DNA from: a virus | Lineage: Duplodnaviria; Heunggongvirae; Uroviricota; Caudoviricetes | IMG/VR virus record: IMGVR_UViG_2778261643_000001 | Coordinates: 1-5,820 of that record | Strand: one strand, 5' to 3' | DNA: 5,820 bases | Translations under genes and position numbers: made by a program | Part shown: positions 1 through 5,820 of the stretch, in pieces | Layout of the letters: every line of letters begins with the position of its first letter | Numbering within the stretch: position 1 is the first letter of the stretch | Notes under the pieces: model-generated | What the model was told of the DNA's origin: nothing | Database searches by the model: none | The model's input: the letters and a program-made list of their open reading frames with translations, nothing else

Positions 1-392
<392 letters not shown>

Positions 393-393
393 G

Positions 394-416
394 AAAAGCC
401 CGGCGTTCGGGCTTTT
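394..416. terminator. Bidirectional rho-independent terminator between the convergent plus-strand gene and the minus-strand operon
   Basis: Stem GCCCG (398-402) / CGGGC (408-412) with a 5-nt loop, flanked by AAAA (394-397) and TTTT (413-416). Either strand therefore reads a GC stem followed by a U-run. It sits between the stop at 390-392 and the stop of the minus-strand gene at 439-441. Confidence 0.7.
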
Positions 417-438
417 CTGTTATGACGGGTTCAATTTT

Positions 439-1413
439 TTATCCGTTACCGCGCGACGGTTTCTGCGTGATAAACGTCTCAAGCATCTTTTCCGCAATTG
501 CCGACCAGGTGTGACACTGGACCTTTTCAGCATTTTTCACGCGATCAACGCGAGCAATAACCTCATCCCAATCAATCCGCGACTTGATAACCATATGGTT
601 CACCAAAGCCAGGCGATCTGGCGGAAGGCAATCGGGAGGCGTTAATACCAACGCCCCGCACATTGCCGCCTCAAGTACAGTTAATCCAAGGCTTTCGGGA
701 TGCGTAACGATAAACACGTCACTCTTACGCAATTCAGCTGCAAATTCGGTTGCTGGTACCGGCGTCCGTCTGTATGGGGTTACCGATATATTCCCCGGAT
801 CAATGGTAATCAATCCGTCATCGGTCAACGTTCTGGCCTCATACGGAACGGTCAGACGCTGAAGGTTCATAAGGATACTTAAGGAGTGATCAAACCCACT
901 AACATCAAATGCAGCGTGGTCTACAAAAATACGCAGAACATCGTCTGTTTTGGTTTCCAGATGGAACAGATCCTGATTCGCTGCCCATCCAACATGTTTG
1001 TTAAAGCGATTATGACGCTCTAACCTGCCTGGATTATCCAGGTACCGCCAGGTATCATCGCGGACAGTAAAAGTAATATCGACTGGTGCCGAATCCAGCA
1101 TAGAACCGTCGTATACCTGGGCTACCCATCCAGTGAATCGACGACGCAGTTGCACGCCTATTTCCCTGGGCACCGTAGTAAAATACCGCAATCCTGGCGC
1201 TAAAATGGCTTTCGCAGAACACGAGGTCGCAGCGGTCAACACAGCTTCAACATAATCCTCCGGGCTTTCGACGCCGGGGGAATATGGACGATGGTATTGC
1301 AATGTTACCCCTGCCTCACTAAAGGCGCAGGCCAGGTTGTAAGCCCACATTTCCGTATATGTTTTCACATCACTGATAGCTTCAAATTTTCGCCCAATGA
1401 TCAGGATGTTCAT
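439..1413 (-). CDS. dbn: GT-B fold (GT1/GT4-like) glycosyltransferase-like protein, about 324 aa; alternative upstream start at 1437 overlapping the helicase stop
   Basis: Long minus-strand ORF. The ATG at 1413-1411 is preceded by GAGGAAAAG with about 7-8 nt spacing (strong RBS); the ORF-track start at 1437 forms TAATG with the helicase stop. N-terminus MNILIIGRK and C-terminal region SDVFIVTHPESLGLTVLEAAMCGALVLTPPD resemble the conserved E-x7-E region of retaining GT4 glycosyltransferases. The symbol is from my recollection that the gene downstream of ban in P1 is called dbn; it has not been verified by search. Confidence 0.75.
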   Translation of the reverse strand: MNILIIGRKFEAISDVKTYTEMWAYNLACAFSEAGVTLQYHRPYSPGVESPEDYVEAVLTAATSCSAKAILAPGLRYFTTVPREIGVQLRRRFTGWVAQVYDGSMLDSAPVDITFTVRDDTWRYLDNPGRLERHNRFNKHVGWAANQDLFHLETKTDDVLRIFVDHAAFDVSGFDHSLSILMNLQRLTVPYEARTLTDDGLITIDPGNISVTPYRRTPVPATEFAAELRKSDVFIVTHPESLGLTVLEAAMCGALVLTPPDCLPPDRLALVNHMVIKSRIDWDEVIARVDRVKNAEKVQCHTWSAIAEKMLETFITQKPSRGNG

Positions 1414-1436
1414 CGGCTTTTCCTCATTCCATTGCA

Positions 1437-2801
1437 TTAATAATCCTCTTGCCAGTCAGCACCAGCATAGTTATCAAACCGTGAGTATTGGCCGTTAAAA
1501 GCCAATCTCACCGTGCCAATTGGGCCATTTCGTTGCTTTCCGATAATTACCTCGGCAATGCCCTTCATTTCGCTATCCGGGTGATAAACTTCGTCGCGAT
1601 ACAGAAACATGATCAGGTCTGCGTCCTGCTCAATTGCTCCTGATTCACGTAAATCTGAATTTACCGGTCGTTTGTCCGCACGCTGTTCAAGCGATCGATT
1701 AAGTTGTGACAATGCCACCACCGGTACTTGTAATTCCTTCGCCAACGCCTTCAGTGAGCGAGAAATCTCGGCAATTTCCAGCGTTCGGTTATCTTGCAGC
1801 TCGGGGACGCGCATAAGTTGCAGGTAGTCGATCATAATCATGCTCAAACCACCATTTTCTTTATAAACACGACGAGCGCGGGAACGAAGCTCTGTAGGTG
1901 TCAGGGCGCTTGAGTCATCAATAAAAATATTCTGCTTGTCCAACAGAATCCCCATTGCGCCAGAAACCCGCGCCCAATCCTCGTCGTTAAGTTGCCCTGT
2001 TCGAATACGAGTCTGATCAACGCGTGCAAGAGAAGCCAGTGAGCGCATCATCAGCTGGTGGCTCGGCATCTCAAGGCTAAAAACCAATACGGGCTTATCG
2101 TTACGGACTGCGGCATTTTCGACGAGATTCATCGCAAACGTAGTCTTCCCCATCGATGGGCGGGCGGCGACAATAATGAGATCGGACGCCTGAAGTCCTG
2201 CCGTCTTCTTATTGAGATCGGTAAATCCGGTATCAAGCCCCGTTACACCATCATGCGGTCGCTGAAACAACTCTTCTATGCGAGATACCGTTGCATCGAG
2301 AATGCTGGCGATATCTTTTGGACCACTACCGCTCTTTTGTCGTTTTTCAGCTATTTCAAAAACGCGGCGCTCGGCCATATCCAGCAATTCATTGCTGCCC
2401 CTGCCATCCTGCGCATATCCAGCTTCGGCTATTTCATTTGCGACGGAAATCATTTCACGAACAACCGCGCGTTCACGAACGATATCCGCATAAGCACAAA
2501 TATTTGCCGCGCTGGGCGTGTTCTTTGACATCTCCGCAAGGTACGCAAAACCACCGGCGCGTTCTAATTTACCGTTCTGTTCAAGTGCTTCAGCAAGTGT
2601 TATCAAATCAATCGGTTTGCCATGACTTAATAACCTCTCCATCTCACTGAAAATTTCACGATGAGCACTGGTAAAAAAATCATCAGCAACTATACGATCT
2701 GCAACTTCATCCCAGCGGCAGTTATCAAGCATTAAGCCACCAAGTACAGCTTGTTCTGCACTAAGGGAATTTGGCATGGATTCAAGAGGGGATGCAGACA
2801 T
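1437..2801 (-). CDS. ban: DnaB-family replicative DNA helicase, phage P1 Ban-like; likely start at ATG 2801, with an in-frame GTG at 2807
   Basis: The translation aligns by eye along its whole length with E. coli DnaB: SAEQAVLGGLMLDN, AARPSMGKTTFAMNLVENAA (Walker A), LIMIDYLQLM, VPVVALSQLNRSLEQRADKRPVNSDLRESGAIEQDADLIMFLYRDEVYH, IIGKQRNGPIGTVRL. The N-terminus is shorter than host DnaB, as I recall for P1 Ban. GGAG lies 5 nt upstream of the ATG at 2801. The context of three tRNAs, a lipoprotein and a coupled downstream gene argues for a phage paralogue, not chromosomal dnaB. Confidence 0.93.
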   Translation of the reverse strand: MSASPLESMPNSLSAEQAVLGGLMLDNCRWDEVADRIVADDFFTSAHREIFSEMERLLSHGKPIDLITLAEALEQNGKLERAGGFAYLAEMSKNTPSAANICAYADIVRERAVVREMISVANEIAEAGYAQDGRGSNELLDMAERRVFEIAEKRQKSGSGPKDIASILDATVSRIEELFQRPHDGVTGLDTGFTDLNKKTAGLQASDLIIVAARPSMGKTTFAMNLVENAAVRNDKPVLVFSLEMPSHQLMMRSLASLARVDQTRIRTGQLNDEDWARVSGAMGILLDKQNIFIDDSSALTPTELRSRARRVYKENGGLSMIMIDYLQLMRVPELQDNRTLEIAEISRSLKALAKELQVPVVALSQLNRSLEQRADKRPVNSDLRESGAIEQDADLIMFLYRDEVYHPDSEMKGIAEVIIGKQRNGPIGTVRLAFNGQYSRFDNYAGADWQEDY

Positions 2802-3086
2802 TAGCACTCCACCCAGGCGTGCTGAATGTCAGATATAATCGGCATACTCAAATCACTCCTAACGATATGAGTCATCACCAGAAAATCAGGATTAATGCGC
2901 CGGACTCTTCCCGGCTGTCACACCGAATCGCCAGGATGGTGAGTCCCTGAATCCGCTATCCCTCCAACGGTGACTTGCACATTCCGGCTACCTGGTTTGT
3001 TGCCTGAGCTAGGGGAAAAGGCAATCCCTTTAACGTCACCAGACCGCTAACGACGCATGTGCCAGACGCCGTGTTACAACCAAATA

Positions 3087-3162
3087 TGGTGGCCCCTACC
3101 GGACTTGAACCGGTGACCGTGCGATTATGAGTCGCCAGCTCTAACCACTGAGCTAAAGGGCC
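3087..3162 (-). tRNA. tRNA-Ile2-like, anticodon CAU (presumed lysidine-modified, AUA-decoding); tRNA-Met not excluded
   Basis: Minus-strand sequence GGCCCTT-TA-GCTC-AGTGGTTA-GAGC-T-GGCGA-CTCATAA-TCGCA-CGGTC-ACCGG-TTCAAGT-CCGGT-AGGGGCC-A-CCA folds as a 76-nt cloverleaf with encoded CCA. The acceptor and D arms closely resemble E. coli ileX as I recall it. P1 is reported to carry a tRNA-Ile (tentatively trnI). Confidence 0.88.
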
Positions 3163-3189
3163 GGATTACTGCCAATTTTGCTTACGCTT

Positions 3190-4017
3190 TTATTTCACCG
3201 GAACAAACGGAACAGCGGCATTACTGGTCATATACTGCGGTAATGTACCGTTCCATTTGTTGATCGCTTCCAACTCCATAACACCGGGGTTCTGGCGCAG
3301 AGCTTCACCACGTAAACGAATGGCATCAGCTTCGGCCTGGGCTTTTGTGCGAATAGCATCAGCCTGTCCGGCAGCTTCCGCGCGCAGCATGTTGGCCTCT
3401 GCTTCACGTTGTTTGACCTCTTGCTCGCGTTGCAGGGTTTTTTGGTTTGCCGTGACTTTGGCGTTAATACTGTCAATAACTGTTGGCGGGTATTCTGGCT
3501 TACCTACATAAGAGAGGCTCATCACCTGAATGCCGATTGGCGTCATTTCTTCCTGAATGTCTTTAAGGGCTGCATCAAGCAATTCAGATTTGCCACCGTC
3601 GATAAATTTGTCGGTGGTCATTTTGCTGGCTAACCGGTTCAGAGCATCTGCAACCTTCTGGCGTAGATCGGTATCAGTAATATCATCTACACCTTTGCGA
3701 TAGGTCTGAAATACCGTTGTGACTTTTGCTGGATCAACCTTGTAGGCTACGCCGATGTGGTAACCAATGGTTGTTCCGTCGCTCATCTGGAAGCTGAACG
3801 GCTCATCGTATGTCTTCATTTGCTTAAAGGTCGGGAAGATATAAACTTCAGTATTCAAGCCTGTCCAGTAGCGACCAACGCCAACTACTTCACCGATACC
3901 TTTATCATCCCCCAGCTTATTTACTTTGATCCCTACGTTACCTGGCTCTACCCGATCGCATCCGGTCAGGCATAAAGAACCCAAAATAATCGCTGCACTA
4001 ATCAACGTTTTTTTCAT
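3190..4017 (-). CDS. SPFH/Band-7 (stomatin/prohibitin-like) domain lipoprotein with C-terminal coiled-coil, 275 aa
   Basis: N-terminal signal peptide with lipobox (MKKTLISAAIILGSLCLTGC, Cys at the +1 position). The central region reads like an SPFH domain and the C-terminus is an Ala/Glu/Arg/Gln-rich predicted coiled-coil (QREQEVKQREAEANMLRAEAAGQADAIRTKAQAEADAIRLRGEALRQ). RBS AGGA lies about 9 nt before the ATG. It may correspond to the P1 'putative lipoprotein' (plp), but that name is a tentative recollection. Confidence 0.85.
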   Translation of the reverse strand: MKKTLISAAIILGSLCLTGCDRVEPGNVGIKVNKLGDDKGIGEVVGVGRYWTGLNTEVYIFPTFKQMKTYDEPFSFQMSDGTTIGYHIGVAYKVDPAKVTTVFQTYRKGVDDITDTDLRQKVADALNRLASKMTTDKFIDGGKSELLDAALKDIQEEMTPIGIQVMSLSYVGKPEYPPTVIDSINAKVTANQKTLQREQEVKQREAEANMLRAEAAGQADAIRTKAQAEADAIRLRGEALRQNPGVMELEAINKWNGTLPQYMTSNAAVPFVPVK

Positions 4018-4234
4018 TAATTAATTTCCTGGTTTTTTCACGAAAAAAGACTACTGCGAAAGCCGGGTAAATGAGCGCAAGAAGGACTCCCAACAATACA
4101 AGTATTGTGCTGTTAGATGAGATCATATTTGGCAAAAGCCAAACATACAGAACCAGTGACACAATCAAACAGAGGACGGCATAAATATATAACCGCACCC
4201 ATAGCGTTCGACATTTGTTCGGATTGTTCTGCAT
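3998..4234 (-). CDS. Small two-TM inner-membrane protein (78 aa) overlapping the SPFH lipoprotein start by 20 nt; likely co-translated partner
   Basis: Two hydrophobic segments (LYIYAVLCLIVSLVLYVWLL and STILVLLGVLLALIYPAFAVVFF) with a basic C-terminal tail. GGAG lies about 9 nt upstream of the ATG at 4234. The 3' end overlaps the downstream lipoprotein gene. SPFH proteins are commonly encoded with a small membrane partner (NfeD-type), although this protein is too short to carry an NfeD OB-fold. Confidence 0.6.
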   Translation of the reverse strand: MQNNPNKCRTLWVRLYIYAVLCLIVSLVLYVWLLPNMISSNSTILVLLGVLLALIYPAFAVVFFREKTRKLINEKNVD

Positions 4235-4393
4235 CCTCTCACTCCATTATTTAACGAATAAAAAAGCTGCGGTGCCGGGTGCCTCCCGGTGTCCTTTGGC
4301 TGGTTATCCACCGTGGACGGGGAAACAAGGAGAAATGAATGGACTGATATAACCATTTCCCCGCGTGCGCTTAGCCGCATTCACCGCAACGGA

Positions 4394-4453
4394 AAGAGCA
4401 TTCTTGGTGGACCTGTAGATTGGGATATGAACCCGTTACAGGAGAATGCTCTT
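4394..4453. repeat. Nested-hairpin repeat element, copy A: 11-bp outer inverted repeat enclosing the conserved core GTAGATTGGGATATGAACCCGTTACA (4415-4440)
   Basis: Outer arms AAGAGCATTCT (4394-4404) and AGAATGCTCTT (4443-4453) are exact reverse complements. Inside, CCTGTA (4412-4417) pairs with TACAGG (4437-4442), and GGG (4422-4424) pairs with CCC (4432-4434) around a 7-nt loop. The core is 24/26 identical to 5095-5120. Confidence 0.6.
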
Positions 4454-4516
4454 ACCTGTTGCGTACTCCGTTTCATGGAGTTAACGGCGGACTAACCATC
4501 CGCCCCAAATTTATAA

Positions 4517-4930
4517 TTAGCTGCTTGCTGACGGATAGTTTTTGGTTAATTGGACCAAGCGAGCATCAAGAGCTTTTCGATAATCAATCATGCTTCCGAG
4601 CTGAATTTCCAAATCCAACTGCTTGCACTGGTCTATAGTGAGGAATTTATCTGTTCCAATGAATCGAACAAGCTTATTTATGCGCTGGCATAGCTGAGCA
4701 CGTTCGATAATCATTCGCTTGTGGTATTCCTCCAAGCCGTCAATTTTGCCCAACGGAGCTGCTATTTCATTAAATTCACGAAGTGGTATTTTGAGTTCGT
4801 TACCGAACACATCTACAACATCAATTTCAGATGCATCTTCTTTCGAAACTTTATCGACCTGATAACTGGTGCTAACCACTAAAGAAATAACAAACTGCTC
4901 TTTCTGCATAATTACCGTTCTCGCACTCAT
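4517..4930 (-). CDS. Hypothetical protein, 137 aa (130 aa if started at the ATG at 4909); no recognisable family
   Basis: Uninterrupted ORF in a stretch that looks somewhat lower in GC than the helicase region by hand count of a 100-nt sample of each. Neither candidate ATG has a convincing Shine-Dalgarno. It is bracketed by the two near-identical repeat cores at 4415-4440 and 5095-5120. I do not recognise any motif in the protein. Confidence 0.5.
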   Translation of the reverse strand: MSARTVIMQKEQFVISLVVSTSYQVDKVSKEDASEIDVVDVFGNELKIPLREFNEIAAPLGKIDGLEEYHKRMIIERAQLCQRINKLVRFIGTDKFLTIDQCKQLDLEIQLGSMIDYRKALDARLVQLTKNYPSASS

Positions 4931-5047
4931 GGGTGACAGTTTCTAAATAAATTGTGATGGTCGGTGCTGAACTCCGACACAGGGTTGTAGCAAGCCCCGC
5001 AAAGCGCGCACTACTGTAGTTGCGGCACATCAGCCTGTGCATTCACC

Positions 5048-5139
5048 ACAACGTTGAGAACACTGATTGTCACGCTGCAACGCAACATTTATTCGTAGAT
5101 TGGGATATGACCCCGTTACGCCAGTGTTCTCAACGTTGT
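5048..5139. repeat. Nested-hairpin repeat element, copy B: perfect 18-bp inverted repeat (5048-5065 / 5122-5139) enclosing a 56-nt spacer with core GTAGATTGGGATATGACCCCGTTACG (5095-5120)
   Basis: ACAACGTTGAGAACACTG and CAGTGTTCTCAACGTTGT are exact reverse complements. Inside, CGTA (5094-5097) pairs with TACG (5117-5120). Compared with copy A the closing pair changes T:A to C:G, a compensatory change, while the 22-nt interior stays almost identical. Confidence 0.6.
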
Positions 5140-5285
5140 AGTGCCGGTTACGGTTCCGGCCAGGCCTCTTCCTCAACGGGGTGTTCTCCATACGGACTAC
5201 CGTTTATTGGTCGTTCCTGCGGTTTATGTTGTGAAGCCAGATGCTTATCTTCTGGTTGCTTCTAAGAGCTGCACTTCATCACAAC

Positions 5286-5359
5286 GGTAAGGGTACTTCG
5301 TAGGGATTCGAACCCTCTGCCAAGCACGGCGATCTCCGACGTCGCAAAATACCCTTACC
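5286..5359 (-). pseudogene. tRNA-like pseudo-element: a canonical T-arm (GGGTTCGAATCCC) inside a perfect 10-bp terminal inverted repeat (GGTAAGGGTA / TACCCTTACC); not a foldable canonical tRNA
   Basis: The minus strand reads GGTAAGGGTA...GCAGAGGGTTCGAATCCCTACGAAGTACCCTTACC. The 10-bp terminal helix and the T-arm are clear, but I cannot place a D-arm or anticodon arm at canonical distances, and there is no encoded CCA. It lies 8 nt downstream (in transcription order) of tRNA-Thr. Confidence 0.4.
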
Positions 5360-5367
5360 TGTTGTGT

Positions 5368-5443
5368 TGGTGCCGGTTAACGGACTCGAACCGCTGACAT
5401 CCTGCTTACAAGGCAGGCGCTCTACCAACTGAGCTAAACCGGC
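5368..5443 (-). tRNA. tRNA-Thr, anticodon UGU
   Basis: Minus-strand sequence GCCGGTT-TA-GCTC-AGTTGGTA-GAGC-G-CCTGC-CTTGTAA-GCAGG-ATGTC-AGCGG-TTCGAGT-CCGTT-AACCGGC-A-CCA folds as a 76-nt cloverleaf with a 7-bp acceptor stem and encoded CCA. P1 is reported to carry a tRNA-Thr. Confidence 0.9.
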
Positions 5444-5445
5444 AT

Positions 5446-5521
5446 TGGCGATGGTGGATGGATTTGAACCATCGACCCGTTGATTAACAGTCAACCGCTC
5501 TAACCGCTGAGCTACACCATC
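5446..5521 (-). tRNA. tRNA-Asn, anticodon GUU; sequence unlike host tRNA-Asn
   Basis: Minus-strand sequence GATGGTG-TA-GCTC-AGCGGTTA-GAGC-G-GTTGA-CTGTTAA-TCAAC-GGGTC-GATGG-TTCAAAT-CCATC-CACCATC-G-CCA folds as a 76-nt cloverleaf with a perfect acceptor stem and anticodon stem. Only 2 nt separate it from tRNA-Thr. P1 is reported to carry a tRNA-Asn. Confidence 0.85.
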
Positions 5522-5650
5522 ACTTGCCGGGTACGTCTCCGGCGAGGGCTTCCACCTCCGTATGCTTTTCGGCGCACCGCGCCCTGGCTGCAATTCGGTA
5601 ACAGGGGATGCATAACCCTGGCTTCCAGCGTGATTAGCGCCTTCAGCATG

Positions 5651-5665
5651 ACGGGATATACCCGT
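5651..5665. other. Short palindromic hairpin ACGGG-ATATA-CCCGT, related to the GGGATAT..CCCGT core of the repeat family
   Basis: 5-bp stem ACGGG/CCCGT with an ATATA loop. It shares GGGATAT and CCCGT with the cores at 4421-4436 and 5101-5116. It lies about 130 bp upstream (in transcription order) of tRNA-Asn. Confidence 0.4.
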
Positions 5666-5682
5666 AGCAAGACGTTATTCCT

Positions 5683-5703
5683 AAATTGCTAAAAGCAATT
5701 GCT
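5683..5703. promoter_or_regulatory. Candidate repressor operator (P1 C1-type?) with palindrome ATTGCT-AAA-AGCAAT and an overlapping third ATTGCT; probably overlaps the promoter of the tRNA-ban operon
   Basis: Minus-strand reading ATTGCTTTTAGCAATTT matches about 13/17 positions of the P1 C1 operator consensus as I recall it (ATTGCTCTAATAAATTT). It sits in the about 300-bp non-coding region upstream of the first minus-strand gene. No comparable site lies directly upstream of the helicase gene (2802-3086). The -35 and -10 elements could not be placed confidently. Confidence 0.3.
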
Positions 5704-5820
5704 GTTACGCCGAATGAAAAAGGACGTAACAGGTAAGGACGCTGACCAAAAAGATGGCCCTGGATTTGCCCCTATATTTCCAGACATCTGTTATCACTTA
5801 ACCCATTACAGGCCCGCTGC

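Follow-up and report, generated by a model that had tools for sequence, protein, structure and literature searches.

Dbn of a P1-like phage-plasmid, a putative GT-B glycosyltransferase, and its probable membership of an accessory four-enzyme set

Why does a gene resembling those of sugar transferases overlap the gene of a replicative helicase in a phage genome? The question is raised by a window of 5,820 nucleotides from a virus of the Caudoviricetes (IMG/VR record IMGVR_UViG_2778261643_000001, positions 1 to 5,820). A first-pass annotation of this window had proposed that the two genes are translationally coupled, and that the downstream product modifies either phage DNA or the surface polysaccharide of the host.

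The source phage is a P1-like phage-plasmid, 98.5% identical to RCS47 and 97% to P1; upstream of ban, the window is of the RCS47 type, in which an SPFH lipoprotein replaces tciABC. The ORF at 439-1437 (minus strand) is dbn, which is annotated with 332 residues in P1 and RCS47. Its product shares 97-99% amino-acid identity with Dbn of P1, RCS47 and SJ46, and matches PHROG 2518 end to end (residues 1-332, 1e-239), which places it in the orthologue group of P1 dbn. Dbn of P1 (GenBank AAQ14048), Glt of P7 and Dbn of RCS47 are the same gene, with the same length, the same TAATG junction and the same location, flanked by ban and tail gene 5, and the window gene shows allelic differences only. The neighbours of dbn, namely gene 5, ban and the tRNA genes, are likewise those found in P1, P7, RCS47 and SJ46. 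Since 2004, the P1 annotation has read ‘function unknown, possible glycosyltransferase’; the P7 record names the gene glt (‘Glt’), the RCS47 record has ‘putative glycosyltransferase, Dbn’, and the RefSeq title is ‘glycosyltransferase family 4 protein’. The glycosyltransferase label is thus already known, so that the original observation is not new and adds little. A literature search returned no functional study of dbn or of pmgO, pmgP and pmgQ (see below), nor any of WaaZ or MptE-like proteins in connection with phages, and an NCBIfam search gave no useful match to Dbn.

Two IMG/VR scans, one with the homologue alignment and one with an alignment of distant members, each yielded 80 loci, almost all of them P1-like, which were used for the junction and selection analyses only. 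The dbn ORF is intact in 79 of the 80 P1-like viral contigs, and its pN/pS of about 0.14 across these contigs indicates that the gene is under strong purifying selection. Its GC content (49%) does not differ from that of the neighbouring genes, and base composition therefore gives no sign of a recent import. The family is rare in cellular genomes: a scan of one genome per species found it at 3 loci only.

The elements of the ban-dbn region are as follows.

439-1437, minus strand: dbn ORF from its first ATG onward (ORF list; identity to Dbn of P1, RCS47 and SJ46; PHROG 2518)
439-1413, minus strand: dbn coding sequence from the probable true start, 324 aa beginning MNILIIG, predicted to encode a soluble GT-B glycosyltransferase
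1422-1425, minus strand: GAGG Shine-Dalgarno site, 8 nt 5′ of the second ATG (direct reading)
1435-1439, minus strand: TAATG, in which the ban stop codon overlaps the first in-frame ATG of dbn (direct reading)
1437-2807, minus strand: ban, encoding a DnaB-type replicative helicase, upstream in the same operon (Pfam; Ban in the P1 annotation)
392-419, no strand assigned: hairpin whose 11-bp stem lies between A and U runs (RNA fold)

The helicase ORF matches DnaB_C (1e-107) and DnaB (1e-34) in Pfam. Its stop codon TAA (1439-1437) overlaps an ATG (1437-1435), the strand sequence being gattatTAATGcaatggaatGAGGaaaagccgATGaac, and a second ATG lies 24 nt downstream at 1413-1411, preceded by GAGG at 1425-1422. 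Both elements are thus present as first described. Among the 80 P1-like contigs, the junction is TAATG in 70 and TGATG in 2, while the first ATG of dbn, and with it the overlap, is missing from the other 8. In the four of these 8 that were inspected, about 300 bp separate ban from dbn, which begins at ATGAACATC and is preceded by an AAGGAG site. In addition, the N-terminus of 12 of 16 non-P1 homologues falls on the alignment column of the second Met. Because of these homologue N-termini and of the 8 contigs that have no first ATG, the second ATG (1413) is probably the start that is used and the TAATG start probably is not. The overlap is real, but its role as the working start of dbn does not survive the comparison.

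Co-expression with the helicase gene, on the other hand, is upheld. In the P1 annotation, both ban and dbn lie behind the C1-controlled promoter Pban; since the probable start of dbn lies only 24 nt beyond the ban stop and a strong hairpin follows dbn, the two genes are very likely co-transcribed. The hairpin at 392-419 folds with −17.6 kcal/mol (z −4.6), a value reached by none of 200 shuffled sequences, and, lying between the convergent genes 5 and dbn, is a probable bidirectional terminator of the ban-dbn operon. As a candidate for an internal dbn promoter, a single sigma-70-like match was found within ban at 2074-2047, at the calculated position of P2dbn, a promoter predicted in P1; one such match in the region, compared with 3.9 expected in shuffled sequence, is not evidence of a promoter, and the candidate was rejected. 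No support was found for a functional link of dbn to the tRNA genes or to dmt of the same operon.

The two motifs named in the first-pass annotation are both present.

1393-1413, minus strand: MNILIIG, first beta-strand of the N-terminal Rossmann domain (translation; strand at residues 10-14 of the AF2 model)
670-696, minus strand: ESLGLTVLE (E248-x7-E256) in the C-terminal Rossmann domain, a GT4-type nucleotide-sugar site (translation; family alignment)

The AF2 model of Dbn (pLDDT 89.5, pTM 0.86) consists of two Rossmann-like beta/alpha/beta halves with a cleft between them, as expected of a GT-B fold, and Foldseek aligns it with a probability of 1.0 to sucrose-phosphate synthase, GlgM, PimB′ and BshA. 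Both this architecture and the acidic residues of the motif, on which the first-pass annotation depended, are present. In an alignment of 126 full-length family representatives at 50% identity, the E-x7-E spacing is kept in 122; E248 is retained in 99% and E256 in 100% of the 127 sequences that include Dbn itself, and E248-x7-E256, H246, D173 and H174 are each found in 99-100% of the representatives. G251 and G261 are also invariant, within a family whose divergence reaches about 25% identity, and E-x7-E shows no variation in the homologue alignment that served for the first of the IMG/VR scans.

Pfam Glycos_transf_1 (PF00534) matches Dbn over residues 229-315 only (E 1.5e-5), and the score of 25.1 bits lies just below the gathering threshold of 26.4 bits, which several members of the family pass (e.g. 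P0099 and P0151). By its sequence, Dbn thus classes as a borderline, divergent GT4 member. Compared with the CAZy GT4 enzymes PimA/PimB′, BshA, WaaG, WaaB, WbnH and sucrose-phosphate synthase, it has only 10-15% identity, is about 50-80 residues shorter, and carries an invariant D173-H174 and a G150-W-A-A motif that are specific to its family. An exhaustive HMM search resolves this family into 377 clusters at 50% identity, a compact group that stays apart from the bulk of GT4. Some distant members are fused to a methyltransferase or to a second GT4 domain; such fusions fit polysaccharide enzymes and do not indicate the acceptor. Dbn has no transmembrane segment and an acidic pI of 5.7, and is predicted to be a soluble, cytoplasmic, GT4-like GT-B glycosyltransferase. 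Its mechanism is presumably retaining, as the nearest structural neighbours are all retaining GT4/GT5 enzymes.

It is conceivable that the GT-B fold survives in Dbn as a catalytically dead relic that serves as a binding protein or a sugar-nucleotide hydrolase. The Pfam score under the cut-off, the lack of a phenotype and the presence of D173-H174 where the C-terminal domain begins would agree with this. At the corresponding positions, many GT4 enzymes carry a basic motif and an N-terminal loop rich in glycine. However, the purifying selection on dbn, the invariance of E-x7-E, H246 and G251/G261 despite the divergence of the family, and the conserved pairing of Dbn with other transferases (see below) make a relic highly unlikely, and we proceed with Dbn as a putative transferase.

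What then does the helicase gene have to do with it? Were Dbn to modify the Ban helicase or the replisome, or to assist either, the overlapping stop and start codons would be accounted for, and such a role could draw on the TAATG junction of 70 of the 80 P1-like contigs and on the operon common to both genes. Nevertheless, in the contexts examined only the P1 lineage has the two genes side by side; outside it, Dbn homologues never adjoin a helicase gene and sit instead with glycosyltransferase genes. The gap of about 300 bp in the four variant contigs and the use of the second ATG also speak against such a role, as does the dispensability of both ban and dbn in a CRISPRi study (PMC10695390). 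Synteny has thus largely refuted a replication-linked function, which we regard as extremely improbable; the proximity of dbn to ban would be an accident of the arrangement of the P1 genome, with no functional tie.

The genes with which the homologues do occur are more informative. At five non-P1 phage loci identified by an HMM survey of ORFs and BLAST, the Dbn homologue is located inside a cassette of four genes. The order PmgO-PmgP-Dbn-PmgQ is contiguous at three of these (L011, L012 of E. coli phage EP_H11, and L184, which has two PmgP-like genes); at L009 there is one extra gene between PmgP and Dbn, and at L005 the order is PmgP-Dbn-PmgQ-PmgO. The set is split in P1 and RCS47, as well as in L004 and L010, phage-plasmids of the Citrobacter type, and a C. 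rodentium prophage has the PmgO/PmgP/PmgQ trio but no Dbn. Homologues of all four genes are found together in one genome, and at the five non-P1 loci they form one cluster. The window itself holds dbn only; its partners are found in RCS47 (L016, 37022-39580) and in P1, where pmgO, pmgP and pmgQ lie about 6 kb from dbn in a second C1-controlled operon, with C1 operators annotated upstream of both operons. This synteny is based on about 10 independent loci, the IMG/VR scans having given almost only P1-like contigs. We consider it very probable that Dbn is a GT-B enzyme belonging to this four-enzyme set, and the link of dbn to pmgO, pmgP and pmgQ appears to be new.

The partners also resemble glycosyltransferases. 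PmgO matches PHROG 4603 (‘alpha-2,3-sialyltransferase’) and PmgQ matches PHROG 1962 (‘glycosyltransferase’); the PmgQ profile matches GT8 enzymes (1e-5), and a DxD motif is present. PmgO and PmgP are paralogous (hhalign 97.5%) and MptE-like, with a fold of the Maf/WaaZ/sialyltransferase type, a type of enzyme that works with CMP-activated ulosonic acids; by sequence, their link to WaaZ is weak (9-10 bits, hhalign 59%). No gene for sugar-nucleotide synthesis was seen beside the cassette in the loci examined.

One possible acceptor is DNA. The first-pass annotation had pointed to the T4 alpha- and beta-glucosyltransferases (GT72 and GT63), and, as in T4, Dbn would attach sugar to phage DNA as a protection against restriction. 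In the published deletion data (PMC9024508 Table S3 and Fig S1, covering type I systems only), P1 Δdbn has the parental efficiency of plating on EcoA, EcoB and EcoK strains, i.e. loss of dbn does not alter sensitivity to restriction, and deletions of pmgO, pmgP and pmgQ are restricted like the parent on the same hosts (PMC9024508). Known DNA glycosylation requires a hydroxylated base (5hmC, 5hoC or 5hmU), whose synthesis depends on a dCMP hydroxymethylase, a flavin dCMP hydroxylase, or a C5-MT together with a TET-like oxygenase. Neither the annotation of the RCS47 genome nor that of the parts of P1 that were read includes a gene of a hydroxylated-pyrimidine pathway, and none is annotated in the 8-kb flanks of the other Dbn loci. 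In structure, cellular GT4 enzymes are nearer to Dbn than T4 AGT is, and T4 BGT is absent from its top 60 structural matches; the acidic pI of Dbn also argues against a DNA substrate. Because the deletions are restricted like the parent and no hydroxylated-base pathway is annotated, T4-like glucosylation of DNA is disfavoured, to the point of being quite improbable.

Polysaccharide loci of bacteria provide a closer comparison. In Colwellia (L006) and Brucella (L100), polysaccharide loci of the ABC-transporter type have a Dbn homologue directly 3′ of a WaaZ homologue, and the same succession is seen in L180 and L181; an HMM of these WaaZ-like neighbours finds WaaZ of E. coli with 4e-18. Among the proteins of the K-12 waa locus, PmgO and PmgP match WaaZ best, PmgQ matches WaaJ best, and Dbn matches WaaG best. 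The E. coli core enzymes WaaZ (Kdo III), WaaJ/WaaO (GT8) and WaaG/WaaB (GT4) thus represent the same three families as the phage set, although the similarity of the phage proteins to them is marginal (5-16 bits) and the phage set comes without heptosyltransferase or kinase partners. The cassette genes pmgO, pmgP, pmgQ and dbn would descend from polysaccharide loci that contain WaaZ.

The Gtr seroconversion systems are, like the phage set, accessory genes of temperate phages proposed to alter surface glycans of the host. They consist of a GtrA flippase, a GtrB of family GT2 and a polytopic GtrC-type membrane transferase, whereas the Dbn set has other folds and another topology, has no flippase, and is C1-repressed and not known to be expressed in the lysogen. 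Dbn, with its GT-B fold and no transmembrane segment, does not resemble an enzyme of Gtr-type O-antigen modification; Pfam and PHROG give no match to Gtr proteins for Dbn, PmgO, PmgP or PmgQ, and no protein of the window has a Gtr-like Pfam match.

Taken together, we lean towards reading this gene as dbn of a P1-like phage-plasmid that encodes a GT-B enzyme of an accessory four-enzyme set with an acceptor other than DNA. For an enzyme whose glycosyltransferase activity is itself putative, we infer the donor, the acceptor and the biological role as follows. dbn would be transcribed together with ban from the C1-repressed ban promoter up to the hairpin at 392-419 and translated from the ATG at 1413, and Dbn would act with PmgO, PmgP and PmgQ as its partners. 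As no gene for sugar-nucleotide synthesis was seen beside the cassette, the set would draw on nucleotide sugars of the host (in E. coli, CMP-Kdo and UDP-hexoses) to build a short oligosaccharide, to which Dbn would add one optional sugar. The acceptor would be a lipid-linked envelope glycan, e.g. the Kdo/inner-core region of LPS; an envelope glycolipid is a tentative assignment, and host surface polysaccharide, the second option of the first-pass annotation, is our best guess for the target.

Conversion of LPS in lysogens is a poor fit unless internal promoters act: C1 represses both operons of P1, and lambdoid prophages carry the cassette between the lysis and terminase genes. LPS synthesised late in lytic growth could alter no more than part of the cell surface.

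Alternatively, the set might decorate a virion or host protein by O-glycosylation, a Maf-like ulosonic-acid transferase starting the glycan and Dbn extending it. Counting against a lipid acceptor, the top structural match of PmgO is Maf, which glycosylates a protein. Against a protein acceptor, the cellular Dbn homologues lie in polysaccharide export loci and not beside protein substrates, no report of a glycosylated P1 protein was found in the literature searched, the paper on the P1 virion proteome mentions none of dbn, pmgO, pmgP and pmgQ in its main text, and the four deletions form normal plaques (PMC9024508). We therefore consider a protein acceptor unlikely, though less so than DNA.

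Returning to the preferred envelope acceptor, remodelling of the envelope would be an accessory function without a role in plaque formation. In-frame deletions of dbn, pmgO, pmgP and pmgQ in P1 plate normally (PMC9024508); the lack of a plaque phenotype in single-gene deletions is expected for an accessory function and explains why the function has been missed.

The follow-up yields a testable grouping, in which dbn belongs with pmgO, pmgP and pmgQ and the four move as one cassette in unrelated phages. P1 is among the most used phages in genetics, and about one third of its genes have no function assigned. We offer as a speculative and rather doubtful proposal that an unrecognised portable glycan cassette is carried by P1 and, in Gram-negative bacteria, by many lambdoid prophages and phage-plasmids. 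It would be composed of two Maf/WaaZ-like ulosonic-acid transferases (PmgO and PmgP), the GT8-like PmgQ and an optional GT4-like Dbn; during lytic growth, and with host nucleotide sugars only (e.g. CMP-Kdo), it would build a Kdo-containing oligosaccharide on the inner core of LPS or on a protein of the phage or the host. If true, this would add a new type of glycosylation of envelopes or virions directed by a phage, and four P1 genes listed as ‘putative morphogenetic’ or unknown would gain a function together. P1 and many other coliphages use the LPS core as their receptor. A cassette that remodels it, or that glycosylates virions, would bear on superinfection exclusion, on host range in phage therapy, and on the behaviour of the P1-like plasmids through which resistance genes spread in Enterobacteriaceae.

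By megablast against phage records, the window is 98.5% identical to Escherichia phage RCS47 over 90% of the window and about 97% identical to P1, P7, SJ46 and other Punavirus genomes. The features relevant to the analysis are as follows:

21-392, + strand: 3′ end of baseplate gene 5
439-1437, − strand: dbn, a 332-codon ORF
1437-2807, − strand: ban, DnaB-type helicase (Pfam DnaB_C, 1e-107)
Outside the window, RCS47 (L016) 37022-39580 = P1 AF234172 79592-82150: pmgO, pmgP and pmgQ ('putative morphogenetic function')
P1-like contigs L090-L098 (inspected: L090, L091, L094, L097), about 5700-6000: variant ban-dbn region without TAATG

The helicase gene is named ban in the P1 record and the ORF behind it dbn ('downstream of ban'). 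The latter is labelled 'function unknown, possible glycosyltransferase' in P1, glt, 'putative glycosyltransferase' in P7, 'putative glycosyltransferase, Dbn' in RCS47 and 'glycosyltransferase family 4 protein' in RefSeq. The gene is already annotated as P1 dbn, public since 2004, and the first-pass annotation rediscovered this from raw sequence.

Dbn gives a sub-threshold match to Pfam Glycos_transf_1 (25.1 bits vs. a cut-off of 26.4, residues 229-315) and an end-to-end match to PHROG 2518, a family without assigned function. Its AlphaFold2 model, built with 18 homologues and of high confidence (pLDDT 89.5, pTM 0.86), has two Rossmann-like halves, and Foldseek against the PDB matches it with probability 1.0 to GT4 enzymes, namely sucrose-phosphate synthase, GlgM, PimB', BshA and a Bacillus anthracis GT4 enzyme, as well as LPS and O-glycan transferases. 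This agrees with the GT-B-like glycosyltransferase proposed on first pass, and both motifs named there were located by translation: MNILIIG at 1413-1393 and ESLGLTVLE (E248-x7-E256) at 696-670. Among 126 full-length representatives, E256 is conserved in 100%, E248 and H246 in 99%, and G251 and G261 in 98-99%; E-x7-E is found in 122 of them, across divergence down to about 25% identity. Family-specific invariants are G150-W-A-A and, where the C-terminal domain begins, D173-H174. Dbn is acidic (pI 5.7), and no membrane segment was found in it. Two results that would have counted against the earlier call, a missing GT-B fold and unconserved acidic residues, were looked for and neither was seen. 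Judged from sequence and model, Dbn would be a divergent GT4-like, presumably retaining, glycosyltransferase, and the call stands.

A word-indexed protein search gives only 23 clusters, and exhaustive search of 1.84 billion representatives with the Dbn profile yields 377 matches (E up to 0.001). The family, of about 310 residues, is compact and separate, and stays apart from the very large GT4 family. Furthermore, dbn is intact in 79 of 80 P1-like viral contigs, with a pN/pS of ~0.14 (reference, the window copy); the ORF is under purifying selection, and a relic of a dead enzyme is unlikely.

The ban-dbn junction reads gattatTAATGcaatggaatGAGGaaaagccgATGaac on the − strand. As described on first pass, the TAA of ban (1439-1437) shares a nucleotide with the ATG at 1437-1435, TAATG being read directly at 1439-1435, and a second in-frame ATG follows 24 nt further on (1413-1411), with GAGG 8 nt ahead of it. 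By alignment, the second-Met column is the exact start in 12 of 16 non-P1 homologues. The first ATG is absent from 8 of the 80 P1-like contigs, and in all four of these that were inspected ~300 bp separate the end of ban from dbn, which starts ATGAACATC with AAGGAG upstream. The homologue starts and the variant contigs point to a 324-residue product that almost certainly begins MNILIIG, at the second ATG. The ~300-bp insert of the four contigs seems, by eye, to hold a short reading frame, its end overlapping the start of dbn at ATGA.

The TAATG overlap is present in the window, yet it is not what couples ban and dbn, the start used almost certainly being the second ATG. The co-expression proposed on first pass survives as co-transcription, which is very likely because of the 24-nt gap between the ban stop and the dbn start, the common C1-controlled Pban of the P1 annotation, and a hairpin after dbn. 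This 11-bp GC-rich hairpin (392-419; −17.6 kcal/mol, z −4.6), with A and U runs on its flanks, lies where dbn and gene 5 converge and is a probable bidirectional terminator. It escaped a simple terminator scan, the suggested reason being that pairing draws the T run into the stem.

The upstream part of the operon contains a tRNA, an SPFH lipoprotein gene, a small membrane protein gene, a crAss001_48-like ORF and two further tRNAs. The first tRNA (3087-3162, − strand) is called Met (anticodon CAT) by ARAGORN and tRNA-Met in RCS47; its P1 counterpart is annotated as tRNA-Ile2 (CAT, Ile after lysidine modification). The other two, tRNA-Thr(TGT) and tRNA-Asn(GTT) at 5368-5521, are the same as in P1. 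The SPFH/Band-7 lipoprotein gene (3190-4017, − strand; Pfam 1e-30; signal peptide ending LTGC) is preceded and overlapped by that of a 78-residue membrane protein (3998-4234, − strand), whereas P1 has tciA-tciB-tciC in their place. The RCS47 annotation of the SPFH protein as a 'putative serine protease' is unsupported by the SPFH domain match. The 137-codon ORF at 4517-4930 (− strand; low GC, 41%) clearly matches the crAss001_48 family (Pfam PF21825, 3e-15; PHROG 15270, 1e-94); by coordinate offset, Upl and Plp are annotated on the other strand of the RCS47 record across about the same interval. Short-block repeats (GCATTCACCNCAACG..., GTAGATTGGGATATGAMCCCGTTAC and AATNCYCTTACCTGTTG) occur at 4377-4464, 5039-5143 and 5272-5367, one block three times and the other two twice each, and a 22-nt inverted repeat pairs 5044-5065 with 5122-5143. 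On the − strand the middle block resembles a tRNA T-arm (GGGTTCATATCCC), and the repeats could be degenerate tRNA-like elements beside real tRNA genes; neither ARAGORN nor Rfam at gathering score gives a tRNA or RNA call on them.

No helicase gene stands beside the Dbn homologue in three metagenomic phage contigs, E. coli phage EP_H11 or contig L184. Two of the metagenomic contigs (L009 and L011) carry lambda-type terminase and portal genes. The small genes flanking these homologues lack strong Pfam matches, and were identified by BLAST and then HMM searches as homologues of P1 PmgO, PmgP and PmgQ. The order PmgO-PmgP-Dbn-PmgQ is found in L011, EP_H11 (where the PmgP homologue is an ORF without annotation) and L184 (with two PmgP-like genes), and with one extra gene in L009; contig L005 has PmgP-Dbn-PmgQ-PmgO. 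A Citrobacter rodentium prophage (L185 7001-8785) has PmgO-PmgP-PmgQ without Dbn, between lysis genes and terminase. P1 and RCS47 carry the set in two parts: dbn lies behind ban, and pmgN-pmgO-pmgP-ppp-pmgQ ~6 kb off, with the oppositely oriented tail operon 5-6-24-7-25-26 between them. The set is also split in a Citrobacter-type 95-kb phage-plasmid. From these neighbourhoods, Dbn seems to be an optional fourth component of a conserved cassette, and the ban-dbn adjacency is a rearrangement restricted to the P1 lineage. The helicase, whose gene was noted on first pass as coupled to dbn, is not its partner: homologues in other phages lie beside PmgO, PmgP and PmgQ homologues without it. The position behind the helicase gene is without functional meaning, and a replication-linked role of Dbn is unlikely.

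In Stenotrophomonas phage RAS14 (L013 5590-7248; also phage CM1), a 552-residue protein is Dbn-like over about residues 140-330 (27% identity, HMM 1e-44), and a PmgQ-like gene lies ~12 kb away. Thus, the set is also dispersed in jumbo phages of Xanthomonadaceae.

PmgO matches PHROG 4603 ('alpha-2,3-sialyltransferase') and, weakly, Pfam MptE-like, which PmgP also matches weakly; many PmgO homologues have a precomputed MptE-like match, and one WaaZ_KDO_III as well. The two proteins are paralogues (hhalign 97.5%, E 6e-12) and look like members of a Maf/WaaZ/sialyltransferase-like group. The donors used by glycosyltransferases of this fold are CMP-activated ulosonic acids (pseudaminic/legionaminic acid, sialic acid, Kdo). 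PmgQ, already a 'glycosyltransferase' in RefSeq for P1, matches PHROG 1962 ('glycosyltransferase') and has an invariant D-x-D; against the PDB its profile matches the GT8 enzymes Skp1 alpha-galactosyltransferase (1e-5) and glycogenin (3e-3). With Dbn, P1 therefore encodes four putative glycosyltransferases.

Several Dbn homologues are found in apparently cellular loci. On a Colwellia contig, an MptE-like/WaaZ_KDO_III protein precedes the Dbn homologue, and the cluster also holds genes of the KpsM/KpsT-type ABC transporter kind, a Poly_export protein and a further glycosyltransferase. Chromosome 3 of Brucella pseudogrignonensis encodes, in this order, Wzz-like, ABC-2 permease, ABC ATPase and 734-residue GT4 proteins, then a GT4-like protein, an MptE-like protein and the Dbn homologue. 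The same MptE/WaaZ-like gene is directly upstream of the Dbn homologue in loci L180 and L181-183. An HMM of these WaaZ-like neighbours, built without the Brucella protein, matches E. coli K-12 WaaZ at 4e-18 and the Brucella protein at 2e-72. When the phage profiles are compared with the 14 waa-locus proteins of K-12, each scores highest against the family expected of it: WaaZ for PmgO and PmgP (9-10 bits, weak), WaaJ (6e-6) and WaaO for PmgQ, and WaaG for Dbn (4e-3, weak). The three enzyme families of the E. coli LPS core are thus those combined in the phage cassette. These loci and the waa matches indicate that the Dbn family has long been associated with a WaaZ-type enzyme, in polysaccharide synthesis that depends on ABC transporters.

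According to the P1 annotation, the bivalent C1 operator Oban precedes ban-dbn, and the C1 operator Oppp and a predicted sigma-70 promoter precede pmgN-Q; P7 is arranged alike. Given these operators, both operons are predicted to be off in the lysogen and on in lytic growth. By CRISPRi in P1, dbn, pmgO, pmgP, ppp and pmgQ are all non-essential (PMC10695390). Gonzales et al. deleted dbn, pmgO, pmgP, pmgQ, ppp and pap in frame, and all of the mutants plated normally (PMC9024508).

DNA glycosylation, the acceptor suggested first, is very improbable. As known in phages, it requires a hydroxylated pyrimidine from a dedicated enzyme, and annotation shows no such enzyme in the RCS47 genome, the examined parts of P1 or the immediate surroundings of other Dbn homologues. 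The deletion phages, grown in a restriction-less host, plate as efficiently as the parent on strains with EcoA, EcoB or EcoK, all type I systems (PMC9024508). In addition, T4 AGT is structurally more distant from Dbn than cellular GT4 enzymes are. An envelope glycolipid, the second suggestion, has the best support from context and is tentatively preferred: cellular homologues lie in polysaccharide loci, and the cassette families match those of the LPS core. The LPS core is the adsorption target of P1, and waaZ overexpression leads to a truncated outer core. The timing speaks against classical lysogenic conversion, the genes being C1-repressed in P1 and located in the lysis/terminase interval in lambdoid prophages. 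That late-region position and the Maf match of PmgO favour glycosylation of a virion or host protein, which we nevertheless consider doubtful.

Taken together, the first-pass observation is confirmed and its glycosyltransferase reading correct. No statement of the four-gene grouping was found in the searchable literature, which did not cover the original P1 genome paper. The apparent novelty is the grouping of dbn with pmgO, pmgP and pmgQ as a portable cassette of four enzymes that is related to polysaccharide loci containing WaaZ.

Follow-up and report, generated by a model that had tools for sequence, protein, structure and literature searches.

HflK and HflC of E. coli, whose SPFH cage encloses FtsH on the periplasmic side, are, by sequence, the closest characterised relatives of the phage protein described below (HflK is its best PDB match, E = 2e-4), and rank among its top three by structure. 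Like it, they carry an SPFH domain followed by a long helix, with the N-terminus in the inner membrane and the domain in the periplasm, a location that is predicted in the phage case. Their anchor is a transmembrane (TM) helix, whereas that of the phage protein is predicted to be a lipid, and they form a hetero-oligomer of two SPFH paralogues devoid of any small hairpin partner. QmcA differs from the phage protein in that its SPFH domain is cytoplasmic, the domain of the latter being predicted to be periplasmic. The SPFH-NfeD pair QmcA-YbbJ (PDB 8z5g) resembles the phage pair in its organization, a two-gene operon of an SPFH scaffold and a small membrane protein, which in E. coli accompanies the cage, and QmcA is a structural match to the phage protein (Foldseek, E = 7e-8). 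Compared to NfeD, the phage partner harbors no OB-fold and consists only of a two-TM hairpin with a four-residue turn. Both phage proteins are direct members of described families, PHROG 200 and PHROG 1130, whose annotations carry no function and leave the two families unlinked.

SPFH proteins of phages have been on record since 2006 with no function assigned, and a phage SPFH gene has elsewhere been taken as a hint of lysogeny. Their role was still called unclear in papers of 2021 and 2026, in agreement with an earlier reading of the present locus from its letters (hereafter, the sequence-only reading), which had considered the pair uncharacterised. The only prophage-encoded SPFH protein found with experimental data is the HflK/C-like PM0222 from a Pasteurella multocida prophage, which is set beside the pair on the basis of its description; PM0222 is reported to reside in OMVs, to activate TLR1/2 and to act as a virulence factor (PMC9872710).

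The window, i.e. the whole stretch of 5,820 nucleotides that was analysed, was assigned to a P1-like phage-plasmid on the strength of its identity to Punavirus P1 records (99.8%) and to one E. coli P1-like plasmid (100%; hereafter the identical plasmid), and the temperate phage-plasmid carrier proposed from the sequence was thereby recovered. The following features of the locus are referred to throughout.

3998 to 4234, minus strand: two-TM hairpin of 78 aa, putative partner subunit (ORF, PHROG 1130, fusion model)
3190 to 4017, minus strand: SPFH/Band-7 lipoprotein of 275 aa (Pfam, PHROG 200, AF2, Foldseek)
3998 to 4017, minus strand: overlap of the two ORFs, 20 nt common to both, with an A7 run inside (T7 on the plus strand, 4008 to 4014)
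3172 to 4267, minus strand: exchangeable 1.1-kb cassette in place of tciA-tciB-tciC of classical P1 (BLAST against P1, junction alignment)
4268 to 4470, minus strand: conserved structured leader, common to tciABC-type P1 (P1 conservation, RNA fold z = -4.7)
3087 to 3162, minus strand: tRNA with CAU anticodon (Met according to ARAGORN, Ile according to PGAP)

The ORF list of the window gave an ATG start for both the small ORF (3998-4234, minus strand, 78 aa) and the SPFH ORF (3190-4017, minus strand, 275 aa), and the two ORFs, their coordinates and their 20-nt overlap proved exactly as the sequence-only reading had them. Reading of the sequence placed a Shine-Dalgarno-like GGAGTGAGAGG directly 5' of the ATG at 4234 and a Shine-Dalgarno-like AGGA 9 nt 5' of that at 4017. 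The small ORF is devoid of PGAP annotation in the identical plasmid. The pair was found again in hundreds of elements and in distant phages, and is thus far beyond chance.

Features of the larger protein are as follows.

3958 to 4017, minus strand: signal peptide and lipobox, residues 1-20 (L-T-G-C20), followed by Asp21-Arg22 (translation)
3394 to 3954, minus strand: SPFH domain, residues 22-208 according to Pfam (Pfam and AF2 model)
3292 to 3486, minus strand: one long helix, residues 178-242 (AF2 secondary structure)
3238 to 3258, minus strand: C-terminal K-W-N-G-x-L-P motif, residues 254-260 (family alignment)

The Pfam Band_7/SPFH profile (PF01145) matched residues 22-208 with E = 9.7e-31 (107.6 bits compared to a cut-off of 23.6), and PHROG 200, annotated 'lipoprotein', matched the protein with E = 2.9e-113. 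The AlphaFold model (pLDDT 83) harbored a single 65-residue helix at residues 178-242 and was related by Foldseek, with probability 1.0, to prohibitin, HflK/C, erlin and stomatin; prohibitin, HflC/HflK and erlin aligned with it over its full length (E ~1e-13 to 1e-14, ~260-300 columns). Profile and structure searches thus both returned the SPFH fold announced by the sequence-only reading, and what the latter had described as a long C-terminal coiled-coil is the 65-residue helix of the model. Judging from the full-length structural alignment to cage-forming SPFH proteins, this helix is the counterpart of the coiled-coil helix that builds the cage wall. In the C-terminal motif, W255 and G257 were invariant and P260 near-invariant across the family alignment. 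In prohibitin, HflC/HflK and erlin, the SPFH domain is located on the non-cytoplasmic face of the membrane.

HflK and HflC were also the top NCBIfam matches of the SPFH protein, below cut-offs in both cases: 23.3 bits compared to 159.4 for HflK (TIGR01933), and 24.7 compared to 134.4 for HflC (TIGR01932). Orthology to HflK/HflC was rejected on these scores. In a looser relationship, a link on which others have already speculated (PMC8540360), the phage protein would act as an HflK/C mimic, its cage capturing or modulating the host protease FtsH or another inner-membrane machine and altering, early in infection, how host or phage proteins are turned over. The rank of HflK and HflC among its sequence and structure matches and the shared predicted membrane side speak for such mimicry; scores of 23-25 bits against cut-offs of 134-159 speak against it, as does the requirement of HflK/C for two SPFH paralogues where the phage pair has one and a hairpin. 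As an aside, mimicry of HflK/C would be a specific version of the cage model developed below, a device for host takeover or for lysis-lysogeny.

The lipobox, L17-T18-G19-C20, fits the pattern [LVI][ASTVI][GAS]C, and its Cys was invariant in a 61-sequence family alignment as well as in fused homologues (see below), in keeping with the lipoprotein signal read earlier from the translation. Among 137 family representatives, 117 carried a Cys just before the SPFH core and ~20 did not; those of the Cys-less representatives that were inspected begin with a plain hydrophobic N-terminal helix. Asp-Arg at positions +2/+3 (D21-R22) was present in all 94 of the close homologues in which the motif was found, and distant homologues mostly have Ser or Thr at +2. 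Asp at +2 is an established Lol-avoidance signal in E. coli, the +2 rule being valid only for Enterobacterales. Owing to this Asp, the protein is predicted to be retained in the inner membrane rather than sorted to the outer membrane, and the SPFH domain of a lipoprotein so retained would face the periplasm, the same side as that of HflK/C. Based on these motifs, we regard an inner-membrane, periplasmic topology as very probable. T5 Llp and Cor, to which the sequence-only reading had compared the protein, are of small size, reside in the outer membrane and block the FhuA receptor. The phage protein resembles them only in being a phage-encoded lipoprotein; at 275 aa it is an SPFH scaffold, bears a signal for retention in the inner membrane and has an inner-membrane partner, and the predicted retention conveyed by Asp+2 in 94 of 94 close homologues leaves little of the likeness.

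The 78-aa protein matched PHROG 1130, annotated 'membrane protein', with E = 6.4e-16. Its two hydrophobic helices are flanked by three basic residues at the N-terminal end and five at the C-terminal end, with none in the loop, and the hairpin is predicted to adopt an N-in/C-in topology in which the short turn, L34-P35-N-M-I-S39-S-N-S-T, is periplasmic. In the model of a natural fusion, the residues matching the 78-aa protein formed two helices, 5-38 and 43-68. P35 and S39 were invariant and G49 was conserved in more than 90% of a 40-sequence partner alignment, defining a loop motif P-x-h-h-S. Neither NfeD nor any other Pfam family matched the 78-aa protein (E<=0.1) or the 40 partner homologues (E<=0.01). 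An NfeD-type partner, for which the sequence-only reading had advised a search, was rejected, there being no NfeD/OB-fold domain match and the 78-aa protein consisting of two helices with short tails.

The partner gene lies directly 5' of the SPFH gene in P1-type elements, P88, phiP27, Salmonella and Alcaligenes prophages and a virulent Ruegeria phage. It usually lacks any annotation, and has none in P88 and phiP27. In 51 analysable diverse viral loci, the partner was detected automatically in 24; the detector missed the other 27 (on account of non-ATG starts, motif variants and intervening genes), 20 of which were inspected by eye, revealing a partner in 19. The partner family thus adjoins the SPFH gene in nearly all of the diverse phage loci examined. 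In some clades the partner is absent or differs: none was seen by eye in locus L148, and gp11 of phage TL is a one-TM protein without the motif. In ~12% of the 137 family representatives, hairpin and SPFH protein are fused in frame, an arrangement in which the anchor must lie in the inner membrane and the SPFH domain in the periplasm. Stop and start codons of separate partner and SPFH genes overlap by 1-20 nt, which suggests translational coupling. A natural variant of the present locus (P0001) with one A fewer in the A7 run encodes an in-frame 347-aa fusion; in other natural variants, the small ORF ends differently. Programmed frameshifting at A7 was rejected since a -1 shift meets a stop after two codons; the fusion arises only by the loss of one base, and we regard the variant as a mutation rather than recoding. 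Recurrent adjacency, in-frame fusions and the conservation of the partner family uphold the association of the two-TM protein with the SPFH protein made by the sequence-only reading: the partner is a deeply conserved family accompanying the SPFH protein, a linkage that is new.

In P1-like elements, the pair occupies the slot of the ban operon that holds tciA-tciB-tciC in classical P1, with the same leader and tRNA on either side. Junction alignment placed the upstream recombination junction at the 3' end of the leader; the tRNA at 3087-3162 marks the downstream boundary of the cassette and is followed by ban and dbn. Within the leader, a match to Rfam STnc100 at 4268-4388 scored below threshold (37.8 bits compared to a gathering score of 47). 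The locus was essentially bi-allelic, with ~24 SPFH-type and ~20 tciABC-type alleles among P1-like contigs; a search for further alleles yielded nothing beyond a tciA allele of divergent sequence (L131) and a single contig with a rearrangement (L128). Like the pair, tciABC is membrane-associated, non-essential and uncharacterised. It encodes a TerB-like protein and two tiny hydrophobic peptides bearing no sequence or fold relation to the pair, TciA having a cytoplasmic TerB-type domain unlike the SPFH protein (PMC9603915). P1 can do without tciABC and without ban (PMC10695390); given also the two alternative alleles at the locus, the pair is expected to be a dispensable accessory.

A perfect C1 operator pair overlapping TTGCTC-N17-TAATAT was found ~2 kb upstream of the pair in the identical plasmid and in P1, ~360 nt past the end of the window, and was the sole operator within 10 kb in the identical plasmid. 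We take it to be the operator named Op72. No C1 operator was found within the window at up to three mismatches, and the palindrome at 5684-5700 was rejected as one because of 4-5 mismatches. C1 operator/promoter, tRNAs, pair and ban follow one another in this order, all co-oriented, in the identical plasmid. Between the operator and ban, no sigma-70-like site of at least 9/12 was found; weak internal matches (8/12) were present, and as putative promoters may be an extra source of expression of the pair. An intrinsic terminator between leader and small ORF was rejected, the hairpin lying 9 nt from the T-run and not being called by the terminator scan; the structured leader together with the T-run created by the junction could attenuate read-through into the pair. 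The gene ban is C1-repressed and induced in the lytic cycle (PMC4713147). Located between the region's only C1 operator/promoter and ban, the pair lies within the repressed early operon of P1, and this position makes its early-lytic expression quite probable.

The operon position bears directly on the proposal of the sequence-only reading that the pair is expressed by the prophage as a superinfection-exclusion, membrane-integrity or abortive-infection module guarding the lysogen. Several features favor this proposal: the pair forms an exchangeable accessory cassette at a place where P1-like elements are known to vary; its products are predicted to be membrane-located; tciABC, its alternative allele, resembles TerB, and phage inhibition has been associated with ter operons (PMC9603915); and the family is frequent in prophages, 423 out of 5426 complete E. 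coli genomes giving a match. Yet the operon that holds the pair is repressed by C1, no separate promoter was detected for the pair, and homologues are set within early or replication operons (in P2-like, lambdoid and Enc34-like phages) rather than beside the repressor or at late-region moron sites. Many strictly virulent phages (N4-like, rV5-like, FelixO1-like, LUZ24-like and phiCbK-like), for which there is no lysogen to guard, carry the family as well. It is, moreover, conserved between hosts that are very distant from one another, whereas exclusion proteins typically evolve fast. A known anti-phage defence system was rejected since no PADLOC model matched the pair: PADLOC-DB v2 gave no match for the SPFH protein and only a noise match for the hairpin (12 bits, E = 0.023). 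A literature search on SPFH proteins and anti-phage defence or superinfection exclusion returned nothing relevant. With the repressed operon, the virulent carriers and the PADLOC result all against it, a role in lysogen exclusion or abortive infection appears quite improbable. The pair is real and common in phages, and has the look of genes for early lytic growth rather than of a defence module of the prophage.

The SPFH family, comprising 2901 cluster representatives, was present in 392 of 50,697 phage records, and environmental and marine phages also carry members. Judging from organism names, the ten commonest genera of the phage matches were all Gram-negative, which suggests that the family is diderm-specific. 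This very broad host range fits the universal target that mimicry of HflK/C would imply, and the location in early operons, among them the PL-like arm in lambdoid prophages, is likewise in line with it. The FtsH inhibitor of lambda, cIII, is encoded in the PL arm. P1 and the virulent phages carrying the family are, in contrast, not known to depend on an FtsH-sensitive switch and, all considered, mimicry of HflK/C strikes us as unlikely. The same early context, combined with presence in virulent phages, confinement to diderm hosts and a predicted periplasm-facing inner-membrane location, would suit a function in lytic-cycle exclusion or lysis timing, wherein a periplasmic dome blocks the injection of a second genome or regulates holin/endolysin. 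The loci inspected displayed no linkage to lysis genes, however, and PHROG and Pfam scans revealed no sequence relation to known exclusion proteins, so that we deem this function unlikely. Exclusion or lysis timing of this kind has a likeness in the early membrane proteins of T4.

The spread of the family into environmental, marine and virulent phages also weighs on the notion that the large protein is a surface or vesicle lipoprotein of lysogenic conversion acting on the animal host as a virulence or immunomodulatory factor. This notion draws on the OMV location, TLR1/2 activation and virulence contribution of PM0222 (PMC9872710), which, if PM0222 belongs to the same family, would imply expression in the lysogen and a site other than the inner membrane; TLR1/2 recognises lipoproteins, and the activity of PM0222 thus fits a lipoprotein. 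But any lipoprotein can act as a TLR2 agonist, a conserved inner-membrane partner is required, and Asp+2 predicts inner-membrane retention. We consider an animal-host factor extremely improbable.

On balance, we lean slightly towards a two-subunit, periplasm-facing SPFH scaffold of the inner membrane, made early in lytic growth. The two genes would encode two subunits of one inner-membrane complex. The large protein would be exported, lipid-modified at Cys20 and kept in the inner membrane through its Asp at +2, and its 65-residue helix and conserved C-terminal motif would assemble a ring or cage fencing off a patch of membrane. Such assembly is probable by analogy with every solved SPFH protein, the model at hand being that of a monomer. 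The 78-aa hairpin would be a membrane-embedded subunit beneath the SPFH ring, at a ratio of roughly 1:1, and would touch the ring through the conserved turn on its periplasmic side (P-x-h-h-S). With transcription starting at the ban operon promoter, which C1 represses, the pair would be silent in the lysogen and expressed early after induction or infection. As an accessory it would be dispensable and could be exchanged for the TerB-type tciABC cassette. While the phage grows lytically, the pair may condition or shield the inner membrane and envelope of its diderm host cell, possibly by holding an inner-membrane component in the fenced domain, by resisting envelope damage or by resisting the entry of a second phage; we put forward this specific physiological role only tentatively.

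A broader interpretation, which we find improbable, is that the pair represents a widespread and previously unrecognised two-component host-takeover device of diderm phages, a periplasm-facing SPFH cage built by the phage, together with its hairpin, seizing a universal inner-membrane machine, e.g. FtsH, early in infection. If true, membrane proteostasis or permeability would be reprogrammed and, in P1, this would be interchangeable with TerB-type tciABC. The phage family is common and poorly annotated. An anonymous ORF here becomes a testable system, an SPFH protein with a conserved and sometimes fused hairpin subunit, and in P1-like elements the SPFH pair and tciABC represent two near-isogenic alleles of natural origin within a genetically tractable phage. 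The labels 'serine protease' and 'transposase' are routinely, and wrongly, attached to members of the SPFH family. In one virulent phage, the pair lies among MotA/ExbB-like, HtrA-like and periplasmic-binding-protein genes.

Both open reading frames (ORFs) of the pair were recovered on the minus strand with the positions, lengths and overlap that the sequence-only reading had assigned to them:

3998-4234, minus strand: small ORF, 78 aa (ORF call)
3190-4017, minus strand: large ORF, 275 aa (ORF call)
3998-4017, minus strand: overlap of the small and large ORFs, 20 nt

By sequence reading, each is preceded by a Shine-Dalgarno-like sequence at normal spacing. Along the minus strand, tRNA-Asn and tRNA-Thr are followed by a 137-aa ORF, the pair, a tRNA with a CAU anticodon, a DnaB-type helicase gene and a 332-aa ORF. 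Profile searches bore out the SPFH assignment of the large product, which matched Pfam Band_7/SPFH over residues 22-208 (E=9.7e-31) as well as PHROG 200 'lipoprotein' (E=2.9e-113), and the lipobox attributed to it was found as L-T-G-C20 at the end of a signal peptide. The small product, described earlier as a two-TM protein, indeed has two hydrophobic helices and matched PHROG 1130 'membrane protein' (E=6.4e-16); because both of its ends carry basic residues and the loop between the helices has none, the positive-inside rule predicts an N-in/C-in orientation.

An AlphaFold2 model of the large protein (65 homologues, pLDDT 83) consisted of an SPFH alpha/beta domain (residues 19-175), a single 65-residue helix (178-242), a short helix and a disordered tail. 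Full-length Foldseek alignments were obtained with the human prohibitin complex (E=3e-14), HflC (4e-14), HflK (7e-14) and erlin, followed by stomatin, flotillin, QmcA and the vault shoulder, and the only solved relatives found by sequence were HflK (E=2e-4) and prohibitin-2. Membership of the HflK/HflC family was considered and rejected, its cut-offs being missed by a wide margin. The large protein belongs to a separate SPFH subfamily. An exhaustive search put the number of cluster representatives at 2901 for E<=1e-3 and at 218 for E<=1e-30. Invariant positions in the family alignments were the lipobox Cys, G48, W255 and G257. Among 137 full-length representatives, 117 had a Cys right before the SPFH core, the remainder lacked it (those displayed beginning with a plain hydrophobic N-terminal helix), and 17 (~12%) carried 60-125 extra N-terminal residues. 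The Cys was followed by Asp-Arg in 94/94 close homologues and mostly by Ser or Thr in distant ones. In E. coli, Asp at +2 is a Lol-avoidance signal for inner-membrane retention; lipoprotein sorting rules differ outside Enterobacterales. Given this signal, the analogy drawn earlier with the phage lipoproteins Llp and Cor is a poor one.

The main new point of our analysis is the partner. In the long homologues, the extra N-terminal stretch comprises a two-TM hairpin, a basic linker, a signal-like helix with Cys and then SPFH, and the fused hairpins have in common a turn motif of the general form P-x-[LMF]-[ILVM]-S-[AS], which reads L-L-P-N-M-I-S-S in the 78-aa protein. In other elements the partner is a separate ORF that immediately precedes the SPFH gene: P2-like phage P88 (gp11, 4-nt overlap), Stx phage phiP27 (not annotated there), a Salmonella Enc34-like prophage, an Alcaligenes prophage and the virulent Ruegeria phage DSS3_MAL1. 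Of 80 diverse environmental viral loci, 51 could be analysed. A simple detector picked up the partner in 24 of them, and when 20 of the 27 missed loci were viewed by eye, 19 had it, either adjacent to the SPFH gene or at most 460 nt upstream. In an alignment of 40 partners (24% mean identity), P35 and S39 were invariant and G49 was conserved in more than 90%, the motif having belonged to the detection rule for 24 of the 40 sequences. Exceptions were phage TL, whose gp11 has one TM and lacks the turn motif, and locus L148, in which no partner was seen. NfeD, a family against which the sequence-only reading had suggested a profile search, gave no match to the 78-aa protein or its homologues, nor did any other Pfam family. 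The small ORF is left unannotated by PGAP on the E. coli plasmid NZ_CP122822, whose cassette is identical, and is also omitted from the SPFH-type P1 record MH422554.

A natural P1-type variant, P0001, has one A fewer in the A7 run of the overlap, yielding a 347-aa in-frame fusion. This run (4008-4014, minus strand, within the 20-nt overlap) is a site of natural variation, further variants giving small proteins with differing C-terminal ends. In a model of the P0001 fusion (21 fused homologues, pLDDT 85), helices 5-38 and 43-68 are joined by a four-residue turn and followed by a third helix (74-89) and the SPFH domain. With the hairpin fused to it, the SPFH domain would have to lie on the periplasmic face of the inner membrane, a placement consistent with both the Asp+2 signal and the predicted hairpin orientation. 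The hairpin and the SPFH protein are very probably subunits of one complex, in a ratio of about 1:1.

The window derives from a P1-like phage-plasmid: the region is 99.8% identical to Punavirus P1 records, the helicase gene corresponds to P1 ban and the gene after it to dbn, and the cassette is 100% identical to E. coli plasmid NZ_CP122822 (100 kb), in keeping with the phage-plasmid carriage proposed earlier. Homology to classical P1 extends across dbn, ban and the tRNA, ends 9 nt upstream of the tRNA and starts again at 4268; window 3172-4267 therefore replaces tciA-tciB-tciC. The tciABC genes are one of eight variable regions in P1-like phage-plasmids, nearly half of which lack them (PMC9603915). 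Using the conserved leader as anchor, we counted among P1-like IMG/VR contigs ~24 with the SPFH cassette, ~20 with tciABC, one with a divergent tciA allele and one rearranged. The locus is essentially bi-allelic. The divergent tciA allele is a third allele, found in the P1-like IMG/VR contig L131, where the first ~500 nt past the leader encode a divergent TerB-like TciA and are accompanied by the usual tciB and tciC. In PLSDB, 189 plasmids had the cassette, almost all of them non-mobilizable and about 90-100 kb long, and it was complete in 192/5426 complete E. coli genomes; ~230 further ones held an SPFH gene copy at ~86% identity. Over all E. coli genomes with a match, 266 matched places were chromosomal.

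No C1 operator lies within the window. In the identical plasmid, in classical P1 and in the SPFH-type P1 record, the dmt stop codon is directly followed by a perfect C1 operator, ATTGCTCTAATAAATTT, and an inverted copy that overlaps it and has 2 mismatches; this operator pair, the sole one in 10 kb, lies ~690 nt upstream of tRNA-Asn (window-equivalent ~6181-6208, past the window end) and overlaps a TTGCTC-N17-TAATAT promoter. We take it to be Op72 of the ban operon. All genes from the operator to dbn are co-oriented, and no sigma-70-like site of at least 9/12 was found between the operator and the hairpin-SPFH pair. Since ban is C1-controlled and induced in the lytic cycle (PMC4713147), this arrangement indicates that the pair most probably belongs to a C1-repressed early operon. 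The conserved leader that precedes the cassette is strongly structured (z=-4.7), and 4268-4388 (minus strand) within it gave a sub-threshold Rfam match to STnc100 (37.8 bits vs a gathering score of 47, E=1e-5), a gammaproteobacterial sRNA. The end of the leader coincides exactly with the cassette junction, where the SPFH allele has an added T-run; attenuation there is possible.

Elsewhere, the pair occupies the following settings:

P88: early operon, between cox and replication gene A
phiP27: leftward arm, beside int and xis
Salmonella prophage: flanked by ssDNA-binding protein and DNA polymerase A
Alcaligenes prophage: downstream of a cI-like repressor, co-oriented
Metagenomic phage: after DnaE, RNase T and GcrA
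Virulent Pseudomonas phage TL: left-end early region
Virulent phage with T4-type RNA ligase (L225 2639-7855, L227 2633-7861): MotA/ExbB-like, HtrA-like protease and periplasmic-binding-protein-like neighbours
One fused member: chromosomal housekeeping neighbourhood

In L225/L227 the periplasmic-binding-protein-like gene splits the hairpin and SPFH genes, and the neighbourhood is possibly a phage envelope gene cluster. Homologues were detected by tblastn in 392/50,697 phage records, including N4-like, rV5-like (PVP-SE1, 4MG), FelixO1-like, LUZ24-like and phiCbK-like phages, Lak megaphages and a crAss-like phage, all of which we take to be strictly virulent; the top ten genera in the organism names of the matches were all Gram-negative. 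That virulent phages of such dissimilar diderm hosts carry the family suggests a target of a general kind, which may be the inner membrane as such or some universal inner-membrane machine.

These observations bear on the earlier proposal of a superinfection-exclusion, membrane-integrity or abortive-infection module, read here as one that protects lysogens. Two points keep it in play: the slot's other allele is TerB-like, of a family linked to phage inhibition (PMC9603915), and in Pasteurella an SPFH protein encoded by a prophage serves as a virulence factor in the lysogen (PMC9872710). However, such a role predicts expression in lysogens, frequent possession of its own promoter and rarity in virulent phages, whereas the probable placement in a C1-repressed operon and the virulent-phage spread point the opposite way on all three counts; with no known defence model in PADLOC matched either, we assign it a low probability. 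All solved SPFH proteins form, to our knowledge, membrane-attached rings or cages, and the large protein has the full SPFH element set, including the long helix and the conserved C-terminal motif; we therefore propose that it would form a ring that faces the periplasm from the inner membrane and has the hairpin embedded as a subunit. The pair would be made early in lytic development and serve a dispensable accessory function; neither tciABC nor ban is essential in P1 (PMC10695390). The reading we favour is that the pair may condition or shield the infected cell's envelope; among the alternatives, a possible HflK/C-like action on FtsH is both the most specific and the most interesting. Phage SPFH genes have been on record since 2006 and the protein is routinely annotated, and papers from 2021 and 2026 still call its role unclear, as the sequence-only reading had supposed. 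The literature searched contained no account of the obligate hairpin partner and its fusions, its non-NfeD nature, the early-operon placement or the clean allelic exchange with tciABC.

Several further features of the window were recorded. The tRNA at 3087-3162 (CAU anticodon) is Met by ARAGORN, the identical gene is tRNA-Ile in PGAP, and it is presumably lysidine-modified. Between it and the ban start codon lie ~280 non-coding nt (2808-3086), in which no promoter-like site was found. The dbn product (439-1437) weakly matches glycosyltransferase group 1 families, the best (E=1.5e-5) falling just below the Pfam cut-off. The 137-aa ORF (4517-4930, minus strand; Pfam crAss001_48-related, E=3e-15; PHROG 15270) lies in a second insertion (4491-4948), in place of which classical P1 and MH422554 have ~58 nt. 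A perfect palindrome, AATTGCTTTTAGCAATT (5684-5700), resembles the left half of the P1 C1 operator and differs from the 17-mer at 4-5 positions, the true pair being outside the window. Finally, a ~90-nt repeat in two to three copies (4377-4464, 5039-5143 and, partially, 5272-5367) lies between the tRNA genes and ORFs of the operon; each copy folds into a long hairpin with GGTTCATATCCC, a T-loop-like motif, and these repeats may mark sites of RNA processing or represent degenerate tRNA-like elements.

Follow-up and report, generated by a model that had tools for sequence, protein, structure and literature searches.

The two repeats A and B are very probably paralogous copies of a modular structured RNA, which has a third copy, C, and a truncated fourth in the window (the whole 5,820-nt stretch of DNA that was analysed). 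All of them lie on the minus strand, within the long C1-repressed transcript of the ban operon, and the plan of the module is a basal helix of ~20 bp that holds up a variable apical domain. Our overall explanation, to which we give a probability of roughly 0.55, is that A and B are RNA modules excised from the ban-operon transcript by RNase III. The family has previously gone unannotated or been labelled “hypothetical protein” or upl/plp.

The window as a whole comes from a P1-like phage-plasmid and covers the region of its ban operon, which C1 controls and which is transcribed on the minus strand: in the P1 annotation, the corresponding region lies between the P1ban/P2ban promoters, with their C1 operator, and ban, and the tRNAs are on the same strand. 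The order along the transcript is tRNA-Asn(GUU) (minus strand, 5446-5521), tRNA-Thr(UGU) (minus strand, 5368-5443), C, B, an inserted ORF, A, an STnc100-like domain, and then downstream genes to ban; both tRNAs are upstream of the modules. Neither a sigma-70-like promoter nor a canonical terminator was found across 3900-5820; an intrinsic terminator at ~4262-4290, which we initially assumed, was not called by the scanner, and its U-run is missing in P1. The STnc100-like structured domain (minus strand, 4268-4388) is closed by GCGGUG/CACCGC and begins at the 3′ flank of module A; its homolog in the K-12 Qin prophage is the element between dicF and dicB. Against the STnc100 model (RF02076), it scores 37.8 bits, under the gathering score of 47, over model positions 31-147 of 206; it resembles STnc100 without being a member. 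The STnc100 and PasD prophage sRNAs (RF02076; 10.64898/2026.05.13.724894) occupy the same neighborhood as the modules, and in lambdoid prophages an STnc100-like RNA immediately precedes an anticodon-arm module. However, STnc100 and the Pas sRNAs have terminator ends and are Hfq-dependent base-pairing sRNAs, whereas the modules have no terminator and are unmatched by RF02076; every Pas sRNA of EPEC ends in a terminator, and an identity of the modules with them was rejected.

The preliminary description started from two copies of a 26-nt core, and direct reading together with a shuffle test bears it out: GTAGATTGGGATATGAACCCGTTACA at 4415-4440 and GTAGATTGGGATATGACCCCGTTACG at 5095-5120 are identical at 24 of 26 positions, a search that allows ≤3 mismatches returns these two sites only, and 200 dinucleotide shuffles contain no match. 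The perfect inverted repeats placed around the cores, 11 bp (4394-4404/4443-4453) and 18 bp (5048-5065/5122-5139), are both present and run longer than first noted, to 22 nt with 95% complementarity in B (5044-5065/5122-5143) and to ~19 pairs, with one bulged A and one U.U, in A (4385-4404/4443-4463). The inner closing helices differ as described (TGTA..TACA versus CGTA..TACG), but the arms are not unrelated between the copies, as had been thought: they are diverged versions of one basal stem, with common CAAC/GUUG ends and a common 3′ flank, GUUGYG-RUGAA.

As RNA, module A (79 nt, minus strand, 4385-4463) consists of a 5′ arm (4443-4463), an apical hairpin (4412-4442; CCUGUA-AC-GGG-UUCAUAU-CCC-AAUC-UACAGG), a UCCACCA linker (4405-4411) and a 3′ arm (4385-4404), followed by a conserved single-stranded 3′ flank, GUGAAUGCGG (4375-4384), all on the minus strand. 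Module B (100 nt, minus strand, 5044-5143) joins a 5′ arm at 5122-5143 to a 3′ arm at 5044-5065 over about 22 bp (23 continuous pairs in its MFE helix) and carries two minus-strand hairpins, an anticodon-arm-like one at 5094-5121 (CGUA-AC-GGG-GUCAUAU-CCC-AAUC-UACG) and a second one at 5069-5086; the apical hairpin common to A and B has the form stem-AC-GGG-NUCAUAN-CCC-AAUC-stem. Beyond these two, element C (87 nt, minus strand, 5280-5366), which starts one base past tRNA-Thr, has the same flanks and a different interior: its basal stem is of the same family (5′ arm 5345-5366, 3′ arm 5280-5300; 21 bp including U.G pairs), and its different apical domain includes a T-arm-like hairpin, AGGGUUCGAAUCCCU (minus strand, 5302-5316). 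The fourth module is represented by a 3′ arm, CAGCGUCCUUACCUGUUACG (minus strand, 5725-5744), and its 5′ half has either diverged in the window or lies beyond the window end; the P1 counterpart is complete (L001 2556-2636). On the minus strand, A folds with -38.3 kcal/mol (z = -5.1), B with -52.2 kcal/mol (z = -6.7), and C with z = -4.6; 0 of 200 shuffles are equally stable for any of the three. The RUGAA flank recurs after B (from 5043 downward) and after C (5269-5279), so that GUUGYG-RUGAA occurs three times on the minus strand versus 0.02 expected, and the consensus of the basal helix is 5′-YRCAAC(A)GGUAAGRGCAUU ... ARUGCYCUUACCGUUGYG-3′, then single-stranded RUGAA. Module C is followed by a conserved spacer hairpin (minus strand, 5233-5262; GAAGC-AA-CCAGA-AGAUAAGCA-UCUGG-CUUC), which belongs to a 66-nt stretch (5228-5293) shared at 94% identity with ~110-kb Klebsiella phage-plasmids.

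Is it pairing that selection maintains, and in which nucleic acid? Both stems covary beyond shuffles, in agreement with the original proposal of a folded nucleic acid selected for its pairing. In the basal stem, whose alignment was in part adjusted to the structure (a bulged A was left out where this improved pairing, and registers are mixed), 96.2% of cells are paired versus 75.4% in shuffles, with 0 of 500 shuffles reaching the observed value, and both partners differ in 13 of 18 pairs; in slid registers the paired share is 35-55%. In the inner stem, six of seven pairs change on both sides, and 85.8% versus 72.3% are paired (0/500). RNAalifold recovers the nested structure independently from 14 full modules, with 12 of 19 pairs compensatory. 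The first 6 bp, in which AAC/GUU is invariant, and the RUGAA flank are conserved in sequence; RNase III needs neither; another factor or a DNA-level role could be involved. That the structure is RNA, read on the minus strand as first suggested, follows from the wobble pairs: in the non-redundant set, 35 sense-strand G.U pairs stand against 11 A.C, which the antisense strand would read as G.U; of 227 modules, 211 have their better pairing on the tRNA strand. Single wobbles point in the same direction (CGUAAC/GUUGCG in P1 A; CGUA/UAUG in L049 B; GGG/UCC in GZ7 and PA-1).

This strand asymmetry argues against DNA-level recombination sites, an improbable alternative in which hairpins (as cruciforms or ssDNA) or the conserved ends would shuffle tRNAs, ORFs and modules as cassettes, in the manner of attC sites or MITEs. 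The arrays of relatives do differ by whole units (tRNA-Tyr, tRNA-Ser, tRNA-Arg, ORF137, different modules), identical modules sit in unrelated phage-plasmid backbones, the AAC...GTT ends are invariant, and four loci carry B5′/A3′ chimeras from which the inter-core DNA has been deleted as a unit; yet ordinary homologous recombination between the 26-nt repeats explains the chimeras, in which pairing is destroyed, and the window ORFs include no integrase or transposase. Integron attC sites are alike in being imperfect inverted repeats of 50-160 nt with AAC...GTT ends, a variable center and a conserved fold, located between gene-sized units. Unlike them, the modules lack consensus boxes and an integron integrase: ACGCAAC, CUACAAC and GCACAAC, with GUUGCGG, GUUGUGG and GUUGUGA, each depart from RYYYAAC/GTTRRRY at 1-3 positions, and the attC-like logic of the preliminary description finds no support. 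As for MITE or REP elements, MITE terminal repeats stay conserved whereas the module arms covary, and A, B and C show no direct duplication in their flanks.

The ORF that lies between the copies, ORF137 (137 aa, minus strand, 4517-4930, outside the elements), was taken for an orphan but matches Pfam PF21825 (crAss001_48-related, E = 3e-15) and phrog_15270. It belongs to an insertion of ~460 bp (4490-4949) in place of 58 bp in P1; the endpoints are 26 nt and ~95 nt off the modules. P1 has both copies ~280 nt apart without the ORF, and among 549 related plasmids just 2 carry it; the two copies cannot really be said to bracket it, and, on the evidence of its rarity, its absence from P1 and the mismatched endpoints, we rejected a mobile ORF cassette marked by the two copies.

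Could the repeats instead be coding sequence, read on the plus strand as P1 upl and plp, with VDWDM(N/T)PL as a protein motif? The P1 annotation does place upl (63 aa) and plp (125 aa) on the corresponding DNA, the cores translate in frame as VDWDMNPL and VDWDMTPL, and one plus-strand ORF matches phrog_7444, a circular match because PHROGs were built from deposited annotations. But the plp frame opens with TTG, stays open for anything from 18 to 152 aa depending on the locus compared, and in P1 crosses tRNA-Thr in antisense; the insertion leaves upl with 22 aa in the window; and the substitutions are compensatory for RNA pairs, with 1- and 13-nt indels occurring as well. A coding function is hardly credible, and the P1 upl and plp ORFs are probably spurious: we reject Upl and Plp as products of real genes on the grounds of unstable ORF length.

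The RNA modules are widespread. We collected 45 distinct modules with 17 apical types from P1-like, D6-like and ~110-kb Klebsiella/Salmonella/E. coli phage-plasmids, always within tRNA arrays, and a further 71 distinct modules of the anticodon-arm type, lambdoid phages among them; the anticodon-arm-type sequences were retrieved with the core pattern, and the invariance of their core is partly an artefact of that retrieval. Of 5426 complete E. coli genomes, 2776 have the lambdoid form (SfV, ST64B, Stx2 phages). A scan of genome contigs gave 73 exact core matches, close to the ~70 calculated for 17 fixed bases and 1.2e12 positions; the matches outside Enterobacterales are thus mostly noise, a few with flanking helices of 8-16 bp excepted. 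Copy A is dispensable, since Ro157c2YLVW has lost the 13-nt apical hairpin of A and D6-like genomes lack the A-type core. Scanned against Rfam 15, the window (E ≤ 10) and related loci gave only tRNAs, sub-threshold STnc100, and miRNA and plastid matches that are spurious, a consequence of long hairpins; membership in YrlA, C4 or DicF was rejected by these scans. The literature searched holds no text with the core sequence and nothing on these elements, reports on the P1 ban operon, on RNAs of phage-plasmid tRNA regions and on mimics of the initiator tRNA included, and together with the Rfam result this agrees with the first impression that no element with this architecture had been described.

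What would such a module do in the transcript? The proposed processing role stands, as the best reading of a tRNA-containing transcript and with RNase III as the likely enzyme; its former basis in RNase P and a T-arm does not. RNase III accommodates about 22 bp of dsRNA (PMC6212723), and the basal helices provide ~20-22 bp that are mostly uninterrupted: ~19 bp in A, with its bulge and U.U, ~22 in B and 21 in C. Helix lengths throughout the anticodon-arm-type modules are 19-26 pairs. Faubladier (1990) reportedly described a site ahead of dicF at which RNase III processes the dicBF transcript of the Qin prophage, and a member of the module family lies upstream of dicF in K-12 Qin, with the 5′ arm CCAUAACGCGAAAGCGCAUGGCG and the 3′ arm CGACCGUGCGCUUCCGGUUGUGG at L243 1236-1258. 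An RNase III-dependent DicF species of 190 nt has been reported (Ragunathan et al., 10.1101/2023.04.14.536235); it would start at ~L243 1246, inside the 3′ arm of the Qin module, a position that follows from a length estimate and not from the authors' coordinates. In addition, Gordon et al. (Table S1) list an rnc-dependent site, with 26 reads only, at 1649470 in the dicF-dicB spacer, where it falls inside the second long-stem domain.

The Qin site has the same family of basal stem (CAUAAC..GAAAGCGCA / UGCGCUUC..GUUGUG, about 22 bp) and sits in the same kind of operon as the P1 ban region, a repressor-controlled early polycistron with sRNAs. It differs in having been described solely as a cleavage site, never as a member of a repeated-module family; in its degenerate apical domain, GGUUCAUAG in place of GGG-UCAUA-CCC; and in its location in a lambdoid prophage, with no adjoining tRNA genes. 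Two things, the length of the helix and the RNase III cut mapped in this homologous module, lead us to infer that the basal helices are, with somewhat better than even odds, RNase III substrates. The sequence of events would begin with formation of the basal helix in the nascent polycistronic RNA, as its covariation shows; host RNase III would then cut the ~20-bp helix, separating tRNA, sRNA and mRNA segments and releasing the apical part as a small stable RNA. In a last, speculative step, the freed hairpin, a mimic of an anticodon arm, might bind a factor that normally recognizes the tRNAfMet/CAU anticodon arm.

Why an anticodon arm? The hairpin was first taken for a T-arm, GGG-TTCATAT-CCC, but its first loop base varies (U, G, A, C) and its fifth is U rather than A58; none of UUCAUAU, GUCAUAU, AUCAUAG and CUCAUAA conforms to the T-loop consensus U54-U55-C56-R57-A58, and the CUCAUAA of the relatives is an anticodon loop. 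The initiator tRNAfMet anticodon stem-loop, like the A/B hairpin, has a 7-nt loop with U33-CAU-A37 that is closed by three G:C pairs in a row, and both window copies have GGG/CCC and UCAUA; among independently retrieved relatives, the only departures are GGG/UCC (a G.U pair) and CUCAUUA, the latter being the ST64B loop. The E. coli tRNAfMet gene, in four copies in all 5426 genomes, reads ...TCGGGCTCATAACCCGA..., most lambdoid modules read GACGGGCTCATAACCCAA (GGG-CUCAUAA-CCC), and the lambdoid members are identical to the tRNAfMet stem-loop over CGGGCUCAUAACCC. The likeness ends there: in place of a 5-bp anticodon stem, positions 27-28/42-43 are unpaired AC/AA, the two lower stem pairs being replaced by a conserved AC/AAUC internal loop; pyrimidine-32 and A38 are not kept, B having G32, L008 and L049 A32, and the window copies U38; and the window loops UUCAUAU and GUCAUAU match tRNAfMet at five of seven bases, with G or A at 32 unusual for a tRNA. 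The modules also lack a cloverleaf, and carry the hairpin on a 20-bp helix, whereas the initiator arm is carried in a tRNA. A functional mimicry of the tRNAfMet arm by the released hairpin, suggested by this sequence likeness, may exist, though we consider it rather doubtful. Precedents are the thrS operator and other tRNA-mimicking mRNA and sRNA elements, in which an anticodon-arm look-alike embedded in a non-tRNA transcript, as here, binds a tRNA-recognizing factor; the modules differ from the thrS operator in having no adjacent gene for a cognate factor, and in being repeated and phage-borne.

A different tRNA likeness underlies a very improbable alternative, a minihelix of T-arm and acceptor stem ending in CCA and recognized by RNase P or the CCA-adding enzyme, as in P1 C4. 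UCCACCA does follow copy A, canonical T-arm-like hairpins occur in module C and in several apical types (GGGUUCGAAUCCC and others), and P1 C4 RNA, an antisense RNA that is cut by RNase P and acts by antisense pairing, is a precedent from the same phage: it too is small and structured, is built of a terminal helix and two hairpins, and is freed from a longer early transcript by a host enzyme that processes tRNA or other RNA. But the acceptor-like tail noted in the preliminary description is not conserved: CCACCA is found only in P1-type A, is replaced by UUCGCCA in L008 and CCACUA in L073, and is missing from B and all lambdoid members. The loops miss the T-loop consensus, and a 2x4 internal loop breaks the helix, leaving no continuous 12-bp minihelix. 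The only tRNAs that ARAGORN reports in the window are Met(cat), Thr and Asn; the Rfam tRNA model (E ≤ 10) finds nothing at A, B or C; and the C4 covariance model (RF01695), which reaches 82.3 bits in L215, matches nothing in the window at that threshold.

If RNase III cuts the helix, does the released apical part matter at all? The modules might be structural punctuation with no trans product, their stems protecting flanking RNA against exonucleases or modulating elongation and termination in a put-like fashion and their apical domains being baggage. Their positions suit this idea: modules lie at junctions between tRNAs, sRNAs and ORFs; the lambdoid 5′ arm begins in the U-tract of a DicF-like terminator; and in ST64B, SfV and phiNP the module is in the early-left leader downstream of cI, the place of nutL in lambda. 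Nevertheless, we consider it unlikely. The window has no canonical terminator downstream, and P1-like, ~110-kb phage-plasmid and lambdoid backgrounds all keep the apical hairpin and its covarying inner stem, even on a different basal stem type (e.g., PA-1), which argues that the hairpin has its own function.

The boldest version of such a function is that in temperate enterobacterial phages (P1-like, ~110-kb phage-plasmids, SfV, ST64B, and Stx-type lambdoids) the hairpin is a dedicated mimic of the anticodon arm of the initiator tRNA, that RNase III excises it from early transcripts, and that it then acts in trans on the host machinery that reads this arm. This is distinctly unlikely on present evidence, and two options for it are speculative: the mimic might be (i) a decoy soaking up anticodon-loop nucleases, for example the VapC/MvpT enzymes of Shigella and Salmonella, whose cut in tRNAfMet lies in the anticodon stem-loop (PMC7180214); or (ii) a molecule that binds the 30S P site/IF3 or MetRS and would retune translation initiation during phage development. 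If the mimic reading is true, the basal stem would be a general “expression cassette” for swapping small RNA payloads, of which there are 17 or more apical types.

P1 and the E. coli lambdoid prophages are among the best-studied genomes, yet this module family has remained unannotated. If our explanation is true, two phantom P1 genes, upl and plp, would be removed; the long-known RNase III cut upstream of DicF would belong to a repeated, exchangeable processing module; and phages would have a scaffold by which to deliver diverse small structured RNAs. From the look-alike of the tRNAfMet anticodon arm comes a directly testable hypothesis, an RNA decoy with which phages would manipulate or protect translation initiation; it bears on why phages carry tRNA arrays and how tRNA-targeting defences are countered.

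The two 26-nt cores and their flanking inverted repeats, from which the preliminary description started, were all found as reported: the core occurs exactly twice in the window at ≤3 mismatches and never in 200 shuffles, and beyond their perfect 11 and 18 bp, the inverted repeats continue to totals of about 19 and 22 pairs. Folds of the minus strand lie 4.6-6.7 standard deviations above shuffles in stability. Repetition continues just beyond the arms in two direct-repeat families, GCATTCACCNCAACG and CCTTACCTGTTG, and GUUGYGRUGAA occurs three times on the minus strand of the window (0.02 expected). The flank repeat also marks out a third element, C (5280-5366), which follows immediately on tRNA-Thr; the ends of C are like those of A (4385-4463) and B (5044-5143), but its interior differs and holds a canonical-looking T-arm (GGGUUCGAAUCCC). 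A fourth module, the P1 counterpart of which is complete, has its 3' arm at 5725-5744 (minus strand); its 5' half has either diverged from P1 or falls beyond the window end. At the right edge, CCUGUAAUGGGUU (5800-5812, minus strand) resembles the 5' half of the apical hairpin of A.

The arms, initially considered unrelated, turn out to be diverged copies of one stem in A, B, and C. On the minus strand, each module opens with YRCAAC-(A)-GGUAAGRGCAUU as its 5' arm, continues with an apical domain that varies and measures 8-125 nt, and closes with ARUGCYCUUACC-GUUGYG as its 3' arm, after which comes single-stranded RUGAA (examples of 5'/3' arms are GGUAAGAGCAU/AUGCUCUUUCC, GUUGAGAACAC/GUGUUCUCAAC, and GGUAAGGGUAU/GUACCCUUACC). 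An architecture search of the loci compared yielded 45 distinct modules with 17 apical types, hosted by P1 and its relatives, D6-like phage-plasmids, and a second group of ~105-120-kb Klebsiella, Salmonella, and E. coli phage-plasmids, unrelated to P1 and, judging by their size and neighboring phoH, grxA, and DNA ligase genes, probably SSU5-like. These modules are always found within tRNA-Asn/Thr/Tyr/Ser/Arg arrays, on the tRNA strand. In a non-redundant set of 37 stems, aligned with one bulged A removed where pairing improved and with some rows slightly off register, 96.2% of the basal-stem cells are paired, compared to 75.4% with partners shuffled (0/500 shuffles as high) and 35-55% at slid registers; 13 of the 18 pairs have changed on both sides.

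Relatives of the A/B core were retrieved by scanning IMG/VR with GGGNTCATANCCCAAT, which returned P1-type copies and a large set of ~40-kb phage contigs of like architecture. The resulting 71 distinct modules have basal stems of 19-26 pairs and a conserved unit, inner stem (6-7 bp)-AC-GGG-NUCAUAN-CCC-AAUC-inner stem, whose invariance is partly due to ascertainment because the sequences were retrieved by the core pattern; a second small hairpin usually follows. Six of seven inner-stem pairs have changed on both sides, and pairing reaches 85.8% vs. 72.3% in shuffles (0/500 as high) and 23-52% at slid registers. Thus, by shuffle comparison, both basal and inner stems are conserved as pairs, as first proposed. 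Given 14 full-length modules, RNAalifold recovered the nested structure unaided, with 12 of 19 pairs compensatory.

Is the conserved structure an RNA hairpin or a DNA palindrome? Watson-Crick covariation alone does not tell them apart, but G.U wobble pairs do. With module orientation fixed independently, from adjacent tRNA genes, pairing is better on the tRNA strand in 211 of 227 modules and on the other strand in four, with 12 ties. The non-redundant alignment contains 35 sense-strand G.U pairs vs. 11 A.C oppositions, which would be G.U if antisense. Single substitutions between orthologues create minus-strand G.U pairs in P1 module A (CGUAAC/GUUGCG) and in some B copies (CGUA/UAUG), and the apical hairpin of Klebsiella phage GZ7 and Pantoea phage PA-1 has another (GGG/UCC). 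The strand bias of pairing, the G.U excess, and the G.U-making substitutions argue that the structure is under selection in the minus-strand RNA; covariation and wobble asymmetry together uphold the original idea of a nucleic acid folded on the transcribed strand.

DNA-level events have nevertheless left their mark. Of the loci compared, 56 carry both A and B, 25 carry B alone, and four (L097, L053, L022, and L044) carry a chimera made of the 5' half of B and the 3' half of A, fused at the common core, with the interval deleted and the arms unpaired; the repeated core is thus a substrate for homologous recombination. Of the check first suggested, whether the DNA between copies is present or absent as a unit, the outcome is that it is missing as a unit from these four loci; the insertion with the ORF between A and B in the window has its endpoints outside the modules. 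A DNA-level contribution to array evolution is real, even if it is not the module function, and the arrays clearly exchange units. Copy A is dispensable: phage vB_EcoM-Ro157c2YLVW (L003 ~1690-1760) has lost 13 nt (CGGGTTCATATCC), the whole GGG-loop-CC hairpin, with the basal stem intact, and D6-type genomes carry a different apical domain at the A position. The 3' end of C and a spacer hairpin make up a 66-nt piece of the window (5228-5293, minus strand) that recurs at 94% identity in many ~110-kb Klebsiella pneumoniae phage-plasmids with little else in common with P1, which implies that unrelated phage-plasmids have recently exchanged array segments.

The window comes from a P1-like phage-plasmid and covers its ban-operon region. 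Two stretches of it were compared with E. coli plasmid NZ_CP122822.1 and match at 100% identity; across most of the remainder, identity to P1, RCS47, and relatives is about 95-99%. The minus strand carries all functional features of 3087-5521: tRNA-Asn (5446-5521), tRNA-Thr (5368-5443), a 137-aa ORF (4517-4930), a 275-aa SPFH/Band-7 lipoprotein and a 78-aa membrane protein (3190-4234), and tRNA-Met(cat) (3087-3162; tRNA-Ile2 in the P1 annotation). Ban, a DnaB-like helicase, is encoded at 1437-2807 on the same strand. In the P1 annotation, the tRNAs are preceded by C1-controlled promoters P1ban and P2ban and by a “dicF-like region”; the modules would therefore be part of a long early transcript that runs from right to left. 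A scan of both strands of 3900-5820 found no sigma-70-like promoter and no canonical terminator. The lipoprotein and membrane protein genes stand in place of P1 tciA, tciB, and tciC, as they do in MH422554 and Ro157c2YLVW; 3190-4234 is another exchangeable segment in the ban operon.

Could the module DNA instead be conserved because it encodes proteins on the plus strand? In P1 (L001 1659-2228), the plus-strand ORFs upl and plp are annotated over exactly this DNA, which corresponds to 4289-4495 and 5020-5265 in the window, opposite modules A, B, and C, and an in-frame repeat, VDWDM(N/T)PL, is the translation of the RNA core. The plp frame starts with TTG, extends antisense into tRNA-Thr in P1, and is open for 18, 27, 44, 81, 103, 113, 125, 139, 143, or 152 aa among the loci compared; upl is shortened to 22 aa by an insertion in the window; and relatives have 1-nt and 13-nt indels in the module DNA. 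On these grounds plus-strand coding was rejected, and the annotation of upl and plp is very probably artefactual. Between A and B, by contrast, lies an ORF that is a real minus-strand gene. Called an orphan at first, it matches PF21825 (crAss001_48-related; E = 3e-15) and phrog_15270. Its “bracketing” by two copies is incidental: the ~460-bp insertion (4490-4949), which takes the place of 58 bp of P1, ends outside the modules, and the ORF is found in just 2 of 549 related plasmids.

The A/B core was also likened to a T-arm, but its loop begins with U, G, A, or C, has U as the fifth base, and does not fit a T-loop. Its commonest form, GGG-CUCAUAA-CCC, points to another part of tRNA. The 77-nt E. 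coli tRNAfMet (100% identity by BLAST in 5426/5426 complete genomes, four copies per genome, annotated as tRNA-Met) contains UCGGGCUCAUAACCCGA, and lambdoid modules read GACGGGCUCAUAACCCAA, with 14 consecutive bases identical. Three G:C pairs in the anticodon stem are the mark of initiator tRNAs, and the 14 bases include all three. The resemblance to the anticodon arm is partial: the modules have a conserved AC/AAUC internal loop in place of two lower stem pairs, the window copies read UUCAUAU and GUCAUAU, and the ST64B module reads CUCAUUA.

BLAST finds the lambdoid form in Shigella phages SfII, SfIV, and SfV; in mEp460, cdtI, and Stx2a and Stx2c phages; in Salmonella ST64B, Citrobacter phiNP, and Pantoea PA-1; and, in 1-5 copies, in 2776 of 5426 complete E. 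coli genomes. RefSeq has no annotation there or a “hypothetical protein” (prophage L238, 10318-10428; E. coli genomes). The module directly follows tRNA-Asn/tRNA-Arg, downstream of Q, in Klebsiella phages; lies within the long non-coding leader that separates cI from the first early-left genes in ST64B, SfV, and phiNP; and in L238 directly follows an STnc100-like RNA (this domain spans 10104-10327) and a DicF-like terminator, the U-tract of which is the start of the module 5' arm. With one genome per species, the exact core has 73 matches, similar to chance expectation (17 fixed bases, roughly 1.2e12 positions searched); about 30 are in Enterobacterales, with full architecture. Outside Enterobacterales, the 19-nt core is exact in MAGs of Acidobacteriaceae (L277), a gammaproteobacterium (L312), and a deltaproteobacterium (L271), and in Saccharibacteria (L256, L279, and L303); all six are flanked by 8-16-bp helices, unlikely by chance among roughly 40 background matches. 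The hairpin motif may be older or wider spread than the phage module.

What could these modules do? E. coli RNase III accepts about 22 bp of dsRNA (PMC6212723), making the basal helices of substrate length. In K-12 Qin (L243), a family member with 5' arm CCAUAACGCGAAAGCGCAUGGCG and 3' arm CGACCGUGCGCUUCCGGUUGUGG (1236-1258) lies upstream of dicF. The 190-nt DicF precursor, which disappears in Δrnc, has an RNase III-dependent 5' end (Faubladier 1990; 10.1101/2023.04.14.536235); with the DicF 3' end as the starting point, the reported length of 190 nt (rather than the authors' coordinate) puts this 5' end at about 1246, inside the 3' arm. A second Qin long-stem domain, between dicF and dicB (GUGAAUUUUGUGAUG/CAUCACAAAAUUCAU), encloses an STnc100-like core (~1443-1600, within a 15-bp long-range helix) and contains rnc-dependent position 1649470, for which Table S1 of Gordon et al. 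gives 26 reads in Δrnc against zero in wild type. In the window, the same STnc100-like domain (4268-4388, minus strand; RF02076, 37.8 bits, under the gathering score of 47) begins at the 3' flank of module A. Based on helix length, the cut placed by length in the Qin family member, and position 1649470, we propose that the modules serve as cassettes for excision by RNase III. Caution is due: the first six base pairs are conserved in sequence, with AAC/GUU (alignment columns 4-6 and 35-37) invariant, while the remaining 12 covary freely, and RUGAA is nearly invariant across modules, a sequence constraint beyond what RNase III alone would demand.

Cleavage would (i) separate the tRNAs, sRNAs, and mRNAs of the polycistron; and (ii) free the apical domain as a small RNA. 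The anticodon-arm look-alike could then meet a reader of the tRNAfMet arm: the 30S P site with IF3, MetRS, or VapC, whose Shigella and Salmonella representatives cut tRNAfMet in the anticodon stem-loop (PMC7180214). Action on these readers is a speculation prompted by the resemblance.

Rfam 15 has no family at threshold on any module examined, a search of the accessible literature with the core sequence found no match, and no description of the modules appears in papers on P1 transcription, Pas/STnc100 sRNAs, and the dicBF operon, in line with the initial impression that no such architecture had been reported. RNase III-processed stem-loops in phage polycistrons are known as a kind, and the cut in one member was mapped in 1990. 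Apparently new are the recognition that the modules form one family, repeated and exchangeable, on a covarying scaffold; the occurrence of this family in P1 beneath two phantom genes; and what looks like a conserved mimic of the initiator-tRNA anticodon arm.

Follow-up and report, generated by a model that had tools for sequence, protein, structure and literature searches.

Three copies of a 10-mer, AACAGGTAAG, recur in a 5,820-nt stretch of phage DNA (hereafter the window), and they are best explained as arms of a repeated, transcribed RNA hairpin module related to the lambda small RNA LPR2, a reading that, taken as a whole, we regard as probable. Every copy forms the base of a hairpin with a z-score of -5 to -6, and this base-of-stem location holds in every relative that we folded. 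A puzzling repeat would thereby be accounted for as RNA structure and not as a recombinase site, and a recently found lambda sRNA would be linked to the untranslated ban-operon leader of P1, which is poorly understood.

The 10-mer and its hairpins in the ban-operon leader

Judged from its identity to RCS47 (98.5% across the region) and to P1 (97%), the window comes from a P1-like phage-plasmid, where it constitutes the leader of the C1-repressed ban operon and would be transcribed from the minus strand: in the annotation of P1, Pban/Op72 lies upstream and ban and dbn lie downstream, on that same strand. The minus-strand order is (Pban), hairpin E0, tRNA-Asn, tRNA-Thr, hairpin B, hairpin M, a moron ORF, hairpin A, an STnc100-like domain, a small membrane protein, an SPFH protein, tRNA(CAU), ban and dbn. 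In GenBank, two doubtful ORFs, upl and plp, overlie the P1 ban-operon leader on the other strand. The features of the window that concern us are as follows.

4268-4388, minus strand: STnc100-like domain (GGUGAAU...CACC), Rfam RF02076, directly after hairpin A
4385-4463, minus strand: hairpin A, LPR2-family member; its interior holds a 25-nt loop repeat (4415-4439)
4451-4460, minus strand: 10-mer copy A, exact match; 5' strand of the basal helix of hairpin A, pairing with CUUUCC-GUUG in the fold
4491-4945, minus strand: window-specific insert with an orphan ORF (4930-4517), delimited by BLAST breakpoints, between hairpins M and A
5047-5140, minus strand: hairpin M, divergent family member without the exact 10-mer; its loop holds the 25-nt repeat (5095-5119)
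5280-5366, minus strand: hairpin B, LPR2-family member (the 'tRNA-like element' of the sequence-only reading described below), with a T-arm-like interior, GGGUUCGAAUCCC
5354-5363, minus strand: 10-mer copy B, exact match; 5' strand of the basal helix of hairpin B, pairing with CUUACC-GUUG at 5279-5290
5368-5443, minus strand: tRNA-Thr(UGU), called by ARAGORN and Rfam, directly upstream of hairpin B in the transcript
5446-5521, minus strand: tRNA-Asn(GUU), called by ARAGORN and Rfam
5721-5760, minus strand: hairpin E0, 3' half, cut off by IS2
5728-5737, plus strand: 10-mer copy C, exact match; a minus-strand transcript reads CUUACCUGUU, the 3' strand of the basal helix of hairpin E0
5761-5820, strand unassigned: IS2 terminus (98-100% identity to IS2 ends); the element sits within the apical part of E0

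The only tRNAs that ARAGORN called in the window are Met, Thr and Asn. The insert at 4491-4945 stands in place of 53 bp of P1 and RCS47, and its orphan ORF matches PF21825 (crAss001_48-related, E = 3e-15) and phrog_15270. Pfam scanning of four window ORFs returned a glycosyltransferase, an SPFH protein, a weak DUF5693 match and this crAss001_48-like domain; the other two long ORFs, matched by position, are P1 gene 5 (baseplate) and ban (a DnaB-type helicase). Matches of 98-100% identity to the IS2 end are present in hundreds of plasmids, and the IS2 insertion has no counterpart in the otherwise identical plasmid NZ_CP122822.1.

An earlier, sequence-only reading of this DNA had counted three copies of the 10-mer, correctly, and its plus-strand position for copy C (5728-5737) is an exact match; the two minus-strand copies, which it placed at 5355-5364 and 4452-4461, each lie one base away, at 5354-5363 and 4451-4460. 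It had also held that three copies are unlikely by chance. This stands for AACAGGTAAG itself, which reached three copies in 0 of 200 dinucleotide shuffles of the window, but not once the post hoc choice of the word is corrected, some 10-mer occurring at least three times (either strand) in 202 of 1000 such shuffles. Since one shuffle in five holds some 10-mer three times, the recurrence count by itself is not significant; it is context, not count, that makes the recurrence non-random. Identity extends beyond the 10-mer (A versus B, 17/20; A versus C, 15/17; B versus C, 11/11), and the copies are kept at homologous positions in P1, RCS47, D6, P7, SJ46 and Ro157c2YLVW.

Copies A and B supply the 5' strand of the basal helix (AACAGGUAAG in transcript sense) and copy C its 3' strand. 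Hairpins A, B, M and E0 fold with z-scores of -5.2, -5.2, -6.8 and -6.0, respectively, and none of 200 shuffles is as good; minimum free energies are -38.3, -42.1 and -59.2 kcal/mol for A, B and M. A covariance model, R1, finds the conserved basal helix around a variable interior in A (minus strand 57.7 bits, plus strand 34.4; the training set contained an A-type sequence), in B (56.4 and 30.6 bits; the exact B sequence was absent from the training set, which included a related B-like interior), in M (34.0 bits, E = 6.5e-8; M type absent from the training set) and in the lambda member described below (64.4 bits); the intact E0 of P1 scores 38 bits. For A and B, the minus strand thus exceeds the plus strand by 23-26 bits, and the minus strand is also that of tRNA-Asn, tRNA-Thr, ban and dbn, downstream of P1 Pban: the hairpins are in sense orientation within the leader of a long phage operon. 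In hairpin M, the lower stem has GUUGAG/CUCAAC in place of GGUAAG/CUUUCC, that is, a compensated stem; repeats D2, D4 and I1 fall in this hairpin. Hairpin B starts 1-4 nt past the CCA end of tRNA-Thr.

Copy C had been read as the inverted partner of copy B, the two bracketing a promoter/operator region. The pair does not enclose that region: Pban and the C1 operator of P1 lie beyond the end of the window. Moreover, the true partner of copy C is a fourth copy, D, found in relatives ~56 nt further on, which is upstream in the transcript (6461-6470 in P1, locus L001; 4555-4564 in the IS2-free twin, L003); the paired copies fold with z = -6.0 in L003 and -5.5 in P1. In the window, this 5' strand of E0 has been displaced by IS2 at 5760/5761, and homology to P1, RCS47 and L003 stops at 5760. 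A long-range stem in which copies C and B would close around both tRNAs (11 perfect bp), as in rRNA-type processing, was rejected because copy C has in all relatives a far better local partner in copy D. Hairpin E0 lies upstream, in the same orientation, in 24 of the 26 loci that carry the P1-type tRNA-Thr.

A hairpin family with a fixed base and variable interiors

The hairpins have in common the basal helix 5' CAC-AAC-(bulged A)-GG-(U, usually facing U)-AAG-AGCAUUG ... CAGUGCUC-UU-U-CC-GUU-GUG 3', around interiors that are hypervariable and unrelated from one hairpin to another. The pattern AACAGGTAAG-N38-68-CTTWCCGTTG is found in more than 120 IMG/VR contigs among the matches listed, against an estimated chance expectation of ~7; these matches comprise at least 76 distinct elements with at least 48 unrelated interior types. 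Genome contigs gave 48 matches with a paired upper stem, in Enterobacterales genera and in apparent lambda contamination; of the genome-contig matches as a whole, about half arise by chance, and some of the remainder look like such contamination. A second viral scan, anchored on the upper stem, had 16 specified bases and was contaminated by chance matches; it served only to show that the basal sequence varies (e.g., GAUGA/UUAUC, GGAAAG). The hairpin family is widespread in temperate phages and prophages of Enterobacterales. Rfam searches of the window, an SSU5-like locus and 15 hairpin-carrying viral loci (the last at gathering thresholds) returned no family for the hairpins, no RefSeq annotation lies beneath the E. 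coli copies and matches that we examined, the Qin prophage of K-12 has no hairpin copy, and a literal sequence search for the element in a library of papers gave no match.

Evidence for structure comes from the arms. Among 69 distinct arm pairs, 9 of 19 base pairs have changed on both sides and 94% of cells are paired (35-63% when the arms are slid), values that 0 of 500 shuffles reach but that are inflated, inasmuch as the sets were gathered by patterns and descriptors requiring pairing and AAC/GTTG ends. In a set of 76 arm pairs, which contains 7 likely false positives, there are 122 G·U as opposed to 15 A·C combinations, many of the G·U pairs being inherited and not independent events; the bulged A is present in 68 of the 76 and the U·U mismatch in 49. 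Together, the covariation and the excess of G·U over A·C point to an RNA structure that is strand-specific. The G·U excess would also suit a hairpin of single-stranded DNA, and gene conversion between copies, rather than function, could partly uphold the high conservation of the arms. The nearest downstream ORF is on the same strand in 81 cases and on the opposite strand in 28, a moderate bias in a noisy test; sense-strand settings elsewhere include Q - hairpin - holin and repressor - hairpin - yfdPQR.

The tRNA-rich surroundings invite another explanation, namely that the copies are degenerate remnants of tRNA genes, or else a chance recurrence in a repeat-rich tRNA region. The elements do adjoin tRNAs, T-arm-like GGTTCGAnTCC hairpins occur on the 3' arm in hairpin B and several other members, and the 20% of shuffles noted above would allow for chance. 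Yet neither ARAGORN nor the Rfam tRNA model recognizes a cloverleaf in the hairpins (for 5280-5366, there is no call even at E <= 10), the conserved arms do not resemble acceptor stems, and most interiors lack tRNA similarity; furthermore, the motif is kept at homologous positions in all of the P1-like relatives, as well as in the viral contigs counted above. Conservation, family size and covariation already largely refute this explanation, and we consider it the least credible of those that we weighed.

Outside the P1-like elements, the family has a member in lambda, at 44790-44860, immediately after tR'. The target of northern probe P844 for LPR2, as given in Table S5 of a recent preprint, is 44816-44850, inside this element (bioRxiv 10.1101/2024.10.31.621285); the portions of that source on LPR2 describe a single ~63-nt northern band, capture by Hfq RIL-seq and expression in the lytic cycle. 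The lambda family member is the LPR2 sRNA. In the searched passages of the same preprint and of its supplementary text, conservation is given for LPR1/PreS only, and no conserved-arm LPR2 family is described.

Gain and loss of modules in relatives

The sequence-only reading had proposed that the 10-mers are site-specific crossover sites or scars, which would invert the tRNA block and excise the orphan-ORF region; as a check, it had called for relatives from which a segment is missing and which bear the motif where the ends join. Such relatives exist, but for a different pair of copies from those it named. In RCS47, tRNA-Thr is followed by a tandem pair of hairpins, B and B'. Relative to RCS47, P7 and Ro157c2YLVW lack the stretch from one 5' arm to the other (CACAACAGGTAAGGG), and P1 and the window lack that from one 3' arm to the other (CTTACCGTTGTGATGAA). 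In SJ46, the junction is at the 25-nt loop repeat. The precise loss or gain of a hairpin module, with a junction inside arms that include the 10-mer (RCS47 as against P7 and Ro157c2YLVW), is what a crossover site might leave, but junctions that fall variously in the 5' arm, the 3' arm and the loop repeat define no single crossover point; this pattern appears to fit recombination between any short repeat better than a defined site. These variants are of the deletion type, and no inversion was seen among the 26 related loci with the P1-type tRNA-Thr. As for the orphan-ORF region, which the reading had placed between copies B and A as a direct pair, the breakpoints of the insert, at 4490/4491 and 4945/4946, are not at the motif but ~30 bp off it.

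A recombinase that might act on the motif is likewise missing from the window: no recombinase family appears in the four Pfam-scanned ORFs, and the other two long ORFs are P1 gene 5 and ban. P1 does have known site-specific recombination sites, loxP and cix, but these are elsewhere in the genome and bear no sequence resemblance to the 10-mer, the lox half-site (ACATTATACGAAGTTAT) and cixL/cixR (TCCTAAACCTTGGTTTAAGA / TCTTAAACCAAGGTATTGGA) being unrelated to AACAGGTAAG; P1 nt 1-48000 holds no exact copy of AACAGGTAAG beyond those of the hairpin region. A variant of the same proposal is a folded site similar to the attC of integrons. attC sites are imperfect hairpins, 60-90 nt long, that contain extrahelical bases and in which the AAC...GTT ends are conserved while the centre varies. 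There is a superficial likeness, in the AAC...GTT ends, bulged base, mismatch, variable centre and length (63-90 nt) of our hairpins, and in the presence or absence of modules among relatives. However, the hairpin ends (GTTGTGG) do not exactly match the RYYYAAC/GTTRRRY of attC, the swapped segments are hairpin or sRNA modules and not ORF-plus-site cassettes, copy C is the partner of the displaced copy D and not of copy B, and the lambda member is a detected RNA. The 10-mer is instead one half of a paired stem of an RNA hairpin family; the crossover-site proposal, in either form, is already weakened and strikes us as very unlikely.

A further possibility is that the arms serve mainly as recombination linkers, i.e., portable boundaries of short homology through which leader modules are shuffled, the RNA being incidental. 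A given interior recurs between different flanks, and given flanks surround different interiors; deletion and fusion junctions lie in the arms, and P7 and D6 have a hybrid, with a lambda-like flank domain between a 5' arm and a distant 3' arm. T4-type phages carry promoter-stem-loop cassettes, an analogous precedent. DNA homology, however, leaves unexplained the compensatory changes that keep the arms complementary, the strand-asymmetric excess of G·U, the retention of the bulged A and U·U mismatch, and the discrete Hfq-bound RNA of lambda. We judge this improbable as the main role of the arms, albeit less so than a crossover site. Under the RNA-module explanation, too, the arms are short-homology recombination points, because they are the only sequence that the modules have in common.

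Proposed processing and comparison with known RNAs

We hypothesize that in the P1-like element the hairpins would be excised from a long leader transcript, the conserved basal helix acting as a handle for both processing and stability. Cleavage close to the bulged A by a double-strand-specific activity of the RNase III type would release ~63-65 nt in lambda; the placement of the cuts, between AACA and GG and between CC and GUUG, would follow by arithmetic from the northern-estimated size of 63 nt. The variable interior may be the payload, either a base-pairing or sponge sequence or a T-arm mimic, and the arms could secondarily act as points of short homology at which relatives gain, lose and swap modules. 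Some of the putative payloads would be mimics of the tRNA T-arm, and that of lambda is predicted to pair extensively with the PreS sRNA: the LPR2 hairpin and a 61-nt PreS fragment give a predicted pairing of -40.8 kcal/mol, with 0 of 1000 shuffles as good. The interiors of A, M and B have complementarity of only 10-12 nt to P1 nt 1-48000, which is the chance level.

More tentatively, temperate phages of Enterobacterales, whether lambdoid, P1-like or SSU5-like, may share a large and unannotated class of cassette RNAs to which LPR2 would belong. In this class, a fixed handle recognized by a nuclease would carry a hypervariable payload of ~30-55 nt, exchanged by recombination within the handle, so as to form a swappable scaffold for sRNAs or sponges; P1-like plasmids would then possess C1-controlled arrays of 4-5 such units interleaved with tRNAs. 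This wider proposal is possible, but we hold it with considerably less confidence than the hairpin module itself. Should the handle prove to be a processing signal, and the payloads regulators or sponges, temperate phages would have a general route by which to diversify small RNAs, and the handle would also be a ready marker of module boundaries in phage mosaicism.

The closest known system is LPR2. It and the window hairpins share the basal helix (CACAACAGGUAAGAGCAUUG ... CAGUGCUCUUUCCGUUGUG), with its bulged A and U·U mismatch, and for both the setting is the sense strand of an untranslated leader in a long phage operon. Their interiors, in contrast, are unrelated, and whereas LPR2 sits after tR' of the Q-dependent late operon, the window, which is part of the C1-controlled ban operon, has tRNAs interspersed among three intact copies and one split copy. 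RNA size, expression and Hfq binding are those of lambda LPR2, and would extend to the P1-like hairpins by homology.

The STnc100/PasD prophage sRNAs also occupy a leader, between Q and the lysis genes, and after stx2 in 933W (RF02076; bioRxiv 10.64898/2026.05.13.724894). The domain at 4268-4388, next to hairpin A, resembles STnc100, but its match (37.8 bits, E = 1e-5, model positions 31-147 only) is under the RF02076 gathering score of 47 bits, a shortfall that concerns this domain and not the hairpins, which are not in the STnc100 model. That the hairpins might be the first 30 positions of STnc100 was considered and rejected, the STnc100 of 933W having no preceding hairpin.

As for mechanism, RNase III processing hairpins occur in polycistronic phage and rRNA transcripts, such as those of the T7 early region and the rrn operons. 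The LPR2-like family resembles them in its helix of ~19 bp, its conserved bulge and internal mismatch, its location between units of a long transcript and, in lambda, its discrete small product; we offer this likeness as a mechanistic analogy only, in which an enzyme of the RNase III type would be a candidate for releasing the module from the leader.

The 10-mer and its hairpins

The 10-mer AACAGGTAAG occurs exactly three times in the window, at 5728–5737 on the plus strand (copy C) and at 5354–5363 (copy B) and 4451–4460 (copy A) on the minus strand; a sequence-only reading had the count right and both minus-strand positions shifted by one. Its view that chance recurrence is unlikely holds for the chosen word (0/200 shuffles contain three copies) but not after post hoc correction: some 10-mer is present three times, on either strand, in 202 of 1,000 dinucleotide shuffles. 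Because the word was picked post hoc, the count alone is no evidence, and the weight of the recurrence lies in context, not copy number. The match between copies runs past the 10-mer (17/20, 15/17 and 11/11), and homologous positions of the copies are kept in six P1-like genomes.

We conclude that the 10-mer forms one conserved strand of the helix at the base of an RNA hairpin, a module that belongs to the LPR2 family (named here after a lambda small RNA) and is repeated on the sense strand. Copies A and B are predicted to form the basal 5′ strand of highly stable minus-strand hairpins; the folded basal pairing in both is CAAC/GUUG, then a bulged A, GG/CC and AAG/CUU, with a U opposite U in hairpin A and opposite A in hairpin B. 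Copy C lies on the opposite strand, the transcript reading CUUACCUGUU, and its partner in every relative is a fourth copy, AACAGGUAAG, ~56 nt upstream, giving hairpin E0 (z = −6.0 in the IS2-free twin plasmid, −5.5 in P1). Only the 3′ arm of E0 is left in the window, because IS2 inserted at 5760/5761, in the apical part. Hairpin M retains the outer CAAC/GUUG, and its lower stem is compensated (GUUGAG/CUCAAC). The apical loop region of A and M is a 25-nt repeat, GTAGATTGGGATATGA(A/C)CCCGTTAC, at 4415–4439 and 5095–5119; an unrelated viral contig carries a similar interior whose changes are compensatory (ACGGGCCCAUAACCCAAUCCAC). Three family members, A, M and B, are intact in the window, and one half of a fourth, E0, is present.

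Features in minus-strand order from E0 to dbn, with the IS2 end last
Hairpin E0, split by IS2
5521–5446, minus: tRNA-Asn
5443–5368, minus: tRNA-Thr
5280–5366, minus: hairpin B (−42.1 kcal/mol, z = −5.2)
5047–5140, minus: hairpin M (z = −6.8)
4491–4945: 455-bp insert, window-specific, standing in for 53 bp of P1/RCS47
4930–4517, minus: orphan ORF, 137 aa (crAss001_48-related domain PF21825, E = 3e-15; phrog_15270)
4385–4463, minus: hairpin A (−38.3 kcal/mol, z = −5.2)
4268–4388, minus: STnc100-like domain (37.8 bits against a gathering score of 47)
Within 3172–4267: small (78-aa) membrane protein (phrog_1130, moron category)
4017–3190: SPFH/Band 7 protein, within the replaced region 3172–4267
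tRNA(CAU), ban and dbn
5761–5820: IS2 end (last 60 bases), between the ban promoter region and the tRNAs

In sequence the window matches phage-plasmid RCS47 at 98.5% identity and P1 at 97%; across 4240–5760 it is 100% identical to the pig E. coli plasmid NZ_CP122822.1, the otherwise identical twin without IS2. By P1's annotation, its minus strand carries the ban operon, which C1 represses, as leader plus body, with Pban/Op72 and a dicF-like region past the window end; IS2 may be polar on this operon or a promoter source for it. The SPFH/Band 7 and membrane proteins take the place of P1's tciA-tciB-tciC, with breakpoints at tRNA(CAU) and the end of the STnc100-like domain. This domain, similar to the prophage sRNA STnc100, has a GGUG...CACC closure and a terminal CACCGGGAGGCACCCGG hairpin; similar GGUGAAU-type domains come after most hairpins of the family, and their layout (closing stem, immediate hairpin, T-arm-like hairpin ahead of the 3′ strand) looks tRNA-derived. 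Two P1 GenBank ORFs, upl and plp (P1 5496–6065), are plus-strand annotations that cover hairpins A, M and B (window 4390–5370). The insert, of lower G+C as judged by eye, splits upl, and PGAP called no CDS over the upl/plp region of the twin plasmid; the two are probably not genes.

Structure, size and setting of the family

The pairing data favour RNA over duplex DNA. Both arm sets used below were gathered by patterns or descriptors demanding AAC/GTTG ends and most of the pairing. In 69 distinct arm pairs, both sides have changed at 9 of the 19 base pairs, and 94% of cells are paired, versus 35–63% with the partner slid; 0/500 shuffles reached the observed values. Among 76 descriptor-collected arm pairs (7 look false positive), non-Watson-Crick positions comprise 122 G·U, many of them inherited, versus 15 A·C. 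This excess indicates a structure read on one strand, an asymmetry equally expected from a single-stranded DNA hairpin. Of these 76, 68 keep the bulged A and 49 the U·U mismatch. A covariance model trained on 42 diverse members gives A, B and M 57.7, 56.4 and 34.0 bits on the minus strand (34.4, 30.6 and 29.2 on the plus strand) and P1's intact E0 38 bits; it also gives 39 bits to a 48-nt mini hairpin of phage D6 (2455–2502, minus), near tRNA(CAU).

Scanning IMG/VR contigs for AACAGGTAAG-N38-68-CTTWCCGTTG returned more than 120 contigs, a lower bound, with ~7 expected by chance (an estimate), and at least 76 distinct elements among the matches listed. Their consensus is CAC-AACAGGTAAGAGCATTG, 30–55 hypervariable nt, then CAGTGCTCTTTCCGTTG-TGGTGAATGCGCAGGCTGATGCGC. 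At least 48 interior types have essentially no common sequence; several, including B's, contain GGTTCGAnTCC hairpins that resemble a T arm and stack on the 3′ arm. Bacterial contigs (one genome per species) gave 95 stretches, about half of them chance matches. Those with a paired upper stem, 48 in all, come from Enterobacterales (including Escherichia, Klebsiella, Citrobacter, Enterobacter, Kluyvera, Serratia, Pectobacterium, Pantoea, Rahnella and Erwinia) apart from a remainder that resembles lambda contamination. The 71-nt lambda version also appears in unrelated taxa, on contigs that are very small or thinly covered (L238, L251, L254, L269, L282, L286, L298, L304 and others) and on a 'Pseudomonas' contig of 48,442 bp, most simply lambda DNA contaminating the assemblies.

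At loci with annotated flanking genes, the element lies in operon leaders on the sense strand (Q–hairpin–holin; repressor–hairpin–yfdPQR). No annotated feature lies beneath the RefSeq matches examined, and an Rfam search with the hairpins gave no match. The SSU5-like phage-plasmids CMS-2020a and Cyrano carry several members around an Asn-Tyr-Thr-Ser tRNA cluster.

Recombination at the arms

The sequence-only reading saw in the 10-mers the geometry of site-specific crossover sites or recombination scars, and proposed a search for relatives lacking a segment with the motif at the junction. Such relatives exist. RCS47 reads tRNA-Thr, B, GGUGAAU-type domain, B′; P7 and Ro157c2YLVW have B′ only, equal to RCS47 minus the segment between two 5′ arms (CACAACAGGTAAGGG), and P1, D6, SJ46 and the window have B only, equal to RCS47 minus the segment between two 3′ arms (CTTACCGTTGTGATGAA). 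P7 and D6 also carry a hybrid, a 5′ arm and a distant 3′ arm around a lambda-like domain, and viral contigs show one interior with varied flanks and one flank set with varied interiors. The arms do lie at the points where modules were gained or lost.

The junctions fall at either arm or at the loop repeat: in SJ46, M and A are joined at the 25-nt repeat and the window's orphan-ORF region is gone. We found no recombinase family among the window's ORFs and no likeness of the 10-mer to lox or cix, which speaks against a site-specific crossover site. Nor is inversion of the tRNA block borne out: copy C's partner is the fourth copy, not B, no inversion variant was seen among 26 related loci with P1-type tRNA-Thr, and 24 of them have E0 upstream with unchanged orientation. 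The 10-mer does not bound the orphan region either, the insert breakpoints (4490/4491 and 4945/4946) being away from the motif. Variable junctions without recombinase or inversion fit short-repeat recombination rather than a dedicated crossover site; the arms do have a part in recombination, but a secondary one.

Comparison with lambda LPR2

The repeat is ordinary in one sense: RNA structure accounts for it. By analogy with LPR2, the hairpins are most likely excised from the ban leader transcript, beside the tRNAs, as small structured RNAs. The conserved helix would serve as a processing and stability handle and the interiors as functional payloads; the nuclease, at a guess, would be RNase III.

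The family appears unannotated; LPR2, the one member that has been studied, received its name in 2024 without further characterisation. The lambda copy lies at 44790–44860, immediately past the tR′ terminator. In a 2024 preprint on lambda sRNAs, LPR2 is described as an Hfq-captured late-operon RNA adjoining 6S RNA, expressed mostly in the lytic cycle and seen as a single ~63-nt band with northern probe P844 of Table S5 (10.1101/2024.10.31.621285). The P844 target, lambda 44816–44850, maps inside the hairpin and the band is discrete; therefore at least one family member is, on that account, a real, discrete, processed RNA. Cuts after AACA and before GUUG would leave 63 nt, by arithmetic on an approximate size. 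The preprint reports LPR2 chimeras with PreS and fliC only, and proposes a sponge role (10.1101/2024.10.31.621285). Against a 61-nt PreS/LPR1 fragment rebuilt from published primers, the LPR2 hairpin (lambda 44787–44862; 988–1063 of our lambda stretch) is predicted to pair at −40.8 kcal/mol, equalled by 0 of 1,000 shuffles, which fits the variable interior as a pairing payload.

Follow-up and report, generated by a model that had tools for sequence, protein, structure and literature searches.

tRNA-like signals that are cut by RNase P include mascRNA, at the 3' end of MALAT1, and the precursor of the P1/P7 C4 antisense RNA; the tRNA punctuation of polycistronic transcripts is signalling of the same kind. 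The early RNase III sites of phage T7 (R0.3 to R1.3) are related hairpins that stand between the units of one long transcript. tRNA 3' halves are also common attB cores. Q-dependent late RNA of phage lambda is reportedly processed by RNase III (Daniels et al. 1988, Virology 167:568; cited in PMC7547250), an enzyme whose dimer accommodates about 22 bp of dsRNA (PMC6212723). The tRNA mimic YrlA (RF02553), a bacterial Y RNA, undergoes modification by TruB and DusA and can serve as an RNase P substrate (PMC4201824), and phage sRNAs are known to come from the late-leader "moron" site (PMC4104026; bioRxiv 10.64898/2026.05.13.724894). In the accessible literature no account was found of RNA processing in the P1 ban operon and, for the lambda late RNase III sites, nothing beyond Daniels et al. 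1988 as cited there.

The window analyzed here, a stretch of 5,820 nucleotides, is a P1-like phage-plasmid and shares 97-98.5% identity with P1, RCS47, and further P1-like phages. In the P1 annotation, this region lies on the tRNA strand, flanked by the C1-controlled Pban promoter and ban. The C1-repressed ban operon runs on the minus strand, with a leader of more than 1 kb of untranslated RNA that contains tRNAs; no promoter or terminator consensus was found in 4200-5820. The minus-strand tRNA cluster begins with tRNA-Asn(GUU) (5446-5521, detected by ARAGORN and Rfam), followed by tRNA-Thr(UGU) (5368-5443, detected by ARAGORN and scoring 74.9 bits with the Rfam tRNA model). Three minus-strand hairpins, A (4382-4464), B (5044-5143), and C (5280-5366), are copies of one modular family in which the base is conserved and the head is hypervariable. 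Hairpin A scores 34.2 bits with covariance model R1 and is directly followed by an STnc100/PasD-like module (4268-4388). Hairpin B has a 22-bp base, a head with GUAACGGGGUCAUAUCCCAAUCUAC, and a folding z of -6.95, and is followed by GGUGAAU and a small hairpin (5025-5040). Cassette-like genes lie between the hairpins.

Hairpin C, in the minus-strand ban operon, starts 1 nt past the CCA of tRNA-Thr and holds the element at 5286-5359 that the earlier note had described as adjoining that tRNA. The same arrangement recurs elsewhere, a family hairpin starting 0-3 nt past the CCA of tRNA-Thr in P1-like phages, of tRNA-Asn in Klebsiella phage-plasmids, and of tRNA-Ser in D6. We give about an even chance to the reading in which the element serves as a module for RNA processing or punctuation, built from a family stem and a tRNA-derived head, and is not a dead gene. 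Among the three options the earlier note had offered (a decayed fourth tRNA, an att-site remnant, or a functional tRNA-like processing signal), the last fits best.

The structure of hairpin C is larger than was first described. The perfect 10-bp inverted repeat is present as reported, with GGTAAGGGTA (5286-5295) pairing with TACCCTTACC (5350-5359), and a lone repeat of this length is not rare, at least one occurring in 36% of Markov shuffles of the window. Beyond these 10 bp, the helix runs to 15 bp, a bulged A, and 5 bp more, which moves the boundaries from 5286-5359 to 5280-5366. The functional strand is the minus strand, and not the plus strand on which the element had been read. The complete hairpin of 87 nt, identified by folds, a covariance model, and paired changes, has a 20-bp helix with a single bulged A. 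On the minus strand, its lower stem pairs CACAAC (5366-5361) with GUUGUG (5285-5280), A5360 is bulged, the upper helix pairs GGUAAGGGUAUUUUG (5359-5345) with CGAAGUACCCUUACC (5300-5286), and the tRNA-like head occupies 5344-5301. The folding z is -4.1 to -4.8, and the hairpin scores 109.8 bits with the covariance model made from 15 relatives. An intrinsic terminator was considered and rejected, as the hairpin has no U-tract and a terminator scan found none here. Coding on the opposite strand was likewise rejected for P1 "plp", whose open frame is not conserved among relatives: it spans 43 codons in the window, 61 in both RCS47 and 813R1, 125 in P1, and 156 in D6, and P7 uses a different frame.

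The family is defined by its basal helix, with the consensus CACAAC-A-GGUAAGRGCA… / …UGCYCUUWCC-GUUGUG, from which hairpin C departs at a few covarying positions. Its members lie in transcribed, untranslated leaders and are co-oriented with the operon, either ban or the Q-to-holin leaders; in lambdoid prophages the family occurs on the late-gene strand, with Q on one side and the holin gene on the other. A scan of IMG/VR with the base motif matched at least 120 contigs, giving at least 74 unique units in at least 36 head clusters. Thus defined, the family gives no support to a derivation from a tRNA top half, which the earlier note had proposed: the base is shared with the lambda late leader, and of the 36 or more unrelated head types just about 6 have a T-arm-like hairpin. 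The suggested kinship of the copies at 4415-4440 and 5095-5120 holds mainly through the basal helix and flanks, whereas their cores, GGGUUCAUAUCCC and GGGGUCAUAUCCC, belong to another head type that is conserved elsewhere as GGGNYCAUAWCCC and lacks the T-loop A58.

Family members are frequent in E. coli, with at least one copy in 1,041 of 5,426 complete genomes, usually between gene Q and the holin gene. Lambda itself carries the prototype, CACAACAGGTAAGAGCATTG…CAGTGCTCTTTCCGTTGTG, directly after tR' (J02459, about 44,787-44,862), in the region of its reported RNase III processing, and this copy is the longest non-terminator helix of its late leader. The Q-to-holin leaders of the K-12 cryptic prophages DLP12 and Qin contain no family hairpin, the K-12 cryptic prophages having only an STnc100-like module between dicF and dicB.

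A leader position such as this could also suit a transcription-elongation or stability element, that is, a boxA/boxC-like antitermination signal, an anti-Rho element, or a 5'-stabilizing hairpin. The family 3' strand, UGCUCUUUCC or UGCUCUUACC, is boxA-like and is followed by a GU-rich GUUGUGGUG and a small conserved hairpin, and the ban leader, more than 1 kb untranslated and with tRNAs, resembles rrn operons in this respect. However, the boxA-like stretch sits base-paired in the helix, it reads UACCCUUACC in hairpin C and GUGUUCUCAAC in hairpin B, and the lambdoid copies lie downstream of Q-modified transcription that is already termination-resistant. Such a role is highly improbable.

Several observations indicate that the helix is conserved as RNA. 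Eleven helix pairs have changed on both sides, a value that none of 500 shuffles reached. Across the family, the 17-bp helix has 85 G·U cells versus 10 A·C cells, and this excess points to structure at the RNA level. The earlier note had supposed that related genomes might show random drift and no conservation of the terminal helix; the reverse is seen, the terminal helix being the most conserved part. The sequence of the base is more conserved than generic dsRNA recognition needs, which weighs against the processing reading.

These same data bear on a role at the DNA level, in which the arms would be recombination "linkers," cruciforms, or attC-like sites through which phages exchange heads and neighboring cassettes, and the RNA structure would be incidental. 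Heads are swapped at identical flanks (P1 versus P7, and tR' with different heads), cassettes are in tandem in 813R1, the genes between the hairpins are cassette-like, and the arm sequences are very highly conserved, all of which would suit such a role. It is nonetheless improbable given the strand asymmetry of the helix, compensatory changes that preserve pairing, an orientation that is always co-directional with transcription, and the lack of an associated integrase. An attC or integron-like site in particular, suggested by the CAAC/GTTG ends, was rejected on the G·U asymmetry and the absent integrase. The conserved arms may still aid homologous exchange as a side effect.

The head combines two recognizable tRNA arms with the remains of a third. 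The T-arm is as reported, the plus-strand GGGATTCGAACCC being GGGUUCGAAUCCC on the minus strand, and occurs once in the window. In the form (G)AGGG-UUCGAAU-CCCU(A) (5301-5317, minus strand), it abuts the 3' strand of the helix directly, giving the geometry of an acceptor/T minihelix; its position 49:65 is a G·A mismatch in the window and G-C in the relative L107. A D-arm, which the earlier note could not place, has a counterpart in GCGA-CGUCGGAGA-UCGC (5345-5329, minus strand), which aligns with the D-arm of tRNA-Thr. Its stem is 3-4 bp, and its 9-nt loop fits R15 Y16 Y17 G18 G19 N N A21, with GG at the tRNA G18/G19 positions. The head has both the UUCRANY T-loop and the D-arm G18 G19 of tRNAs. 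Between the two arms, 11-12 nt (5329-5318) remain, room for no more than a 2-3-bp hairpin whose loop has 6-7 nt. Here a vestigial anticodon-arm remnant, GCC-GUGCUU-GGC (5319-5330, minus strand), with a 2-3-bp stem and a variable loop, aligns with CCUGCCUUGUAAGCAGG of tRNA-Thr with deletions and is the most variable part of the head. In the fold, both the thermodynamic MFE and RNAalifold favor pairing of D-loop UCGGA with T-loop UUCGA over the T-arm; the best fold that contains the T-arm is just 1.1 kcal/mol worse than the MFE.

By tRNA standards, the element is incomplete. The absence of CCA and of an anticodon arm was rightly noted: there is no 5-bp anticodon stem with a 7-nt loop, and in place of a free-ended 7-bp acceptor with discriminator and 3' CCA the helix continues as 15 + 5 bp. 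ARAGORN identifies only tRNA-Met(CAU) (3087-3162), tRNA-Thr, and tRNA-Asn in the window, with nothing at 5286-5359 and no tmRNA. The Rfam tRNA model RF00005, which gives the three true tRNAs of the window 65-75 bits, has no match on the element at E<=10, whether the whole window or 118 nt alone is searched. Neither program makes the bona fide tRNA call that the earlier note had named as one that would overturn its view. The tRNA-like domain of tmRNA (RF00023) is also rejected, with just a 13-nt T-arm match of 6.0 bits in the 118-nt search. The other heads with a T-arm (L145, L117, L126, and type 2) similarly contain no full tRNA by ARAGORN or Rfam.

The likeness to tRNA is nevertheless real: the head is colinear with tRNA-Thr through the D-arm, part of the anticodon arm, and the T-arm. 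The alignment score is 31, compared with 17.2 +/- 3.6 for shuffles, 1 of 300 of which scored as high. From this alignment, the element is probably tRNA-derived. A neutral relic is one way to read such colinearity, namely that a tRNA-Thr paralogue, the fourth tRNA of the earlier note, decayed in place with deletions in the anticodon loop and variable region, leaving the helix as an extended acceptor remnant. Just such a remnant of a tRNA-Thr 3' end, CCGGAACCGUAACCGGCAC, lies at 5141-5160 on the minus strand, directly upstream of hairpin B and separate from the element (local alignment 29, with shuffles at 16.5 +/- 2.9 and 0 of 300 as high), so tRNA decay does occur in the region. tRNA content also differs among P1-like phages, and the head is missing from P7. 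An intact fourth tRNA at the element's position in relatives was sought and rejected: the extra tRNA-Ser-like gene of D6 lies about 470 nt further downstream, that of Ro157c2YLVW is a tRNA-Tyr between Asn and Thr, and neither is homologous to it.

Comparison of heads argues further against simple decay. Type-1 heads are carried by P1-like phages, by the Enterobacter phage BUCT554 (Uetakevirus), and by lambdoid prophages in their late leaders, and the BUCT554 and lambdoid copies have no tRNA gene nearby. The 17-nt D-like arm is identical in all type-1 copies save one C-to-U loop variant in some, and the T-arm is identical save for A65 to C in L107, which pairs G49:C65, in a sample that was partly gathered with patterns requiring those very D and T sequences. 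While these arms are near-invariant, the stem pairs beside them covary, and one position shows four pair types. Within type 1, the D and T stems never vary and hence yield no covariation. Between head types they do covary, the D-like stem against type-2 heads (GCAU/AUGC) and the T-stem against type-2, L145, and L117 heads. The type-2 head has another sequence with the same order of D-like and T-arms and compensatory stem changes, so the architecture is common to a second head type. Moreover, the helix has the sequence of the lambda-type family and not of an acceptor stem. A relic that decayed in place is therefore quite unlikely.

The distribution of the head in host genomes addresses the att-site option, in which integrase-mediated recombination left the 3' half of a host tRNA. 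The T-arm is canonical, as this would lead one to expect. When the head and 3' strand were compared with 5,426 E. coli genomes, 475 places matched, of which 466 are on plasmids; all 475 are copies of the element at least 95% identical, no chromosomal tRNA gene matches, and among the matches listed none lies under an annotated feature. P1 is a plasmid prophage, the lambdoid copies are internal, between Q and the holin gene, and the structure is conserved at the RNA level, as the G·U excess indicates. The element has neither identity to a host tRNA 3' end nor an adjacent integrase, the marks of a phage attachment site, and the window contains no integrase. The att-site claim is hardly credible.

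The preferred reading, a processing or punctuation module, assigns separate roles to stem and head. The stem is a 20-bp helix with a bulged A and a member of the phage leader hairpin family; the head is a cloverleaf, probably tRNA-derived, with an "acceptor stem" that runs on into this helix. Together they would divide the tRNA-Asn/tRNA-Thr cluster from the downstream transcript. RNase III may cut the long helix, leaving on tRNA-Thr a short 3' trailer that exonucleases could trim; the family helix, about 20-22 bp long, fits the RNase III footprint, and we infer that the RNase III cuts of lambda fall in lambda's copy of the hairpin. RNase P could also be drawn to the D/T elbow, which would stack on a 12-bp acceptor/T-like helix; its predicted cut is between G5352 and U5351, and tRNA-modifying enzymes might recognize the elbow as well. 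By either route, a tRNA-like RNA of about 55-75 nt might be freed or stabilized, or a structured 5' end might be left on the downstream RNA. Speaking against RNase P, the 5' "leader" is wholly base-paired and no RCCA lies past the 7-bp acceptor equivalent; after the seventh pair, hairpin C reads CCCUUACC. The tRNA-like head cannot be essential for processing here, because P7 and Ro157c2YLVW have an unrelated head in the same base at the same position and Klebsiella relatives have a diverged head without the T-loop.

Alternatively, the excised head may be the product. RNase III, RNase P, or both would free a stable tRNA mimic without an anticodon; acting in trans, this mimic could, for instance, titrate or redirect a host factor or defense protein that binds the tRNA elbow. 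The elbow nucleotides are strongly conserved (G18 G19 of the D-like loop; U54 U55 C56 R57 A58 of the T-loop), and T-arm hairpins occur in several independent head types, about 6 of the 36 among those listed; by a rough estimate, GTTCRANYC would arise by chance in about 0.4% of 60-nt heads. YrlA, with its modification and RNase P cleavage, and the sRNAs of the late-leader "moron" site are precedents. On the other hand, many P1-like phages lack the head, which is present in 464 genomes versus 730 with the tRNA-Thr region, and a scan of species-representative genomes returned only 1 match. A trans-acting role, including this use of the mimic, is unlikely. Distinctly unlikely is a wider proposal, that lambdoid and P1-like phages share a "socket" helix cut by RNase III and fitted with exchangeable RNA heads, among which an anticodon-less tRNA-mimic class (type 1, type 2, and L145/L117-like) is excised as a stable small RNA acting on a host elbow-binder, be it RNase P, a tRNA-modifying or repair enzyme, or a tRNA-directed defense; such RNAs would be tRNA decoys from late or ban operons.

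If the module reading is true, lambda and P1, the best-studied phages, share a very common structured RNA family, present in about one-fifth of complete E. coli genomes and unannotated, since no Rfam family matches it. The family would mark both the "moron"/sRNA insertion site downstream of PR' and the tRNA-bearing ban leader of P1-like phages, and it would explain how tRNAs, sRNAs (STnc100/PasD), and accessory genes are excised from one long transcript. Annotations would be corrected, as the P1 "plp" and "upl" antisense ORFs look spurious. In phages of bacteria, the tRNA-derived head would correspond to mascRNA-type signals, and it would be a possible tRNA mimic. Should the element be no more than a processing hairpin topped by a fossil tRNA, it adds to phage RNA biology in a tidy but modest way.

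Set beside the described systems, hairpin C shares parts with each. Like mascRNA and the C4 precursor, it has a cloverleaf-like fold and sits inside a longer transcript, at a boundary between functional units; the T-arm is canonical, a D-like arm is present, and the anticodon arm is shortened. Unlike theirs, its acceptor stem is part of a closed 20-bp helix and lacks both a free 5' leader and a 3' CCA. The best weak Rfam match on the minus strand in the 118-nt search is mascRNA-menRNA (RF01684), at 14.2 bits and E = 1.3; the element is not a member, because this score is far under the 42.5-bit gathering threshold.

YrlA resembles hairpin C in having a long end-to-end helix and a domain with conserved D- and T-arm mimics, but the topology is permuted. 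The long stem of YrlA is at the anticodon-stem position, and a closed hairpin between T and D forms its acceptor, whereas the long stem of hairpin C continues the acceptor and the order is D, anticodon remnant, T. Hairpin C also lacks the Rsr-binding motif GNCGAAN0-1G and an rsr gene; the stretch that matches the motif position varies in relatives (CGAAG, CGCAG, CCCAG). The one RF02553 match in the window, 19.9 bits, lies over true tRNAs, with nothing on the element. On these grounds, identity with YrlA or Y RNA, as defined in PMC4201824, is rejected.

The T7 sites R0.3 to R1.3 offer the likeness of a repeated hairpin family between functional units of a long phage transcript, without sequence kinship, and they differ in having an internal loop and in carrying no variable "head" cargo. 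The prophage sRNAs STnc100/PasD (RF02076) sit in the same genomic niche as the family, past PR' and between Q and the lysis genes, and an STnc100-like module directly follows hairpin A of the window, whereas hairpin C has no such module after it and no match to the model. In L197, roughly 30 positions at the start of RF02076 align loosely, with low posterior probabilities, to the 3' arm of a family hairpin.

The lambda late-leader hairpin differs in its head, an unrelated 37 nt with no tRNA features, and in its setting, since the window copy stands in the P1 ban operon right after a tRNA and not after tR'. In other respects the two are closely alike: the basal helices are nearly identical (CACAAC-A-GGUAAGAGCAUUG / CAGUGCUCUUUCC-GUUGUG), both have the bulged A and the same orientation to transcription, and both lie in an untranslated leader ahead of accessory and lysis genes.

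Hairpin C (5280-5366, minus strand), which enlarges the element first picked out at 5286-5359, is a member of a conserved hairpin family and lies, as RNA, within an untranslated operon leader. The perfect 10-bp inverted repeat described in the earlier note (5286-5295 with 5350-5359) is confirmed, as is the T-arm sequence (plus strand GGGATTCGAACCC, GGGUUCGAAUCCC in the RNA sense). However, the terminal helix is longer than the 10 bp then ascribed to it, comprising an upper 15-bp helix (5359-5345 with 5300-5286), a bulged A (A5360), and a lower stem CACAAC/GUUGUG (5366-5361 with 5285-5280), all on the minus strand. A D-arm had been thought unplaceable, but a D-like arm, GCGA-CGUCGGAGA-UCGC, fits at 5345-5329 (minus strand), its loop matching R15 Y16 Y17 G18 G19 N N A21. 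On the same strand, a 2-3-bp hairpin stands at the place of the anticodon arm (5330-5319), and the T arm (5317-5301) adjoins the 3' strand of the helix directly, giving a cap with a conserved tRNA-like fold. The predicted fold is far more stable than those of shuffled sequences (z = -4.1 to -4.8). The minimum free energy structure of this tRNA-like head, type 1, pairs the D-loop UCGGA with the T-loop UUCGA (-39.7 kcal/mol), and the best T-arm-containing fold lies at -38.6. This alternative pairing is unavailable to type 2, a head of different sequence and the same architecture, whose minimum free energy structure includes the T arm.

The element is, as first supposed, not a called tRNA: ARAGORN found none, nor did the Rfam tRNA model in a 118-nt search (E<=10). 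The best minus-strand hit of that search was mascRNA-menRNA (14.2 bits, E = 1.3), with a 13-nt tmRNA T-arm match besides; on the plus strand, a 15-nt match to a plastid UTR family (16.9 bits) is the T arm reverse complement. By the tests run, hairpin C is outside the tRNA, tmRNA, YrlA and mascRNA families.

Across ~90% of its length the window is 97-98.5% identical to P1-like phage-plasmids (RCS47, P1 isolates, vB_EcoM-813R1), and the homologous region of the curated P1 record is the ban operon, with its C1-repressed promoter Pban. The minus strand carries dbn (439-1437), ban (1437-2807) and, from tRNA searches, a tRNA with a CAU anticodon (3087-3162), tRNA-Thr (5368-5443) and tRNA-Asn (5446-5521). 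Simple scans of 4200-5820 found no sigma-70 promoter and no intrinsic terminator, which is consistent with a single read-through transcript. The CAU tRNA is labelled Met by ARAGORN and several phage records and tRNA-Ile2 in the curated P1 record (89% identity to E. coli ileX); if the latter, it would be decoded as Ile once lysidine-modified. The tRNA cargo of the operon differs between P1-like elements, with an additional tRNA-Ser(UGA)-like gene in D6 (L003, 3748-3834), a tRNA-Tyr in Ro157c2YLVW (L004, 6111-6197), and five tRNAs (Arg, Tyr, Thr, Ser, Met/Ile) in IMG/VR contig L118. An SPFH/Band-7 gene, which shares ~86% identity with Stx-converting phage genes, and a 78-aa ORF (3190-4234, minus strand) replace P1 tciABC, and a 137-aa ORF related to crAss001_48 (4517-4930, minus strand) forms a cassette that separates hairpin B from hairpin A. 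This stretch of the operon is mosaic, made up of lambdoid "moron" cargo.

Hairpins A (4382-4464) and B (5044-5143) are the family's other minus-strand copies in the window. Their kinship with hairpin C had been traced to T-arm-like cores, but the cores are not shared; the common parts are the basal helix and flanks. P7 and Ro157c2YLVW bear an unrelated head on the same base at the same place after tRNA-Thr. In Klebsiella phage-plasmids the hairpin immediately follows tRNA-Asn, and its head is diverged and has no T-loop. The P1-type and P7-type cassettes both occur, in tandem, in 813R1, and an additional copy lies 1 nt past the extra tRNA-Ser-like gene of D6. The family hairpin closely abuts tRNA 3' ends in P1-like elements, and the relatives, with different heads on the family base, show the head to be exchangeable. 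An IMG/VR scan with the family 3' flank CGTTGYGGTGAATGC gave at least 120 matches, and the 74 distinct units from all loci collected form 36 head clusters. By BLAST, the base is present in 1,041 of 5,426 complete E. coli genomes, chromosomal for the most part, with no annotated feature beneath it among the matches listed. An Rfam search of family hairpins reported nothing; in one related locus, L197, the hairpin's 3' arm aligns with the first ~30 STnc100 model positions, a loose fit with low posterior probabilities. In lambdoid prophages the hairpin is on the late-gene strand, in the interval that separates the Q antiterminator gene from the holin gene, and often comes immediately 3' of the tR' terminator. 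The member in phage lambda, CACAACAGGTAAGAGCATTG-(37 nt)-CAGTGCTCTTTCCGTTGTG, directly follows tR' and is the longest non-terminator helix of the late leader.

The family helix has a 3' strand (UGCUCUUUCC or UGCUCUUACC; 4391-4400, minus strand, in the window) that resembles boxA (UGCUCUUUAACAA in rrn, CGCUCUUA in lambda) in most family members, as boxA-like antitermination would have it. However, the stretch is base-paired within the hairpin, with GU-rich GUUGUGGUG coming next, and is degenerate in hairpins B and C, making such a role highly improbable.

Several features adjoin the other copies. An STnc100/PasD-like sRNA module (4268-4388, minus strand; 37.8 bits against an Rfam gathering score of 47) opens with GGUGAAU directly past hairpin A and closes with a CACCGGGAGGCACCCGGCACCGCA stem and then a U-tract; the E. 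coli K-12 Qin prophage has a near-identical module between dicF and dicB (L307, ~13,460). Past hairpin B, a GGUGAAU motif precedes a small hairpin, GCACA-GGCUGA-UGUGC (5025-5040, minus strand), whose changes are compensatory, as relatives have GCGCA/UGCGC or UCGCA/UGCGA. In many phages GUGGUG pairs with a downstream CACCAC (GUGAUG with CAUCAC in 813R1), closing a structured domain of ~150 nt. On its upstream side hairpin B adjoins a tRNA-Thr 3'-end remnant, CCGGAACCGUAACCGGCAC (5141-5160, minus strand), and recurrence of this junction ahead of a family hairpin in the unrelated contig L182 suggests that tRNA-Thr and hairpin moved or were duplicated together as a unit. Upstream of tRNA-Asn (5690-5741, minus strand), a hairpin CUGUUACG…CGUAACAG with a motif, CCUUACCUGUU, matching the family 3'-arm sequence may be a degenerate half-unit.

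Hairpin C is conserved as an RNA structure. Among 15 distinct type-1 copies, 11 of 21 helix pairs have changed on both sides and still pair (0/500 shuffles as high), and the real structure is 92.5% paired, as opposed to ~40-54% in slid controls. All 74 units retain a 17-bp helix, with 85 G·U against 10 A·C, an excess expected of RNA made in the operon direction and not of a DNA cruciform. A linker or recombination role at the DNA level would account for head swapping but is at odds with this asymmetry; it is decidedly improbable as the explanation, though it may exist alongside an RNA role. Nor is coding the cause of conservation, because the plus-strand plp frame of the P1 annotation ranges from 43 to 156 open codons by relative and is a different frame in P7. 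The equivalents of P1 plp and upl (5020-5397, plus strand), antisense to hairpins B and C and overlapping tRNA-Thr, are probably not genes.

The head itself is probably tRNA-derived and conserved as a unit. Hairpin C aligns colinearly with tRNA-Thr over both the D and T arms and the 5' half of the anticodon arm, with short deletions at the anticodon loop and variable region (score 31; shuffles 17.2 +/- 3.6, 1/300 as high); tRNA-Asn and the CAU tRNA give a T-arm match only or nothing significant. Neutral decay of a tRNA accounts for this origin but leaves unexplained both the conservation and the occurrence without neighbouring tRNAs, and is quite unlikely. The type-1 head recurs in Enterobacter phage BUCT554 (Uetakevirus) and ~10 lambdoid contigs, where ARAGORN finds no tRNAs; copies checked beyond the P1-like elements lie between Q and the lysis genes. 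In a sample gathered partly with patterns requiring the D-like and T sequences, the 17-nt D-like arm varies only by one C-to-U loop change and the T arm only by A65 to C in L107 (the G49:C65 pair), while the junction-closing stem pairs are of four types and the vestigial anticodon hairpin is variable; copies recovered through the base motif alone vary in the same pattern. Type 2 (L239 and others) has a D-like arm GCAU-AUCUGGGAA-AUGC and a T arm GCGG-UUCGAUU-CCGC in the same order, and each arm is matched to its counterpart by the type-1 covariance model. Changes on both sides separate the types at two of the three D-stem pairs and two of the five T-stem pairs, essentially one evolutionary contrast in an alignment fitted to the type-1 model. 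The L145 and L117 heads have a T arm in the equivalent position; L117 also has a weak permuted-tmRNA match (6883-7012, minus strand; 30.7 bits, E ~0.01), upstream of its family hairpin by a few hundred nt. An att-site remnant, also proposed earlier, finds no matching host tRNA gene among E. coli genomes, with 466 of the 475 matches located on plasmids, and this reading deserves almost no credence.

The favoured reading is an RNA processing signal. RNase III would cut the hairpin C helix; its footprint size matches the family helix of about 20-22 bp (PMC6212723). Lambda late RNA is processed by RNase III, according to the title of Daniels et al. 1988 (cited in PMC7547250), and we infer that the sites fall in lambda's family hairpin, as the sole long non-terminator helix in the leader. 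Cleavage at hairpin C would separate the tRNA cluster from downstream RNA and leave tRNA-Thr with a short trailer, to be trimmed by exonucleases. The head's T arm, stacked on the helix, would approximate an acceptor/T minihelix that RNase P could recognise; its cut would be predicted to fall between G5352 and U5351. TruB or TrmA could also recognise the head, as the analogy with YrlA (PMC4201824) and tRNA-like processing signals suggests. Action in trans as a tRNA mimic is unlikely. Since P7 lacks it, the type-1 head is an optional module and would not be central to processing.

In the literature and Rfam, no description or model was found of a conserved socket that takes dozens of interchangeable heads, of the hairpin family in the P1 ban operon beside tRNAs, or of the family's tRNA-derived heads. 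That RNase III processes the lambda late leader has reportedly been known since 1988. Among known systems, hairpin C would seem most like a combination of a phage RNase III processing hairpin, such as those of the lambda late leader and the T7 early sites, with a mascRNA-type signal.

Follow-up and report, generated by a model that had tools for sequence, protein, structure and literature searches.

The stretch of DNA analysed here (hereafter the window, 5,820 nucleotides) is the ban operon of a P1-like phage-plasmid of the Punavirus type. Between positions 60 and 5760 it aligns in a single piece and at 100% identity with plasmid unnamed6 of E. coli ETEC1731 (NZ_CP122822), and it is 98.5% and 97% identical to the corresponding regions of RCS47 and P1, respectively. 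Annotation and Pfam searches revealed the gene order and orientation typical of the P1-type ban operon. In the order of transcription, on the minus strand, the window carries an operon leader, tRNA-Asn (GTT, 5446..5521), tRNA-Thr (TGT, 5368..5443), a gene of the crAss001_48 family (4517..4930; Pfam PF21825, 3e-15, and PGAP annotation), a gene encoding an SPFH/Band 7 lipoprotein (3190..4017; Pfam Band_7, 1e-30), a tRNA with the anticodon CAT (3087..3162; tRNA-Ile in the P1 record and by PGAP), ban encoding a DnaB-type replicative helicase (1437..2801; Pfam DnaB_C 1e-107 and DnaB 1e-34, P1 annotation) and dbn encoding a glycosyltransferase-like protein (439..1437; P1 annotation and Pfam search). 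The operon ends at a bidirectional intrinsic terminator (394..416) with an 11-bp G+C-rich stem (AGAAAAGCCCG/CGGGCUUUUCU; -18.5 kcal/mol, z = -3.0), beyond which the 3' part of the P1 baseplate gene 5 lies convergently on the plus strand (60..392; annotated in P1, RCS47 and NZ_CP122822). The initial annotation had described all supported genes from 5521 down to 439 as co-oriented and the terminator at 394-416 as the first one reached; both statements agree with our data, as all of these genes lie on the minus strand, the 11-bp hairpin is the sole convincing terminator, and no convincing internal minus-strand terminator was found in the window ahead of it. The cassettes between the tRNA genes differ from those of P1. 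The crAss001_48-family gene belongs to a 458-bp cassette (4491-4948) that is missing from P1 and RCS47, and a comparison of cassette boundaries showed that the SPFH cassette stands in place of tciABC of P1.

Both ends of the window consist of insertion sequence and not of phage DNA, as would be expected of a complete short-read contig that breaks off at a repeated insertion sequence on either side. Positions 1..59 come from the terminus of an ISVsa5/IS10-type element (positions 1-62 are 100% identical to ISVsa5 ends, as found in 1,158 plasmid records), which truncates the baseplate gene 5 and is probably a contig boundary, with P1 homology beginning at position 60. On the other side phage homology stops at 5760, and positions 5761..5820 are the right end (IRR) of an IS2 element on the minus strand, 98% identical to IS2 copies. 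The IS2 transposase ORFs, oriented according to the annotated IS2 in U82084, lie on the minus strand and read toward 5761, co-directionally with the operon. Of the operon leader of roughly 660 nt, a remnant of 239 nt is left in the window (5522..5760, minus strand).

Within this remnant, the initial annotation had singled out three ATTGCT hexamers and a dyad near 5683-5703 as the only operator-like sequence of the window and as the point from which a repressor controls a single transcript of about 5 kb. The motif itself is present. ATTGCT occurs at 5685-5690 (plus strand), 5694-5699 (minus strand) and 5698-5703 (plus strand); ATTGCT-AAA-AGCAAT spans 5685-5699 and the full perfect dyad, AATTGCT-AAA-AGCAATT, spans 5684-5700. 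The adjacent hairpin ACGGG-ATATA-CCCGT (ACGGGATATACCCGT) was likewise located at 5651-5665, and its proposed resemblance to the core of the long repeats was borne out, the minus-strand sequence ACGGGUAUAUCCCGU comparing with ACGGGUUCAUAUCCC at 4422-4436 and with the variant ACGGGGUCAUAUCCC near 5102-5116. Taken alone, the palindrome is not beyond chance, and it gains significance only from the comparison with relatives. A count of perfect hairpins with stems of 7 bp or longer and loops of 3-5 nt gave two in the window (shuffle mean 1.08, with at least two in 28% of the shuffles), and the enrichment of ATTGCT is mild (8 copies against 4.1 expected; 11 out of 200 shuffles reach 8).

Position 5683-5703 was scored with a C1 weight matrix built from the 20 operators annotated in the P1 record AF234172. 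NZ_CP122822 codes for a C1 repressor that differs from that of P1 only in the c1.100 (temperature-sensitive) residue, and the P1 operator matrix is therefore applicable to this lineage. Annotated operators scored 14.5-27.2 bits in 19 cases out of 20, the exception being Oc1b, a weak half-site within a bivalent operator, with 6.0 bits; when each operator was left out of the matrix in turn, 18 of the 20 still scored at least 15 bits, while Oc1c dropped to 9.8 and Oc1b to -1.8 bits. The candidate scored 6.6 bits on the minus strand (5683-5699) and 5.8 bits on the plus strand (5685-5701), and the third ATTGCT scored -6.2 bits. Its description as the only operator-like sequence did not survive the scan, since the sites at 1431-1447 (12.75 bits) and 4011-4027 (10.2 bits) outscore it with the same matrix. 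Scores equal to or above those of the candidate are reached at 65-89 of the 189,568 positions in P1, and in NZ_CP122822 the candidate ranks 60th and 84th, beneath 21 sites with at least 14.5 bits.

That 5683-5703 might be a bivalent C1 operator governing a promoter from which the entire 5-kb tRNA/ban transcript would start is suggested by the three ATTGCT copies, which equal the 5' hexamer of the operator consensus, by the minus-strand 17-mer ATTGCTTTTAGCAATTT, which in a direct comparison shares 13 of its 17 positions with the consensus ATTGCTCTAATAAATTT, by a score within the top 0.05% of P1 positions and by the equally low score of the annotated half-site Oc1b. All stand-alone operators, however, score far above the candidate. 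The 17-bp consensus is asymmetric; among the 20 operators T8, A9 and A10 are invariant and C7 and T11 nearly so, whereas in the candidate position 7 is T or A, position 9 is T (in the minus-strand site) and position 11 is G, so that it agrees with the consensus at either end but not at C7, A9 and T11 within the CTAAT core. ATTGCT alone is consequently a poor proxy for a C1 operator, and it is the CTAAT core that discriminates. The geometry differs as well: in the bivalent operators Oban and Oc1ab two 17-mers overlap by 6 bp to give 28 bp in total, while the half-sites of the candidate overlap by 15 bp, with their ATTGCT ends 15 bp apart. Furthermore, the motif is absent at the homologous place in P1, P7 and RCS47, which carry GTGCT-GTTA-AGCAC (GTGCTGTTAAGCAC; AAAGTGCTGTTAAGCACCGCT against AAATTGCTAAAAGCAATTGCT in the window) between nearly identical flanks, even though NZ_CP122822, bearing the allele of the window, encodes a near-identical C1. 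Relatives with the same allele also keep the true Oban upstream. No sigma-70-like site was detected on either strand of 5522-5820 by a simple scan, the sensitivity of which is low, since in an intact relative the annotated P1ban escapes it too. By matrix, geometry and lack of conservation a C1 operator at the palindrome was rejected, and we regard this interpretation as extremely improbable.

An operator for this operon has already been annotated further upstream. The P1 record AF234172 lists a bivalent C1 operator, Obanab (formerly Op72ab), which 'controls expression of ban' and overlaps the promoter P1ban at the dmt end, 654 bp upstream of where tRNA-Asn begins, with a 'dicF-like region' annotated between Obanab/P1ban and tRNA-Asn; in the P7 record (AF503408) Op(ban) is stated to regulate 'expression of trnRNA, ...', i.e. 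the tRNA genes too. What we state on the P1 and P7 operators rests on these two GenBank annotations. The ban gene is reported to be under C1 control and to be induced upon C1 inactivation (PMC4713147). An alignment of 13 intact relatives shows the 28-bp Oban sequence, ATTACACTAATAAATTTATTAGAGCAAT, unchanged and equally far from tRNA-Asn in 11 of them; in pESA138_1 of E. albertii one base is altered, and D6 lacks the sequence. In NZ_CP122822 it occupies 48259-48286, equivalent to would-be window coordinates 6181-6208, and the annotated operator and promoter lie there 480-525 bp further upstream of the candidate, outside the window. The candidate resembles Oban/P1ban of P1 and P7 in that it also lies upstream of tRNA-Asn in the same operon and shows ATTGCT in a dyad arrangement. 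Oban, in contrast, consists of the 17-mers ATTGCTCTAATAAATTT and ATTACACTAATAAATTT (27.2 and 23.1 bits) overlapping via their A/T-rich tails, overlaps the -35 and -10 boxes of a promoter and is nearly invariant among the intact relatives, whereas the candidate is a 15-17 bp dyad confined to a single allele, about 500 bp downstream of Oban. Hence, of the proposed single repressor-controlled transcript of about 5 kb with embedded tRNAs, the C1-controlled co-oriented unit holds according to the P1 and P7 annotation, while its control point is not 5683-5703. A long C1-controlled unit with three tRNA genes is therefore part of the existing annotation and not a new finding, and with the ban operon, its tRNAs and Op72/Oban already annotated in P1 and P7 the consequences for biology at large are small.

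Transcription from Pban appears to be less simple than the annotation implies. The intact leaders carry a strong, conserved terminator-like hairpin followed by a run of 6-8 T on the minus strand, about 170 nt past Pban at the end of the dicF-like segment, and transcripts from Pban would have to read through it or start again. A further promoter was not detected in the intact leaders by the same insensitive scan. In the window the situation is different: the Pban/Oban pair that heads the unit at the expected distance in the otherwise 100% identical NZ_CP122822 is not contained in it, as IS2 follows from 5761. The IS2 element sits inside the loop of a long hairpin (E4, see below) and separates the operon from Oban/Pban in this copy. 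With IS2 lying between Pban and the operon and its genes pointing inward, expression of the operon may be abolished or may be driven by IS2 independently of C1. IS2 has thus uncoupled this copy of the operon from its operator, and P1 offers no guide to how this copy is regulated, should it be expressed at all.

Comparison with relatives gave the palindrome a different meaning. The leader segment 5522-5760 is near-invariant among P1-like elements save for a hypervariable patch at 5667..5701 (minus strand), for which we found 18 alleles of 34-48 nt in 132 loci, comprising 116 viral contigs retrieved by a pattern scan anchored on the conserved flanks and the annotated relatives. Scanning of genome contigs for more distant homologues yielded only two loci, both with the P1 allele. 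Read on the minus, i.e. transcribed, strand, every allele of the patch has a hairpin at the place of the palindrome. In the window this hairpin, H2 (5684..5700), is AAUUGCU-UUU-AGCAAUU with a 7-bp stem and a 3-nt loop. The minus-strand alleles include AUUGCU-UUU-AGCAAU (the window, SJ46 and others), AUUGCU-UUU-AGUAAU, GGUGCU-UAAC-AGCACU (P1, P7 and RCS47), GCCAUU-(GCUU, GGUU or GAUU)-AAUGGC (D6 and others), GCCAUU-(GCUU or GUUU)-GAUGGU and AUGUG-UUU-CACAU (E. albertii plasmids). Four unrelated stem classes (AUUGCU, GGUGCU, GCCAUU and AUGUG) thus each form a hairpin of 5-7 bp at the same place. Compared with shuffled sequences the individual classes reach p = 0.03-0.1 and the individual alleles p = 0.02-0.1, and Fisher's combined p for the four stems is 0.0024. 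Moreover, the pairing has a strand polarity. On the minus strand 53 of 54 stem positions pair, including six G.U pairs, against 47 of 54 on the plus strand, where A.C mismatches appear; the six G.U pairs of the H2 alleles and one more in the neighbouring hairpin H1 are all found on the minus strand. Within the GCCAUU class, in addition, the loops differ (GCUU, GGUU, GAUU, GUUU) and the stems stay. From these comparisons we conclude that at H2 the pairing, and not the sequence, is likely to be under selection.

Taken together, the data argue against a C1 operator and suggest that the palindrome is the DNA counterpart of a small hairpin, H2, in the structured leader RNA of the tRNA/ban operon, whose operator was cut off by IS2 in this copy; we put the probability of this reading at roughly two in three. 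The stem-loop would form in the transcript between the hairpins H1 and H3 and would be a cis-acting structural part of the pre-tRNA/mRNA leader. Possible roles are to determine how the leader folds or how stable it is, or to expose the neighbouring A/U-rich single strand to RNase E when tRNA-Asn is released. The distance from H2 down to the tRNA-Asn 5' end is 163-179 nt; behind H2 come an A/U-rich stretch, apparently single-stranded, and then H3, an arrangement that fits a cis element shaping the leader or helping the endonucleolytic release of the tRNA. Stem-loops in polycistronic tRNA and tRNA-mRNA precursors, such as those of E. coli tRNA operons and the T4 tRNA cluster, guide processing by RNase E and RNase P. 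H2 is like these leader and spacer stem-loops in being short, in its place in a leader upstream of a tRNA and in keeping its pairing but not its sequence, a resemblance of position and anatomy only. A role of H2 as a terminator was rejected, as inspection by eye found no U run after the hairpin in any allele.

The formal covariation analysis and the energetics of H2 have to be set against this reading. A covariance model of H1-H2-H3 with column-wise pair counts showed pairing in 57% of the H2 cells, a value equalled by the shuffles. H2 does not pass this test because its position shifts by 1-5 nt from one allele to another, and the support for H2 accordingly comes from the analysis of each allele separately. 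The hairpins are weak (-2.7 to -7.2 kcal/mol) and singly only marginally better than shuffles, and for the allele of the window the plus-strand hairpin is as stable as the minus-strand one. The patch might instead be a tolerated, fast-evolving or recombining spacer without function and its palindromes by-products of, for instance, slippage or template switching. A palindrome of this kind is expected about once per window by chance, the per-allele p values are modest, covariation was not detected column by column, the hairpins are out of register between alleles, and pESA138_1 carries a 13-nt tandem duplication of the unit. A functionless spacer nevertheless does not readily account for four unrelated stems that all pair at one place at the combined significance given above, for wobble substitutions of which 6 of 6 are of the kind tolerated solely on the transcribed strand, or for the GCCAUU class with its varying loops and constant stems, and we consider it unlikely.

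The symmetry could also reside in the DNA. A hypervariable patch within near-invariant flanks has the look of a specificity determinant, and a binding site for another dimeric host or phage protein, with a specificity that varies between lineages, would explain why several alleles keep a dyad symmetry with a different sequence in each. Several alleles (L084, L041, L047, L130 and the P1 type), however, are imperfect dyads as DNA, with A.C mismatches, yet pair fully as minus-strand RNA via G.U, which makes such a protein unlikely. Moreover, there is no nearby promoter to be regulated according to the insensitive scan, and no candidate protein co-varies with the patch, whose alleles assort independently of the neighbouring upstream alleles. 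A second DNA-binding protein thus has a very small chance of being the explanation.

A bolder version of the RNA interpretation is that H2 and the approximately 20 nt after it serve as a lineage-specific recognition determinant, either as the seed of a small RNA or as a decoy or target for a factor of the host or of a rival phage, in a locus that is a hairpin-organised array. A leader-derived small RNA might then be released as tRNA-Asn is cut out. The leader element may also be compared with the c4 antisense RNA of immI in P1 and P7, a small structured RNA in which short variable segments set the lineage specificity. In contrast to c4, the P1 allele of the patch has no complementary target in the P1 genome (the longest antisense match, 10 nt, is no longer than shuffled sequences give), and the leader was not matched by the Rfam C4 model. 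Rfam E-value scans of the window and of an intact leader returned only tRNAs and sub-threshold matches (STnc100 at 37.8 bits, below its gathering score of 47, as well as tmRNA-like and miRNA models), none of them at 5651-5760. We judge a recognition determinant to be improbable. If it were true, the four long hairpins at the cassette junctions, three of them with a shared or related basal stem, would make up a hairpin-organised tRNA and accessory-gene array with an RNA processing code of its own. Under the preferred reading, the feature would come down to a commonplace stem-loop of the leader, backed to some extent by the comparison with relatives, and the operon copy that carries it has lost its head to IS2.

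The hairpins on either side of H2 are far less variable. H3 (ACGGG-UAUAU-CCCGU, 5651..5665, minus strand) has five pairs, all formed in 22 of 22 distinct sequences; its stem is invariant and a loop change occurs in one allele. H1 (CUGUUACGUC/GGCGUAACAG, 5702..5732 on the minus strand, with arms at 5723-5732 and 5702-5711) keeps its 8 core pairs in all 22 distinct sequences, and one pair of H1 (CUGUUACG/CGUAACAG) alternates between A-U and G.U, the latter corresponding to A.C on the plus strand. In the covariance-model alignment H1 and H3 pair in 100% of the cells yet hardly vary. The leader remnant also contains the 3' arm of the long hairpin E4 (5727..5760, minus strand), the loop and 5' arm of which were removed by IS2 and which overlaps the 5' arm of H1. 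In intact relatives E4 is complete (-47 kcal/mol, z = -4.9; consensus fold columns 396-482), and the 5' arm of H1 can instead be part of the E4 3' arm. The structures around H2 are thus not unique: H1 competes with E4 and with a further stem, UUCGGCGU/AUGCUGAA, that can enclose both H2 and H3, and the 239-nt leader as a whole folds no better than shuffled sequences (z = -1.6).

The structured repeats pointed out by the initial annotation are present. The four long hairpins E1 (5279-5367), E2 (4377-4467), E3 (5041-5146) and E4 are, by contrast with the shuffles, exceptionally stable, with stems of about 20-26 bp and z = -4.7 to -7.1. On the minus strand E1 and E2 have a basal stem in common (CAACAGGUAAG/CUU(A/U)CCGUUG), to which that of E4 is related, and the basal stem of E3 is different (CUACAACGUUGAG/CUCAACGUUGUGG). 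A core resembling a tRNA T-arm is common to E2 and E3. Motifs of the E hairpins are confined to this locus in P1 and NZ_CP122822, and the hairpins sit at the junctions of the exchangeable cassettes. A role of these repeats in RNA processing, e.g. by RNase III, is plausible, and they may be excised from the transcript as the initial annotation proposed. The R0.3-R1.3 sites of T7 are RNase III processing hairpins between the cistrons of the early transcripts, and E1-E4 are similarly located between cassettes and tRNAs of one co-oriented unit, as the processing proposed in the initial annotation would require. The repeats carry the tRNA-like T-arm motif, which the T7 sites do not, and the likeness, drawn from sequence data, does not extend to H2, which with its 6-7 bp is too short for RNase III. 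In current annotations the RNA-like hairpins of P1-like leaders and inter-cassette regions are ignored or covered with doubtful ORFs, e.g. upl and plp. P1-like phage-plasmids are very common plasmids, and the conserved RNA-like hairpins described here are useful to know when they are annotated.

The stretch carries four long, very stable hairpins at positions 5279-5367 (E1), 4377-4467 (E2), 5041-5146 (E3) and, in the operon leader, E4, given by 5727-5760 (the part that IS2 leaves in the window) together with 1355-1462 of the compared P1-like locus L006. The four gave z values of -4.7 to -7.1, and no family in Rfam matched them. On the minus strand E1 and E2 have in common a basal stem, CAACAGGUAAG/CUU(A/U)CCGUUG with a bulged A, to which the basal stem of E4 is related, while that of E3 is different. 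In P1 and in NZ_CP122822, the motifs of this hairpin family were found only in the ban-operon region.

The long hairpins sit at cassette junctions. The comparison of cassettes with P1 concerned 3172-4259 and 4491-4948 of the window and 5496-6065 of locus L001; in the window, tciABC of P1 is replaced by an SPFH cassette, and the crAss001_48-family gene represents a 458-bp insertion relative to P1. Two ORFs in the P1 annotation, upl and plp, run across hairpins E2, E3 and E1 on the opposite strand and share sequence with tRNA-Thr; whether they are real genes is doubtful. Beside the SPFH gene we noted an ORF of 78 aa (3998-4234, minus strand) with a hydrophobic, membrane-protein-like sequence, which overlaps the SPFH gene start by 20 nt and carries no annotation in the NZ_CP122822 RefSeq record.

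Parts of E1 and E2 resemble tRNA. The interior of E2 (4405-4442, minus strand) reads CCUGUAACGGGUUCAUAUCCCAAUCUACAGGUCCACCA, in which an acceptor/T-arm-like minihelix leads into a CCA-like end, reminiscent of a tRNA 3' half, and a canonical T-arm, GGGUUCGAAUCCC, is present in E1. Such segments may be remnants of tRNA genes or, alternatively, tRNA-like signals for processing. Adjoining E2, the stretch 4268-4388 (minus strand) gave a below-threshold match to STnc100, the Rfam family of a Salmonella small RNA (E = 1e-5; the score was 37.8 bits, where the family's gathering score is 47), and its P1 counterpart is conserved with 94% identity.

In intact leaders, those not cut by IS2, a hairpin resembling a terminator, GCCCAUCUUCGGGUGGGC with a run of 6-8 U behind it, is conserved about 170 nt after the operon promoter Pban. 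It is preceded by a dicF-like segment (the two features occupying L006 1637-1656 on the minus strand and columns 79-121 and 188-215 of the leader alignment A4). Two alleles of this segment occur, and the changes between them are compensatory: six sequences have C-G or G-C at pair 81-119 and at pair 91-110, and the other six have U-A at both. The Rfam DicF model did not match this segment at E values up to 1. In E. albertii pESA138_1, the short leader hairpin unit homologous to window 5684-5700 shows a 13-nt tandem duplication, AATTGTTAAAAGC then AATTGCTAAAAGCAATT.

The window is bounded by ends of insertion sequences, of ISVsa5/IS10 type at 1-59 and IS2 at 5761-5820, which suggests that it is one complete contig from short reads and that the P1-like element it comes from is defective or rearranged. 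Since the ISVsa5/IS10-type end interrupts baseplate gene 5, ORF 21-392 is an IS-phage fusion.

The top match in the window to the matrix of 20 annotated P1 C1 operators was ATTGCATTAATAATCCT at the ban/dbn junction (1431-1447, plus strand); its 12.75 bits fall slightly under the weakest stand-alone operator (14.5 bits), and the P1 counterpart (72649-72665) is conserved and lacks operator annotation. The tRNA with a CAT anticodon at 3087-3162 was called Met by ARAGORN; PGAP and the P1 record (ileX-like, 89% identical) both have it as tRNA-Ile, meaning a lysidine-dependent AUA reader.
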